DNA of 64,000 nt from Guillardia theta CCMP2712 (taxonomy: Eukaryota; Protista; Cryptophyta). This document shows positions 1 through 64,000 of this stretch, in pieces. A program made the translations under genes and the position numbers. The stretch is taken from NCBI RefSeq assembly GCF_000315625.1, contig NW_005434582.1, forward strand, positions 152,768-216,767, read 5' to 3'. The notes under the pieces are model-generated. The model searched no databases and was not told where the DNA came from. It was given only the letters and a program-made list of their open reading frames with translations. The stretch's first letter is position 1. The number at the start of each line of letters is the position of its first letter.

Positions 1-333
1 TCGGCCGCAATCCAGGGTGGTCTGTCGGTGTAATCAGGAACGCCAGGGACAACATGGGGGGGTATGGCAGGGTGCTATCTTGTTCCGATCTTTATTTTCC
101 AATGGGATGGACTTTGTCTGGGGGGGCTCTGAGAGGTTATTCCAGGCTGTGAACGACTGAGAGGAGGAGCAGGAAAGTATCGGGGAGAGAGGACGGGAGG
201 ACGGGAGAGGGCGCGGCGAGAGACAAGTAAGGATCAACAGAAAGACAGCGAGACGAGTTCGGGTTGATAACGCTGATGATGAAAAACACTGTTGAATTCT
301 TACAAAAATTTTCTTCTTCCTCGCTCTCTGTCA

Positions 334-1311
334 TCACCAGTAGAGCGGATAACTTCTGTCCTTGGAAAGATTGTTGAACAAAACGGCGAAGCATATGAGG
401 ATCTGTAAGAGAGCGGAAGCATGGTTACAGGAGGCCATGGAGCAAAACGAGAAGACGATGACAGACGACGAGGGGAGAGGGGAAAATGAGGAGAGGAGGA
501 AGGGGAAAGGGAGGAAGGTGGGAGGGGAAGAGGTAAGTTGGTAGGAGGGGAGGAGGGAAACGAGCGGTGCACGGAGGAGAGGAACGAGAGCGAAACGCCA
601 GGAAAGAGAGGGAGCAAAAAGTATAGTATATGCCATCACCACACAGTCTGATATGATCGGGCAGGCCAAGAACAACCATCCCTGCAGTTGCAGTCAATCC
701 CTTGTCTCCTCCTCCCCGTTCCTCTCATCTCGTCACTCACAACATTCTTCACGTACGGCAGCCCCATGGTGTAGATGCAACTCGCGGAGCACGAGGGAGG
801 ATGTATGATCCCCAGCTGAAGTCCAGCTCAACTCCTTCTCTCCCCCACTTTCTCCTCCCTCCTCCTTGCTCCTGCCTTCCTCCCTCCGTTCCTCTCCTCC
901 TAAACCCTTCCTTCCCGCCTCCGCCTTCCTCCCTGCCTGCTTCCCTCCTTTCCCCTCCTCCTCCCCATCTTCGCACCTTGGCCTGCAGGCCGATGGAAAG
1001 AGCAGGAGCAAGAGCAGCGATGATCCACTGTCGACAGCCGTCAAAGCCCAGCTGCTGCCGGCTTCTGACCCACCTGAGGGACGGCGGTGAGGTAGCTCGG
1101 GTTGCACAGATAGTCCTGGAGGACACGCGTGAGGGACGGGAGGAAGAGGAAGAGGAAGAGGGTACGAGAGAGATAGAGACAGTAACTGCAATGATGTGCC
1201 CGAACAATACGTTTCTTGGCTGAAATAAATTGTCAGTGTGAAACGAAGTGTGAATTGTCTCATAATGATCGCCACCAACACAGCAGATATCATCTCCATC
1301 ATAGTCATCAT

Positions 1312-1381
<70 letters not shown>

Positions 1382-4300
1382 TCCATCATCTCCATCATCG
1401 TCATCTTCATCTTCATCATCATCATCATCATCATCGTCATCATCTCCATCATCATCATCATCTCCATCATCATCATCATCATCCTCATCATCCTCATCAT
1501 CATCCTCATCATCCTCATCCCACTGCAAACAGACCTGTGCTAAGGGTGACACGGGAGCTGCTGCAATCATCGCACAAACTGCGCCCATGGAGTTTATGAG
1601 GAGGAAGACGTAGCCGGTGTGTTGCACCCAGTTTCCTTGGCAATCAAGTCAGGGCAAGATACTGAGGTCGCGGAGGAGAAACAAGGAGGAGGAAGGGGAG
1701 AAGGGGTCGAGGAGGGGGAGGGAGGGGGAAGAGGAGGAGGAGGAGGAGAGGAGATTATTCTGGAGAATATTCTGGATGAGAATGGAGCGAAAAGGCGAAG
1801 TAACGAACGAGCTGCGGATAGAAGCCAGACGTGGGAAGTGGAGGAGGGAGTACAGGAAAGAGAAGGAGGAAGAACAGAGTCCTGTGTGTGTAATTCGTCA
1901 ACTCACCATCAGTGTCTTGCTTGAAATATTCTCCGTAGCTCGTGTTTCCTTTCATCCAATCGCTGACAGACTGTGGCAACGAACAAAGAGAAACGGAAAT
2001 CGGAAGTGGAACAAAACGTCACATATCAGAAATAACAGCAAACATCAGAAGCAAAACAACAAATATCCGGACAAACAGCAGATATGAAGAAAAACAACAG
2101 ATATCATAACATACAGCAGATATGTGAACAAACAGCAAATGTCTCATGGCCATCGTGCTTCGCTTTCGCCTCCGCCGCTCTCACCGTCAGAATGAAGAGA
2201 CTCAAGTAAGTTCCGATGAACGACCACAGGGAATATTGCCAAGTATGAGGACCAGGCGGAGTTGCGTTCTACCATCTCGTCATCACAAACTTTTCTTCAT
2301 CTCCTGCCTATCCTCATGCTGCTGCTGCTGCTCCTTCCCCTCCCCCTCCCCCTACCTCCCCCTCCCCTCCTCCTCATGTCTACTCCTGTTCCTTCACTTC
2401 ACCTGTCCTTTGAACTTTCGGAGATATTTGCGCCAAAAATGCCGAAAACGTTTGCCGAGGGCTTTTGGAGCAGCAGGTGGGAGGTTGGAGTCCTTCTGCG
2501 AACCGATACTGACTTCACACGCAACCTAGCGAGAATGTAAGAGAGGAGACACGAAAATATTCAGAAGAAGAATGAGAGGCGAGACAGAGATTAGGAGGAG
2601 GAAAGGAAGAGAAGGGGGAGACGGGGGAGTGAAGAAGGAAACGATTGGGGGACAAGGGGACGGAGGACAAGAAAGAGTCGGAGGAGGAGACTGGGTGTAG
2701 CTGGAAGGAAATGAGTAACAAGAACAACCTGCATCTGCTCTCGTTGCTGTGTAAGTTGAATCCAAGACAAATTCGCGAGCTGCGAAAAAGCTTTAGGACA
2801 ATCACCATTGAAGGAACGAAACAGAGGATGAGGACGGAGGCGTGGAGGGCGAGGGCAAAGACAATCAGGAAGCGAACGAGCAACCAGGAAGGAGAACGAG
2901 TGGCGAAGAGAAGGAGGGAGGGAAGGAGGAGGAGGACGTAGGTAAGAGTCTAGGAGTGTCTGACCCTCAAGTGATAAGCCCAGTAGAGAGCGCAGGATCC
3001 TTGAGCGAGAATCTCCAAAACTTTGACGCTCTTGGACATCTGAGCGAACCCCTGGAGCACTTGTGTTAAGAGAGAAAGGAAAGGAGCCAAAAGGTGAGCA
3101 GCAGGATATGCCGGAGCTTGTGATAGGGCAGAGCGCAGAAACAGCACTGCACAAGGAGAGAAAGAGCAAAAGAAGGTCGAGGAGGAGGAGGAGGAGGAGG
3201 AGGAGGAGGAGGAGGAGAGCAGGAGGAGGAGGAGGAGGAGGAGGAGCTGGTTCAACCTGCCGGACGTTTGCAGACTGATTGCTATCGAGATGATACAAGA
3301 TCATGACCCCGATGACATGGTTCCAGAGAGGATGCGAGATAGGCACAGCCACACAGAAATCAAACATTCCCTGGAAGACAAACCTAAGATATGGATTCGG
3401 TACAGCAGCGACTTGAAGATCGTGGGAGCAGAGAGGAGGAGGAAGGGCGAGAAGAGGAGAAAGGACAAGAGGAGGAGGAGAAGAAGAAGTAGACAGGAGT
3501 TTCGAGAGGAGGAAGAGGGAGAGGGAGAGGGAGAGGAGGAGGAGAGGAGGAGAGGAGGAGGTGGTGGTGTGCTAGATTTTGACTTGAAGGTAAACGCTGA
3601 TGACAAGGGCGAGATAGGGGATCGAGAGGAGAATCTCGACTTGCTGCTCATCTTCTTACATTTGCAAGGGACAGACGAGCGTCAAACAAAGCTTCTCCGT
3701 CCCCGTCGGGTCTGCTCCCCTGCTCACACCCCACTCACGACGAAACCGCAAGCAGCTTCACGCACACTTACACCATCTCCTTCCCCCAGGTCGTACCAGA
3801 AAGGCTTCTGCTGTCTCCACGCCATGCCCGCGATCCCGCTGATAGCCAAACAAACATCACACGTCATGCCCCTCAAGCCGCACACGTCGCCAACCTCCCC
3901 TCGTCGTAACTGCAGACGTCGTCGCGCGCAACCTCCTCCATTGCCATGATGCGACTGCGAACGTCCTGCGACTTCACCTCATCGCGAGACCTCAATCAGC
4001 TCAACGCACATCGTCGCAGCTCTGCGAGTCCATTGCGATTTGCAGAATCAGATCGTGAAGGTACGACTGCCCGGACCATCGCAACCTGTGCAGATACAAC
4101 TGAGCGTCAGGACTTGTCCGCCGCAGATCGTTCAGCTACTTGTCCGAGAGATTTCTTGTGAGCTCAGCATGCTTGCTGTAAGTCAAGCATCAGTGAGTGG
4201 CCGACAACCTGGTTGCCGGCATCTCACCGGGCTTCGACGCCATGGGACTCTTCCGAGACAAGTCCGAAGGAAACTGTTGAGGATGTAAGAAATGCTATCA

Positions 4301-5060
4301 AACAACATCGAAGGATAGACAGTGCGTCTCTCACCAATACTCGGAAAGTGTGATTTGCTTCCATTCTTTCCATGCAAGTAGCTCAAGCTCCTCTTTGACC
4401 TTGCATCGGAGTTGCGCGGGTTCGATCTAGAGTTGCTGAACTCAGCACCTACCCCCTTCGTCTTTACCATCACGCGTCAGATTTAAGACCTTGAAACAAT
4501 CACAGTGACCGATGTATCTTGCTCTGAGTGATTCGTGGCGTCTGCATAATCGCTTCCGTGCTCGGAAGACGACAAGACCTCCTCTGGCAGCCGCAGCCAG
4601 AGGTCGGCATAGACGAACCCCAAGGTCGTGCAGACATCGTGGAGAAGGCACTGCACGGGATCGTTCTCATTCAGGTTACAATCTGCCGTCTCATCTTGCA
4701 TATGGGAGTCCTGCAAGGTACTCTTTCTGAACAAGGACTAAGTCAGAGGACGGTCAAAGACGTTGGGGAGCTTACTTGTCGACGCTCGGCAAAGGACCAG
4801 AGGACGAGGAGTCTTGTGAGACGCTCGTGTCCTTCCCTCCACTGCTTCTGCCATCTGCTCGTCCATCGTCGCTCTCCATTTGACTCTTACTTCTGCAATC
4901 AGAGAGCACGAGAGTCAAGGCTGGAATCTCCGATACGCGCACACGATCCTTGTTTACCTGATCGTTGACAATTGTTTGACAGCAGCGTCCGACATATTCT
5001 TCTCGACCGTGTGAACCAAATCGCACTGATTCTTCTTTCCAGCAGCAGTGATCAGGTCTG
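334..5060 (-). CDS. Multi-exon gene: N-terminal GAF-like domain fused to a C-terminal HPP-family membrane protein (nitrite-transporter family)
   Basis: Spliced by eye at GT-AG sites, with phases consistent across the GAF-HPP junction. GAF-like exons: LLHDVCTTLGFVYADLWLR; CSYDEGSGIAGMAWRQQKPFWYDL; FDARLSLANGMFDFCVAVPISHPLWNHVIGVMILY. Linker: WRKYLRKFKGQ|NATPPGPHTWQYSLWSFIGTYL. HPP hallmarks: NSMGAVCAMIAAAPVSPLAQ|PRNVLFGHII, ALAPALSI, LGIIHPPSCSA, FNNLSKDRSYPLYW* (stop ends at 334). The 5' end is approximate. Confidence 0.8.
1290..1520. repeat. Imperfect (CAT)n/(ATG)n trinucleotide microsatellite inside an intron of the HPP gene
   Basis: About 230 nt of catcat... with ctc/cgt interruptions. 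It lies between exons ...SPLAQ|gt and ag|PRNV. Confidence 0.95.
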
Positions 5061-6240
5061 CTTCATTCGACAACAATCTTCAACATAAAAAGTCAGACAG
5101 ACAATCATCTTTTCGGCCATTCTTTCCCAATATACAGCTTCGTCTCTACACCTGCGCATGAAGTTGCTTGCTCTGTACCAATCCTTCCTACTTGTGGTTC
5201 ATTTGCTTTGATTCAAACGTTCCAATTTGTCATCTCAGCATACACAATCGGTATCCCTGCTCCAGTACGAGAGCTCATGAAGCAACATCGGATTGCAAGC
5301 TCAAGCGCTACTGCCTCGTCCTACTTTTTCCATTCCATCGCTTCCCATTGTTCCCCATAAAACCTCACAGGGCGCTTCTTTTCCCCACAATCACCATATC
5401 CCTCCGACCCGTATGACCCCCACCCTGTGGTCTCCTGACCGACCCTTGATGTACACCCTATAATTTGTGAGAGATCTGGGTATACTTGAGGGGGTAGGGA
5501 CCTATGACTACCCTCAGTCAAAAATATCAGTCATATTCCCCGGTTTGATAAATGCCACCTCTACCTACTACGAATTATCACCCTACCCCCTAAAATTCAG
5601 TTTTTCATGGATAATGACCGGGTACTTTTGGACCACCCGAATCCCCAAACTTTTCACACTTCACCCCTACTACGGATTCTTATGATTTTTTTTTAAACCT
5701 CCGTCCTTGCCAATTTGTACCAATAATTTTACTTATCAGAATCAAGTGATCGCTACGACACCCGGAGGGGCTCGGGCACTCCGTGACGGGCCGCCGGACG
5801 GGCCGCCGGGGGCCGGGCCCGGATTACTCGTCTCTAGTAGGTTAGCCGTCTAAATTGGGGTGTTAGTCATCTTTTTTTTCACCGGTCCTTGTACCCTACC
5901 CTACCCATCTTCCCGGTCCTCCGCCCCGACCCTGATAAGTTGAGCTCCCTAGCTAGTACCCCCTCAGAGAAGCTCTTGCCCACCCTATGACTCGTAGTTT
6001 TTTAACTTCCTGACGCAATCGAGTGACCCCCCCGGTATTTTGTGTGTGCCGCATAACAAGATCGGTGACCCCACCTCCACTGCACTGTACCTCTACCCCC
6101 AATATCTCCAAATATTCAGGGGTTTCAATGGTGATTAAAATGACCCCACCCACACATAATTGACAGTGCCGGCAAGTCCGTACAACTAAAACCCACCATC
6201 CCAGCGACTCTTCCGAGTTGCATCCTCGGCGCTGCTCGCC

Positions 6241-6648
6241 ATGCTACACCACATCCTGATCCCCCACCATCACGCCCTCGCTAACGGAGACCCTCCCGGC
6301 GAGCCTCAGTTCAATGCTGCCGGCTACAACAGCGGCTCCGGTATCTACGCATGGAAGGGTGGAGCATGGGAAGATTGGTCGGGCCAAGCAAACCGCGTCT
6401 ACTGCAAGTCTTGGGACAAATACTTCAGGCAGCAGGGATACGTCAAGCCCGGCGAGCTCTCTCAGTGGGACCCAACCTGCAGAGGCTTTGACGTCAACTA
6501 CAATGAATGGCACAACCTCGACGACAGCGCCTCTCCCTTCAAGTCGAACACCACTCCTGTCGACCCCGGCTCTGTTGATTCCTGGCTGTCCAACGTTGGT
6601 GGAGGAATCTACCGCGGACGTCCTACCACCCTGCGTGGTTTGTATTGA
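6241..6648 (+). CDS. Small intronless Trp/Gly/Asn-rich hypothetical protein (135 aa)
   Basis: Clean ORF with gccATG context and strong C/G-ending codon bias, with AATAAA downstream (6781). No family recognised. Confidence 0.65.
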   Translation: MLHHILIPHHHALANGDPPGEPQFNAAGYNSGSGIYAWKGGAWEDWSGQANRVYCKSWDKYFRQQGYVKPGELSQWDPTCRGFDVNYNEWHNLDDSASPFKSNTTPVDPGSVDSWLSNVGGGIYRGRPTTLRGLY

Positions 6649-7249
6649 ATGGTCAGACCTAGACTCTTTCCTTGGCAGCCTGAGCAGAATGACCCCCCAG
6701 CGGTACAACATGTCTTGCTGGGAAGCGTGCTCAGCCTGGGTGGAGTGTGTGTCAGGATGCGCTTGTATGATGCGTGTTGCAATAAAAAGCGCTCAAAGAC
6801 ACTGATGTGCAACTCGAAACAAAGGATGGGCCTGGACGTACAGGTCGAGAGTTTTGTGCTTGCTGTTGTGCTTAGTCAAGCTAGAATTGAGAATGTGGAT
6901 AAGAGAGGTAAGGAGTTGAAAGGCAGGCTGCCGATTCGCCAGAGAGAAAAGATATAGCCCGCGAAAGGACGTAAACCAGAAAAAAGAGGACGAGCGCAGG
7001 AAGAGGGGTTTGTGGAGTGCACTTTTAGCAGGTCTCCCGGACGACGCTGGTGGTGACGAGCTTCATTCTCAGACTAGGAGGCTGAGGAATGTTGCGATGA
7101 GGAAGAAGGGTCAGGCCCAGAGAAGCAGAAAGGGAATGTAATTCTCATGGAGGACGAAACAAGGCCGAGAAAAGAAGGGAGATCCGAAGACTGATTTAAG
7201 CCTGAACGGACTTGGAACAAGCCTTAAAGTTTCATAGCCGCGTTCCCTT

Positions 7250-7370
7250 CACAGGCTTCAAGAATCAGCCATGGCTGCCGTAATACACCGATAGCTCAGT
7301 GCCGCAAGCCGCCAACCTCCGGTTTGTCGCCTCGTCGTAACTGCAGACATCGCCCCGCCATGCCATGATA
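7250..7370 (-). pseudogene. Decayed duplicate fragment of the GAF exons at about 3800-3950
   Basis: Exact 19-mer cctcgtcgtaactgcagac at 7330-7348 and 3899-3917. Collinear flanks aggcttc, gccatg, gatagc, gccaacctcc and gccatgat are shared. Confidence 0.55.
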
Positions 7371-7805
7371 CCTCCGAGCACCGCGGCCGGCTGGCGGAGT
7401 TTTTTTGTTGGGGGCATGGGTTGGACGGAGGCTCAGCCTGTTCCGCGGCGGCCTTAGCATGGCGGCCATGAGACCGTCACCGGGCATCATAGCCGCTATG
7501 ATCATAGCCGCTACACCGATCTGCTACGGTAGCAGAGCGGTGCAGGGGCATCTCAGAAAACTTCTGGCCCCGGCTTCCCGAAAATTCTTTCTCTAAGGAC
7601 CAGTTCTGAACGATACACACAAACCAGACCACATTGTCCACTCACAGCTGAAAAACAGCACTGTGGAAAGTGGACCCCACCCTTTACTCGACATTGAATT
7701 GAATCGGAAGTCAACTTCACTGTAGTTTATTGCAATTTATTTCTCCACACGAAGAGCGCTTGAATTCACCAACATCACTGCTTCGCTACATGCTATCGAT
7801 ATAGA

Positions 7806-8726
7806 TCATGCTTGCTTCTTCCTGAATGGTGAGGTCACCACACCAAGGATACCCATGGGCACGATCTTCAAACTGGCGATGGTAGCCAGAACGCACCCCA
7901 TACTCATACTCAACACACGGGGAACATTTGCCGGAAAGACCTTCAATATGCAGGTCGTTGCAGTTATCAACAGGTACAAAGGTGTGTAATACAGGGCGAA
8001 GAGAATCTCGAAGATGAGATTGGATCCCTTCTTGGGATTTCCTGACAACCTCCCTCGATAAAATGACAACAGCGTATTGCCGGAAATGCTCCCCCAGTGA
8101 AGGAACCAACACAGTGACTTGATTGCATTGGCCTTGCCCTTTCCCACAGATTTCACAAGCTCCTGATACTCAGCTTCGAAGCATGCTCCTCGTCCGTTGT
8201 ATTCACCAAATTTGCGCGCGAAATTCACCATCTTATCATTGGTTACCTTCTGTAGCTCTTTGCTCGTTTTAGCTTCGTTGATTCTTTTGGTATCATCCTT
8301 TAGACCTGCCATTCTACCAAGCTCGCAATGCAATCCTGTGCAGTAAGGACATGAATTCACGGAATTCACGGCCAACATGATTGCCTCAATGGTCTTCGGA
8401 TCAAGGCGATTTGGACCCGCATATGCATCATAAATTCCAGGGATTGCTTTCATTATATCAATATGGTCTCTGAGGCAGGTACTTGCTGTGAAGGTCTTTC
8501 GATCGAAGGGCGCACCGCCTTTGAGGGAGAGCGGAGCATGATCTTCAATCCTGGCCCTTCTCGCAGCAACGAAGGACTTCTTCGGCGACTCGGTCTCAAT
8601 TAAGAATCTAGAACCAGGAAACTGTGCCGGCGATGAGAATCCATCCAATGCTGAGACAGACACTCCGAGGACGAGGAGGACGAGGACGAGGACGAGGAGG
8701 TGCGAGGGTGAAGCGATGTTGGTCAT
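7806..8726 (-). CDS. AhpD/carboxymuconolactone-decarboxylase-like CxxC protein with signal peptide and two C-terminal hydrophobic helices; intronless
   Basis: EAIMLAVNSVNSCPYCTGLH matches the AhpD core (E...N-x-C-x-Y-C-x-x-x-H). The in-frame ATG at 8726 is followed by a hydrophobic leader LLVLVLVLLVLGVSVSA. The ORF extension to 9026 looks like intergenic sequence. Confidence 0.8.
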   Translation of the reverse strand: MTNIASPSHLLVLVLVLLVLGVSVSALDGFSSPAQFPGSRFLIETESPKKSFVAARRARIEDHAPLSLKGGAPFDRKTFTASTCLRDHIDIMKAIPGIYDAYAGPNRLDPKTIEAIMLAVNSVNSCPYCTGLHCELGRMAGLKDDTKRINEAKTSKELQKVTNDKMVNFARKFGEYNGRGACFEAEYQELVKSVGKGKANAIKSLCWFLHWGSISGNTLLSFYRGRLSGNPKKGSNLIFEILFALYYTPLYLLITATTCILKVFPANVPRVLSMSMGCVLATIASLKIVPMGILGVVTSPFRKKQA

Positions 8727-9071
8727 GGAGCTCTCAAATCGCCGTTTCGGACGCACGTTGCCAACCCCCCACCCCCCCCCATACCACGGAAACCCCCTCC
8801 ACGTGCTCAACCCCACCCCTACCAACTCACCCCTTCTGCCTCTCGTCGGGTAGTACCCATGGTCATAGTAAGGTCTTTTTACACCCTCCACCCCCTCTAA
8901 AGTTTGAGATACTTGAGGGTAGTAGTGCGGCACTTCAATCCAGGCGTCCGAAACCGTCATAACTGGTTCAACGGCGGCATCCGGGGCCGGCCGCGGCGGC
9001 GGGCCCGGGGGATCACTCACTGACAATTCAACCGAGTCCTGACGGTGTGAGGAAACATGCGACCTTCACCT

Positions 9072-9412
9072 TTTTACTCAAAGTTAAGTTAAAAATCAGT
9101 ACGAGGACAATCGAGATCGACTTTTAAAAGACATTTTTATTCTCAAATTATTGATATGTTACAATTTTAAAATGCGAGATCTCCTCCAGGTGTACTGGCT
9201 GGGGGACGGCTCAAACAAAGTTTTAAGACTATTTAATAATATTACAACTAGACTTTCTTGGTAGAATTTTATAGTACGGACATCACTGGGGCAAGTAGAC
9301 TCTACAACAAAACTTCTTATGATAGACCCCACGCTAGCAGCCCCGCCCGGCCGGATGATTGCTCACGAACTCATGACCTTTTACTCAAAGTTAAGTTAAA
9401 AATCAGTACGAG
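9072..9412 (+). repeat. Two identical 34-bp direct repeats (TTTTACTCAAAGTTAAGTTAAAAATCAGTACGAG) flanking an AT-rich spacer
   Basis: Copies at 9072-9105 and 9379-9412. Related copies occur at 27952 (+) and 48667 (-). Confidence 0.9.
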
Positions 9413-10681
9413 ACAGTGTTGGGTTTTATAGTATTTATTCCGATTCGAAGAAGGTATCTCCCACTACATCTGGTCGGATCTATCATTTGTACGGTATACG
9501 AAGGTATAAAACTGAATTCTTTTGGCAGATGGTACATTTCATCTTCATGGTACAAGTACTGCGGGTGTATGTCCTTGAATTTAGGGTGCAGTTTTGCTTT
9601 TTAGATTGTACTTTTTGTACGGATATCCTACAGCTACAACTAAAAAACCCCTGCAGTCGCTACGATGCGACCCCTCGGTTTCGATCACCCTACCCCTACC
9701 TCAGGCTTCCACTGTTTATTTGCACACTCACATTACCCTTCCTATTGAAAAGAACCCCTATCATGTATTTACGATCCTCCTCAAAAGTACCCCTCCTTTC
9801 CACGACCTACCAGCTCTGGACTATTTGCTTGGGATCACCCCTAGTCCAATGCTAGGCCTGTTTATGCGTGCACCTACTCCGATGCAATCTCAACCACAGT
9901 AGCACCCTACCCCTCTTCAAGGGTACAATCCGGTACCCTTACGACCCCCTTGGAATGCGTCCCTACCACCTCTACCTACCAAAGTCCCATGGAATTTCCA
10001 TGTTGAAAGGGTACCTCAAAGTTTTGAGATACCACCCTAGATTGTCCACCACCACCCCTCAAACATACATCTCTACCCTAGTCAGCTGGTAGACCTCTAA
10101 CCTAGGTTCAATTGAATACCCCACCCCAGGTCACCTACCACCCCATCTGTTAGTTTTCCTTCCCGTCCTCCAATTGCTCTGCTGCCCTCCATTTCGCGCA
10201 TCCTCCTTCAAAACTACTATCTCATCCCTCCCTCCGTCTTCCCCTCAAACCCTTCTCCTCCTCCTCCTCTCCTCCTCCTCTCCTCGCTTGCAATCCGTCC
10301 CATCACGTGGCCAAAGGCGGCACACGATTCATTGTGACAAGGCCAGACTCTTGCAGTAGTTCGGAAGTTGCGATTGGATTCTACAGCATACCACATACTT
10401 CAGAACGGGTCAATAATTTTCAAGTGCTTACTTAGATTTGAATCAGAGAAAAACGTACCAAGGGTTACCGTCTTTACTTCATCTTGATACATTCAACGAT
10501 CCTCTTCTGTTTAATCCTACCTTGATTGTTGCAAGCAGCTGGTGCTTCATACAAACTTACCTTGTCCTAGCCTATCGCGAACTTTTTCAGCTACAGTGTA
10601 CATTGAAAGACCATGGGACATGGGCATCGGAACAGGCCATTTGTAATTTTATCGATTTCGACCCCACGCCGCGCTAGCAGC

Positions 10682-13502
10682 ATGCGTGTTGCAATGCTTG
10701 TCGCAACGTTGGCCACTTTCTTTGCAGAGAGCTCGTCTTTCTCCATCAGATTTTCCCAACCCTTCGCCTTCATAGGCACAACCCCGTTAACTCCAAGATG
10801 TAAAATTGTCAATCCAAAGGTATTTCTGGATAATCCTCTACTCATTTTCCTCCTGACTTTCGACAAAGTACTGCACGCTAGGACTGTCCATGGCGATGAT
10901 GGACAAAAGGCCAAACCATGGTGCTGACGACGAAAGCAATCGTGGCTTGCGCAAGAACAATGTAGGTTCATCCCCAGACGATGGTGCCCTTCCCGCTTCT
11001 ACTTCACAGCTGCAACTCAACTATTTGTTGATTAAGGTGATTTAGATATCAGTTGTTCATCAGAATTGTAAGTTGAATTCAGAAAATGCTGAACCAAGCT
11101 GTTCGAGAAGAAAGGTTCCATGATGCAAAGGCCCTAAAAAATCAACTTGACACCCTTCATAATCAAAATATGAAGGTTTCACCTTCGTTTTGTTTGCTTC
11201 CATGATCTCATTCTTGCTCAGGTATTGGAACACAAGGTTATGGACGAAGCTTCCAAGTTAAGGAATACTTTCAATGAAGAGCTTAGAAGAGATAAGCACA
11301 AAAGGCTGGAGAATGTAAGGCTTTAATTGCTAGGATTTGATATACGTTCTCACAATTGCTGCAGGAGTTGAGACTGCATGTTGCCTTGGAGGACTTTGAA
11401 AAAGCCAACGAAATTAAGATTGCGCTACAGCAGGAAGAAGAAAAGCGCAAAAACAGTAACACGCTCTCTTCAGCTATTTGGAAAAGACTCGACAATGTCT
11501 GGTTGGACTCTCAACTACATAACCGGATCGCACAAGCAAAAATCAAAGAACAAGAGGTTTTTTCTGATGACAAAAGGAGACTTGAGGTCGTATTTGCAAA
11601 TTAGTTACTCGATCTATCTGACTTGAAGCTATAGCATGAATTGCAGAAAGCTATCATTGCAGAAGAGTTTGAGAATGCAGCACAGATACTGGAAGAGTTG
11701 AAGAAAGAAACGCATACCCGAGAAGTTGAACGAATGTTCTTCGAGCTCAGACGAGGGATCGTACTGCACAATTCAGAGTTGGAACGACTTGCTCATGATC
11801 CGGTTTGCTGATGATTCTTATCAATCCGTCTCAATAAGTGTGTTTTCTGACAGGCAAAGCTTGTTGAGTATAAGATGAAGAATGCTGTAAATGCCGAAGA
11901 GTTTGAGAAGGCTGATGCATTGAAAAAAGAATTGGTCGGGCATGAAATCAAAAAAATGTATCATTCACTGTACACTCGAATCAAGGAGGAAATCAAAAAA
12001 GTAAGACGACCATCATTCGGTTTTGCTCAATCCTTGGATGATCAGTTGGAAGATTCAATCGCAGAGGAGGTGATAGAAATTTTAGTTCTGCTCTTTTGTT
12101 TCTTTGCTACAACTGCACCTCTGTTGTGGTTGGGCGAAAGTGTTCAGCTTGCTTTGGCATTAATGAAGTGATGGTTACCCGAATTCGATTGCCTTTTCAT
12201 AATCGCGCGGGAATCGCTGCAGTTACACTCAGTGTCTTGCAATTATTGGAGAGCTAATTTTGTTCACTGTGTTTTTGCAATTTAAGCCTTTTTGTTTATG
12301 AAATTTTTATTTCAAGACATGATTGCATATAGCAATAACTATTGTTTGTGCTTTTCTACAGGATTACGGCAAAGCCAAGGAAATTTTTGATCGCATGATC
12401 ACTGCGGACGAGAAGAAACGGTTGGAGGTCCAGATTGCTCGTGCTGCTGAGAGCAACAGGTTTACTCCTTGTTTTATGTTCGAGGTTCGTGGTGTTGACA
12501 TGATTTGCACTAGGTGGAAGTCAGTATCGGACCTAAGAGCGAGATTGGTGCGACTTTACGTAAACTCCATCAGCCGGCCAATTCTTACGACGCTCGGAGT
12601 GTCATTTCGTCCTCCGAGATTTCGTATCGGTGACACTGTCAAGCACAAGGGACTAGGATACAGGTGGTGACCTCTATTGATTATTTTCATATCAAAGGTT
12701 CACCTTGTGTTTTAGAGGTGTTGTGATAGGATGGGATGACAAGTGTCTTGCTACGGAGTACTGGATCAAACATTACAAGATAGACCAGCTTTCAAAAGGA
12801 AGGACTCAACGTTTTTATCATGTACGTACTTTGTATACATCTACAATTGTTCGTGAAAATGATTTATGTTGCAGATCCTTCCGGACACCCGTGATGTGTC
12901 GTTGATCCAACAGGTGTCATAGTTCTTCTGAATATGTTTGGCCTTAACGTTCTGCAAAGCACCACGAGCAATTATGGATTGCTGACTGCTGGTATGTATC
13001 ATATTTGTTGGGTTGGTTGCTTGACTATTATAACAGCCCTGCGTTCCTTTGTGGAGAAAGCGCTGATGATAGAAGTCCATTTATGCAAACAGGCATTTAT
13101 TTTCAAAAACAAAGCTTTTGCACTCATGATTCAAGGCAGGATACATCGCTGAAGAGTGCCTCGGGTTTCATGACTGCAAGGAGGAGGTTGGCTTACTGTC
13201 GTCTTTGTTGAATCCCTTCAGGTTTTCAGCTCGAAGGAGTTGATGAAAATTCGCTGATATCCTTGCAGATCCTTGAAGTCCACGTCTCCTATCAAGCATC
13301 CCTTGATACCTCATTACTTCTTTTCGTTCAGAAACGGAAGGTTTCGATCAAACTCAAGACTGAGGCAGCTTTTCTTCTATCATATGGTACAATTGTTTTT
13401 TATCATTGGGTTACTGAGAAGGAATGCGTTCAGCCTGAATGGCTTCAAGATGGAAGGCCCGATGACTCCGGGAAGAAGTATCATGGTTATGACATCAGCT
13501 AG
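10682..13502 (+). CDS. ClpF-like protein: bipartite plastid-type leader, about 6 UVR (UvrB/C) motifs, YccV/HspQ domain; multi-exon
   Basis: Leader MRVAMLVATLATFFAESSS-F. UVR-like motifs include AVREERFHDAKALKNQL, VALEDFEKANEIK, AIIAEEFENAAQIL, AVNAEEFEKADALKKEL and SIAEE|DYGKAKEI. YccV motif FRIGDTVKHKGLGYRGVVIGWD...QRFYH. Confidence 0.8.
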
Positions 13503-13607
13503 GGGATCACCGATTCCAGTATTTTCATGCTACCCAAATTGGACTTCAGCTGCTCTATCGGTGTGCAGTAAGGCTGCAATTACCTTCAATCTCCGAGGCT
13601 CGTGCAT

Positions 13608-13668
13608 GAAACATACGGTATTGTGAAACATACAGTCACGAAACATACGGTATTGTGAAACATACAGT
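13608..13668 (+). repeat. Short tandem repeat, 2 x 29 nt (period 32), made of four GAAACATAC(G/A)GT subunits
   Basis: gaaacatacggtattgtgaaacatacagt at 13608-13636 and 13640-13668. Confidence 0.9.
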
Positions 13669-14022
13669 AGTACGGTAGTGCCTGGCAGTTTCTGCCAGAG
13701 TGTAATAATGCTTTGTATCAAAAGAGTCAGTACCAAAATCTTTATGCCTGAGAGAATAGCCTGTGTCTCGGATTCTCCGGCGGAGCGGACTCGGACTCTC
13801 GCCACTGCCGCGGCCAGGGCAGGCCCGCCGGCCGGCCGGGCCACAGTGTGACCGGCGGGCGCGGGCCCGCTGACCTGCCCGCCGACCTGCCCGCCGACTC
13901 GGGCGTCAAGCAGTGGGGGATGAGGGCCCCATTTTCGAGCTATGGAGTTTTTCCACCCATGGGCAGTTGGTGGCGGGAAGAACAAATCAAGAGGAGAGTG
14001 AGGAGAGGAGGAGTTAGTGGCG

Positions 14023-17000
14023 ATGGTGGTGGGACAGCAGAGTAAGAGGATGATAGCGAAACTTGTCCTGTCTCGATTTCTTGCTCAGATGCTCCGCATC
14101 TTCAAGATGTGAAGGATCCCTGTGGAGAAAGACAGGTCAGTCACAGGACGGCCGAGATGCCCGCAAGGAAGGAAAGCAGAAGCAGTCTTGGAGATAAAGA
14201 CGAGAAAGACGAGATCGTTGAAGAGGATGGAGATCCAGGGAACAATCCGACAGCCACTGCCATGTTGCATGCATACTCAACTGGGGAGTTGGACCTGACA
14301 AACCTGGGTTTAGAAGTGTTGCCAGAGGAGGTTCTAACACAGAAACATGAAGCAGAGGGCAGAGAAGTGCGTCTTGTCGAGTTGATCTCTTCCTTAAAGC
14401 TTTCAGGGAACAGGTTGTCGAACATCTCAGACGAGCTCTGCAGCTTCGTTGCCCTCGCTTCCCTTGCATTGGATTCCAACAACATAATTGGATCCCTCCC
14501 GCAAGTTGTATCCCAACTGACTAGCTTGACTCGTCTGAGCTTTCAAAGCAACGAGATTGATCAGTTTCCAGATATCAGCCGTTTGTGCCAGCTGAAAGAG
14601 ATCAAAGCGAATGATAATGCACTCAAATACCTCCCCGCCTCTATACGCTCACTGACGTCACTCGAAATGCTGGACATCAGCTTCAACCAAATCGTTGTGC
14701 TCCCTGACGAGATCTGCGATTGCAAGTTGCTCAAAGTCTTGCGAGCATCCGGCAATCTATTGAAGAACCTCCCAAAGAACATTGACTCATTGAAGTCCAT
14801 GGAAGACCTTCGCATCGACTCGAACCCACTTGTCAGGATCCCCGTTTCTCTAGCGTTGTGGCCGCTGAACTCAATCACATACGACATCTCGTACCTGCAG
14901 TAAGTCTTGTCACTGATGTTTGCATTGTTATCACTGATGTTCCCATTGCCTGTGACCATGGCATAATGTTCACGAAAACATTTTGAAACATTTCTTGCAG
15001 GTCACCTCCTCCTGCTATCACAACAAAGGGAAAAGACTTCACGTTCCATTATCTAAGATTACTTCGCAATGCTGAAACAAGAAGAAGGCTGGTAAGGACA
15101 GGAGGTACTCTGAATCTTCTGTGGATGACGCGGCCTATGTTTCTAGGACCTCGACGAGTACGAGCTCGACAGCATTCCCATTGAAGTTTGCGAGATCGAT
15201 TCTCTCCTCTCTCTCTCCTTGAAATCAAACAAGATCACTCTCGTCGCCCACTCACTCACTATGCTGTCAAGGCTTGAACAGGTTGCGGCACATTGTCGTT
15301 TCCTTTTCTTTCTTCCCTTTCTTCCCCTTCTCTTCCCCGTCCGTATTCATTATCCTGCTTTGTTTTTGTGTTTGCCTACTGGCGTATTCTTCAATTCTCC
15401 CTCCCTNNNNNNNNNNNNNNNNNNNNNNNNNNNNNNNNNNNNNNNNNNNNNNNNNNNNNNNNNNNNNNNNNNNNNNNNNNNNNNNNNNNNNNNNNNNNNN
15501 NNNNNNCCTCCCTCCCTCCCTCCCTCCCTCTCCCTGTTTATACTTGACTCATTGAACGCAGCTGAACCTGTCGTATAACAAGATTCAAGAACTACCTTTA
15601 TTCTTCACTTCCTTCCAGCGCTTACAGATCCTTGATATCCGTTACAACCTCATCCGATCGCTTCCTAGAAACCTGGGCAAGTGTGATGCTCTAGAGTCCA
15701 TCCTCTGGGAGGGGAACGACATCCTCTCTCCCCCTCCTCTCATCCTCAACAGGGGGCACATGGCGATCATGAAATATTTGCAGCAGCTGTGCGATGCAGA
15801 CGAGACAGGAAAGATCGCCCTCTCCAGCCTCGGGCTCGTGGCTCTTCCGGGTGAAGTCGTTGAGCTCACTATGGTGACTCAGGTGAACATTTCCAGCAAC
15901 TCACTCACAAGCCTGCGGCCGATCAACCTCATGACTCAGCTGACGTCTTTGAACGCCTCCAACAATCGCCTTTGTGACATCGAGGTAGAGCTCAACGATC
16001 TCGTCCTCCTTGTCAAGCTCGACCTGTCAAACAATCGCATCAGGGATGTCTCCGGCGCTATCCGCAAGATGGCTGGCCTGTCAAGTTTGGACCTCTCCGC
16101 GAACCCCCTGCAGCTCATCCCCCAAGGCCTCTGGACTCTGACCAACCTGACGCACCTCCAGGTTGAAGACTGTCACCTCAACTTTCCACCTCCCGAGATT
16201 CTCGTCCGCGGGGTAAAGCCCATCCTCGAATTCCAGCGCACGGTGGAGAGGGGTAGGTACACAAGAAGGATCGACCTTGCGGGGATGGGGATTCGTGAGC
16301 TCTCGCTACCCCAGGACGTGTGGGGGGATTTGGTGATGATCAACTGCGACAAGAACTACTTGTCCCACCTCCCTCTCCAGCTAAACGCTTCAACTGGGCT
16401 GACGGAGCTCCGGGTGGCAAACAATCAGCTGCTCGATCTCCCCTCGTACCTGGATTTCTTCGGTGCTCTTGTTCTGTTGGATGCTCGCGACAACGTCCTG
16501 CAGTCTCTCCCTTCTTCTCTCACCCTCCTGTCCTCCCTCACTCGTCTTAGGATCTCTAGGAACAAGATAGAGGAGCTTCCCGAGGCCCTTGGCTCCCTCG
16601 TCTCCCTCACCGAGCTGGACGCTGACGAGAACGCTCTCTCGAGGCTCCCGCAGTCTCTCTGTGAGCTGAACAAGCTTCGAACCATCCGCTTGAGCTGCAA
16701 CAGCCTGTCGGAGCTCCCGCTGGGGGTTGGCAGGCTTGTCAACCTCGAGACTTTGACTTTGAGCGACAACAAACTGACAAGGATTCCTCTTAGCTTCCGC
16801 AACCTCTCAAGTCTCACCCATCTCAACCTGGCCGATAACGAGGACCTCGACCTTCCCCCTCCTCCTGTGGTGGCCCAAGGGATCGAGAGGATCAAGCAGT
16901 TTCTTCGCGGGGTTCACTCAACCCTCCGCTCCCAGCATCTCGACCTCTCAGGATTTTCTCTCAGCTTCATCCCCTCCTTCGTGAAGGGCCTGACCGACCT

Positions 17001-20000
17001 CAAGTCCCTTGACATCTCTCGGAACTCCATCGAGTCCTTAGAGCCCATCGTCAGTATCGCAAGCCTCCTCACCTCGCTCGATGCTCGAGAAAACAGCTTG
17101 ACTGCCCTCCCTGTTGCCGTAGGAGGAAGTCCAAGTCTGAAGGAGCTCTTCCTCGACCCCCAGATAATGGAGCAAGCAGCGGCCGAGCTCAGCTTGTCGG
17201 CCTCGCGGCATGTGGGAAGATATCTCTCGCTCCTCATGGGGGGGATGAGGAGTGAGAGGTTGGACCTCTCCAACCTCGGCCTGACATCGCTTCCTGTCAC
17301 TTACTTCAGCTCGGATCTGTGGAGCTCCTTCCTTCACGTCCTCGAGCTCTCACTCGAGAACAACCTGCTGCGCGATGTGACAGTCGTCTCAGTGTTGACC
17401 AACCTCCAGGTCCTGAACCTGAATCGCAACCAGCTGGACTCCCTGCCTGCAGAATTCACCGGCTTGACGAACTTGACAAGCTTCTCGATCCAGTCCAATC
17501 ACTTCCTGCAAGCTCCAGCCTGCCTGCAATTATGGACGGGCCTTAAGGAGCTCGATCTCTCACACAACAAGATCACTGTTCTCCCCGTGCAGATCCTCCA
17601 GCCGCTCAAGGAACTCTCCCAAGTGGATGTCAGCTCGAATCAGCTGGTCGAGGTGCGGGGTCCGATCTGGATGCTCCCCAAGCTGAAGCAGCTGCTCGTC
17701 TCGGAGAACCCCATCGTCTCCCCTCCCATGACTTTCGTCTCGCGAGGGAAGCGAGCTGTCATGTCCTACTTTGCGTCCATCGAGTCTGCGCACAAGAACC
17801 GGAAGCTCGACCTGAGCTCGACGATGCTACAAGCCATCCCGAGTGAAGTGTTTTCAGTCAAGAGTTTGACGTCCCTCCATTTCGAGGACAACAGCCTGAC
17901 GGAGGTACCCAGCAGCATCTCAGTGCTTGTCAACCTCTCCGTCCTCTCTTTCAAGAACAATCAGATCGTAAAAGTCAGCGAGGCGATCTCTTCCTTGAAC
18001 AGCCTGCGGGAACTTGAGCTCTCTGACAACCAGATTGCAGAGCTACCGATCCTCTCAATGGTGTCCCTCACCAACTTGTCGTCTCTGGGACTCGCTGCAA
18101 ACAATCTAGACTCACCTCCCTTCGAGCTGTTTCTCTCTACCTCGCTCAAGAAGATCAAGCTCGCAGACAACCCGCAGCTCACTTCGCTCCCTCCTCACCT
18201 CCTCGAGGCCCAGGAGGGAGAGGCTCTTGTCGCCTTCCTGCGTTTGGAGGCCATGGCGCTGGTGACAGGCAAGATGATCCTTTCCTCACAGCAGCTTTCT
18301 TCTTTCCCAAGAGAAGCTTTCAGGGTTCCCATCCTCACTGAGCTCAACTTGTCCTCCAACAAGATCGCGAGGATTCCTGAGTCCATGGAGCAGCTTTCGT
18401 TGCTGTCAAAGCTGCTGCTGGAGAACAACTTCCTTGACGAGTTAGATCCGTCTCTGGGGTTGTGCGTTACCTTGAATGAGATTCGGATGGCAGGGAACGA
18501 GCTGACAACTTTGCCAGACCTCGCAAGGTTGTCAAACCTGACGTTCTTTGATCTATCGAGAAATCACTTCTCGTCTCTCCCTGCCACTCTGCAGTATTGT
18601 ACAGTTCTCTCCCACCTCAACATGTCACACAACTTGCTCGAGACCCTGCCTGAGTGGATATGCAACATGTCCAGCCTCAAGTATCTTTACGTCACTCACA
18701 ATCGCCTCACAACCATTCCCATCCAGATGGCAGAGCTCAAGCGTCTCAAGGACTTTGACTTCTCTGACAACGATATCGACTTCCCTCCTGCCTTCATTGT
18801 TGAGAGCAGCTGGGAGACGGTCAAATTGTTTCTCGGCAAGCTGCAAGGGGCTCCTTCTTCCAAGCAGGTTGACCTCTCTGGGCTGAAGATGCAATCTTTC
18901 TCTTGTCACACCTACATCGCGTCGTTCGGCCTGACCCACCTCAACTTGTCGGATACGGGTTTGCGCCATCTCAGAGAAGACGTCTCCCGCCTCCTCCATC
19001 TTCGGCTGTTCGACCTCCGCAACAATCTCATGACAAGCCTGCCGGGAAGCCTCGGAGCTCTCAAGCAGCTGGACACTCTCTTGGTCGACAACAACAAGCT
19101 TACTGAGCTGACAGCTGCAATCTCAGACTGTTCATCCCTTACCTTCCTCTCGCTCAGCAAGAACAATCTTACCTCTCTCCCCCCTCCACTTGGAATCCTC
19201 ACTTCCTTGAAGACCCTTCAAGTGATGGACAATCAGCTTGTCTCCCCCCCGGACTTCTACGTCCGCAGGAGGACTCTCCCTTGGACCCTCGCCTACCTCC
19301 GCGCGCTTGACGCTGCTCATGACCAGGGTCATCTCCAGCTCAACGGGATGAGCCTGTCGGAGATCCCGAGCGACTGCCTGCAGAAGACGTCGGTAGTGAA
19401 GTTGAGCCTGAACAACAACGACATCCGAGACATTGCCAAGTCCGTCAGCTCCCTGCAGGCTCTGCAGGTGCTTGCCCTGGCCAACAACAAGCTGACGCAG
19501 CTGCCGGACAGTGTCTGCGGGCTGACAACACTGCAATCCCTCATCATCGATGACAACATGTTGAAGGACTTGAACACCAACATCGTCCAGCTAGGGTCTC
19601 TCATCAACCTCTCCTTCGCTCACAACATGATCTTGATGCTTCCCCAGGAGCTGTCAGCGCTCAGTCGGATCAAGAAACTCTGCGCTGACGGCAATCAGAT
19701 GGGAGAATTCCCTTCAGTCACGATGCAGATGACCACTCTCCAGGTCCTCTCGCTCAGGAAGTGCGGACTAGTCGATGTCCCGCCCAACATCACAAAGCTG
19801 GCAAACCTGCTAGAGTTCAACGTGGCTGACAACCTTCTCGACTCCCTACCGTCCCTCTCGGCTCTGTCTCAGCTGCAGATCCTGCGCCTATCAAACAACA
19901 GATTCCAAGAGCTCCCCAGCACGATCCCATTGCTCACACAGATGAAGGAGCTGTCCATTACCGGCAACATGATCCAATCTCTGCCTCCTGAGTTCGCGTC

Positions 20001-23000
20001 GCTGTCAAAGTTGGACACCCTCCATCTTGACGGCCAGAACTTCGACTCGATCCCCAAGGAAATCGTCAGGCAGGGAGGGCGAAGGGTTCTTGACTATATG
20101 AGGAGGCTGAACAATGCTGAGATGACGAGATCGATTGATCTGACCAATATGAACCTTGCAAAGGTCCCAACCTCCGTGTTTCTCATCCCCTCGCTGCAGC
20201 ATCTTGTCTTGAGCAGCAATCCTGTTAGTATCCTTCCGCCGAGCATCTCTCTTCTCTCTTCTCTCCGAACTCTCTCGGTCAAGGACACGCAAGTGAGAAG
20301 CTTGCCCTTGGAGATGAGTCACTTGCTCGAGCTCAACGCTCTAGAGCTCGACGAGGAAAAGATGGTGTTTCCCCCAGCTGATGTCTGCGGCAAGGGGACA
20401 AGAGAAGTGTTGCTATACCTCAGGAAGGTTGCGAATGCTGCCCAGCTAGGCAAACTTGACCTGAGCAACTGTGGGATGCGCGATATTCCTCTCCAGATCG
20501 CCTATCTCTCAGGTATCACCGCGCTGGATCTGTCAAAGAACAGGATCACCAGGATCCCAGCTGAAATGGCTCTACTGGTCGAGCTGGAGACCCTGGACCT
20601 GCAGGGCAACCCGTTGCGCCCTCACCTGCAGGACATCGTGAACCGGGGGGTCGACGCGCTCAAGAGGTATCTCAAGTGCCTACACCATGCCCTCCAGACA
20701 GGGAAGGTAGACATTGTAGGGCAGTCCCTGCGGTTCTATCCCGATGATATCCAGCTGGAATGGAACGTCAACTTCCTCCGGCTTGACGACAACCAACTGC
20801 AGCACCTGCCGAGCAAGCTGGGAACGCTGGTGAACTTGACGTGCTTGTCACTCTGCAGCAACAAACTTGCCGAGCTGCCAGACAGCACCAGCAAACTCAT
20901 CAATCTCCAGACAGTCCTGCTGGACTTGAATGGCTTCTCTCGACCTCCTGCTTGTCTGTTCAAGCTAATGAGGCTGAAATGTCTGTCGATTACCAACAAT
21001 CAGCTTGAGGGAATTGACGACGAGGTAGGCAATCTCAAGAATCTCGAGAAGCTGAATGTTCAGATGAACTCTTCTCTCACGCACCTCCCTCTTTCTCTTG
21101 GCAGACTCAGCAAGCTGGAGGAGATACTGTTTGATGAGTCGACTGTAAACCTGCCGGATGCTCATTTCCACGGGGAGAAATTCTTTTGGTACCTCAAGAA
21201 GCTCGACGAGTCGACCAGGACACACACTTTGGACCTGAGTAACCTCAAGTTGAGCACAATGCCAGCTGAAGTTCTCCTCCTCTCCTCCCTCACTGTGCTC
21301 TCCCTGGCGAGGAACAAGATCGAGCATCTCCCTGAAGAGCTCGGCCACCGGCTGTCACAGCTTCGTATGCTCGACCTGGAGTCCAACAAGCTGAAGAAGC
21401 TCCCGGACAGCATCGGGTACGCAAGGCACCTCACCTGTCTCTGCGCGTTGGGCAACGACATCCAGCTCATCCCCAGCAGCCTCGGAGTGGTGCACGATCA
21501 TGGGATGCTCCTCGAGCTGGACCCGGACAAGCTCATCTCGCCTCCAGCTGAGATTTTCGGCAAAGGAATGACTTTTACCCTGTCGTACCTCTTGATCCTC
21601 GAGAGGGCTCGAGAGTCCAGACAGCTCTCGCTCAACAAGTGGAGTTTGTTCTCCTTGCCCTCAGAGATCTGCTGGATACCCTCCCTCACAGACCTCACAG
21701 TCGACTTCAACCTTCTCAAGAGGATCCCAGCAGAGATTGAGCTGCTGACGAACTTGACGAGCTTGTCAGCCCAGCACAACGAGCTTGAGGCGCTTCCTCC
21801 TGAACTCTCCGCCATATCCACATTGAGATCGCTCATGGTGGAGGAGAATCCGTTCTCACTCAACTTCCCAACGAAGGCTCAGCGATCGAAAGATATCGAT
21901 TCCATTCTTGGCTTTCTGAGGTGAATCACTGTAATGCTTCCTCTTGTTCTGACACGTCCCGCTCTCTTCGTTTCCTTCCTGTGCACTCTTCCTACATTGT
22001 CTTGTCCCCATTGCTCTCTTTTTCTCTTCTTTCTCTTCTTGCATCCTCTCCTTCTGTTCACTTGCAAACCAGGGAGGTCTACATGGCAAAGAGGCAGTCG
22101 TCCATACTCGACATTGGCAAGCTAGGAATTGACGAGCTTCACCTAGAGGGAAGTACTCTCAGCTCCCTCCGCAACCTCCGTCTCGATGGCTCCCCGCGCG
22201 TCAACCTGGAGAATTTTCTTTTGACAGGGTCCAAAGTCCAGCTCGAGTGCCTGCAGGAGATCAGCATGAGGGAGAGCAGCATCTCCGAACTCCCGCCGTT
22301 CTTGACATGTCTGTACAACTTGAAGATCCTGTGCCTGGACAGGAACCGCTTCTCGTCCATTCCCACTCCTCTCTGCGTGCAGTTTCCGATGCTCGAAGAG
22401 CTGCACATGCCCTACAATCAGATCACTTCCATCTCCGAGGAAGTATCCCTGCTGACTGCGCTCAGGATTCTCAACCTGGGCAACAACCTTCTGACATCCC
22501 TTTCTGAAGTCATTGGAGAGTGCGTCACTGCACTGCATGTGATCTCTGTTGTGCGTTCATGCTCTTGCGTAATGACGAGTCTTCCTGCAGGACCTCCATG
22601 TCGGTCACAACCAGATCTCCTTCCTACCCGCCAACCTCACCAGGATCGCTGGGTCCCTCAAGCTCCTCGACCTTGAGAGCAACCTGTTCACCTCCCTCCC
22701 TTCCGTCGTGCTCTCTCTGACGAGGCTAGAGGAGTTGCGATTGGCTGGAAACGACCTGTCCCAGCTCCCGCTCGAGCTGGGAAGGCTGGTGTATCTCAAA
22801 TCCTTGACTGTGCCCATGACAGACCTTGGAAGCGTCCCCAAGGACGTTGTAGAGGCAGGAGGAGCTGCAGTGGTGCGGTACATCTGCGGGGTGACGGATT
22901 GTGAGAGCACAGGCTTCCTTGACTACTCCTCGCTCAACCTCCGCTCGATTCCCAGCTCTCTCCGCCTCCTCCTGACCTCCCTCACCACCCTCAAGCTGGA

Positions 23001-26000
23001 CAACAACCCGGTCAAACGGCTTCCCTCCTGGCTGGGAGAAATGCAGAGGCTGCGGCGGATCTCACTATGTCAGACTCCTCTAGTCCGTCTGCCTGCAACT
23101 CTTGGGGCGATCTCGACGCTGGACGAGGTTGTGGTGGACATGGACAGGTGGACCCGCTCGTTGTCTTGGCGTCTTCCTTTAACTTCTCCTTGCAGCGCAA
23201 CCCTTCTATCTCCTCCTCAGGAAGTCGTTCGAATGGGAAACCTCTCCATCGTTTCCTATCTCCGGCGGTCGTACGCTGCGGGTAAGACCGTCTTCATCTA
23301 GATACACGAATCTAAGATCGTATCGATCAGTCCTTCATCACCAGCTGGACTTGTCTGGGTTTCGACTGGCTCAATTTCCCTTCTACGCTATCAGCTCGCC
23401 AGCATCTCTTACTTCCATCACTCTCAACGACAACGCAATCTCCGAGGTACCTGGTGACATCTCCAAACTCACCAGCCTCGTCCTCCTCTCCATGTCCAAC
23501 AACAACATCTCGCAGCTTCCGAAGCATTCCTTCCTGCTGTTGAGCTCCTTGCGCTCGCTGAATGTCGCCGGCAATCCACTCACCGTGCTCCCTGTTACCC
23601 TGGGCTCACTGAAGAAGCTTGAGTACCTTGAGTATGACGGAAACTCCGTAGTCTCTCCTCCCCGTGACATCCTTGTCAAGAGCGTTCAATCAGTGGTATC
23701 GTACCTCAAACGCGCTTGGGAAGGCAGGAGGACGGGCATGCTGGATTTGAGCAGCCTCGACCTCACAGAGATTCCTCTAGAGGTTACTGGCTGGAGTCCT
23801 CTGATCGAAGAGGAGGGCCAAGGGCAGGAGCAGCCTTCTGTCTCTGCGGAGGAGGAGGCGAGTCCTGCAGAGGAAGGAGCTGTTATGAATGTACCAGAAG
23901 GAGAGTTCCCATCTGCTGCTGATGCTCCTGTGGGCAATGTGTACGTGATCGATGATGAAGTTGGGAGGATGGAGAAGCTGGAGATGAACGAAGCGGATGT
24001 GAAGGATGCAGCCCTTAATCAAGGAGAAGCAGCAGACATCGACGATGCGTTGTATGTCGACACTGATGTTGACAGGTCATTTGAGCAGGAAGATGCTGAA
24101 GTTGTACGTGCAGAGGACGTGAAGAAGATGCAGGAAACGCTCCTTGGGCAGATACAGCCGATGAAGGAGAAGGAGCACGGCGAAGAAGGGGAGGAGTCCT
24201 CGGATGAGCTGGTGGCATCAGACGACGATTCGAACCCCAAAGAGCTGAGCGACATCTTTGATCTCAGCAATTACACCCGGGATTTGATGGAGGATGGAGT
24301 TGCCTTCAAGACAGTTGTTTCCATCAACCTCGAACGAAACAAGGTCACCAGCCTCACCCCTGACATTCAGAGGATGTTGTGTTTGCGGGAGATCTCCCTC
24401 TGTAACAATGAGATCAAGAGTTTCCCCGACTCGCTCTCGTCCCTTCCGAACCTGATCAGAATCGATGCGAGTGACAACCTGCTGAATAGTCTCCCTGCTC
24501 TCATGGGAGGGCTCTGCTCCAGTCTCAAGTACCTCCAGCTGCAGAACAACCGGTTTACCAGCTTGCCTGGGTCTCTTGAAAGCCTGTCATCGCTTGTGAA
24601 GCTGTCCATGGACGGGAACATGATAGAGGTTGTCGAGATCAAGTCGGAGTTCTCCTTGAACGATCTAGAGAACTTCCAGCTGAACTCCAACAGGGTCAGC
24701 TCCTTCGAAGTCTGCCAGAACTCCATGGCCTCCCTCAAGGTCCTAGGAGCGAATCATAACCTGATGCAAGATTGGCCGGACGCACTGATGCAGTGCAGAG
24801 GGCTGAAAGAGCTGCACCTTGATGACAACAAGCTCACTCATGTCTCATCGAGTGTTGGGAACCTGAGGAGATTGAAGGTGATCCTGCTTGTCCTTGGCAG
24901 TGGCGGGTCGTGACTGCTGTCAGGTGCTCCACATGAGGAAGAATGAGTTGAAAAGCCTCCCGCCAGAGCTGTGTCGAGCCAAGAGGTGAGTCGAACGTTT
25001 GTTGGTCTCCAATCCTCATGGTGAACAAGGTTGATGACATTGGACCTCTTGGGAAACCCTTTGAACGAGGTCTGGGCAACCTAATTCGAATGTTCTCAGA
25101 GTGACTAAATCTTACAGATGGCCCCTATCTGTGCTCCTGATCACGACATCGCCGCTATCCTGACCTATCTTCGCGCAATCTATAAGTCTTTTCGGACATC
25201 TACTGCCAACCTAAGTTCACTCTCGCCAGGTTCCATTCCCATCCAAACTTTCAAGGTATCGGAGAACACTTTCCTGACTGATTCTTGATGTGACTTGCTG
25301 TCATCAGTTTGGGCACATCCACAGCCTTGACATCTCTTCAAATCAACTGGAATTTCTCTCTCAGCATATCAAGTTGCTTACTGCACTGGGCTCGCTGAAC
25401 CTAAAGGACAACAGACTGGAAGAAATCCCGATAGAGCTGACGTTCTGTCGTCAGCTGCATACCCTTCATCTGGACGGAAACAGGTTCCGCCAAGTGGTTC
25501 CAAACATCTGTGTCCTCAAGAGCCTCCAAGTCTTGACCATGTCGTCGAACAGACTCGCCACAATCACCTGTGAGATTGCAAACATGGTCGGCCTGGTGAT
25601 GTTGGACTTTCGATTCAACACAAGCCTGAGCAAAGTAGTTGAGATGTACCTCAACGAGGATATCCAGAAGCTCATGATCTATCTCCGCACGATCCAAGAC
25701 GGTTTCATCTACGGGAGCATCAACCTAAGCAGGAGAGGCCTGTTTCACTTCCCCGTCGAGGTGCTGCAAGCCGGCGAGTACATCACCAGCTTGATTCTCA
25801 GCTACAACGACATCGAGGAGATCCCGTACGACATCAGCTCTCTCAGCTGCCTCACCGTCCTGGACGTGAGCAACAACCGAGTCAAGGAACTTCCGGAGGC
25901 CGTCGGGCTCATGACAGGGCTACGTGAGGTCTACCTGGGCAGCAACAATCTCAGGGTCCTTCCCTCCTCCTTTGAGAAGCTTGTCCATCTCTCCGCTCTC

Positions 26001-27414
26001 GACGTGCAGTTCAACCCCCTCGACACATTCCCCTTCCACCTCATCGACCGCTGGAGTTCAATCTCGACGCTCAACCTTGACACTGAGCGTATGGTCGTCC
26101 TGCCCGATGGAGCGACGCAGTCAAGGAGCGAGCTGGTACCTCTTGAAATCTCTTGCCAAGGACAGGAGCAATGCCTCAACTACTCTCACAGACTGAGACA
26201 AGCCCGGATGACTGGCTCTCTTGATGTGTCCGTGATGCAACTCGCGTTCGTTCCCAACTCTATCATCTGTCTTCCCCAGCTGACTGCGCTCAACATGACG
26301 GGGAACCTGCTCTTCCTCATCCCCGACGCCATCTCCGGCCTGCACTCCTTGACCGAGTGGAGCCTCAACGATAACCGGCTGCGAGAAATCCCGGCATCTG
26401 TCTGCAAGCTCACAAGGCTGAGAGATCTGTCAGTCATGGACAACAAGCTCTTGTCGATCGCGCCTGAGGTTGGGCTGATAACGACCCTGCGAAGGCTCCA
26501 GCTGGAGAACAACGCGAAGCTCAAGTGTCCTCCTGTCGAAGTTTACTCGAGAGGAATTCAAGCGACGCTCTCCTACCTCAGATCCATCATGCAGGGCATA
26601 TCGACCGGCAGCATCGATCTCGCTTCCAGCAGCTTGTCCAGCTTGGAACTTCCCTTTGACAGGCTGGCAGTAAAGCTAAGAGCCATGCAGCTTTCTAACA
26701 ATCTTCTCGACGAAATACCGCAGGTGTTTGTAAGCAAGTCGTTGGTGCGTTAGATGACGATGTTGCCAGGGCATGTCGAGTCTGAGCAACCTGACCGTGC
26801 TATGGTTGGACAACAATAAGGTATCACGTCGAGAACTCCCACGTTTCCCTCTCCCTCTCCCTCTCCCTCTTCCTTTTCCTTCCCCTTCCCCTATCTCCCC
26901 CTTCTGCTCCTCACCTCCTTCTTCCTTTCCCTCACTCCCTGCCTCTCGTTCCCTCCCCTCCTCTCTGACGCAGACGCATTCCAGCTCTCTAGCCTCCCGA
27001 ACAACCTCGGCAAGATGCGAGTGCTTCAAAGTTTGTCTCTCCCGTGCAATAGCTTCACCGCCATGCCGGCATGTATCTGCGACCTGCCATGTCTGGAAAG
27101 TTTGAACATGGACGAGAATCCGATGAGGCCAGTCGGGCCCTTGTCAAATCACCCAACGCTGACTTGTGGCTCACCAGGTTCTTGCATCCGAGGATTTCCG
27201 AGCTCCAGTCGCTGCGCATCTTGTCGCTACGGAACAACCGGCTCACGATGCTTCCTAGCAGCGTCGCAGGGCTCTCATCGCTACGGAAGCTCGTTTTGCA
27301 AGGTTGGAGGCCTGATGAACTTGAGGTGAAAGCTGACTGAATGATTCAGGGAACCCGCTTGCTCCGCTGCCGCCATCTCTCCGAGACCGTCAAGACGTAG
27401 AGCTAGAGCTCTGA
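14023..27414 (+). CDS. Giant leucine-rich-repeat protein (roughly 3,800-4,000 aa, estimated) made of about 22 capped LRR modules
   Basis: Continuous LxxLxxLxLxxNxLxxLP repeats across the ORFs at 14109, 15760 (2054 aa), 21921, 22708, 23351 and 25290. First exon ATG GTG GTG GGA CAG CAG A|gtaag is in phase with the exon starting at 14089. Last exon GNPLAPLPPSLRDRQDVELEL*. Confidence 0.9.
15406..15505. other. Assembly gap (about 100 N) in a CCCT-rich intron
   Basis: Run of N flanked by ccctccct tracts. Confidence 0.97.
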
Positions 27415-27951
27415 GAGCCTGTTTGATCGTCACGGCTGGGCTCGGAAAGGGCGGCCGTCAGCGTTGCCGCCGCATTTCAATCATGCGGCAGTGCGGCCAT
27501 AACTTACTGTACTACTGAAACGGTTACGGAGTCACGCGAACTTCAGGCTGAGGGTGACTCAATGAGCCTCGGAGTCACTGAATTCTGAGCCACCGTTGAC
27601 TCGCCGCCGCCTCTGACTAGTGAATTGCCTTGACGGCCATCCGGGGCACAGTGTGAGACTTGAAGGTTTTTTTCACAGTTTTATTAGTAGTATGCCGCCG
27701 GGTTTTCAGTCGGAGCCGCTCGGAGGCCCCCCCGCTGGGCAGTCACAGATCCGAGCCTCGGACCGTCACCGTGAGAGCAGCGGCCACCGGCCCGCCGGGG
27801 CTCCGAGCGGCGAGTCACTGCGGCACCCGGTAGCGGCCGTCCCCGGCCGGCAAACATTCAAACGGTTAAGTTAACTTAGTAAAAACCGGCCCACCCGGGC
27901 CCGGGCCGACCCTAGGCTGCTGCTAAAAGACACGGTACTTCACGTTTGAAG

Positions 27952-27992
27952 TTTACTCAAAGTTAAGTTAAAAATCCGATGATCAGTACGAG
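27952..27992 (+). repeat. Copy of the TTTACTCAAAGTTAAGTTAAAAAT...CAGTACGAG intergenic motif with an 8-nt insertion
   Basis: tttactcaaagttaagttaaaaat-ccgatgat-cagtacgag. Confidence 0.85.
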
Positions 27993-29495
27993 GGGTGCTT
28001 CACGGTTGGAACTAGCGGTGTGTACCACCCACCCCCACACATATCTGACCAACCACGGGTCGAGTGACCCGGTCTTTATCCCACCGTTCGGCAAATCCTC
28101 ATCCGCCGGGTGACCGGTGCGAACGGTACTGGCATCCCATGACCCCTCAAATGAATGACTACCACCCCTTATTTGTGTGGGAAAATAACCCCTTCCAAAT
28201 TCAGATGGACCCGGGACTCTCATGTACCGGGGCGGGCCCTGCTGGGGCTTCGGAGTACGGGACCGTGACCCCGGTCCGTGTTACGGCGGGGACAGTCCCC
28301 CCAGTCACCCCACCCCCGGACTCTCATGGAAGTACTACCCCTTCAATGGCCGGGGGGGGGCTTGGGAACAATACCGGTACCTCTCCATCTAGTACCCCTT
28401 GCTGACTACGATTCAAAATTATCTCGACCAGGGGTCCAGATCCAACAATGTCAGTCACACGATTGTTGTACCGGTAGTATCGGAGGGGCAGTACCCCACC
28501 CTGACAGGCAAGGCTGCCGGAGTCCCGGACATTCCGATCTAAACGGTTAGGTGGTCCCACCCCCGTTTCTGAAGGCCTCTGACCACCCCTGTGGCCCTAC
28601 CACCCCCACATCCATAACGGCAGTGCGGGGTCGGACCTGGGTTTTACCACCCCACCCCTATGTGCTAGTACCTTGGGTCACGGTACGGTCTGAGCGGTAG
28701 TTCCTGTACTGATGTAGCGATGATGAGTAAAATCTTATAAGTCCCTCGAGACCACCCCATCGACCTGGGTGGGTGGTGCCAGTGTCATAGTTCATACATG
28801 GCAGGGGTGGTATTCATCTTATGTACCGAAAAGTTCGAATTCGGACAAATTGACTGAATTTCTGTATATAATTCAGGAATAATAACTAAAACTTCATGAG
28901 GGATGCCTGGTCCTTTGATGTCTATATTGGGGATCGGGGCTCTCAACAGTAAATTTGAAAGTGGGGTAGGGTAGGTCATAGTACACCTTCAGGGGTGGGG
29001 TGGGGTGAGGTGGAACGGGTCTATAACCCCCTCTACCCTCGGTACCTTCATGAAGGTTTCCCATATACTACCCTACTCTTAAACGATCTTTGCACGGGTG
29101 GTGAAGGACCCCAAGTGATCCCGGCTTACCACCCCCCTTTCCGACTAAAGCCTGGACCTCATGCTAGTAGGCCTCCCTTCAAGTCCTCGCGCCAATGGAA
29201 CTTGCCGCCCTTGTTCGTGCTGATCCTGCTCCCACTCCTTCCTGCTCCCTCTCTTGCCTGCTGCCTGCTTCTCCTGCTCGCCATCCGATCTCCCTTCGTT
29301 CTGAATGCATGATCCTTATGATGACAACACTGTTGAGCGCGCAGGACAGCTTCTGACAATCTCCTACCAATTATATTCATAGTGTAGCATGCATACCTTG
29401 GCCTCATGGTGTCAAACTTCGCTACATTGTTGTGGATATATCTCGAATGCCATGATTGATTGCATCACGAATTGACTACGTAATTTGTTTGGTAG

Positions 29496-32400
29496 ATGAA
29501 GCCGGGCGAGTACAATCCAAATTATCATAATTCAAATTCATATTATGGTCCGATTCATGGGGGATTGAACCGGAACGAGGTTGGCGATAGCAACAATCAA
29601 AAGCGAGAGATGATGTGACTGTGTCTTGGTAGATGTCGATGAACCGAGCTAGTCATTCAGAGCATTATGTCTACACCAATGAAAATCACGACCTGCAGAT
29701 GATGAGGAGCTCTGCTCCTCCTCTCATTGTCGTGAATCCGGAGATGCTGCAAGATGAGGTTGTTCAGTCGAACTCGGCGCGCTTTTATCTTACATGTGCC
29801 CATGATGTGTTCAGGTGACCAGGCTTCAGAGCCTTCTGTCTGCAGCAACCAAGGAACTGGGAAGACAGATATCAACCAGCAAAGTAGATGTCAGCTTGAG
29901 CCAGAATGATACGAGGAAGGCCGAGTGGCTGCAGAAAGTTGTTTTACAGGTGTGTTGTGAACAGAACTCTGAATGTCCATGACGACCGTCTCGTGCGCAG
30001 CTTGAGTCAAAGCAAGCCTTGATGGACAGCAACCTGCGGAGCCTCCGTGATCAGAACACCTCCTTGTACCAGACGGTCGAATTTGAAGGGCTCTGTTTCA
30101 ATGATTGATCATTTTCAGTAGATCAATGAGCTGAAAAATGAAAACTTTGGTTTGAAAGAAGAGGTCGCAAGGTCATTGAGAACGTCTGGTAGTGGAGCGT
30201 CGCGAGATATGGAGGTGAGTGATTTGAAGCTATCGAGATGCGTGTCCTAAATGATTCCTCCAGGAGAAGGTTCGCATGGTCAAGGACGAGTTGGAGTCCT
30301 ATCGCAAAAGGGTATTGAATTCTACTTGTCGTCTTTGGTGTGATGTCCGTTGCAGTTTGAAGATCTTTCGAAACGCTACATTTCCATACAGGAGGTCAAC
30401 CGTGCACTGGAGCAGACTAAGGTAACAAGAGTGTGATTCTCGAGTTTTGTTGTCGTGTGACTTGAAATGTATCTTGTAGAGTCAGAACTACGAGAACGAC
30501 CAGTTCAGACTCAAGGTTCGTTCTGCGCAACATGAAGCTGTGGTCTAATCTGATTCGAGCAGGAAATTGAGTATTCAAACATCAATCTCTCAAAAGCGAA
30601 CTCCGAGCTGCAAGAAAAGAATGCTGCTCTTCTTCGAAAGCTGGAAGAACAAGCGGCTCAATTTGAAAAGCAGAAGTACATAATGATGCAACAAAGAGAT
30701 TCGTTGCAGCTCTCAATGCAAAAAGAAGTGGAATCGATGCGCAGAGAGCTGGTGGATTGGAAAACCAAGGCTGAGAAGAGTAGAGATTCATTTTCAATGG
30801 AGGCCATGCAGACGGCTCAAGACAACTCAGTACTTATCTCCGATTTGAAAGCCCTTGAAGCCTTGTACAAAGAATCTCAAAATAAGTTGGCAAGGGCTGA
30901 AATTCAGATATCGCAAATGATGATTTATGAGAGGGAAAATCACAATCTGATCCAAAGGCACGTCAAGAAGGATGTCACCATCTCTAAATGCAGCGCAAAG
31001 GTTCAGAGAGTGTCACAGAATCTTACATTGTTGAAAATGTTCGAGAGTTGGAAACGTTTGGCTGAGGACAAAAACCTTAACATAAGGGCTTTCTCCTTGT
31101 GGTCCAAACAAAGATTCCTCAAATTATTTCTGCATGACTGGCAGCTGGTCACTCAGGCTTCAATCAAGCAAATAGGTGACTTTCAGATGACAGCTGAGCT
31201 GAAGAAAGAACTTTTTATTGAGAAAGATAAGCGCAATCGCAGTTTCGTGAGCATTAGAAAGAATGCCGAGGCTCTGGGCAAGGAATTGGGATGTATTTGC
31301 GAAGAGTTAGTTGCGATCGACTCGTCGTTGAAAGAATCGAAACAATGGGTGGAAAACGTTGAAAAGAAGGCCCTGCAAGAAAGAGAGAGATTGCGAGATA
31401 GCTACGAAGGAAAACTGAAGTCCTTGGAGCTGACTCGTCTCGAAGAGGTGAAGAGACTCACTCTTGTCATCGAATCGAAGCAACAACAGTATCAAGAAGA
31501 GCTGCAAGCTGCCCTGAAGAGCAGTGCTGAGCTGGAGACGAGAGTTCGTCAAGAGTTGATGCAGGAATCCACTCTGAAGGAGAAGCAAGTCCAGGATCTC
31601 AAAGATGATCTTGCTAAAGCTCAAAGAGAATGGAAAAAGAAACTGCTGGATAAGGATCGAGAATACTCGTTGCAATTAGAAACAGTGGAACGTCAAAAGT
31701 TAGAGATAGAGGAACAGCACTACGAGAAGCTGCGTGCCAAGGAGAAGGAATGGGAGAATGAAGTGGAGAAACTCAGAATGCAGAGTGTTGAACTGGAGAA
31801 TGATCTGCGACAAAGATTCCAGGCCAGAGAGAAAGAATTGACAACCAAGGTTGAGAGCGCCCGACAGGAGTTGTCGAATGCACAGCGCGACTTTGAGACC
31901 GATTTGCAGGTGATTGCAATTGTCATTTTGTTTTCTCGTCACAAACTCACGATGATGATGTGTTTGTTTCAGGCAAAGGAAAGTGAGATGCAGGGCAAAT
32001 TGACCGAGAAGGACAAGTATTATGAGACATGGCTGGAGACTATCGTTGCAAATAGGCTAAAAGACTCCCAAGCACAGATGGAAGAACGATTGCAGTTCAA
32101 AGAAGAGCAACTCGTCGCCATCCGTAAGGAATTGGAAGACCAGAGAAAAGTTGTCCAGGGATTCGCATTGAGCAGAGAATCGAGAGATTCCGAACATTCT
32201 CGCCAGATTGAGAGGCTTGAGAATGAGATCAAGAATCTCTCGAGAACGTAAGTCTGACATGATTACGTGGCGGTGTGTCGTTGATCCTTGTCGTGGCAGG
32301 CTCGAGTCCAAGGCAGAGGACATGAAATCTCTGAGAAACGATGCGGAGGATCTTCAGAAGACCATCTCGGATCTCGAGAAGGAGAACATGCGGCTGGAGA

Positions 32401-34568
32401 AGCAGGTTGAAACGCAAGCGAGCGAGCTGCAGATCCTGGAGAAGCAGAAGGAGTCTCTCACCAACGAGCTCCTGTGGAAGGGAAGCCTGCCGCAGAAGAC
32501 CTTTGCTAACCAAGAGGCTGAGAACATTGAGATGAGGGCAAGAGTAGAGATGGGCGAGCAGGAAATCCTCTACCTAAAGGAGAAGTTGGCTGTTGCTAAC
32601 ACCACAAACGAAAGGCTGACCACCGACCTCTTGGATGCATCGAAGCTGCTGAAGCAGTACAGCGCTGATGCTCAGAACTTGTCGTGGGAAGCAAACATGC
32701 GCGAGCAAGGGGGTGAGGAGCAGCGGAATAGAATGGAGAGCTCAAAACGAGAGTCTCTCAAGTCGTCGGAAGGGATGGATCTCATCCAGAAGAAAGTGAA
32801 CTCGCTGATGCTGGAGAACGACACGCTGACAAACGAGATGGACAAGATCCTGCAAGAAAACTCGATGCTGAGGGCTGAGGTCGACGAGCTGAAGCAGCAG
32901 ATCGAAGACTTCCCTGCTGGGGCTCCCAAGTCCCGCAGCGGCTCCTTGATGCCCTCGCGGTCGTTCGGCATGTACTCGAGGAGGTTGGTGGAGAGAATGT
33001 TTGGGTCGTGGGTGACTGAGATGCTCTCCTCCCGCGTGAGCGGTCGCAAGAGCTACTTCTCCAACCTCCCCCCCATGTTGGACGCCAACGGCTGCCTGAC
33101 GCTGGACCTGACGACCACACGGCTGAGGAAACAAGACGTAGACATCAAGAACGAGAAGATCGGGAGCGGGACCTTTGCTGACGTGTTCAAGGGGGAGCTG
33201 AGAATCCAGTGTGCGGTGAAGAAGCCCAAGAGCCTGGGGAGCCACCAGGAGGTGCTGGAGTTTATCCGGGAAGGGGAGATGATGCGGATGGTAAACCATC
33301 CTTGTATCACCAAGACCCTCGGCATCCTCTGCGACCAGTCGGTCAGCGCCTACGTCATGGAGTACTTGCCGGGCAGCAACCTCTTCGACTACCTCCACAA
33401 GTACAACAAGACGCTTCTGTTTGGCAGGCAGGTGGACGTGGCGCTGCAAGTGTGCGATGCGATGGCGTTTGTGCACGAGCTCGGGATCATCCATCGCGAC
33501 CTGAAGCCTCAGGTAAGGCCGCTCCTCTCCCTCCTCTCCTCCTCCTTTCTACCCTGCGTCTTTCTTCCCTGCATCTACCTCCTCCCTCACCTCCTCCACC
33601 TCCTCCTCCCTCCTTTCTCCTTGCTTCTCACACCACCACCACCACCTCCTCCTCCTCCCCATCCTTCTCCTCATCCTCCTCCCCATCCTTCTCCTCACCC
33701 TCATCCTCATTAAATCCTCTTCCTCCTCCTTCCCACGATCTCTAACATTGCATGCAGAACGTCATCTACAACGACAAGACCGGTGGAGCAAAGCTCTGCG
33801 ACTTCGGGCTGGCCCGTTCTCTCCCCAGCGGTTGCAGTCATCTCGACTCCATCCAGCTGGGAACTGGAGGGACCCCCGCATACCAGGCTCCTGAGGTGCT
33901 TTCGCTCCCCTGCCAGCTGGAGTCGAGCTGACGGGGATCGCAGGTGCTGAAGCGCCTCCCTATCAACCTCAAGGTGGACTTGTACGGGTTCGCCATCACT
34001 CTGTGGGAGATGTACACGGCGCTGCTGCCTTGGAACGAGTGCACCCTAGAGCAGATGGCGACCCGAGTTGCCCTCTATAACGACAGGCCTCCGATCCCCT
34101 CGGTCCGCTACTCTCCTCCCTGACCTCTTCTCCCCATCGTCTCCTCCTCCTTCTCCTCCTCCTCCTCCTCCTCCTCCTCCTCCTCCTCTCTTCCTTCCGC
34201 CCTCCTGCGATGGCTGATGGCTGCCACAGGACATGCCCATTGAAATGTCGGAAATCGTTATGAAGTGTTGGGACAAGGACGCTGACGCCAGGCCCTCCTT
34301 CGCTCAACTTCTTCCTCCCCTCCGCAACATGCAAGAAACCTTCTCGCCCAGCTCCAAGATGTCCTCCGGATCCTCCAGCGGCTCTCTCGGCTCCTCCTCC
34401 ACCTCGAGCACCATCGTCTCCTACATCTCCTCCCAGCAGAGCCGGAACAGCCCTCGAACGAGCCTCGTCAACACGCGGAGCAAACCGCTAGTGAGCAACC
34501 CGCTAGTGAGCAACCCGCCGGTGAGCGTCCCGCGAAGCTCGTCCAGCGGATTCTACACAGCAAGATGA
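29496..34568 (+). CDS. Long coiled-coil protein with a C-terminal tyrosine-kinase-like (TKL) Ser/Thr kinase domain; multi-exon
   Basis: Motifs IGSGTFADVFKG, CAVKK, IIHRDLKPQ|N, LCDFGLAR, GTPAYQAPE, DLYGFAITLWEM and CWDKDADARPSF, followed by a Ser-rich tail. About 900 aa of E/K/Q/L heptads precede it. The start codon is tentative. Confidence 0.85.
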
Positions 34569-34675
34569 GCAAGAAAGTAGGACACAGAGAGGAACTGTCG
34601 ATGTGCTTTGAAAGCTTTACTGTACTTGTACCCAATGAAACAACAGGAAAACTGAGACCCTCTATACTTGACCGC

Positions 34676-37363
34676 CTACTCGTTCTTGACTTTTCGAGCA
34701 GTTTCAGGAGGAGCGCTGGAGAGGAGATCAGGAGTCAGAAGAGTAACAGAGAAACGTGCTGCGTGTAGAGAAGCAGGGCTAGGGAGGAGGGAGGTTGCGA
34801 GAGGTACAGGGAGGCAGAGGAGGAGGGAAGCGACTGACCTTCTAGCAAGACGATGGCCGATGGGATGAAGCACAAGGTCGACAAGGAGTCGAAGGTTGAG
34901 CCCGTTGAGTACCAGCATGCCGCTGAGAGCGACGAGGAAGAGGAGGCTGTTGGGGAAGCTCCCGCGATCCGAGTACACCTTGACTGTGAGCAGCGCGTGC
35001 CCTGCGATCCTGAACAGACCGAGCGATCCCCAGTGGAGCTTCTCGAGCAAGGGAGAGGAGAGGAGGGCGAGCTGCGCGATGTCGAGGGCGTGCATGAGGA
35101 GGGAGTGGACTTCAGAGAGGAGGGTGAGGCAGATGTAGGGGACCAGCAGCTGCTTGGCTAGGCAGATGACGCCGCAGCACAGGGCGATGGTGCTGCCAGC
35201 AACGCCCGACCTGGCAGAGGAGCGGACGTTGGCCCGGTTCTTGATGCCGTCAAAGAGGGACCAGATGCTGAAGCCGCAGGTCATGCTGAGGAGGAGGTTG
35301 CAGACCTGCCCTGCGTCGCTCCTGAAGGGGTTGCTGAAGCTCGAGACAAAGAACCCGACGAGGAGGAGGAGGACAGTCAAGAGGCTGTACACCCCAGACA
35401 CCACGCTCCTCGCCCACTGCCGCTGCTTCGCATCGTCGAGGTCCGTGTAGATCCGCCCAGCCGCCATGGAGGAGAAGAAGCCACAGGAAAGAGAGAGGAG
35501 GAGAAACAAGACGGACATGATAGGAACCAACCAAAGGGTGTTGATGTACTTGCCCCCTGCGAACCCTGCCACGAAGCACCACACCATGCTCATCGTGTTG
35601 GTGTCCAGGGCAGAGAACGAGAAGGGGGAGGAGGAGGAGGCGGCGGCGCGGCTGGTCCTGGCCAGCGAGACAGGCGACTTGCACCACACGATCTGGTAGT
35701 TGTGAATGAACTGCAGCTGGAAACCAGCTTCGCAGTAGCTGAAGTAGAACCTCCACTTCCTGTAGAACTCGTCCGAGTACCCCAGCTTCTTGATCTTGTC
35801 CTCCGCCCCCGTCCAGTTCTCGTGCCACATCTTGAGGGTCCGCGCATAGTGCAGGCCGATGTCTTCCACATGCTGGCAGAAGAGCGAAGAGTTCCTCGTC
35901 GCCCCCAGCATCGCCCCCATGGACGGCAGGTGGCCCCCAGGGAAGATATGGCGGCGGATGAAGTCAGAGCAGCGGCAGTACTCCATGTAGTGCTCGTCCT
36001 TGTATGTGATGGCCTGGATGACGGCCTTGCCTCCCGGCACCAGCAGCTGCTCGATCACTCCGAAGTACTCCCCGAGGTTCTCGTGCCCCACCGCCTCGAT
36101 CATCTCGATCGATACCAGCCTGTCAAACTTCCCCAGCAGCTCGGCCGGCAGCTTGCGGTAGTCGCAGAAGAGGATGGTGATCCTGTCGCTCATGCCCCGC
36201 TCCTCCACCTTGGCCGTGGCGTAGCTGAACTGTTCCTCACTGATCGTGATCCCCGTTACCCTGCACCCGAAGCGCTCCACCGCCCTGATTGCGAAACCTC
36301 CCCAGCCGCAGCCGATCTCGAAGATGTGATGGCCCGAGTTGAGTTCCAGCTTGTCGAGGATCAGGTCCAGCTTGTTGAGCTGGGACTGGTAGAGGGTGTC
36401 CTGTGGGCTGTTGAAGACGCCGGAGGAGTACATCCAGGTCTCGTCGAGGAAGAGCCTGTCAAATCCCTCCGTCAGCCTCCTTGCAGTTACAGCATTCCTT
36501 GCCCTGTCCTCCTCTACGTTCTCTACCTTCCCCGCTCACCTTCTCCACGACCTTCACTACTTCCTCCTCTTCCTCCTCCTACTCTCCTTCCTCCTCCTCC
36601 TCCTCACCTGTACATGTCGTTGCCAAGGTCATAGTGCTCGTTGATGTTCTTGAGCGAACCCTCCACCGTGTTGGCCCTGGCCATATGCGCCATCGTCTGC
36701 ACCTGAGTGCCGATCCAGTTGAGGACCCCGAGGCTCTTCTGCAGCGAGTTGAACTCTTCGACGTTCTGCGTGAGGACGTTTAGGAAGTTGGTCAGGTCGT
36801 CGGGCTCGAACTCTCCGTTCATGTAGCTCTCGCCCAGCCCGATGTCTGTATCCTTAGCGATCCGGTGAAAGAACTTGCAGTCGAAGACCCTCACGCGCGA
36901 GTGGTACACCTCCCTCCTCCCCTTCTTCTCGTCCCCTCCCTCCTCCTCCACGTACTTCTGCTCGGGGTTCCCGTACACCACCTCCGTCCCGTTGGGCATG
37001 ATCAGCCTAAGGGAACCGCGCTTGATCGCCCTGCCCGCGAACCTGTGGACGGAGGAGCAGACGAAGCGGGTGAGGAGGGGCATGTAGGGAGATGTGGGTC
37101 GAGGGACCCAAGGGATCATTCCGCCCATCTTCTCCACCACGTTGACCGCAGACTTCATGCCATCCTCGTGGAAGCCGTACCCGCACCAGGCTCCGCAGAA
37201 CCATGTCCTCTTCACGCCCTGGATCTTGTCGAGCGTCTCCTGCGACTTCTTGGAGGCGCCGGAGAAGACGGGGTGCGAGAGCTTGAGATGCTTCACGGTC
37301 TTTTCCTCTGCTGGGGCCTGTACAACATCGTGAGGGAAGCAGCGAAAAGAAGAGGGGGAAAGA

Positions 37364-37415
<52 letters not shown>

Positions 37416-38622
37416 AGAAATGTGCGAGACGGGAGAAGGAAAGGGGGGGGGGGGGGGGGAGGTGGCTTGGGGCGGTTTGGAGGTTGAGGCAGGAAAGAGA
37501 AGAGAAGAAGAGACGAAGAAAGAGGAGGGGAGGTAGTAGAGAACTTACATGAGGAGGGTTCAGAGTCACAAACAGATCGCCGGTCCCCTCAGGCAGACGC
37601 TGTAGCGAGTTGACCCAGTAGCTCACGCACACGGCGCGGTCGGAAGGAGCATCCTTGTTGAGCTCCGTCATATCCAGGCAGTTCCAGGAGGCCCACACTT
37701 TCCTCTCCCTCGGCATCAGGCTGGGGTCTCGGTGGAGGTAGACGTCGTTCTCAGCATAGGGGATGCCCTTGAGAATCGCTTCCTCCTCCTTGCTGATGTC
37801 TCCTCCCAAGATCTTCATCGTCACGTCCGAGTGGGTGGCGAAGATCACGTGGTCGAACTCCTCACACTTCCCCTGCTCGTCACGCACCTCCACCTTGTCC
37901 CCCTTGCGCACGACCGACCGGACGGCACAGCTGCTGCGAGCGTCCTGAAGGATCTCCACGACCTTCCTGACGTAGCTCCTGCTCCTGTCCTTGACGACCC
38001 TCCACTTGGGCCTCTCGATGAGCTCGAGGAGGTGATGGTTCACCCAGAAGCGGATCATCACTCGGATCGAGAACTCCATGCACTGCTTGTTGCTCACGCT
38101 CCATACCGCTGCACACATCGGGAGGAGGTACCAGTAGGTGAACCCTTCACTGTACCCCTCCTTCTTCAGGTACTCTCCCAGCGTCATGTCCGCGTACTGC
38201 TCCTCCACCAGCACCTTGGGCGCCTCCTTCCCGAACCGCAGCACGTCTCGGATCATGAGCAGGAACTTGGGGCTGACTAAGTTGCGACGCTGCGCGAAGA
38301 TGGTAGACAGGTTGTGGCTACCCCACTCGACCTTCCCGTCGTCCACAGACAGGGCGAAGCTCATGTCGCTCTCCTCACTGTCTACTCCCAGAGCCTCCAG
38401 GAACTGCTCGAAGTGCCCGTACGTCGTCCTGTTGAACACCTGGAAGCCAAGGTCCACAGGAACTCCCGGGATCGTCTCGTCTGTGAGCGTGTGCCCTCCG
38501 AAGTAGTCCTCCGCCTCATACAAGGTCACCTTCCACCCTGACTTCTGCATCAACCATGCTGCCGCCAGCCCTGAGATCCCTGACCCGATGATCGCCACCC
38601 TGCTGCCGTCTGCTCCTTGCAT
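34676..38622 (-). CDS. Fusion: FAD-dependent oxidoreductase (amine-oxidase fold) + cyclopropane-fatty-acyl-phospholipid synthase-type SAM methyltransferase + TLC-like membrane domain
   Basis: RVAIIGSGISGLAAA...YEAEDYFGGH, VDLGFQVFNRTTY and WFCGAWCGYGFHEDG; NINEHYDLGNDMY, EIGCGWGG, VSIEMIEAVG, IFPGGHLPS, HYARTLKMW and RKWRFYFSYCEAGF; then a multi-TM tail with LLSEVHSLLMH and LFRIAGH. Confidence 0.88.
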
Positions 38623-39839
38623 CTTCGGCCACAAGATCCGACGGTCTGCTGGCAGGGGGGCAGGGTCAGTACGACCGGAGATCAGAGGACAAGCGCTTGC
38701 TCAACAAGATGAGATTTGAAGAATACAGAACATTGAGGATGAGGGGAGCGCTTCCTGCTTACAACAGCATAACGGAAGCCAGCATGTCGGCATGTATCGC
38801 ATCGCGATGTTTGCGCTAACGGTGTTGGCATGCTAAGTGCCTCAAGGGCTACATCACAATGCTCTGGTGCTTCGCACCCACTAAACCATGCTCAGCACTA
38901 CAAGAGATAAGAAGATCGGTAGACGCTTTCGATCTTCGGCACTGCATCATCCGCCCCTTCCCTGATCCCACCACCATTCCCTGTCCTTGAAAATCATCTC
39001 AACAATCTCAACACAATCCTCTCCTCTGCTTCCCTCAGCTTGTGCTTGACCAACATTCTCTCCTATCCTGTACTTGACCCTATGTCACATCCCCTGTCTT
39101 CTACCTTCTCCTCCTCCTCTCTCTTTCCCTCCTCCCCTTCTTCTTCTGCGCGCATTGCCCGCTCTCTCTTTAAGTGTCCCCCGATCTCCACAGAGATCCT
39201 TCCAAGACCCTACCCCTCTAGTCCTACTCAACCACCCCACCCACCAATTCTCGTGAATAGGTGTACACCACCACAACAAGATCCGTGACTACGGACCCCT
39301 GCTAAATCCTTCAAGTACCCCCATTTCAATATCATATTCTACTACCCTACCCCTTCAACTACATCCCTCCCTACCCCACACACCCCCTCTTTCCCCCAAG
39401 TCCAACCTATAAACCCCTCAGGAGTACCAGATGTACCCCTACCCCCTGTTTTTCACTGCTTCGGTAGGGTACCTCTTTGTCCCGCATGATCATACAAGCC
39501 GTGGGAGTACCCCTTCAGGAAAAGGAAAATGGGGGTTAAGGATGAGGGGTGGGGTCCTAGAGTGTGCACGGTACTTACCTGTAGCTGGTAGTCAGATATC
39601 CATCAAAGTAGGGGTACTCTACACTAGAAAACAAGGGGTTACAGCCATCAGAGGGGTGAATCGAGAGGGTGGGGTACTCTTGGACCTAGGGATCTGGTAA
39701 CCCCCTGACTTACGAAGTTGAGTGGGAAGAAGGGGGGTAGTGGTCCAACATGCGGTGGGTCAGTGGATCTTAGTGGGGAAGAGGGTTTCACAGTGTACCG
39801 GGAAGTTGGATAACCGGAGTCCGGCGGCTCTTGGAAAAA

Positions 39840-40742
39840 ATGGCGAAGGCAGCAGCATTGCGGGTTATGATGCTGGCGATGCTGGCGATGCTGGTGGTGA
39901 GAGTAGAGGGCTCCAGCAACGACCATGAGGATGAAGCTGCCAGCGGAGATCACGCGGAAGGAGTTGTTGGGGAGGAGACGTGGGGTGTGCATGGTACGAT
40001 ACCTCCCGAGGTGGTGAGTGAATGGAGGAGAAAGGATGTGAAGGATGGCAGAGCAGTCCCTGAAGGATCCTTCTTCGACCCTACCTCCTCCTACGTATGG
40101 AGTGGGAAAGGGGCAGGAGTTCGTACCATCGTGAACCCAGCGCGATGGGTCATGGGCCGGCGCACGCAGAGAATGGACTTCAGCAATGATCACAGCGCCG
40201 AGTATGCAGATGGAGAATGGTGGCCGTATCGTCGTGGAGTGGCACCTGTGAAGGAAGGAAGCGGCTTCGGGTACAGGCATGACAGGCGGCCCTCCGAGAG
40301 GGAGTCGGAGGAGGACTTGTTGTCGGGTATCGTCAGGAGGTATAACAACCCTACGTACGATCCGTACATGGATCACTACTACAAGTTGTTGGTAGCATCA
40401 AAGAGAGCTAGGAGCGTGAGAAACGCACAGAGAGCCATTGGAAAACTGGATGAGGAGGCGGCGAAGGCTCTGCCAGCGCTGGACTACATGGTAAGTTGAC
40501 ATACATGATTGCGTCTGCGTTCGTTTGATCTGATCGATCGGTTTGCAGTTTCATACAGGTCTTCCTCAACAGCGAGCAGACGTTGATGAGCAATGAACTT
40601 GCGGTTGTGCTCTTGCAGAGGTATGAGATCAGATCATAGGGACGGGTGGGTTGTAACGAGGGGGAACCTATCGGCATCAGTTAGTTGGACTTGTTTGTTG
40701 GCGTTTGACAGGACTGTGGTTTATGGGATAGAAGAATTGTAG
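39840..40742 (+). CDS. Secreted/ER hypothetical protein with signal peptide
   Basis: Leader MAKAAALRVMMLAMLAMLVVRVEG and a 220-codon first exon ending ATG|gtaag. The 3' exons are ambiguous (stop near 40596 or at 40742, ...YGIEEL*). Confidence 0.55.
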
Positions 40743-40824
40743 GATGGACCGTCTTCAGCTCCTCCCTTCAGTACGAGTTGTGGGATGATACTCTCATGAC
40801 TTGAAGATGCATCGGAGATTTATA

Positions 40825-43119
40825 TCACAAACTTGCATCCTGAAACTTGGAAACATTATTAGAATACAAATCCATGTTATCACCATCTACTATGGATGTT
40901 GTGTGCATAGGGGGTTCCGAGCGGGCGAGCGAGGGATGCGCACCAATGAATAAGCAGGAAGAGGAGGTGGTGGTGGTGGAGGAGGAGGAGAGAGGAAACA
41001 ATGACAAGGACAAGTGAAGGTGAAAGGGCAAGAGCGAGGTTCTTTCAAGCAGCGTCATGGCCAGCCGCCTCGTCCCTCCGTATACCCTGGTGGGAAGCAT
41101 CAGCTGAGGGCAGCAACACGTCCAGCAGACCTTGGCTTCAGCAGGAGGATCGTCCAGCGATAACCCACTGCGGACACTGATAGCGTCCATGTCGACGGGA
41201 GCATCTTCGACTGAGGGGCTGTAAGACCGGTCCTCCAGGTCTGCAAACAAGAGTCTGAGAAAGTTGCGACAATGATGATGAGGAAGGAGGGAAACCTGGA
41301 AGGTCGCGCCCGTTGAGCCCCCCCAATGGCTTGTCATCGGGAAGGTTGTGGTGGGACTGGCCCTGGAGCAGCTCGTAGCTCTTGCCTTCCTTCTTCTCCG
41401 CCACCTCAAGCTCCTTCTCCTCCTGCGCAGTAGTCTCGATGTCTGCCACCTTCGCGTCAAGGTCCAGAGGGTCCAGATGCTGCAGGTCCTCGTCGCGGAA
41501 GAACTTCGGGAACAGCTTCTGGCGGGCAGGGACGATGATCATGATGAAGAGAGGGAACGAGATGCCGGCGATGCCAGCCCACGTGATCCCGTAGCAGATG
41601 AGGAGGAACACCAGCTGCATCAAGGTGAACTTCTGGATCGTCTTCATCGGCACCTTGTCCAGGAAGGAAGGGTGATGCCCCGAGCGCAGGCGGAAGACTT
41701 GCTTCCTGTCAGTCAGGAAGAGGAGGAGCCTCTCGAAAAACTGGTTGCCCGGCAGCCCCTCGATGGCCATGAAGGCAAAGAACCCCCAGAGGACAGAGCG
41801 GGGTATCTTTTGGATAATGAAGGTCAGTGGGAGGCAGATCCCGCAGAGGATAGACTGGATCAGGTTTGACACCCTGTTCTCCACTATCTCCGCCCTCAAG
41901 TGAATCTTCTCCTCGCCCGGTTGCCCCGCCGTCCCTTTCTCCACGTGCTTCTCCTTGAACCACTTCCGGTTGGCCCGCGCGTGCATGGGGGCTTGGGGGA
42001 TGACCCCGTTGACCGGGGGGATGCCGAGGAGACCGCAGATCAGAGTCATGATGGCCAGTAGCAAGAAGTCCCAGTGGTACGCAGGAGGCTTCTTGAGGTC
42101 CATGACATTCTGAGCCAGCTGGCTGCTGACGTTGTGATCGAAGAAGAAGAGGACCGCGATGATGACCGCCGGGATCAGAGCCGCCGCCCAGTGCCTGAGC
42201 TCCATGTGAGTACAACGTCAACGCTGCTAGACAGTCAGAGGGTTTACCATCCTTCCAGCTCTTGCATGCGACTCAGCACAGTGTAGTTGGGAGATCCGTC
42301 GAGCGCGTTGGGGATCAGGAGGCGTCGGGGGATCCCGTCCGGGACTCCCTTAGGGATGTAGGAGACGAGAGTCCAGAGCAGCACGGCCAGAGCGGTGCCA
42401 TAGTCCGAGATAAAATGCCGGAGCACTCGTCGGAAGTAGACAGTATGCCGCATCGAGATGCTGGCAAGCGAAGTGAAGAGCAGGCCTCCAGCGAGGACGA
42501 TGGAGAAGGAGCCATTGAACATTAACCAGATCCGCGACTCTGTCTGCATGCTGCTGCTGCTGTGGACAACGGAACCCAGCGGGTGAAATTCGGAGTAGAG
42601 CCCTTTGATCGCTTCTTGGAAGAACAGAGTGGCAATGAGTAGACCGAACAGTTCTCCCGAGAAGCGTGAAAAATGGTTGATGTAGGAGCAAGAGTTGATC
42701 GCGGCCAACCCTGCCAGCATGATCGCGACCCAGAACAGAGTCGCTGATGCCCATGGTACGAAGGGGATATTTGCAGTCTTTGCGATCTTGTACATGTAGC
42801 CATAGACGAGTACAATCGGCTCCGCCACTCCCACGATGAGCAACGGCTGGCCGCCCAGGATCGACTGGATCGCCCCGCAGACAGCCGTTGCCAGGATCAC
42901 ATGAACGCCGTTGAGGGCCCCCTCTGTATAATCGTCCAATTGCTCACCGAAGGTGAGGGCGGGGATGATGCTGGCAAAGAAGATGTACGTGGAAGGAGCG
43001 AGGATCGTTATGTTTTCCTTGAGCCCGTCTACCCAATCCGAGAGGTAGAAAGGCGCACGAGAACGAAGGTCATGTAATATGCCCGCAAACGGCCGAATCC
43101 CGTGACTTTGCCTCGTCAT
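40825..43119 (-). CDS. SLC4/HCO3- cotransporter-family protein, plant BOR1-like borate transporter
   Basis: GILHDLRSRAPFYLSDWVDG, APSTYIFFASIIPALTFGEQL, GGQPLLIVGVAEP, FSRFSGELFG, FFFDHNVSSQLAQ, LKKPPAYHWD, GIPPVNGVIPQAPMH, ENRVSNLIQS, IPRSVLWGFF. Confidence 0.92.
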
Positions 43120-44750
43120 TGCAGCACCGAGAGCTTCTTGTGTGTGATAGCGTTTCCAAAACGAACCTGAACAAACAGCAAGAAAAGTCAGCCGACGCTG
43201 TTTCCTCCGTCATGGTATCGTTGCTCCGTCTCTGACCCCCGCTCTCCCGCCGCCACCATATCCTTGCAGTATAAGAGGGAATTTTCTTTCTTTTGAACTT
43301 AACCTCGGCAATCCTGTTTCTATTCTCAATGCTACTCTACTCTTTTTCATCCTCCCTCGTACCTTTTCTACCTACCTGCACCCAAAAAGTCTTCCTGTTT
43401 CGTGTCGTTCGCTTCTCTGATCCCCTAGAACTCCTCATGTAGATCCTTCCCACCGTGTATCTGTCTCTTCCCCTTCCTCTCCCTCCCCTCCCTCTCCTCT
43501 CCCTCCCATCAACCCCGATCTCTTCATCGCCATGATAGGGACAAAGTTTTTTTATTGACCATAAATCACCCTGCGGGCGAGTACCCCACATTCAATGTAC
43601 ATCTTTAGTACCCTCTACCCCCACAGACCCCACAAATTACCATTCAAATTAGGGGTTGTACAAGTACCCTACCCTGATGGCTCAAACGTACAAGCTGGAA
43701 CGAAAGAAAGATTGGGGAGGGAGCACGTGTCGAGGGGGTGGGGTGGGGTATCCACCTTATATGTTCCAGGTGGGGTCCTTTCCAGCGAGTATGGAGGGGT
43801 TCTATACCCTCCAATTTCCAGGCTTGCCTCAGGTCAGTTTTCAGCCTCAGTCCCCGATGACCTTTGAACCTCCGGGCCCGTGCCGGGGCCCGGCGTTATC
43901 GGTTTCAGGTACCCCCCCCTGCCTCTGGTAGGTTAGTACCACCCCCATTAATACATGACCCAACCCACCCCTTGAGAGGGTCCTACCGGTCACCATCTCA
44001 ATCGTATTCTGTCAACAGCGACCGGTGTAACCCCACCCACCCTATCTTAGTTTGTAGTACCCACCCTCTTTTTTCACTTTTGACCCCTTAAAATATACAG
44101 TGCTACCCCTTTGATATTGTCCTATAGTAGCTTCCTAGTCCTGAAGTCCTAGGATTGTTGTAGGGGGGCAGGATTACCAGGGTACAAACCGGGGGGGGGT
44201 CCATCCAGAGGGTAGGGTAGGCTGGTCATAGCTTCATCATCCCCACCAAATTGTAAAGTGTGTGGGGAACTTTTAGGGGGTCTATGTCGAGATACTAGGG
44301 TAGTGACATATTATGGAGGGGTGTACATGGAAATAGCCACCACAATGGAGGTGAAATGGGGTATATAAATAGCTAAATTTAAGGGGTACTAAATTTCAAT
44401 GAAGGGTGATCAACGAAAAGGTAGGGGTTATATAAAATCTTTGGGGTACATGGTTTGGAGGGTGGAGGTGGGGTAAACAAATCGGGGTAGGGGTAGAAAG
44501 CATGGAGCAGTGCAAACTTTTGGTAGGAATGCAAGGGGGATGGAAGGGGGGGAGGAGGGCGGGGAATGGAAGCAGACGACAGGGAGAGGAGAGAGGCAGA
44601 GGAGGCAGAGAGGATGCTAGATGTGATAGAGACTGCAAAGGCTTCGTGAAATTGCATCGTGTGAAGCAAGTTCCGGCTCCTGTTTTCGTGCTATTTCATT
44701 TGAAGAAGGTGCTACTGGACTTGGGATCCTGCAAAGAACCATTTTTTGCC

Positions 44751-46952
44751 ATGCAAAGCATCCCCAAGAATAGTAGATCCAATGTAGCGCTCAAGCATGC
44801 TTTGTCGATTATTGAGAATGGGATCGCTGATGCTATTTCGAATAGCCTGGTTGATGATCAGGTTTCACAATTGCACTTGACAGTCATATACACAATGCAG
44901 GTGTCAGGGCGTGTTGGAAAGTCATAAGAGATGGATCGCGAACTTCGAAAGGTTTTAGTAAGACATTGTATGGCTTGTCTCCTGATTCTCCTTCAAAGGA
45001 TCTGGAGCGCATCCGCAGGTTTGAACAAGAAAACGATGACAAGCTCCGCAAGAAGAAGTGCAAGTCACCTGAGATATGTGCGGGTGATGAGAAGCAACGG
45101 GTTCGATTCTCCCTTCCTCGAGCAAAGGAATTCCATCCTACAGAAGATGAATTCAAGGACCCGCTGTCTTACATCTCTAAGATTCAATCCGAGGCATCCA
45201 AGTACACCCCCTGAAATGGATGTTGGTTTGTTTGCTTGCTGTTTGCTTTGTTTCTTGATGTGGTTGAATGCCGTGAGTGGATGGTTCTGCTCTTTGTGGA
45301 CGTTAGATACTAGATGTCTATTTTCCTAACGAAAAAACCGATCCTCCCAATGTTCGGCGACCCGCATGAGGTTTGTCTAACCGGCCCCTGACCTTTGTTG
45401 CAGGTACGGAGTCGTGAAGATCATTCCTCCATGCACATGGAAGCCGATGTTTGCTCCCTGCTTTGGTGTGTTTGAGAACTCAGACCGTCTCTTCTGCGTT
45501 CGACGCCAGACCGTTCAAAAGAAGACCGTCTTACCTGTAAGTCACAAGCATATCACTGATCGGACCGTTTGTAAAGATCGATAATTTCGCTCGGCAGCTG
45601 AATGACAGTTGGGGTGTGGCTTTCGAGTTCAAGGTTGAGCACATGAGCAAACATTTCACGTTGGACAAGTTCGAGGAGGAGGCGTCAGGAAGAAGAAATG
45701 TCTTCGCTGATGAATCCAAGGATGCCAACAGGATATTCTGGGAACATGTCTGCAGGACCAACTCTTGTGCCTTCTTGTACGGATCAGATTTGACAGGGAC
45801 TGCGTGTAGCGAGGATGCGGGAAAGTGGAACCTTGAGAAGTTCTCAAACGATTCCTTGCTGGGAATGATACGAAGCTCGGGTGATCCTGACATCTGCGGA
45901 GTAAACCTTCCGATGCTCTATGTGGGGCATGCTTTCTCCATGTTCGGTTGGCACATTGAAGACAACGCCCTCTACTCTCTCAACTACATGCACAAGGGAT
46001 CGGCCAAGACCTGGTATGGGGTCCCAGGCCACGAAGCTCAGAAGTTGGAGAAGCTGGCCAAGAGCCTATTCGAACAAAAGGATGACCTGTCTTGTCGGTT
46101 ATACCAGAAGCTGTCTATGATCTCTCCGAACCTCCTGTTAGACGCTGGCATACCTGTCTACGAGTTAGTGCAAAGGCCCGGTGAGTTCGTCATAACCATG
46201 CCAAGATCTTATCACTCAGGTTTCAGCCATGGCTTCAATGTCGGTAAGCAGAGATCTGTGCTAGAGCGGTGTGCAAACTTGAAGCGTGCTCACACGGCCC
46301 GTGTGCAGGCGAAGCTGTAAACTTTGCTCTGCCCGAGTGGATCCCTTACGGATTTAGCTCCCTGGAAAGCCATCGAGGGATCGGACGGGAGTCGGTCCTC
46401 AACCTGGAGAAGTTCCTCTTCAACGATTCGAGCTTCTTCAACGTCAGCGTGTACAGTGCTCAAGCTCTCGTCACTCTCATCCGGTGGCAGCAAGCCGTGA
46501 TCAAAGTAGCCGAAGAGAGGGGAGTCAAGATACAGAGAATCACCCGAAGTTCGCGAGGTTCCCCCGAGCAGAGCGATAGGGTGGACAAGCGTGTCATGTG
46601 CTGCTACTGCAAGCACTCCATGTACCTCATGTACCTCTACGTTCCGGGTGGAGACGGGATCCGTTTCTGCCCTGATCATGCAAACCACATGGAAGTTGAG
46701 GTGGAATGTCTCTCGCTCTACATCAGGTTCACGAAAGAAGAGCTTGCAAACATGGAAGAGCTGTGTCAGGCAGTGCTTTCTGATCCTACTCAGCACAAGG
46801 ATCTTGTGGGATTCCAAGGAGAAATCCTGGTGCACTTTGACATGGCACAGCCAATCATCAGCGACAAACCAAAGAAGTCCTCCAAGACTCAGTCCACCCT
46901 GTTCGAATTTCCATCTTCGCCTTTCTATAACATGCAAACTAGTCAATCATGA
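44751..46952 (+). CDS. JmjN/JmjC histone lysine demethylase (KDM5/KDM4-like) with a degenerate C5HC2-like finger
   Basis: JmjN: AKEFHPTEDEFKDPLSYISKIQSEASK|YGVVKIIPP. JmjC: PMLYVGHAFSMFGWHIEDNALYSLNYMHKGSAKTWYGVP and QRPGEFVITMPRSYHSGFSHGFNV|GEAVNFA. Finger: CCYCKH...FCPDH. Confidence 0.92.
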
Positions 46953-47170
46953 AAATAAACAATAGCATCCCGGATGTCATGAGACGAGACGATAGAGGAA
47001 CCAAGAAGAGCGAATTTATCTGACCTAACCTGCAGCGATAGCGTTTCGTGCAGATTGGCACTCTGTGGGGAGGGACAGAGCATGCCGCGCAAAACAACGA
47101 CAAGGACAGGAATGAAAACAGATCTTACAAGGAAACAGATCGTTACAGGGAGGCTCATGGAAATGAAACT

Positions 47171-48374
47171 TTACACCCAAGAGATGGCGCGTGCGCTGTC
47201 CATGGACAACATGAGTCCGGCATTGCCGTCCCAGGCACAGTCGTTCTGATCATAAGGATATCCCGACGAGACGTAGACTGTGGGTCCTTCCAGCTTGTTC
47301 GTGCAGTTGGCACAGACGCTATCAGCCGTGGAGTTGCATTGTGGCCTGCACTGTCCGATCTCACATGGAGTCGTGGCGCACATGGTACAGTTGTACTCTC
47401 CATGCATGTCCTTGTACATTCCTGGAGGACAAGGTTGACATCTGCACAGAACACCATCGAACGCAGGATACAACCCAGCATTGCAGGCTCACTGCAAGGT
47501 AAGATTTCTCCTGGTGCGCAAGTTCGAGATGTTGGATAAGCGGACAGCATACTGTCCTGCACCTTGCCCATCCACGATGCGTCTAGAAATATGAGAGGAA
47601 TGCCTGCGAGGTAGATTGCCTGCACTGACAATGGAAAATGCATCGTAACTGATACAGGAGATGTTGTTGTTTGTGATGTTGATGGTAGAGGCTGAGACAT
47701 TGGAGGCTCCATTGTAAATTGTTGTGAGCGCATTATTGGACAAATCCAAGACCGTCAGATTCATGAAGTTGGGAAAAGAGCTCTCGTCCAGAGAAGCAAT
47801 GCGGTTGAAGGAAAGGTTGAAGTAGACGAGACCAACGACTTAGTCAAACACATGAGGAGGGATGGACTCGATGTAATTGCCCGAGATGTCGAGGTTCTTC
47901 AATGACTGCAAACCTGCGAAGTCACCTTCTGATACCATCATCAGTTCGTTGTATGTTGAGGGAAACTAGAGAGTTCAGCTGGCCCATCCTGGGCTCACTT
48001 GTGGGATTGTTGTGTGAGAGATCCAACTCAGTCAGCTTGAACTTGAATCCAAGCATGCTGCTGTTACCGAAAGCACTCCGATCGGAGCTTTTGAGAACAA
48101 TATGAATAACAGGTTGACCGGCCTGTCAAGGCAGCCAAGCCGGAGAACAATCCTGCAGGGATTTCTTTGACCTGCCGCACTGCGCCGCCAAGGTCAAGGG
48201 CAGTGCAGTACCCCTGCAGCTCAACGACGCCCGTGATGACGGTGATCGGACATTACACTGGGAGCCGCATGTCACTATACTAAGCGGCATCGCATCTGCT
48301 CTCTTTCACCATCACCGCCGCCATGAGCGCCAGCACCAGCCCCGCCAATTTCAGTGTCGTGGGCCCCCCGCCAT
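47171..48374 (-). pseudogene. Pseudogene of a secreted LRR + Cys-rich (TNFR-like) surface protein
   Basis: One frame reads FAGLQSLKNLDISGNYIESIPPHVFD*VVGLVYFNLSFNRI...LDLSNNAL...LQ*ACNAGLY...CQPCPPGMYK...CTMCATTPCEIGQCRPQCNSTADSVCANC. In-frame stops at 47840-47842 and 47489-47491. The signal-like segment LAGLVLALMAAVMV is out of frame with the ATG at 48374. Confidence 0.75.
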
Positions 48375-48666
48375 AGTCAAACGATCGGACTCCTCACTTA
48401 CATAGTCATCGAGTCTACCGTACACGGAGCCCCCCGGCCCCGGCCCTACCGTAGTACCCCCGGGCCCCCCCACCCGGCCCGGGGCCGGGGCCCGGCTAGG
48501 CGTTTAACTCCCAGGCTACTATGATTCTCAGTTCCCCATCCGATCATTGTCCCGGTGGCCGACCGGGCCGGGCCTCAATCACCGTGGCACTGAACCGGGT
48601 AGCGGCCGGGATTCAGTTCAAGTGAACTCGCCCGGCCGTACCGTACGGTACTCTGTGAGTACTTGA

Positions 48667-48740
48667 ATTTTTAACTTAACTTTGAGTAAAGTAGACTCAG
48701 GGCCTCACCTGAGTCACCGTGGCTGAGCTCAAAGTTAAGT
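48667..48740 (-). repeat. Reverse copy of the TTTACTCAAAGTTAAGTTAAAAAT motif forming an inverted pair
   Basis: atttttaacttaactttgagtaaa (48667-48690) faces ctcaaagttaagt (48728-48740). An internal hairpin gactcagg...cctgagtc lies between them. Confidence 0.8.
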
Positions 48741-49656
48741 CGGCAGTGAGGGTCCGGGCCTCCGACCCGGTCCGACCGGGTCCGACGGCGAGGCTACTCT
48801 GAGAGTATTTCGTACCGTGCGGCGCATGTCAAAGAGCAGGCCAACCTCAGGATTACTACTTAGCAGAAAGGAGAAGACAGAAGTAACTGACCGAGGCCTA
48901 ATAGACAAAGAAAAGGGCAGCCTTCAATATCTTTTCTCAAAGATATGAACGGTAGCTAGGGCCTGTTTTATATGAGACCCCAGGCATGCGAAATCAGCGA
49001 TCAGTTGGGAATCATGCAATGGCGTGAAAATGGGATGAGCTACGATGAAGATGATCGTGACAGTGACTTCTCTTACAGAACAGTGATCAAGATTGAACAA
49101 CCCTCAAGTCCTGATCCGAGGCAGGAGACGCACTGTGACGCCGGCAGGCTGACAGGATCACGAAAGAATCAGGAAATAGTTCAGTGACATAGTTCAGTAA
49201 GGAGCCCTGCTGTCTGGGGGGCAACAGACGACGACTGAGACTGAGGTGCAAGCCGCGCAGATGCCGTGAGAGGACTGAGATGAGAGCAGCAGATGCAGTT
49301 AGAGGAGGAAAGCAGCACTGAACAAAGTGAGAGCAGCATTGAGCAACGGAAGTGACAGGATTGGGATAATTGTCAATAGCAGGAGATGCCTGTCACTGAT
49401 CCAGCAGCATCCTGGAGTTGGACGGGTAGAATGGCAGAAAGGGAGTTTAGCGAAAGAGAGTTTAGAGCTGTTGTGATACGTGTGATTATGCACGCGTGTC
49501 TGTTTCGACTTCGGTGGCCTGTTGGTAGCGTGAAGCATGTCAGTTGTTGAATGAGAAGGAATGAAGTTTGCTGAAATCTTGCTCATCGTTCTCAACAACT
49601 CAACAACGAGTAGATTCCTGCAGTACAAAGGCTGATCTGTGTGCGCAGCTGCCGAC

Positions 49657-51266
49657 ATGGATTCGGAAAAGCATGAGAGTGAGACTGCGAAGGAGCTGGT
49701 GAACGCACTCAAGAGTGAGCTTCAACGATCAAAGGAGCTGCAGGAGGAGATCGACATGTAAGTTTGCTGCGACTGCGAGATGGAGCTGATGAGAGCGCAT
49801 GTAACCAGCAAGGAGACAAGAATATCATCGCTGGAGTCAGAAATCCGCGATATGACAAGCACCTTCGACAGAGAGAAGTCGGATCTTCAGCGCGAACTGT
49901 TAGATGCTTCCTCTGAGCCTCACCCAATTGCTCATCATCTACCTGCTGCTTGCAGATCCATGAAATCTCAGCTCTACGAGAACGGCCTGACGATGATGCA
50001 CGAGATGCAGCAGGTCTGTAGGAAGAGGTTTGTTGTCGTTGTTGTCTGTCTCACTCTCTTTTCTCAGAGCCACAACGAGGTTGCTCTGCTCCCTCGTCTT
50101 CCTGTTTGAGTTTGTCATCGTCCCCTTGCAGGCTCAGGAGATCTTGTTCCAGAGGATCAAATTCCTCGAGGATCAGGTGGCTTGCCCGAGTTACTGAAGT
50201 GTGTCCAGTCGTTCACTCTTTCATGACGTCAGCTGGAGAAGGTCAGAACGGAGTTGTACAAAGCCAAGCAAGAGGCGCAGGAGATGTTGCTGTATAAGGT
50301 GACGAGGTGAAGAAAAGGCAAGGCCCGTGCTCTGAGCTCCTAGCAGGCAGAGGTCAACGATTTGAACGAGGCGTTGGAAGAACTAGAAAACGAGATGCAG
50401 ACGGTTCTTTGCTGCTTGCCTACTCCCAATGTGACTAGAGGACGGAAGGCGGTGACAGTAGCGTTGGACAAAGCTTACGACATGTTTGGAAAAGAGAAGA
50501 AGCAGGAATGGTTTGAATGCTGCCATGAAGCACGCTGACTCGCCTGCAGCTGGTGGAGAAGATCCAGAACTTGGAATGTGAAAGACAAGAAATGATTTCT
50601 AGCCATGTGAGTGAGTTGCCATTTGCCCGGCAAGGCGCACAGCCACCAACTAAGGCATCCCGACTTGTTTGCTACAGAGAGTGCAAGAAGACAACTCGGT
50701 CGAGCTCGAGCAAGCGCTGCGGGAGGTACAGCAGCTTAGGTCGCTGTCTGACAGCAGGGAGTCGCTCCTGAGGTCCCTATCCCCCACCTCCATCGAGAGC
50801 CGCTCGAGTCACCCTGAGCCCGCAGGATGTTGGAGGATGGGAGGCATATCGACCATGCGGGGATGCAGAAGTTGAGACGGGCAGGACGGTAGAAGCCGCC
50901 TGACTAGCTCGCCCTCGACGTCTAATGCTGCCCAGGATCATGCAGCCTCCTGAGAAGACGGGGCATCATCCTGCTCAGCCCCCGGCTAAACGCAAACCAG
51001 GCACGAGCAAGGACGGGAACGAGAGGCTGAGGGCGAGGAGCGGAGCAGCGCTAGTGGAGTCACCGAGGAGCGAGTCAAACCTCAAAGTCCCGGTGACTTT
51101 GACAGCAGTGACATCAGCTGGTGCTGACGTAGACTGTGAGCGACAGGCTTCAAGGACACCAGAGAATCTGCAGAGGGGAAGCGCGATAGTGGCCAAGAGG
51201 CGGACGGGGCCTCGTGAGATCCTGACAGGTAGACCTGAAGAAGCCGCTGAACTCGACCTGAGCTGA
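49657..51266 (+). CDS. Multi-exon coiled-coil hypothetical protein
   Basis: MDSEKHESETAKELVNALKSELQRSKELQEEID, KETRISSLESEIRDMTSTFDREKSDLQREL and EVNDLNEALEELENEMQ, separated by short introns. Boundaries approximate. Confidence 0.55.
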
Positions 51267-52329
51267 GCTTGCTTCCTTGAAGCTTCACAGCTGGACTGGA
51301 GCTCGTCATCGATACCTGAGGAAGATCATCACGACCGGGTTTCTGTTGAGGCTAGTGATCATGACATCTTCCCAGCTCTCCCCTGCTCGCCCGCCGCCGA
51401 GCTGCAGTCGATCAGCACCTGCGAGTGATCGTCTGACTCCTAACGCTCCAAGTCGGACTGAGTCAAGGCTGGCAGCGACTCATCATAGTACAACTCGGCG
51501 GCTTCACACAGTATTAAATCGTTCAACTGCCACGATAGACTTGGCTGTGAACACTGGGAGCTTCCCAGGGCAGCCCCGCCGCCGCCCGCCGCCGCGGGCC
51601 CAGTCGCGGCCCGCGGCCGCGGCGCTCCGGTCAGTCCGAGACCCTCGCTCTGTGACAGTGAAGGCTCCGGGCGAGTTCGGATTCAGTTCCGAAGTTCAAA
51701 CCGGCGGTTCCTTGCCAAGTGGGCCCGAGCCGGGCACCGTCCGCCGGGGCTCCCCGGGGCCCGGTACGCTCGCCGCCGAGTCAGCCTCGGAGACTCGGTC
51801 CGGGCTGCCGGGTCCACTGAGCCCGGCGACGGCGGCCTGTGACACTGCCGTGACAACAGCCTGGCAGTGTGACAATACCGTACGGTACTGGCCGCCGGGC
51901 CGGGCAATACTGGCCGGGCAGATACTGGTGACAATACACGATTCAGGGTGGGGATGAGGGCCCTGAGAGAGGAATGGCGGGAAGGAGGGAGGAAGAGATT
52001 GGAGGAGGGAGGAGGAGTAGGAGGATGAAAGAGCAGTCAGATTATGATCAGAATGTAGAGATCGATTTCTTCTCCCATGACCCGCCTCCTCTACTTCTTC
52101 TCACCCTCCTCTTCCCTGCGTTTCCCTGCATTTCCCTGCGTTTCCTCAGCTAGTCAACTAGATGCGCTCCTATCGTAAAGGAAGGCCCAGGACAGTTTGC
52201 AAGCGAATGCTCCGTCCTTCAAACCAGCATGCACAACTATGAGAGGGTTTGGCCATGGAAAGCAATTGATGCGCTGGAGATCATGAGCAATCACTATCTC
52301 ATTCACACAATCATGCGTGGGTTGCAGGT

Positions 52330-54317
52330 TCGGCATGGGAAAAGGAGGAGGTTACGAAGTCACGATCACAGGCATCAACAGGATGGAGAAGGTGGAGTTG
52401 ACTTGCTGCATGCTGATTGACCTTTCATCACTCCTCTGCATTCTTAGGCTAGGTCAGCAAGGCCTACGGACCTGCGGGCAACCCTATCGTCTACCCCTCA
52501 CGTCAAGGATCTGAGATCCATGCTGTCCAATCGCTCCAATCAGCCACCGGTAGCCTGTGCTTCTCTACGATGCCATGGTGACCCTCTTCCTCCAGCAGGC
52601 GCAGCCAGCTGCTGACCAGAGCCAGGTGATCTGAACACGTCTCCTCCCCTGGATGCTAGTTAAGGGCATGACGGGGCGGTGCTGCAGCAAACGAAGCAGC
52701 TGTTCTCTCGGAAGAGGAGGAATGAGGAGCTGCAGGCGAACGAGGCTCCTCCTCCCACGGTCTCTCTCGGTCTTGACGGCTTCAGGAGGGAGCGCTGACT
52801 CGGCGTTGCAGCCTCAGGCCAACCCAGTGGAAGAACCCAAGGCAGATAGTCCGCTGACGCAGGCGAGGATGAAGATCAGAGATCTTAGACAGCAGGTCCG
52901 GTATCTCTCGCGTCTCTCACTTCGCTCACATTGTCGCTGTTTTGGCAGTTGGATGACTTGAAGCAACAGAGGGTTGCTGTGGAAGCCAAGGTAGAGAATG
53001 AAAACAGCGCACTGTCGTCTGTCTTTCAAAGTGTTCGCAATCCATGTGATGTGAGGGCTGCATGTAGTTAGCAGGACTCAAGAAGAGCGAAATGCATGCC
53101 GAGACGAAAGCCACCTTGCTAAAGGAGATCTCTCAGGTTCGTCGAGACGGTTCTTTCGCTGTTCCTCTGTTTCTGAGGTACTGTCAGATGAAAGAAGAAA
53201 TCAAGAAAGCGAGAAAGGTTTACATCAGGGAAGTCTCAATCACAAATGATTGGATCACCCAGGAATCGACAGATGTAGCTAACCAGAAGTCGGACTTAGA
53301 GACGGTTTTTTCCTATCTCCTCATCTCTCTTCCATGACTTTTGCCTCCATAGATGACTCAACAACTTCAAAGAGAAGTTGACAAACGCTCTGATGAAAGT
53401 GTGCAAGATTGGTATGGTCCTATCTTACATCTCCTAAAATTATGTCGAAGGGGAGTCACTGATTGCGGATCTGCGCTCTGCCAACGAGGAGAGGTGCGGA
53501 TGGAGGAGGAAGAAAAAGCGGATTGTCAGAGAACGACTAACCCTGCGAGCAGGAAGCAACTCCATCGGATGCTCGAGCGCTATTACGAGCACAGCAGCAT
53601 CTCCCATGGACGAGACGTCTCCTCCTCTCGGGACGAGGTTGGGAGAGAACGTGTGCGCCTGCCGCGCTGACCAGATCCTTCAGGCCCAGAGCGTCACACG
53701 GTTGTACTCCTCCCCGAGGGAGTCGTCCAAAGATTTGCCGAGGGACTCGAGGGCCTCTTCTCGAGAGATCTCGAGAGATATCCCCAAGGATACATCTAGA
53801 GACATACAAAGGGATGGCTCCAGGAGGGATTCCTACAGAGAGATGCCGAGGGAGTTCCCTAGGGAGTCAACCAGAGACAGTCAGAGAGATATCCCGAGGG
53901 ATACGTCTAGAGATATCCTGAGGGATACGTCTAGAGATATCCCGAGGGATACGGCTAGAGACATTGCAAGAGATCGGCCAAGGGAGTCAACGAGGGATAT
54001 GGTGCTAGAGGTGTTGCGATCACAAGACAAGGAGTGACGTTTCCTGTTCAGCGCGACGAGCGAAAAGAAGATCGTCGTTCGACTTATGACGATGGGAGAT
54101 CCCGCAAACGGTACACGCGATACCAAATGTTGTCCGCACTGCATCTGACGGAGATTGGACGCAGCGAGAGCTCTAGTCATGGTGGATACCGGAGGCAGGA
54201 TCGCGGACGAGAGGATAGGGGCGAGTGGAGCGTTTTGCACTGAAACGATGTGACAGCATAGGGACTCAGTCTATATCAGCTCGTGGCTGGGATGGTGGTG
54301 ACAACATTGTCTACTAA
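52330..54317 (+). CDS. Multi-exon hypothetical protein with a coiled coil and an Arg/Asp/Glu repeat tail
   Basis: Exons such as SPLTQARMKIRDLRQQ, MHAETKATLLKEISQ|MKEEIKKARK and RKQLHRMLERYYE; tail of RDIPRDTS repeats. Boundaries uncertain. Confidence 0.5.
53716..54000 (+). repeat. Coding 12/24-nt tandem repeat encoding (R[DE]xx)n
   Basis: agagatatcccgagggatacgtct units give SRDIPRDTSRDILRDTSRDIPRDTARDIARD. Confidence 0.85.
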
Positions 54318-54392
54318 CAACAAAAATAACATGACACAACAACTATCTACAAATCTCTCCCTGTGCGGCACAGCCGCTCCATCCAGTTTCCC

Positions 54393-55160
54393 CTACCCAC
54401 TTGTACCTTGCGTCCCAAAACTCCGACATTCTTTGCAGGTACCCGAGCTCTCGGCCCGCGTGCACATGCACTTGTTGCAGATCTTGTACGCTATCTTCAT
54501 CATCTCCGTGTACTCCTCCAAGCTCAGCTCCCCGTCCCCGTCCGCATCGAACTCCTCCAAGATCTTCACCACCTGCGCACCGTCCTCGTCAACCCCCGTG
54601 ACAAGGAGAGAGCATGGCGCAGCAGCGCTGCTCACCTCTTCTTCGGTGTATCCTCCGGGGAACACCATCGCCTGCATCAGGTCGTGAGCCGCCACGAGAA
54701 ACATGGAGGAGGAGCGATTGCTCCTGGGAGAGGACTGCACCTCGATCAGAGCTTCCCGTGATATCGTCCTGCCCCCCCGCGAATGCAACTCGAATAGCTG
54801 CTTGATCTCGTCGAGCTGCGACTTGAGCAGAACGACGCTGGGTGTGCTACGTGAGTCCTTGCTTTCACCCGCTTGCTCCCTTAGGAAGCTCTGAATGGCA
54901 GAGGGGCTTGCGCCAGGATACACGAACTGAAGCATCTCCTTGAAGTCTATTCTTCCATCGTTGTTTCTGTCCATGTTGTCGTGCGCTACCATTATGCCCA
55001 TCATGCGGACGAAGACGGCAAACTCGCTCGAGTCTAGGGATCCGTTCTTGTCCGTGTCGAGCTCATCAAACAATTGCTTTACCTTGAGAAAATCCTTCCT
55101 GTTCAGTTTCAGGTGCTTCCTCTTGCTTGTGGTGGATGTTGAAGGAGATTTGGCCGACAT
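54393..55160 (-). CDS. EF-hand (calmodulin-like) protein with a C-terminal CxxCxC...CxxC tail, copy 1; 2 introns
   Basis: EF loops DTDKNGSLDSSE, DRNNDGRIDFKE and DADGDGELSLEE. Tail CNKCMCTRAESSGTCKEC. Confidence 0.88.
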   Translation of the reverse strand: MSAKSPSTSTTSKRKHLKLNRKDFLKVKQLFDELDTDKNGSLDSSEFAVFVRMMGIMVAHDNMDRNNDGRIDFKEMLQFVYPGASPSAIQSFLREQAGESKDSRSTPSVVLLKSQLDEIKQLFELHSRGGRTISREALIEVQSSPRSNRSSSMFLVAAHDLMQAMVFPGGYTEEEVSSAAAPCSLLVTGVDEDGAQVVKILEEFDADGDGELSLEEYTEMMKIAYKICNKCMCTRAESSGTCKECRSFGTQGTSG

Positions 55161-56704
55161 GCTATCTGAGAGGACGGAGGAACGAAGTGATAACGATGAA
55201 GCTAACTAGTTGAGAGTATGAGAGAAAGCCTGAGAAAGCATGGTCAGCGATCTGTGAAAAAGTTTTGTTGATGTCCTCATAGAGAGAGAGAGGAAAAAAG
55301 AATGTACTGAGAAGCCTCTTTGACTGGGCATAACCGTCTAACTGCATAACCGTCTAAATGCTCTACCATTCACCCCGAGACTCATTGCCGAGGGTCTGCT
55401 CTAGCTGAATCCCTCCCGTCCTTCTCTTGCCGCATCCTTCTCTTGCCGCATCCTCCCCCAACAACTTGCAGTTTTATCTCACTTTTGGAGGTGAACTGAC
55501 GATAAATAAGTGATACCCCGAGTACGGACCCCAAATTGAGGGTGGGGTACATCACCCCCACCCCCTAATGAGACCATGAAGTACCTCAGAGATTGACCGG
55601 AACTCCTCGAGTTGGGGCTGATAGGGGTGGTCGCAAAGTCAACATCCTGGGTGGCATTTCCGAGCATGGGGGTGGGGTGGGTGGGGTAGAAAACGTACCA
55701 GGTACCCCTTCCGGTCCCGGTCCTTGTGACCTCTCTCTACCCTCCTTTCCTACTCAAAGTCTAGGGTAGGGTAGCGGGAAATCCTTCCTCTGAGGTAGGT
55801 AGGGGTACTCAGACAGAGAACTTTTAAAAATGTAACTTTCAGAGGGCCCCCGGTATGTTGGGGGGGGTTGGGGTGGTACTCGGAATTTCCTTACGGTGAC
55901 ACCAGGGGTACACTACAACAGGTGACAGTGGTGAAATAGGGGTAGGGGTAGGGGGTACCAGGGGTCGCACATGTAAGTTAAGTTGGATCGACACGTTGAT
56001 CCAATTTTTGGCCTCACTGCCTGCGCTCAGACGCGGTTCCGATTCCGTGGGTGATGAGAGTGCCAGGTGGGGTGGGATGATTGTAGTATGAGGTATGGGT
56101 GGGGTAGTGATGTGACGGTGTGTGGGGTAGTGGTCCTTGATGCGCGGCCTGCTGTAGGTGGTACTGGCCCGGATGACCGTCATGACAGTCAGTCATCCCC
56201 GTCCAGCCCTTTGAATTGAGGGGGTGGGGTACTACCCCCATAGTTGAAGAATAATTGTTGGTTCTCTGCACCCCTCCTACCCGGCGTCTCTCCATGTGTC
56301 AATTGAGTCGGGTACGGTGGGTGGGCTGTGCGGTGAGGACGGAGGGGTGGGTAGTCTTAGCAGGCCGAAAGTGGACAAGAAAAAGGTTCGCTGTGACTTT
56401 TTATATTTGTCAGAGGTACTAGTGGAAAGGACGGGTGTGTATGAAGGGGGTAGTGCAAAGGAGGGGTACAGGAGAAGCCATCTGACGTGTGATGGGTGTA
56501 GCTGCAAAAAACAAGCCTTGTGATGGCTTCAAAAGAAGGTGAGGCTTGTCGAGGGTAGTTACGAATATCGAAACAGAGGTGGAACAGGGGTGGGTTCACC
56601 GTCATGGCAGGTCCTGCGGAGAGGATAGGAGGGGTATTTTTAGTTGAGTCCTCTTTGATCCCCACTCTGATGACTAGATAAATCGCTATTCCCGGCATTA
56701 TTAT

Positions 56705-56726
56705 ATTTACTCAATGTTGAGTAAAT
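56705..56726. promoter_or_regulatory. Perfect 10-bp inverted repeat ATTTACTCAA-TG-TTGAGTAAAT within a cluster of TTTACTCAA-like sites
   Basis: Read directly. Further half-sites at about 56751, 56845 and 56901. A regulatory role is inferred only. Confidence 0.45.
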
Positions 56727-57648
56727 CAATCGAGCGTGCTTCCTACCATGTTTTACTCAACTTTGGTTAAATTCGTGATTGTGACTTGCACAAAACTGCG
56801 GCCAGGGGTTCAGTGACTTCCGGAAGTCATATCTTTAGTCAACTTTGAGTAAAGTTTCCTCAGTTCAGTTCCCGAGTCAACTTGAAGAACTTCGGAAGTT
56901 TTCACTCAACTTGGCAAAGTTGAAAGTCACTGAGTGCCAGTGACCGGGACGAGTCACCAAGTTCGCCGTCACGCCGATATTGAATCATCGGATCGCCAGT
57001 AGGAGTCCGATCCGATGATCAGAGCCACGTCGGGGGCCGCTGCCAGCGGCCGGCCGCGCCGGCGCCGGCCTGCAGTGCCAGGCTGGCCCGGCGGCTCTCA
57101 GTCACGGTGGGGCGGCGGCGCCGCGGGCGAGTCTGCCCGGCCATCCGGCCGAGCCGCCGCGATGATCCGACCGGCGGCCTCGTACTACACTAACTTGTAA
57201 CTTAGTAAGTCGAACGGCGATGATCGGATCACATGGCCCGGCGCAGTGCTGCCGCGTGATCCGGGACCGAGTCCGGCGGCACTGGGCAGCCTGCCAGGCC
57301 TTCGGCGCCGCGCGGCCGCCGCGCCCGGCCGCGGCAGCCGCTCAGTAGTACGGTACCGTACTCCGTACTGCCCCCCGTGCCGCCGCCGGCCGGCACTGTG
57401 GCACACGCCGACGGCGGCGGTCACCGGGTGTGCGGCCGGCGCGGCCCGGCCCGGCAACGCGGCAATTTGTGATGCTAGTAACATTATTCATGACTCAGTG
57501 GCAAAAATAACAGTATTCAGATCTTACTATGATAACATGAAACAGACAATTAATATACAATTCCGTGGCTCCGAACCTTGAACTCTCCATCGTGTACACG
57601 ACCTCAGCCTGTGCGCTACTGCAGTGCCTCACTGAGGCTTTGAGTTCC

Positions 57649-58439
57649 TCACAGTCCGTTAGTTCCAATTTTCTGCCGTTGACAGTCCGGGCAATGACCA
57701 ATGCTAAGTGACCTCGTGCACATGCACTTGTTGCAGATCTTGTACGCTATCTTCATCATCTCCGTGTACTCCTCCAAGCTCAGCTCCCCGTCCCCGTCCG
57801 CATCGAACTCCTCCAAGATCTTCACCACCTGCGCACCGTCCTCGTCAACCCCCGTGACAAGCAGAGAGCATGGCGCAGCAGCGCTGCTCACCTCTTCTTC
57901 GGTGTATCCTCCGGGGAACACCATCGCCTGCATCAGGTCGTGAGCCGCCACGAGGCACGCTGAGGAGGAGCTAGCTGCGAGGACCGCACCTTGATCAGTC
58001 CCTTCCGCGTGATGGTCCTCTCGCCGCGCGCGTGAAACTCAAAGAGCTGTTTGATCTCGTCGAGCTGCGATTGAAGAAGACTATCGCTGGACGAACTGTC
58101 CTGGTCTTTGTCGTCAGCTTCGTGCTCCCGGCAGATGCTCTGAATGGCCGAGGGGCTTGCATCAGGATATACGAACTGAAGCATCTCCTTGAAGTCGATG
58201 ACGCCGTCGTGATTCTTATCAATGCTCTCATGGGATACCATGATGCCCATCTTGCGGATGAAGACAGCAAACTCGCCCGAGTCTAGGGATCCGTTCTTGT
58301 CCGTGTCGAGCTCATCAAACATATTCTTCAGCTTGAGGAAGTCTCTCCTGCATAGCTTCGGTTGCTTGAGACTCTTCATGCTCTTCATGCTCTTCATGCT
58401 CTTCATGCTGGGTTGTGTAGGAACAAATTTGACCGACAT
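57649..58439 (-). CDS. EF-hand (calmodulin-like) protein with a Cys-rich tail, copy 2; 2 introns
   Basis: EF loops DTDKNGSLDSGE, DKNHDGVIDFKE and DADGDGELSLEE. Tail CNKCMCTRSLSIGHCPDC. N-terminal (SMK)4 arises from a 9-nt tandem repeat. Confidence 0.88.
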
Positions 58440-60312
58440 GCTGTTGTGAGGGCGGAGAAAGGAGATAAAGTCGATGAAGCTAAATTAGCTACGAGTATTT
58501 GTAGATTGACAACAATCCTGAGAAAGGCTGGTCAGCCATGCGCAGAACGATGATATTGCAAACATTCATTCATCACGCATAAAAGGCTATCTTTGCGTTT
58601 CCTCTCTACCAGTCTCTTTCTTAACATCGCTCTCCTTCACTCGCTCCTTTCCTTTCAGTTTCTTTCTCTCTCGGGATCATTTCCTTTGTGATGCTCTGCT
58701 GCCTGCCTGCCTGCCTGCCTGCCTCCTTCACTCCTTCCCTGCCTCTGGTATCTTCCTCACTGTGCCTCCTCGTCTCTCTTCGCTCCCTTCCTCTTGCTCG
58801 TCATCGGATTGCTACCTGCCCCCTTTATGCCCCCGATCCTTGCCCCTGAACTTGAAGGGGGCGAGTAACCTTCCGAGCCATCCTCTACCCCCCCTTGACC
58901 CACATTCTACACAATAGGGGGTGGGGTCAGAAAGTTCTCTTTGACCAGCAGGGAGCGCCCGGTACCTTTTCGGTGTGGTGAGACAGGGGTAGGGGTCCAA
59001 CATCAGTGATCACTGGGGTACAATTTGGGGAGGCTGCAGGGGTGGGTGGGGTACTGCGCTATTTTCGACCAATGTCCCGCGGAAGGGCCTCGTCCGGTGA
59101 GGCTGCAAGCTCTGCGATGGCATTACGGCAAATCGACTACACAAGGGCTCCGCCCTCAGAGATTGGAGAGCACTTAGAAGATCGGACACCATGGGGGACA
59201 TAGTTGGTTATCTGTGTGCCGCTGTGCAGCCCTGCCAGACTGGCGATGCCACGGCGTGTAGTAACAGTGAAGATATACAAGTACGGCGACACCGGGTGGG
59301 GTGGTAGGGCCCTGCCAGTTATCAATCTGACTGGGACCACTCAGTGACTGCCGGGTCAGGGGGGTGGGTGGGTGGGCATGATGACTGATAGTAGGGGTAA
59401 AGCGACCGGCTGTTTTAAAAGTCGGGTTTTAAAGGAGCGACTGGCAAGTGAAGGAGGCGGTTAAAACTCTCCGAGGTCACGTTTAGGGGGGTTTAGCGCT
59501 GGTTTAGTTAGGTTTAGTCGGCCTCGGACCTGCACGGTCCGTCAGTTCCGTCTCTCCGTAGTCTACGGTACAAACGTATTGGCACGGCACGGTACCACGG
59601 TATCCCGGAGCCTCCGTCCAAGTTGAAAAGTTATTTTTTGACGTGACGGCCAGGCTGGCAGGCCGGGCCGGGGCCGGGCCGCCGGGCTCCGAGTCAGTGC
59701 CAACACGCCGCCGCAGCCGGGGGAACTTGGCCCCGGCGGTGCCGGCTGCCGCAGTGCCCGGGCCCGGCCCAGCGGGCTGCCGCTCAGCTCAGTGCCGCCA
59801 CCGCTCAGTGCCAGCGGAGCCTGGCCCGGGCTCAGCCTGCCCAGGCCGCCGCCCTGACTCAGTGAGCTGCGGCGGCGGCGCGGCCCAAAAAACAAATGGG
59901 CCCCGGACCCGGCCGGCCGGTGTGGTGATCTGAGGCGGGGTGGTGACCCTTCGCACAAGAGCCAACAATCGCCATGGTGAGTCGTGTGAGCAGGAGAGCA
60001 GGAGAGCAGAGTGTGCGAGGGGAAGGTTATCCAGTACCAACATAGTTGGGTTGTCCTCACAGTGATGATCGTTGGATTGAATGCCGTGATGACGGTGGAG
60101 ATGAATATGATCTTTATGGAACAATGAACGATGAGAAAACAATCAACGATGGTGGCGGCGGCGGTGGTGGTGGTGGTGATATATGATGCTGGAAAGTTAA
60201 GCTGTGGTGCTCATGATGGTTGTCTATCCGGCACACTGTGCGTTTGCATGTGTTGAAAATCAACAGTCAGTTCCGAGCGGTGTGATGTAACAAGCTCCTA
60301 TGTTTCTCCCTG

Positions 60313-60655
60313 ATGTTTCTGTTCAATCTCAGCAACCGTTCCTGTCCTCGGCTCGTGTCCTCCCCCTGCGTGTGCTCGTTTACCATCACCGCATCTTCCC
60401 CCAGATCACGACTCGCATCACCTGCCTCCTCCTCCTTGTCACAGCCATTGCCTACCTGTAGCTGACTTGGCTCGGCAGCTTCAGAGTCTGTGGGAGCACA
60501 AGAAGTCGCCGTCCCTGTTGGACCCCAAGACACACACCTACATGCTCGCTAAGTGGGCCGACAACTCCGGCAACTCTGAGGGTGACATGGGAACCAACGT
60601 GGTGTGGATGATGCCGCAGCTGTGGAATGTCGACGGCAAGAAGGCTCACCACTAA
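60313..60655 (+). CDS. Small two-exon hypothetical protein (about 72 aa)
   Basis: Exon 60313-60337 (MFLFNLSN+C), GT..AG intron 60338-60461, then in-phase PDLARQLQSLWEHKKSPSLLDPKTHTYMLAKWADNSGNSEGDMGTNVVWMMPQLWNVDGKKAHH*, with C/G-ending codon bias. Confidence 0.5.
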
Positions 60656-60913
60656 AGAAGGCAATGAAGGCAGCTGAGTGTTGTTGATATTCTTGAATTC
60701 TTTCATGAGGAAGCGAGGAGGAGGAGGAGGATGTGGTGGTGGTGGTGGAGGAAGGGTTGTTTCCACTCTGTAAAGATCTTTCTCTGGACAACTTATCAAA
60801 CACGAGCTACTGTACATGCACGAGCGGAGGTGGAGGTCAAACGTAGACCTCCTGCTTCCTGCATGATGGGAGTTGCTTCCAATCCTTCACATGCGCTATG
60901 TCTTCCTCCTCTT

Positions 60914-63900
60914 TCACATGTCGCTGAAGTAGACCTCGAGAGAGGAGGCGAGCCGGCCGTCTGCAGCAGAGAGCTGCGCCATGATCTGTCCTCCCTTCAG
61001 TCCCTCCTCCCTCCCTCCCTCCTCCCTCCCTCCCTCCCCCCTTTCCCCATCTCTCCCTCCAACTCCCGCTTCCTCTTCCGAACACCCACCTGTCGGAGGG
61101 TCGACTGTCGCTCCATGGCCCGGCTGAGACCCTCGTCGACCTCAGCAGCATCTTTGGGTTCGTACTTGCCCTGGACCCTCTGTCAGAGACAGCGAAAGGA
61201 GGGACGTGAAGCACAGAGAAGGAGAGGAGGAGAGGACAGGATGAATAAGAGGAAGCTGGAGAGGGGAGAGGAGCAGAGCAAAGGAGGAGTGGAGGAGAAA
61301 AGGGGAAGGAGGAGGGGAGCAGGAGAGCAGGAGAGGAGAAGAGCAGGAGAGGAGGAGAGGAGGAGAGGAGGAGGAGGGAGCGACGGATTGAGGGAGATGG
61401 GAAAGAGGAAGGGAAGGTGCAAAGGACACTGGAGGGTGATGGGGGAGAAGTTGGGTACCTGATCAAGAGCTTGGTACCTCTTCACCATCTTGTGAAGAGA
61501 ATAAATCTGCGGAAATGACTAAGACGAACGACGAGGGTGGGTGAGGATACGTTGTGATGTGAACAAGATCAGGGAGGAAGGAGAATGAGGGAGTCACTGG
61601 AGAGGCGAGAAATGGAGAGGAAGGAGGGAGGAGGGAACAAGAAGGGAGGAGGGAGGAGGGAGGAGGAGGAGGATTTGTCAGGCCTTCTCCTCACCTCTTG
61701 CTTCAGCATCTCTTTTTGCTTGTCCATGCTGTGCATCTGACCCAACATTTCGTCTTCCTCCCTCTGGAGCTCGCGAACTAGCAGCAAGAGCCAGTCAGAG
61801 GCGAGGAACAGTGGAAGTAAGAGAAGAGGGAAGGAGGGAGGGGAGGGGANNNNNNNNNNNNNNNNNNNNNNNNNNNNNNNNNNNNNNNNNNNNNNNNNNN
61901 NNNNNNNNNNNNNNNNNNNNNNNNNNNNNNNNNNNNNNNNNNNNNNNNNAAGGAATATTGTTAGCAGGGAATAAGGATGGGGTGAGAAGGGCGAAGGAAG
62001 CGAACGGGAGAAGGATGGGATGGGAGGCATGGGAGAAGGGAGAAGGGGAGGGAGAAGGGGAGGGAGGGAGAAGGGGAGGGACCTGGGCCTCGAACTTGGA
62101 CTTGAGGTTCTCAAACTTCCTGTTGAGGGAGTCGAGGTCGCGCATCTTCTTCTCTATGTCGTCGTTCCTCCTCCTTATCTCCACCTCGTACTTGGCAACC
62201 AGCTGCTCCTTTCTCTTCAGCTCCTCGTCGATCTCCTTGATCGTCGACTTGAGCTGGTCGTTGTGCGCCATCGTGTTCAGCGCGTCGACCCTGATCCTTG
62301 CGAGCTCGTTCCTCACTTGCGCCGCCTCGTTCTCCTTGGCATGCATCTGCGCCTGCATCCCCTGCGTCTGCTTGTCGATGCTCTGCGCGGCCTTCTGCAG
62401 GGTCGTCTGCTCCGCGATGGACTGGAGGATCCCTTGCTCGATCTTCTGCGTCTCATTGGACGTGCTGGCGATCATCTTGTCCATCTTGGCGATCTCCTCC
62501 GTGACGACCTTCTTCTCGCTCTCAACCTGTGCAAGCTCTCCTTCCGACTGCTCCAGAGACTTCTGAAGGATGCTGAACTGCTCCTGCAGCCTGTTCCTCT
62601 CTGCCACCACTTGCTCCACCTGCCTCTCCAGGAAGGCCGCGCTGTTGCGGATCTTGTTGAGGATGGAGGAGAGGTATTCGTTGCGATCCTGCTCCTTCTT
62701 GATCGACTGCTTGAAGGAGCTGATCTCTCCCACGACCGCCATCTCCTGCTGCTGCACTTCCTTCAGAACCTTCTCCGCTCCTTGCAGGTGCTCGTCCCTC
62801 CTCTGGACGGCGAGCAGCGAGCTCTTCCACTGCTGGATCAGCTGCTTCTTCTCGAAGCGGATCTTCTCCATCTCATCATTCGCCTCTCCCAGCACCCTCT
62901 TCGCTGCCTCCGTCTCCTCCTTCTGCGCCGCAAGCTGGGAGGAGAACATCTGCAGCTTGTCCTCCAGCACCTTTGTGCTCTTCATCAGGTCGTCGATCAG
63001 CAGGTCTTGATGCTTCTTCTCCTGCTCCAAGTTCGACACCTGCTCCTCCGCCTTGTACGTCGCTCGGCGCGTGATGGCAATCTCGCTCTTCATCTGCTGG
63101 TTGTACTGCTCCACCTGCTGAAGCGTCGCGTTGAGCTTGTCCAACTCGATCTGGAACTTGTTCATCCTCTTCGTCTGGTCTGCGATCTCCGCCTGCTTCT
63201 TGTCATAGTCCTTGCTGATTGTCTTCGCCTGATCTTCCGCCTGCTCCCGCACCCGCCGCACGTTGTTGAAGCTCTCGTGCGCCTTCTCCAGCATGATCTG
63301 CATCCGCGCAAGCTGCTGCTGCACCCCGTACAGCTCCACACCGACGTCCTCCTTCTGCCTCACTAGCCGCCTCAGCTCTTCGTCCTTCTCTCGCAGGTCC
63401 TCGGTCACTTTCCTCTGCTGATCTTCCAGCTGCTTTGTGAGGGCAGCACGGATCCTTGCGAACAGGGGGTTCGATGGATCCAGCTCCTCCTCCTCCCCTT
63501 CATCATATCCCGCTTCCTCCCTCCCACCGTCCTCGTCCTCGTCCTCGCCCTCGTCAAACTCTTGTCCCTCCTGAGACAGCAAGGGCTCCCCTCCTTCATC
63601 TCCCTCCTCTCCCTCGTCTCGAATCTCGCCCTCACCCTCGTCAAGCGGGTCGATGCCTTCCGGGTCCTCGTCGAAGTCTGCCCCGTCCACCGGCTCATCG
63701 GCAACCTCGCCATCGCCCTCGAGATCCTCCTCGTTGAAACCTGCTCACACGGCATGAGCAAGAGCCCCACGGCAGCAGACGGTCAAAAGTTCAGGTGACA
63801 ATCATCGAACAATTCTCATCGAGCTGCTCTCATCGAACAACTTTCATCATGCCATTCATCACACGTGGGATCAGATACACGAGAACACTAACTCTACACT

Positions 63901-64000
63901 CTGCAGCAACATCATACGCAGCTTCACCTTCTCCAGCCGTTGGACTTCCACCTTGGAACTCAATGCTGGGCTCGCCTCCAATGTTCTCATCACTCTCTCG
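60914..64000 (-). CDS. CCDC40: Coiled-coil domain-containing protein 40 (axonemal 96-nm ruler subunit); 5' end probably at or beyond the window edge
   Basis: Acidic N-terminus, then LDPSNPLFARIRAALTKQL, KEDVGVELYGVQQQLARMQ, SEIAITRRATYKAE, KKHQDLLID and KKQLIQQWKSSLLAVQRRDE. Last exon ...SSLEVYFSDM*. Confidence 0.88.
61850..61949. other. Assembly gap (about 100 N) inside the CCDC40 gene
   Basis: Run of N between purine-rich intron sequences. Confidence 0.97.

What the first reader, a model, noticed from the sequence alone, without database searches (positions are those of the whole stretch)
34676..38622. Three-enzyme lipid-modification fusion: flavin oxidoreductase + CFA-type methyltransferase + TLC-like domain
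Seen: the methyltransferase runs in one ORF (36433-34676) directly into a multi-TM domain with LLSEVHSLLMH and FRI motifs. Known: oxidase+methyltransferase fusions occur in plant cyclopropane synthases. In Rhodobacter a CFA-like methylase (UfaM) and a desaturase (UfaD) act in furan fatty-acid synthesis. TLC (TRAM/LAG1/CLN8) domains act in acyl transfer and lipid remodelling. Inference: a single-chain assembly line that methylates and desaturates acyl chains (methyl-branched, cyclopropane or furan fatty acids) and moves them between lipids. The TLC addition is an architecture I do not recognise as described.
Basis: partly seen in the sequence, partly recalled or inferred. Interest (0 to 1): 0.72.

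Follow-up and report, generated by a model that had tools for sequence, protein, structure and literature searches.

The report
Algal lipid-modifying enzyme with TLC domain
A cryptophyte alga expresses one 1146-residue protein that joins a flavin oxidoreductase, a cyclopropane-synthase-type lipid methyltransferase and a ceramide-synthase-like (TLC) membrane domain. The same three-part enzyme is widespread in green algae and includes the singlet-oxygen-induced CFA1 of Chlamydomonas, yet I found no paper that describes its membrane domain.

Summary
The window (Guillardia theta, GUITHDRAFT_165417) carries a four-exon minus-strand gene with ATG at 38622 and stop at 34676-34678. Intron-free transcript contigs from three studies cover all of it. 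The 1146-residue product has an amine-oxidase-type FAD domain, a full CFA-synthase (CMAS) domain and an eight-helix C-terminal domain.

The C-terminal domain is a true but divergent TLC domain:
- Pfam gives 20.1 bits, below the 24.6 cut-off, but over the whole profile.
- Profile-profile probability against Pfam-positive TLC proteins is 99.6%.
- The AlphaFold model matches ceramide synthases at Z 19.5-19.6.

The architecture is not unique. At least 43 of the 120 best oxidase homologues carry it, from cryptophytes and many Chlorophyta. One is Chlamydomonas CFA1, a SAK1-dependent singlet-oxygen-induced gene. A few are auto-named "TLC domain-containing protein". I found no paper describing the fusion.

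Three of four residues needed for TLCD1 acyltransferase activity (H54, D98 and the acyl-accepting H117) are replaced here; the Glu, Arg and a His are kept.

My best reading is a membrane-anchored enzyme related to the bacterial UfaD and CFA-synthase genes, whose TLC domain holds or presents lipid rather than transferring acyl groups. This is a new variant of a known kind. The same stretch was noted once more by this scan (s1-430661).

The parts
37549..38650 (-). Exon 1: 5' UTR from at least 38650, ATG at 38622-38620, residues 1-358. The GxGxxG Rossmann motif starts at residue 8, so there is no room for a signal or transit peptide.
   Evidence: Transcript contigs X1/X2/X3; translation is a substring of P0056; Amino_oxidase and NAD_binding_8 hits
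37318..37548 (-). Intron 1, 231 nt, GT..AG, CT-rich with a CTCCTG-type repeat. It stays in frame, which is why the mechanical ORF reads through it.
   Evidence: Joint skipped in contigs of X1, X2 and X3; sequence
36608..37317 (-). Exon 2: residues 359-594 plus two bases of codon 595. Holds the end of the oxidase domain and the N-terminal domain of the CFA synthase.
   Evidence: the HYDLGNDMY|R|LFLDE junction restores the CMAS consensus
36456..36607 (-). Intron 2, 152 nt, GT..AG, GGA-rich
   Evidence: Joint in X1, X2 and X3
34839..36455 (-). Exon 3: residues 595-1134 (split codons at both ends). Holds the CMAS catalytic domain, the linker and the whole TLC domain in one uninterrupted exon.
34716..34838 (-). 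Intron 3, 123 nt, GT..AG, in frame (41 codons).
   Evidence: Joint in X1 and X3 contigs and in one raw RNA read of X20
34544..34715 (-). Exon 4: last 12 residues, stop TAG at 34678-34676, 3' UTR to at least 34544. It overlaps the 3' end of the convergent kinase gene.
37120..38622 (-). FAD/NAD(P)-binding amine-oxidase-type domain (UfaD-like), residues 1 to about 424, interrupted by intron 1
   Evidence: PF01593 E 8.4e-18, PF13450 E 1.2e-16. It is 45-47% identical to bacterial oxidases; for the two I looked up (P0147, P0165), the gene lies next to DUF1365 and CMAS genes.
35690..37074 (-). CFA-synthase-family SAM methyltransferase, N-terminal domain plus catalytic domain, residues about 440-850, interrupted by intron 2
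   Evidence: PF02353 E 3.3e-68; 36-37% identical to the bacterial operon CMAS proteins over 366-388 residues; invariant EIGCGWG and YCEA motifs in A5
34868..35614 (-). TLC (TRAM/LAG1/CLN8) domain, eight predicted helices, residues about 876-1124. The conserved Glu (residue 1043) lies in the LSEVHS motif. The stand-alone TLC HH dyad is replaced by Ser-Thr.
   Evidence: PF03798 E 6.4e-4, 20.1 bits, profile 2-196/198; hhalign 99.6%; model pLDDT 86.8; Z 19.6 and 19.5 to ceramide synthases; motif table

Best explanation
This is one expressed Guillardia theta gene (GUITHDRAFT_165417) for a 1146-residue, three-domain lipid-modifying enzyme. The first two domains are the plant and algal single-chain version of two genes of a bacterial operon: an amine-oxidase-type flavoprotein (UfaD-like fatty-acyl desaturase/oxidase) and a CFA-synthase-family SAM methyltransferase. 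Both act on unsaturated acyl chains that are already esterified in membrane lipids. The third domain is a divergent eight-helix TLC domain. I infer that it fixes the enzyme in an endomembrane, most likely the ER, because there is no N-terminal targeting sequence. I also infer that its conserved cavity (Glu, Arg and His kept) binds a lipid or acyl chain and holds it for the fused soluble domains, rather than catalysing the acyl-CoA-dependent acyl transfer of TLCD1, CLN8 or ceramide synthases, because the residues that reaction needs are replaced. Its homologue in Chlamydomonas is CFA1, which is induced by singlet oxygen. The likely physiological role is therefore remodelling of membrane acyl chains (methylated, cyclopropane or furan-type products) under photo-oxidative stress. 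Shown here: gene structure, expression, domain identities, conservation of the architecture and the residue substitutions. Inferred: substrate, product, localisation and the lipid-holding role of the TLC domain.
For: - Gene and transcript.
- Oxidase and CMAS domains.
- TLC homology: Pfam sub-threshold but full-length. 26 of the 37 sequences in alignment A1 (the query plus its 36 phmmer hits) match PF03798. hhalign gives 99.6%, E 2.6e-24 over 236 columns. The AF2 model has pLDDT 86.8. VIA-align gives Z 19.6 (rmsd 2.5 A, 227 residues) to yeast ceramide synthase and Z 19.5 to human CerS6, well above the next folds at 13.6. The atlas feature search gives TLC clusters at 0.90.
- Conservation: 43 TLC-bearing proteins of 1038-1179 aa among the 120 best oxidase homologues, in cryptophytes and Chlorophyta. 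Metagenomic orthologues have a continuous CMAS-TLC frame. Orthologue TLC domains straddle the Pfam cut-off at 20.5-33.3 bits.
- CFA1: CHLRE_06g281250 has a TLC domain at 923-1171 and is 43.7% identical to the G. theta protein over residues 8-1108. CFA1 is SAK1-dependent and singlet-oxygen induced, log2 fold change 5.92 (PMC4067076).
- Bacterial operon amine oxidase-DUF1365-CMAS-SDR around the closest bacterial homologues, the order of the R. sphaeroides ufaD-ufaO operon (PMC7380195). The Arabidopsis two-domain homologue was named AtUFAMD1 (PMC10940516).
- Catalytic residues: TLCD1 H54Y, D98N and E145K impair activity and H117 forms the acyl-enzyme (PMC11838012). In the fusions the H54 equivalent is Tyr/Phe (Ala in one cryptophyte-type sequence) and never His in the 43 sequences where it aligns. 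The D98 equivalent is never Asp. The H117 equivalent is absent in all five cryptophyte-type sequences and present in 20 of 39 chlorophyte-type ones. Glu is kept in 39 of 44, and Arg and His are mostly kept.
Against: - No biochemical or lipid data exist for any member with the TLC domain.
- The lipid-holding role is inferred only from retention of the domain and of part of its cavity residues.
- Half of the chlorophyte-type fusions keep the acyl-accepting His, so some members might still transfer acyl groups.
- A domain that has lost catalytic residues could be a mere anchor.
- The mapping of TLCD1 residues rests on sequence alignment of distant relatives and on my reading of the cDNA printed in the paper.
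- Docking of the CMAS and TLC domains could not be tested.
- Whether the methyltransferase makes a cyclopropane ring or a methyl branch cannot be read from sequence.
- The genomic DUF1365 (UfaO-like) hit is a single exon at 24.9 bits, just under the 25-bit cut-off.
Confidence: 0.55

Rival explanations
1. Assembly line with an active TLC acyltransferase. After oxidation and methylation of the acyl chain, the TLC domain transfers the modified acyl group, or loads the substrate acyl group, between CoA and a lipid or between two lipids. It would use a modified catalytic set built around the conserved Glu, Arg and His.
For: TLC-family proteins are acyl-CoA-dependent acyltransferases: TLCD1, CLN8 and ceramide synthases (PMC11838012). 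The fold and cavity helices are kept. The Glu equivalent to TLCD1 E145 and the Arg and His of the R-x3-H motif are conserved. 20 of 39 chlorophyte-type fusions keep the His equivalent to the acyl-accepting H117.
Against: In G. theta and all other cryptophyte-type sequences neither His of the dyad exists. No fusion has the Asp equivalent to D98 or the His equivalent to H54, and both mutations cripple TLCD1. CFA-synthase-family enzymes and UfaD act on chains already in phospholipids (PMC7380195), so no transfer step is required.
Confidence: 0.2
2. Anchor only. The TLC domain is a degenerate pseudo-enzyme kept solely as a multi-pass membrane anchor that holds the soluble enzymes at the bilayer surface. 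It has no specific lipid-binding role.
For: Catalytic residues are lost. The TLC part evolves faster than the enzyme part: 41-48% against 63-74% identity among cryptophytes. Land-plant and several algal homologues work without it, with lengths of 845-1000 aa and no TLC match. The plant enzyme reaches lipid droplets without a TLC domain (PMC10940516).
Against: A plain anchor would not need eight helices. It would also not need conservation of the polar intramembrane Glu (39 of 44) and the Arg/His pair across two phyla, nor a fold still superposable on ceramide synthases at 2.5 A rmsd.
Confidence: 0.2
3. Artefact. Two adjacent genes (a methyltransferase and a separate membrane protein) were merged by a chance open frame, or the transcript ends after the methyltransferase.
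For: None after testing. A long ORF in GC-rich DNA can arise by chance.
Against: Single spliced transcript contigs in three studies span both parts. The same junction exists in more than 40 proteins from two phyla and in metagenomic contigs.
Confidence: 0.02

Closest known systems
Plant oxidase-CFA-synthase fusions (Sterculia foetida cyclopropane synthase; Arabidopsis AT3G23510 = AtUFAMD1)
   Same: Same order of an N-terminal amine-oxidase-type FAD domain and a C-terminal full-length CFA-synthase domain in one chain. The Arabidopsis protein is reported to be similar to both UfaD and UfaM (PMC10940516).
   Different: By my recollection the plant proteins end after the methyltransferase at about 865 residues. 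The plant protein localises to lipid droplets. The G. theta protein continues for about 280 residues into an eight-helix TLC domain.
Chlamydomonas reinhardtii CFA1 (Cre06.g281250)
   Same: Same three-domain architecture. Its TLC domain lies at 923-1171, and it is 43.7% identical to the G. theta protein over residues 8-1108.
   Different: It belongs to the chlorophyte-type clade, whose TLC domain differs (Gln-Tyr in place of the His dyad in Volvocales). It is known only as a singlet-oxygen-induced, SAK1-dependent transcript annotated as cyclopropane fatty acid synthase (PMC4067076). The passages on CFA1/CFA2 that I read there do not mention its TLC domain.
Bacterial ufaD-ufaO operon and UfaM of Cereibacter (Rhodobacter) sphaeroides, the furan fatty acid pathway
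   Same: The closest bacterial homologues of the oxidase domain (45-47% identity) are encoded in the order amine oxidase, DUF1365, CMAS, SDR. This matches RSP1091-1087 (PMC7380195). The pathway is tied to singlet-oxygen stress, as CFA1 is.
   Different: These are separate soluble or peripheral proteins, with no TLC-type membrane protein in the operons I read. In R. sphaeroides the operon's own CMAS gene (RSP1089) is dispensable and UfaM is encoded elsewhere. It is therefore open which methyltransferase the algal domain corresponds to. DUF1365 is encoded elsewhere in G. theta, if at all.
TLC-domain acyltransferases (TLCD1, CLN8, ceramide synthases Lag1/Lac1/CerS6)
   Same: Homologous fold: Z 17.6-19.6, rmsd 2.5-2.9 A over 227-232 residues. 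The conserved intramembrane Glu and the Arg/His pair are shared.
   Different: No His dyad, no equivalent of TLCD1 D98 or H54, no Hox domain. The domain is fused behind two soluble lipid-modifying enzymes. Its nearest stand-alone relatives, which keep all these residues, are small TLC proteins such as those of Chlorokybus and Salpingoeca.

Membership tests
Plant-type oxidase-CFA synthase fusion (CPA-FAS / UFAMD) | N-terminal FAD/NAD(P)-binding amine-oxidase-type domain with a GxGxxG motif | tested here: met
   PF01593 E 8.4e-18, PF13450 E 1.2e-16; IIGSGISG at residues 11-18
Plant-type oxidase-CFA synthase fusion (CPA-FAS / UFAMD) | CFA-synthase (CMAS) domain with a SAM-binding motif, in the same polypeptide | tested here: met
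   PF02353 E 3.3e-68; EIGCGWG and YCEA invariant in A5; one transcript spans both
Plant-type oxidase-CFA synthase fusion (CPA-FAS / UFAMD) | Makes a cyclopropane (or methyl-branched) acyl chain on a phospholipid | not testable with these tools
   Needs lipid analysis or an enzyme assay
TLC domain (PF03798, TRAM/LAG1/CLN8) | Score above Pfam's gathering threshold | tested here: not met
   20.1 bits against 24.6, although profile positions 2-196 of 198 are covered. Orthologues score 20.5-33.3 bits, and four of the seven that gave a hit (nine scanned) pass.
TLC domain (PF03798, TRAM/LAG1/CLN8) | Homology to bona fide TLC proteins by profile comparison | tested here: met
   phmmer hits down to E 3e-12 are Pfam-positive TLC proteins; hhalign 99.6%, E 2.6e-24
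TLC domain (PF03798, TRAM/LAG1/CLN8) | Multi-helix TLC fold as in solved ceramide synthases | tested here: met
   Model pLDDT 86.8; Z 19.6/19.5, rmsd 2.5-2.7 A, 227-229 residues aligned; Foldseek TM 0.64-0.70
TLC-family acyltransferases (TLCD1 / CLN8 / CerS) | Acyl-accepting His (TLCD1 H117, CerS6 acyl-His) plus the Asp (D98) and His (H54) needed for activity | tested here: not met
   In the MAFFT alignment G. theta has Tyr, Ser and Ser at these positions. hmmalign shifts the dyad by one column, but no His occurs there in either alignment. Residue roles come from PMC11838012.
TLC-family acyltransferases (TLCD1 / CLN8 / CerS) | Conserved intramembrane Glu (TLCD1 E145) and Arg (CLN8 R204 type) | tested here: met
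   Glu at residue 1043 in LSEVHS; Arg and His in FRIAGH
Furan fatty acid pathway (UfaM, UfaD, UfaO) | UfaD-type oxidase homologous to the operon-encoded bacterial enzyme | tested here: met
   45-47% identity to bacterial oxidases encoded beside DUF1365 and CMAS genes.
Furan fatty acid pathway (UfaM, UfaD, UfaO) | A DUF1365 (UfaO) partner in the same genome | tested here: inconclusive
   One exon on G000 contig C49 scores 24.5-24.9 bits against a 25-bit cut-off, E 1.9e-5. The full gene was not reconstructed.
Furan fatty acid pathway (UfaM, UfaD, UfaO) | Furan or 11-methyl fatty acids present in the organism's lipids | not testable with these tools
   Needs GC-MS of G. theta lipids

The most novel reading that the evidence does not exclude
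The fusion-type TLC domain is a new functional class of the TLC fold. It would not be an acyltransferase but a membrane-embedded lipid holder that lifts an esterified unsaturated acyl chain out of the bilayer and feeds it to the fused desaturase and methyltransferase. Together with a separate DUF1365 enzyme, this three-domain protein (CFA1 in Chlamydomonas) would be the algal route to methylated or furan fatty acids that scavenge singlet oxygen. That would identify the long-sought eukaryotic source pathway of the furan fatty acids found in fish and plants.
Probability: 0.25. Interest if true: 0.75.

Novelty: new variant of a known kind. Interest (0 to 1): 0.55.

Why it matters
Furan and other modified fatty acids are thought to protect membranes against singlet oxygen. 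Their biosynthesis is worked out only in two bacteria. In plants and algae there are only homology-based candidates.

This work shows that the algal candidate differs from the plant one by a conserved, expressed TLC membrane domain. It also shows that the well-known singlet-oxygen marker gene CFA1 of Chlamydomonas is such a protein.

This gives a concrete, genetically tractable test case, since Chlamydomonas mutants exist, for two open questions:
- what oxidase-CFA-synthase fusions of eukaryotes actually make;
- what a TLC domain does when the residues for acyl transfer are gone.

It also explains why the architecture has been overlooked. The domain scores on either side of Pfam's cut-off, so most orthologues are annotated only as amine oxidase or cyclopropane synthase.

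Tried and rejected
- **Word-index search with the TLC part alone:** no hit at E <= 0.01, swamped by hydrophobic words.
- **Single-sequence AlphaFold model:** unusable, pLDDT 49.5.
- **Profile searches of A2 and A4 against PDB sequences:** nothing relevant. One calcium-channel gamma subunit at E 0.21, then none. The link to ceramide synthases is visible by fold only.
- **Foldseek alone:** weak E-values (0.045 and worse) although the top rows were ceramide synthases. VIA-align settled it.
- **Complex prediction of the CFA-synthase part (A5) against the TLC part (A6):** the first try gave no answer. This is no evidence either way, and I tried no other route.
- **Raw RNA reads of X20:** only about 6% of the run was read and few reads lay on the gene. 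They add one spliced read at intron 3 and little else.
- **Two separate genes or a truncated transcript:** rejected.
- **Ceramide synthase proper:** rejected (no His dyad, no Hox domain).
- **A second copy in the genome:** none at E <= 0.01.
- **Single origin of the fusion:**
  - The enzyme-part tree needs at least nine gains or losses of the TLC label, partly because of truncated gene models.
  - The TLC-part tree resolves a chlorophyte-fusion clade (100), a cryptophyte-fusion clade (97) and a looser stand-alone cluster (82).
  - One origin is therefore neither shown nor excluded.
- **Cyclopropane versus methyl-branch chemistry:** not readable from the conserved CMAS residues.
Full report
**What is in the sequence**

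The region is eukaryotic and has introns. The window lies on contig C92 of an 87-Mb, 669-contig genome. The encoded protein is identical to GUITHDRAFT_165417 of Guillardia theta CCMP2712.

On the minus strand, a mechanical ORF at 36604-38634 carries Amino_oxidase and NAD_binding_8 domains. A second ORF at 34676-36433 starts with a CMAS methyltransferase (PF02353, E 3.3e-68).

**Transcript evidence**

Assembled contigs of three runs from three studies lie on 38650-34544. They skip three GT..AG introns of 231, 152 and 123 nt, and no contig ends between the methyltransferase and the membrane part. The third intron is skipped in X1 and X3 and in one raw RNA read; X2's contig stops before it.

The gene therefore has four exons:
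- 38650-37549, with ATG at 38622
- 37317-36608
- 36455-34839
- 34715-34544, with the stop codon at 34678-34676

The coding sequence is 3441 nt, giving 1146 residues. Each exon's translation is an exact substring of the public record P0056.

Searches were made exon by exon by reference. Whole-protein comparisons used the public record that the search tool returned.

**Is the C-terminal domain a TLC domain?**

The answer is yes, though it is divergent.
- In the context of the long ORF, Pfam showed nothing. Scanned alone, the domain matches PF03798 at E 6.4e-4 and 20.1 bits. That is below the 24.6-bit cut-off, but it spans profile positions 2-196 of 198.
- An exhaustive phmmer search found 36 relatives. 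Of the 37 sequences in the resulting alignment (the query plus its 36 hits), 26 match PF03798 on their own, with E down to 5.6e-32.
- A profile of the fusion-type domains (A3) matches a profile of stand-alone TLC proteins (A4) with 99.6% probability and E 2.6e-24 over 236 columns. This number is partly circular, because A4 was recruited with the query. The Pfam status of the A4 members I scanned individually (P0004, P0005, P0012, P0015, P0022) is independent of the query.
- With the alignment, AlphaFold gives a confident eight-helix model, pLDDT 86.8 and pTM 0.83.
- The best structural matches are yeast ceramide synthase (Z 19.6, rmsd 2.5 A, 227 residues) and human CerS6 (Z 19.5). They stand clear of TMEM120A (13.6) and ELOVL7 (12.0).
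- The language-model feature search also returned TLC clusters at 0.90.

**How widespread is the architecture?**

I searched with the oxidase exon and allowed long candidates. This returned many proteins of 1113-1201 residues.

A local search with the TLC profiles found a C-terminal TLC domain at about residues 870-1150 in 43 of the 120 best hits. Named sources are:
- Cryptophytes: Guillardia, Hemiselmis andersenii, Baffinella frigidus.
- Chlorophyta: Volvocales, Chlorella, Micractinium, Coccomyxa, Myrmecia, Symbiochloris, Raphidocelis, Haematococcus, Dunaliella, Bryopsis, Ostreobium and a pedinophyte.

Homologues from Emiliania, Amorphochlora and Pycnococcus (about 950-1000 aa) lack the TLC domain.

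Metagenomic orthologues show the same continuous CMAS-TLC frame. In one case the oxidase exon lies upstream on the same contig.

The TLC domains of orthologues score 20.5-33.3 bits against Pfam. This explains why only a few records are auto-named "TLC domain-containing protein" while most are called amine oxidase or cyclopropane synthase.

Full-text searches for cyclopropane (synthase) together with "TLC domain" found no paper.

**Link to Chlamydomonas CFA1**

The Chlamydomonas reinhardtii member is CHLRE_06g281250 (1201 aa). Its TLC domain lies at 923-1171, and it is 43.7% identical to the G. theta protein over residues 8-1108.

Cre06.g281250 is CFA1, one of the most strongly singlet-oxygen-induced, SAK1-dependent genes, with log2 fold change 5.92 (PMC4067076). 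The passages of that paper that I read treat it as a cyclopropane fatty acid synthase and do not mention a TLC domain.

**Relation to the bacterial pathway**

The closest bacterial homologues of the oxidase domain are 45-47% identical. They are encoded in the order amine oxidase, DUF1365, CMAS, short-chain dehydrogenase. This is the layout of RSP1091-1087 in Cereibacter sphaeroides.
- RSP1091 is UfaD, the desaturase.
- RSP1090 is UfaO, a DUF1365 protein that inserts oxygen to form the furan.
- The methylase UfaM is encoded elsewhere, and the operon's own CMAS gene (RSP1089) is dispensable (PMC7380195).

The G. theta CMAS domain is 36-37% identical to these operon CMAS proteins.

Arabidopsis AT3G23510 is the two-domain plant homologue. 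It was named AtUFAMD1 on the same reasoning, with AT1G30130 (DUF1365) named AtUFAO1 (PMC10940516).

In G. theta a DUF1365-like exon exists on contig C49, but only at 24.5-24.9 bits against a 25-bit cut-off. A UfaO partner is therefore probable but not shown.

**What the TLC domain probably does**

TLCD1 and CLN8 are acyl-CoA-dependent acyltransferases. In TLCD1 the mutations H54Y, D98N and E145K impair activity. H117 is homologous to the His of CerS6 that forms the acyl-enzyme (PMC11838012). I read the cDNA printed in that paper and placed these residues as follows:
- D98 in the GYFxxD motif
- H117 as the first His of the His dyad
- H54 in the xxHS motif of the second helix

In stand-alone relatives all of these are present. 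In the fusion proteins the pattern is:

| TLCD1 residue | Fusion proteins |
|---|---|
| H54 | Tyr or Phe in 42, Ala in one cryptophyte-type sequence, one gap; never His |
| D98 | never Asp |
| H117 | absent in all 5 cryptophyte-type sequences; His in 20 of 39 chlorophyte-type sequences |
| E145 | Glu kept in 39 of 44 |
| Arg and His of R-x3-H | mostly kept |

In the MAFFT alignment G. theta itself has Tyr, Ser and Ser at the first three positions. hmmalign shifts the His dyad by one column, but there is no His at either position in either alignment.

Canonical ping-pong acyl transfer is therefore unlikely for this protein. At the same time, the polar intramembrane residues and the fold are retained across two phyla, which argues against a functionless anchor.

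I therefore favour a lipid- or acyl-chain-binding role that serves the fused enzymes. An active but rewired acyltransferase and a plain anchor remain as rivals.

The protein starts directly with the Rossmann motif, so there is no signal or transit peptide. This points to a cytosol-facing endomembrane location (inference).

The first of the eight helices precedes the part that superposes on the seven-helix ceramide synthase core. It is shared with the closest stand-alone relatives. From the known ceramide synthase topology, it would place the upstream enzyme domains on the side where the cavity opens. This last point is also inference.

**Evolution**

In a tree of the enzyme part, the cryptophyte proteins form a clade apart from the main chlorophyte clade. 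The TLC label needs at least nine changes, some of them surely due to truncated gene models.

In a tree of the TLC part, three groups separate: chlorophyte-type fusion domains (support 100), cryptophyte-type fusion domains (support 97) and a more weakly supported stand-alone cluster (support 82). A single origin of the fusion is neither shown nor excluded.

**Verdict**

- The domain interpretation is right.
- The claim of an unknown architecture is softened. It is widespread and present in databases, but I found no paper that describes it.
- The acyl-moving role is doubtful.

I rate this a new variant of a known kind, of moderate interest, with a clear experimental route through Chlamydomonas CFA1.

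Noticed in passing
window 32208-34568 (+): A protein kinase gene with CT-rich introns, read through as proline/serine-rich ORF tails. It converges on this gene. Transcript contigs of the two genes overlap at about 34544-34564, so the 3' UTRs overlap.
   Followed up: partly
window 30683-32251 (+): Long ORF (522 aa) with coiled-coil-like composition rich in Glu, Lys and Leu, directly upstream of the kinase ORF. It may be part of the same gene.
   Followed up: no
L004 (G000:C140:88428-91985), ORF 1666-2670 (-): A second CMAS-family gene in the genome (PF02353 E 1.5e-33 on one exon). It has a hydrophobic N-terminal extension and no oxidase domain. It looks like the sphingolipid C9-methyltransferase type rather than a CFA synthase.
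   Followed up: partly
L002 (G000:C49:469483-472740), ORF 1495-1671 (-): An exon with the DUF1365 core motif (24.9 bits, E 1.9e-5). It is a possible UfaO-like partner gene, split by introns.
   Followed up: partly
L017 4870-6012 (also L018, L019): In a high-GC metagenomic eukaryote, the three-domain gene is followed about 1 kb downstream by a separate 380-residue CMAS-only gene on the same strand.
   Followed up: no
P0015 (595 aa, metagenomic): A protein with two TLC domains in tandem: two matched stretches, PF03798 E 5.6e-32.
   Followed up: no
window 36516-36659 and 37355-37423: Introns 2 and 1 hold GGA/CTC-type simple repeats. These attract pieces of many unrelated transcript contigs (depth spike to 106 in X1) and were skipped as repeats by the read tool.
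   Followed up: no
P0086 (Chlamydomonas sp. UWO 241, 1062 aa): This homologue has no TLC match, but its precomputed Pfam list shows RING-type zinc-finger families (PF00097, PF13639, PF13920, PF13923). This may be a different C-terminal fusion or a merged gene model.
   Followed up: no
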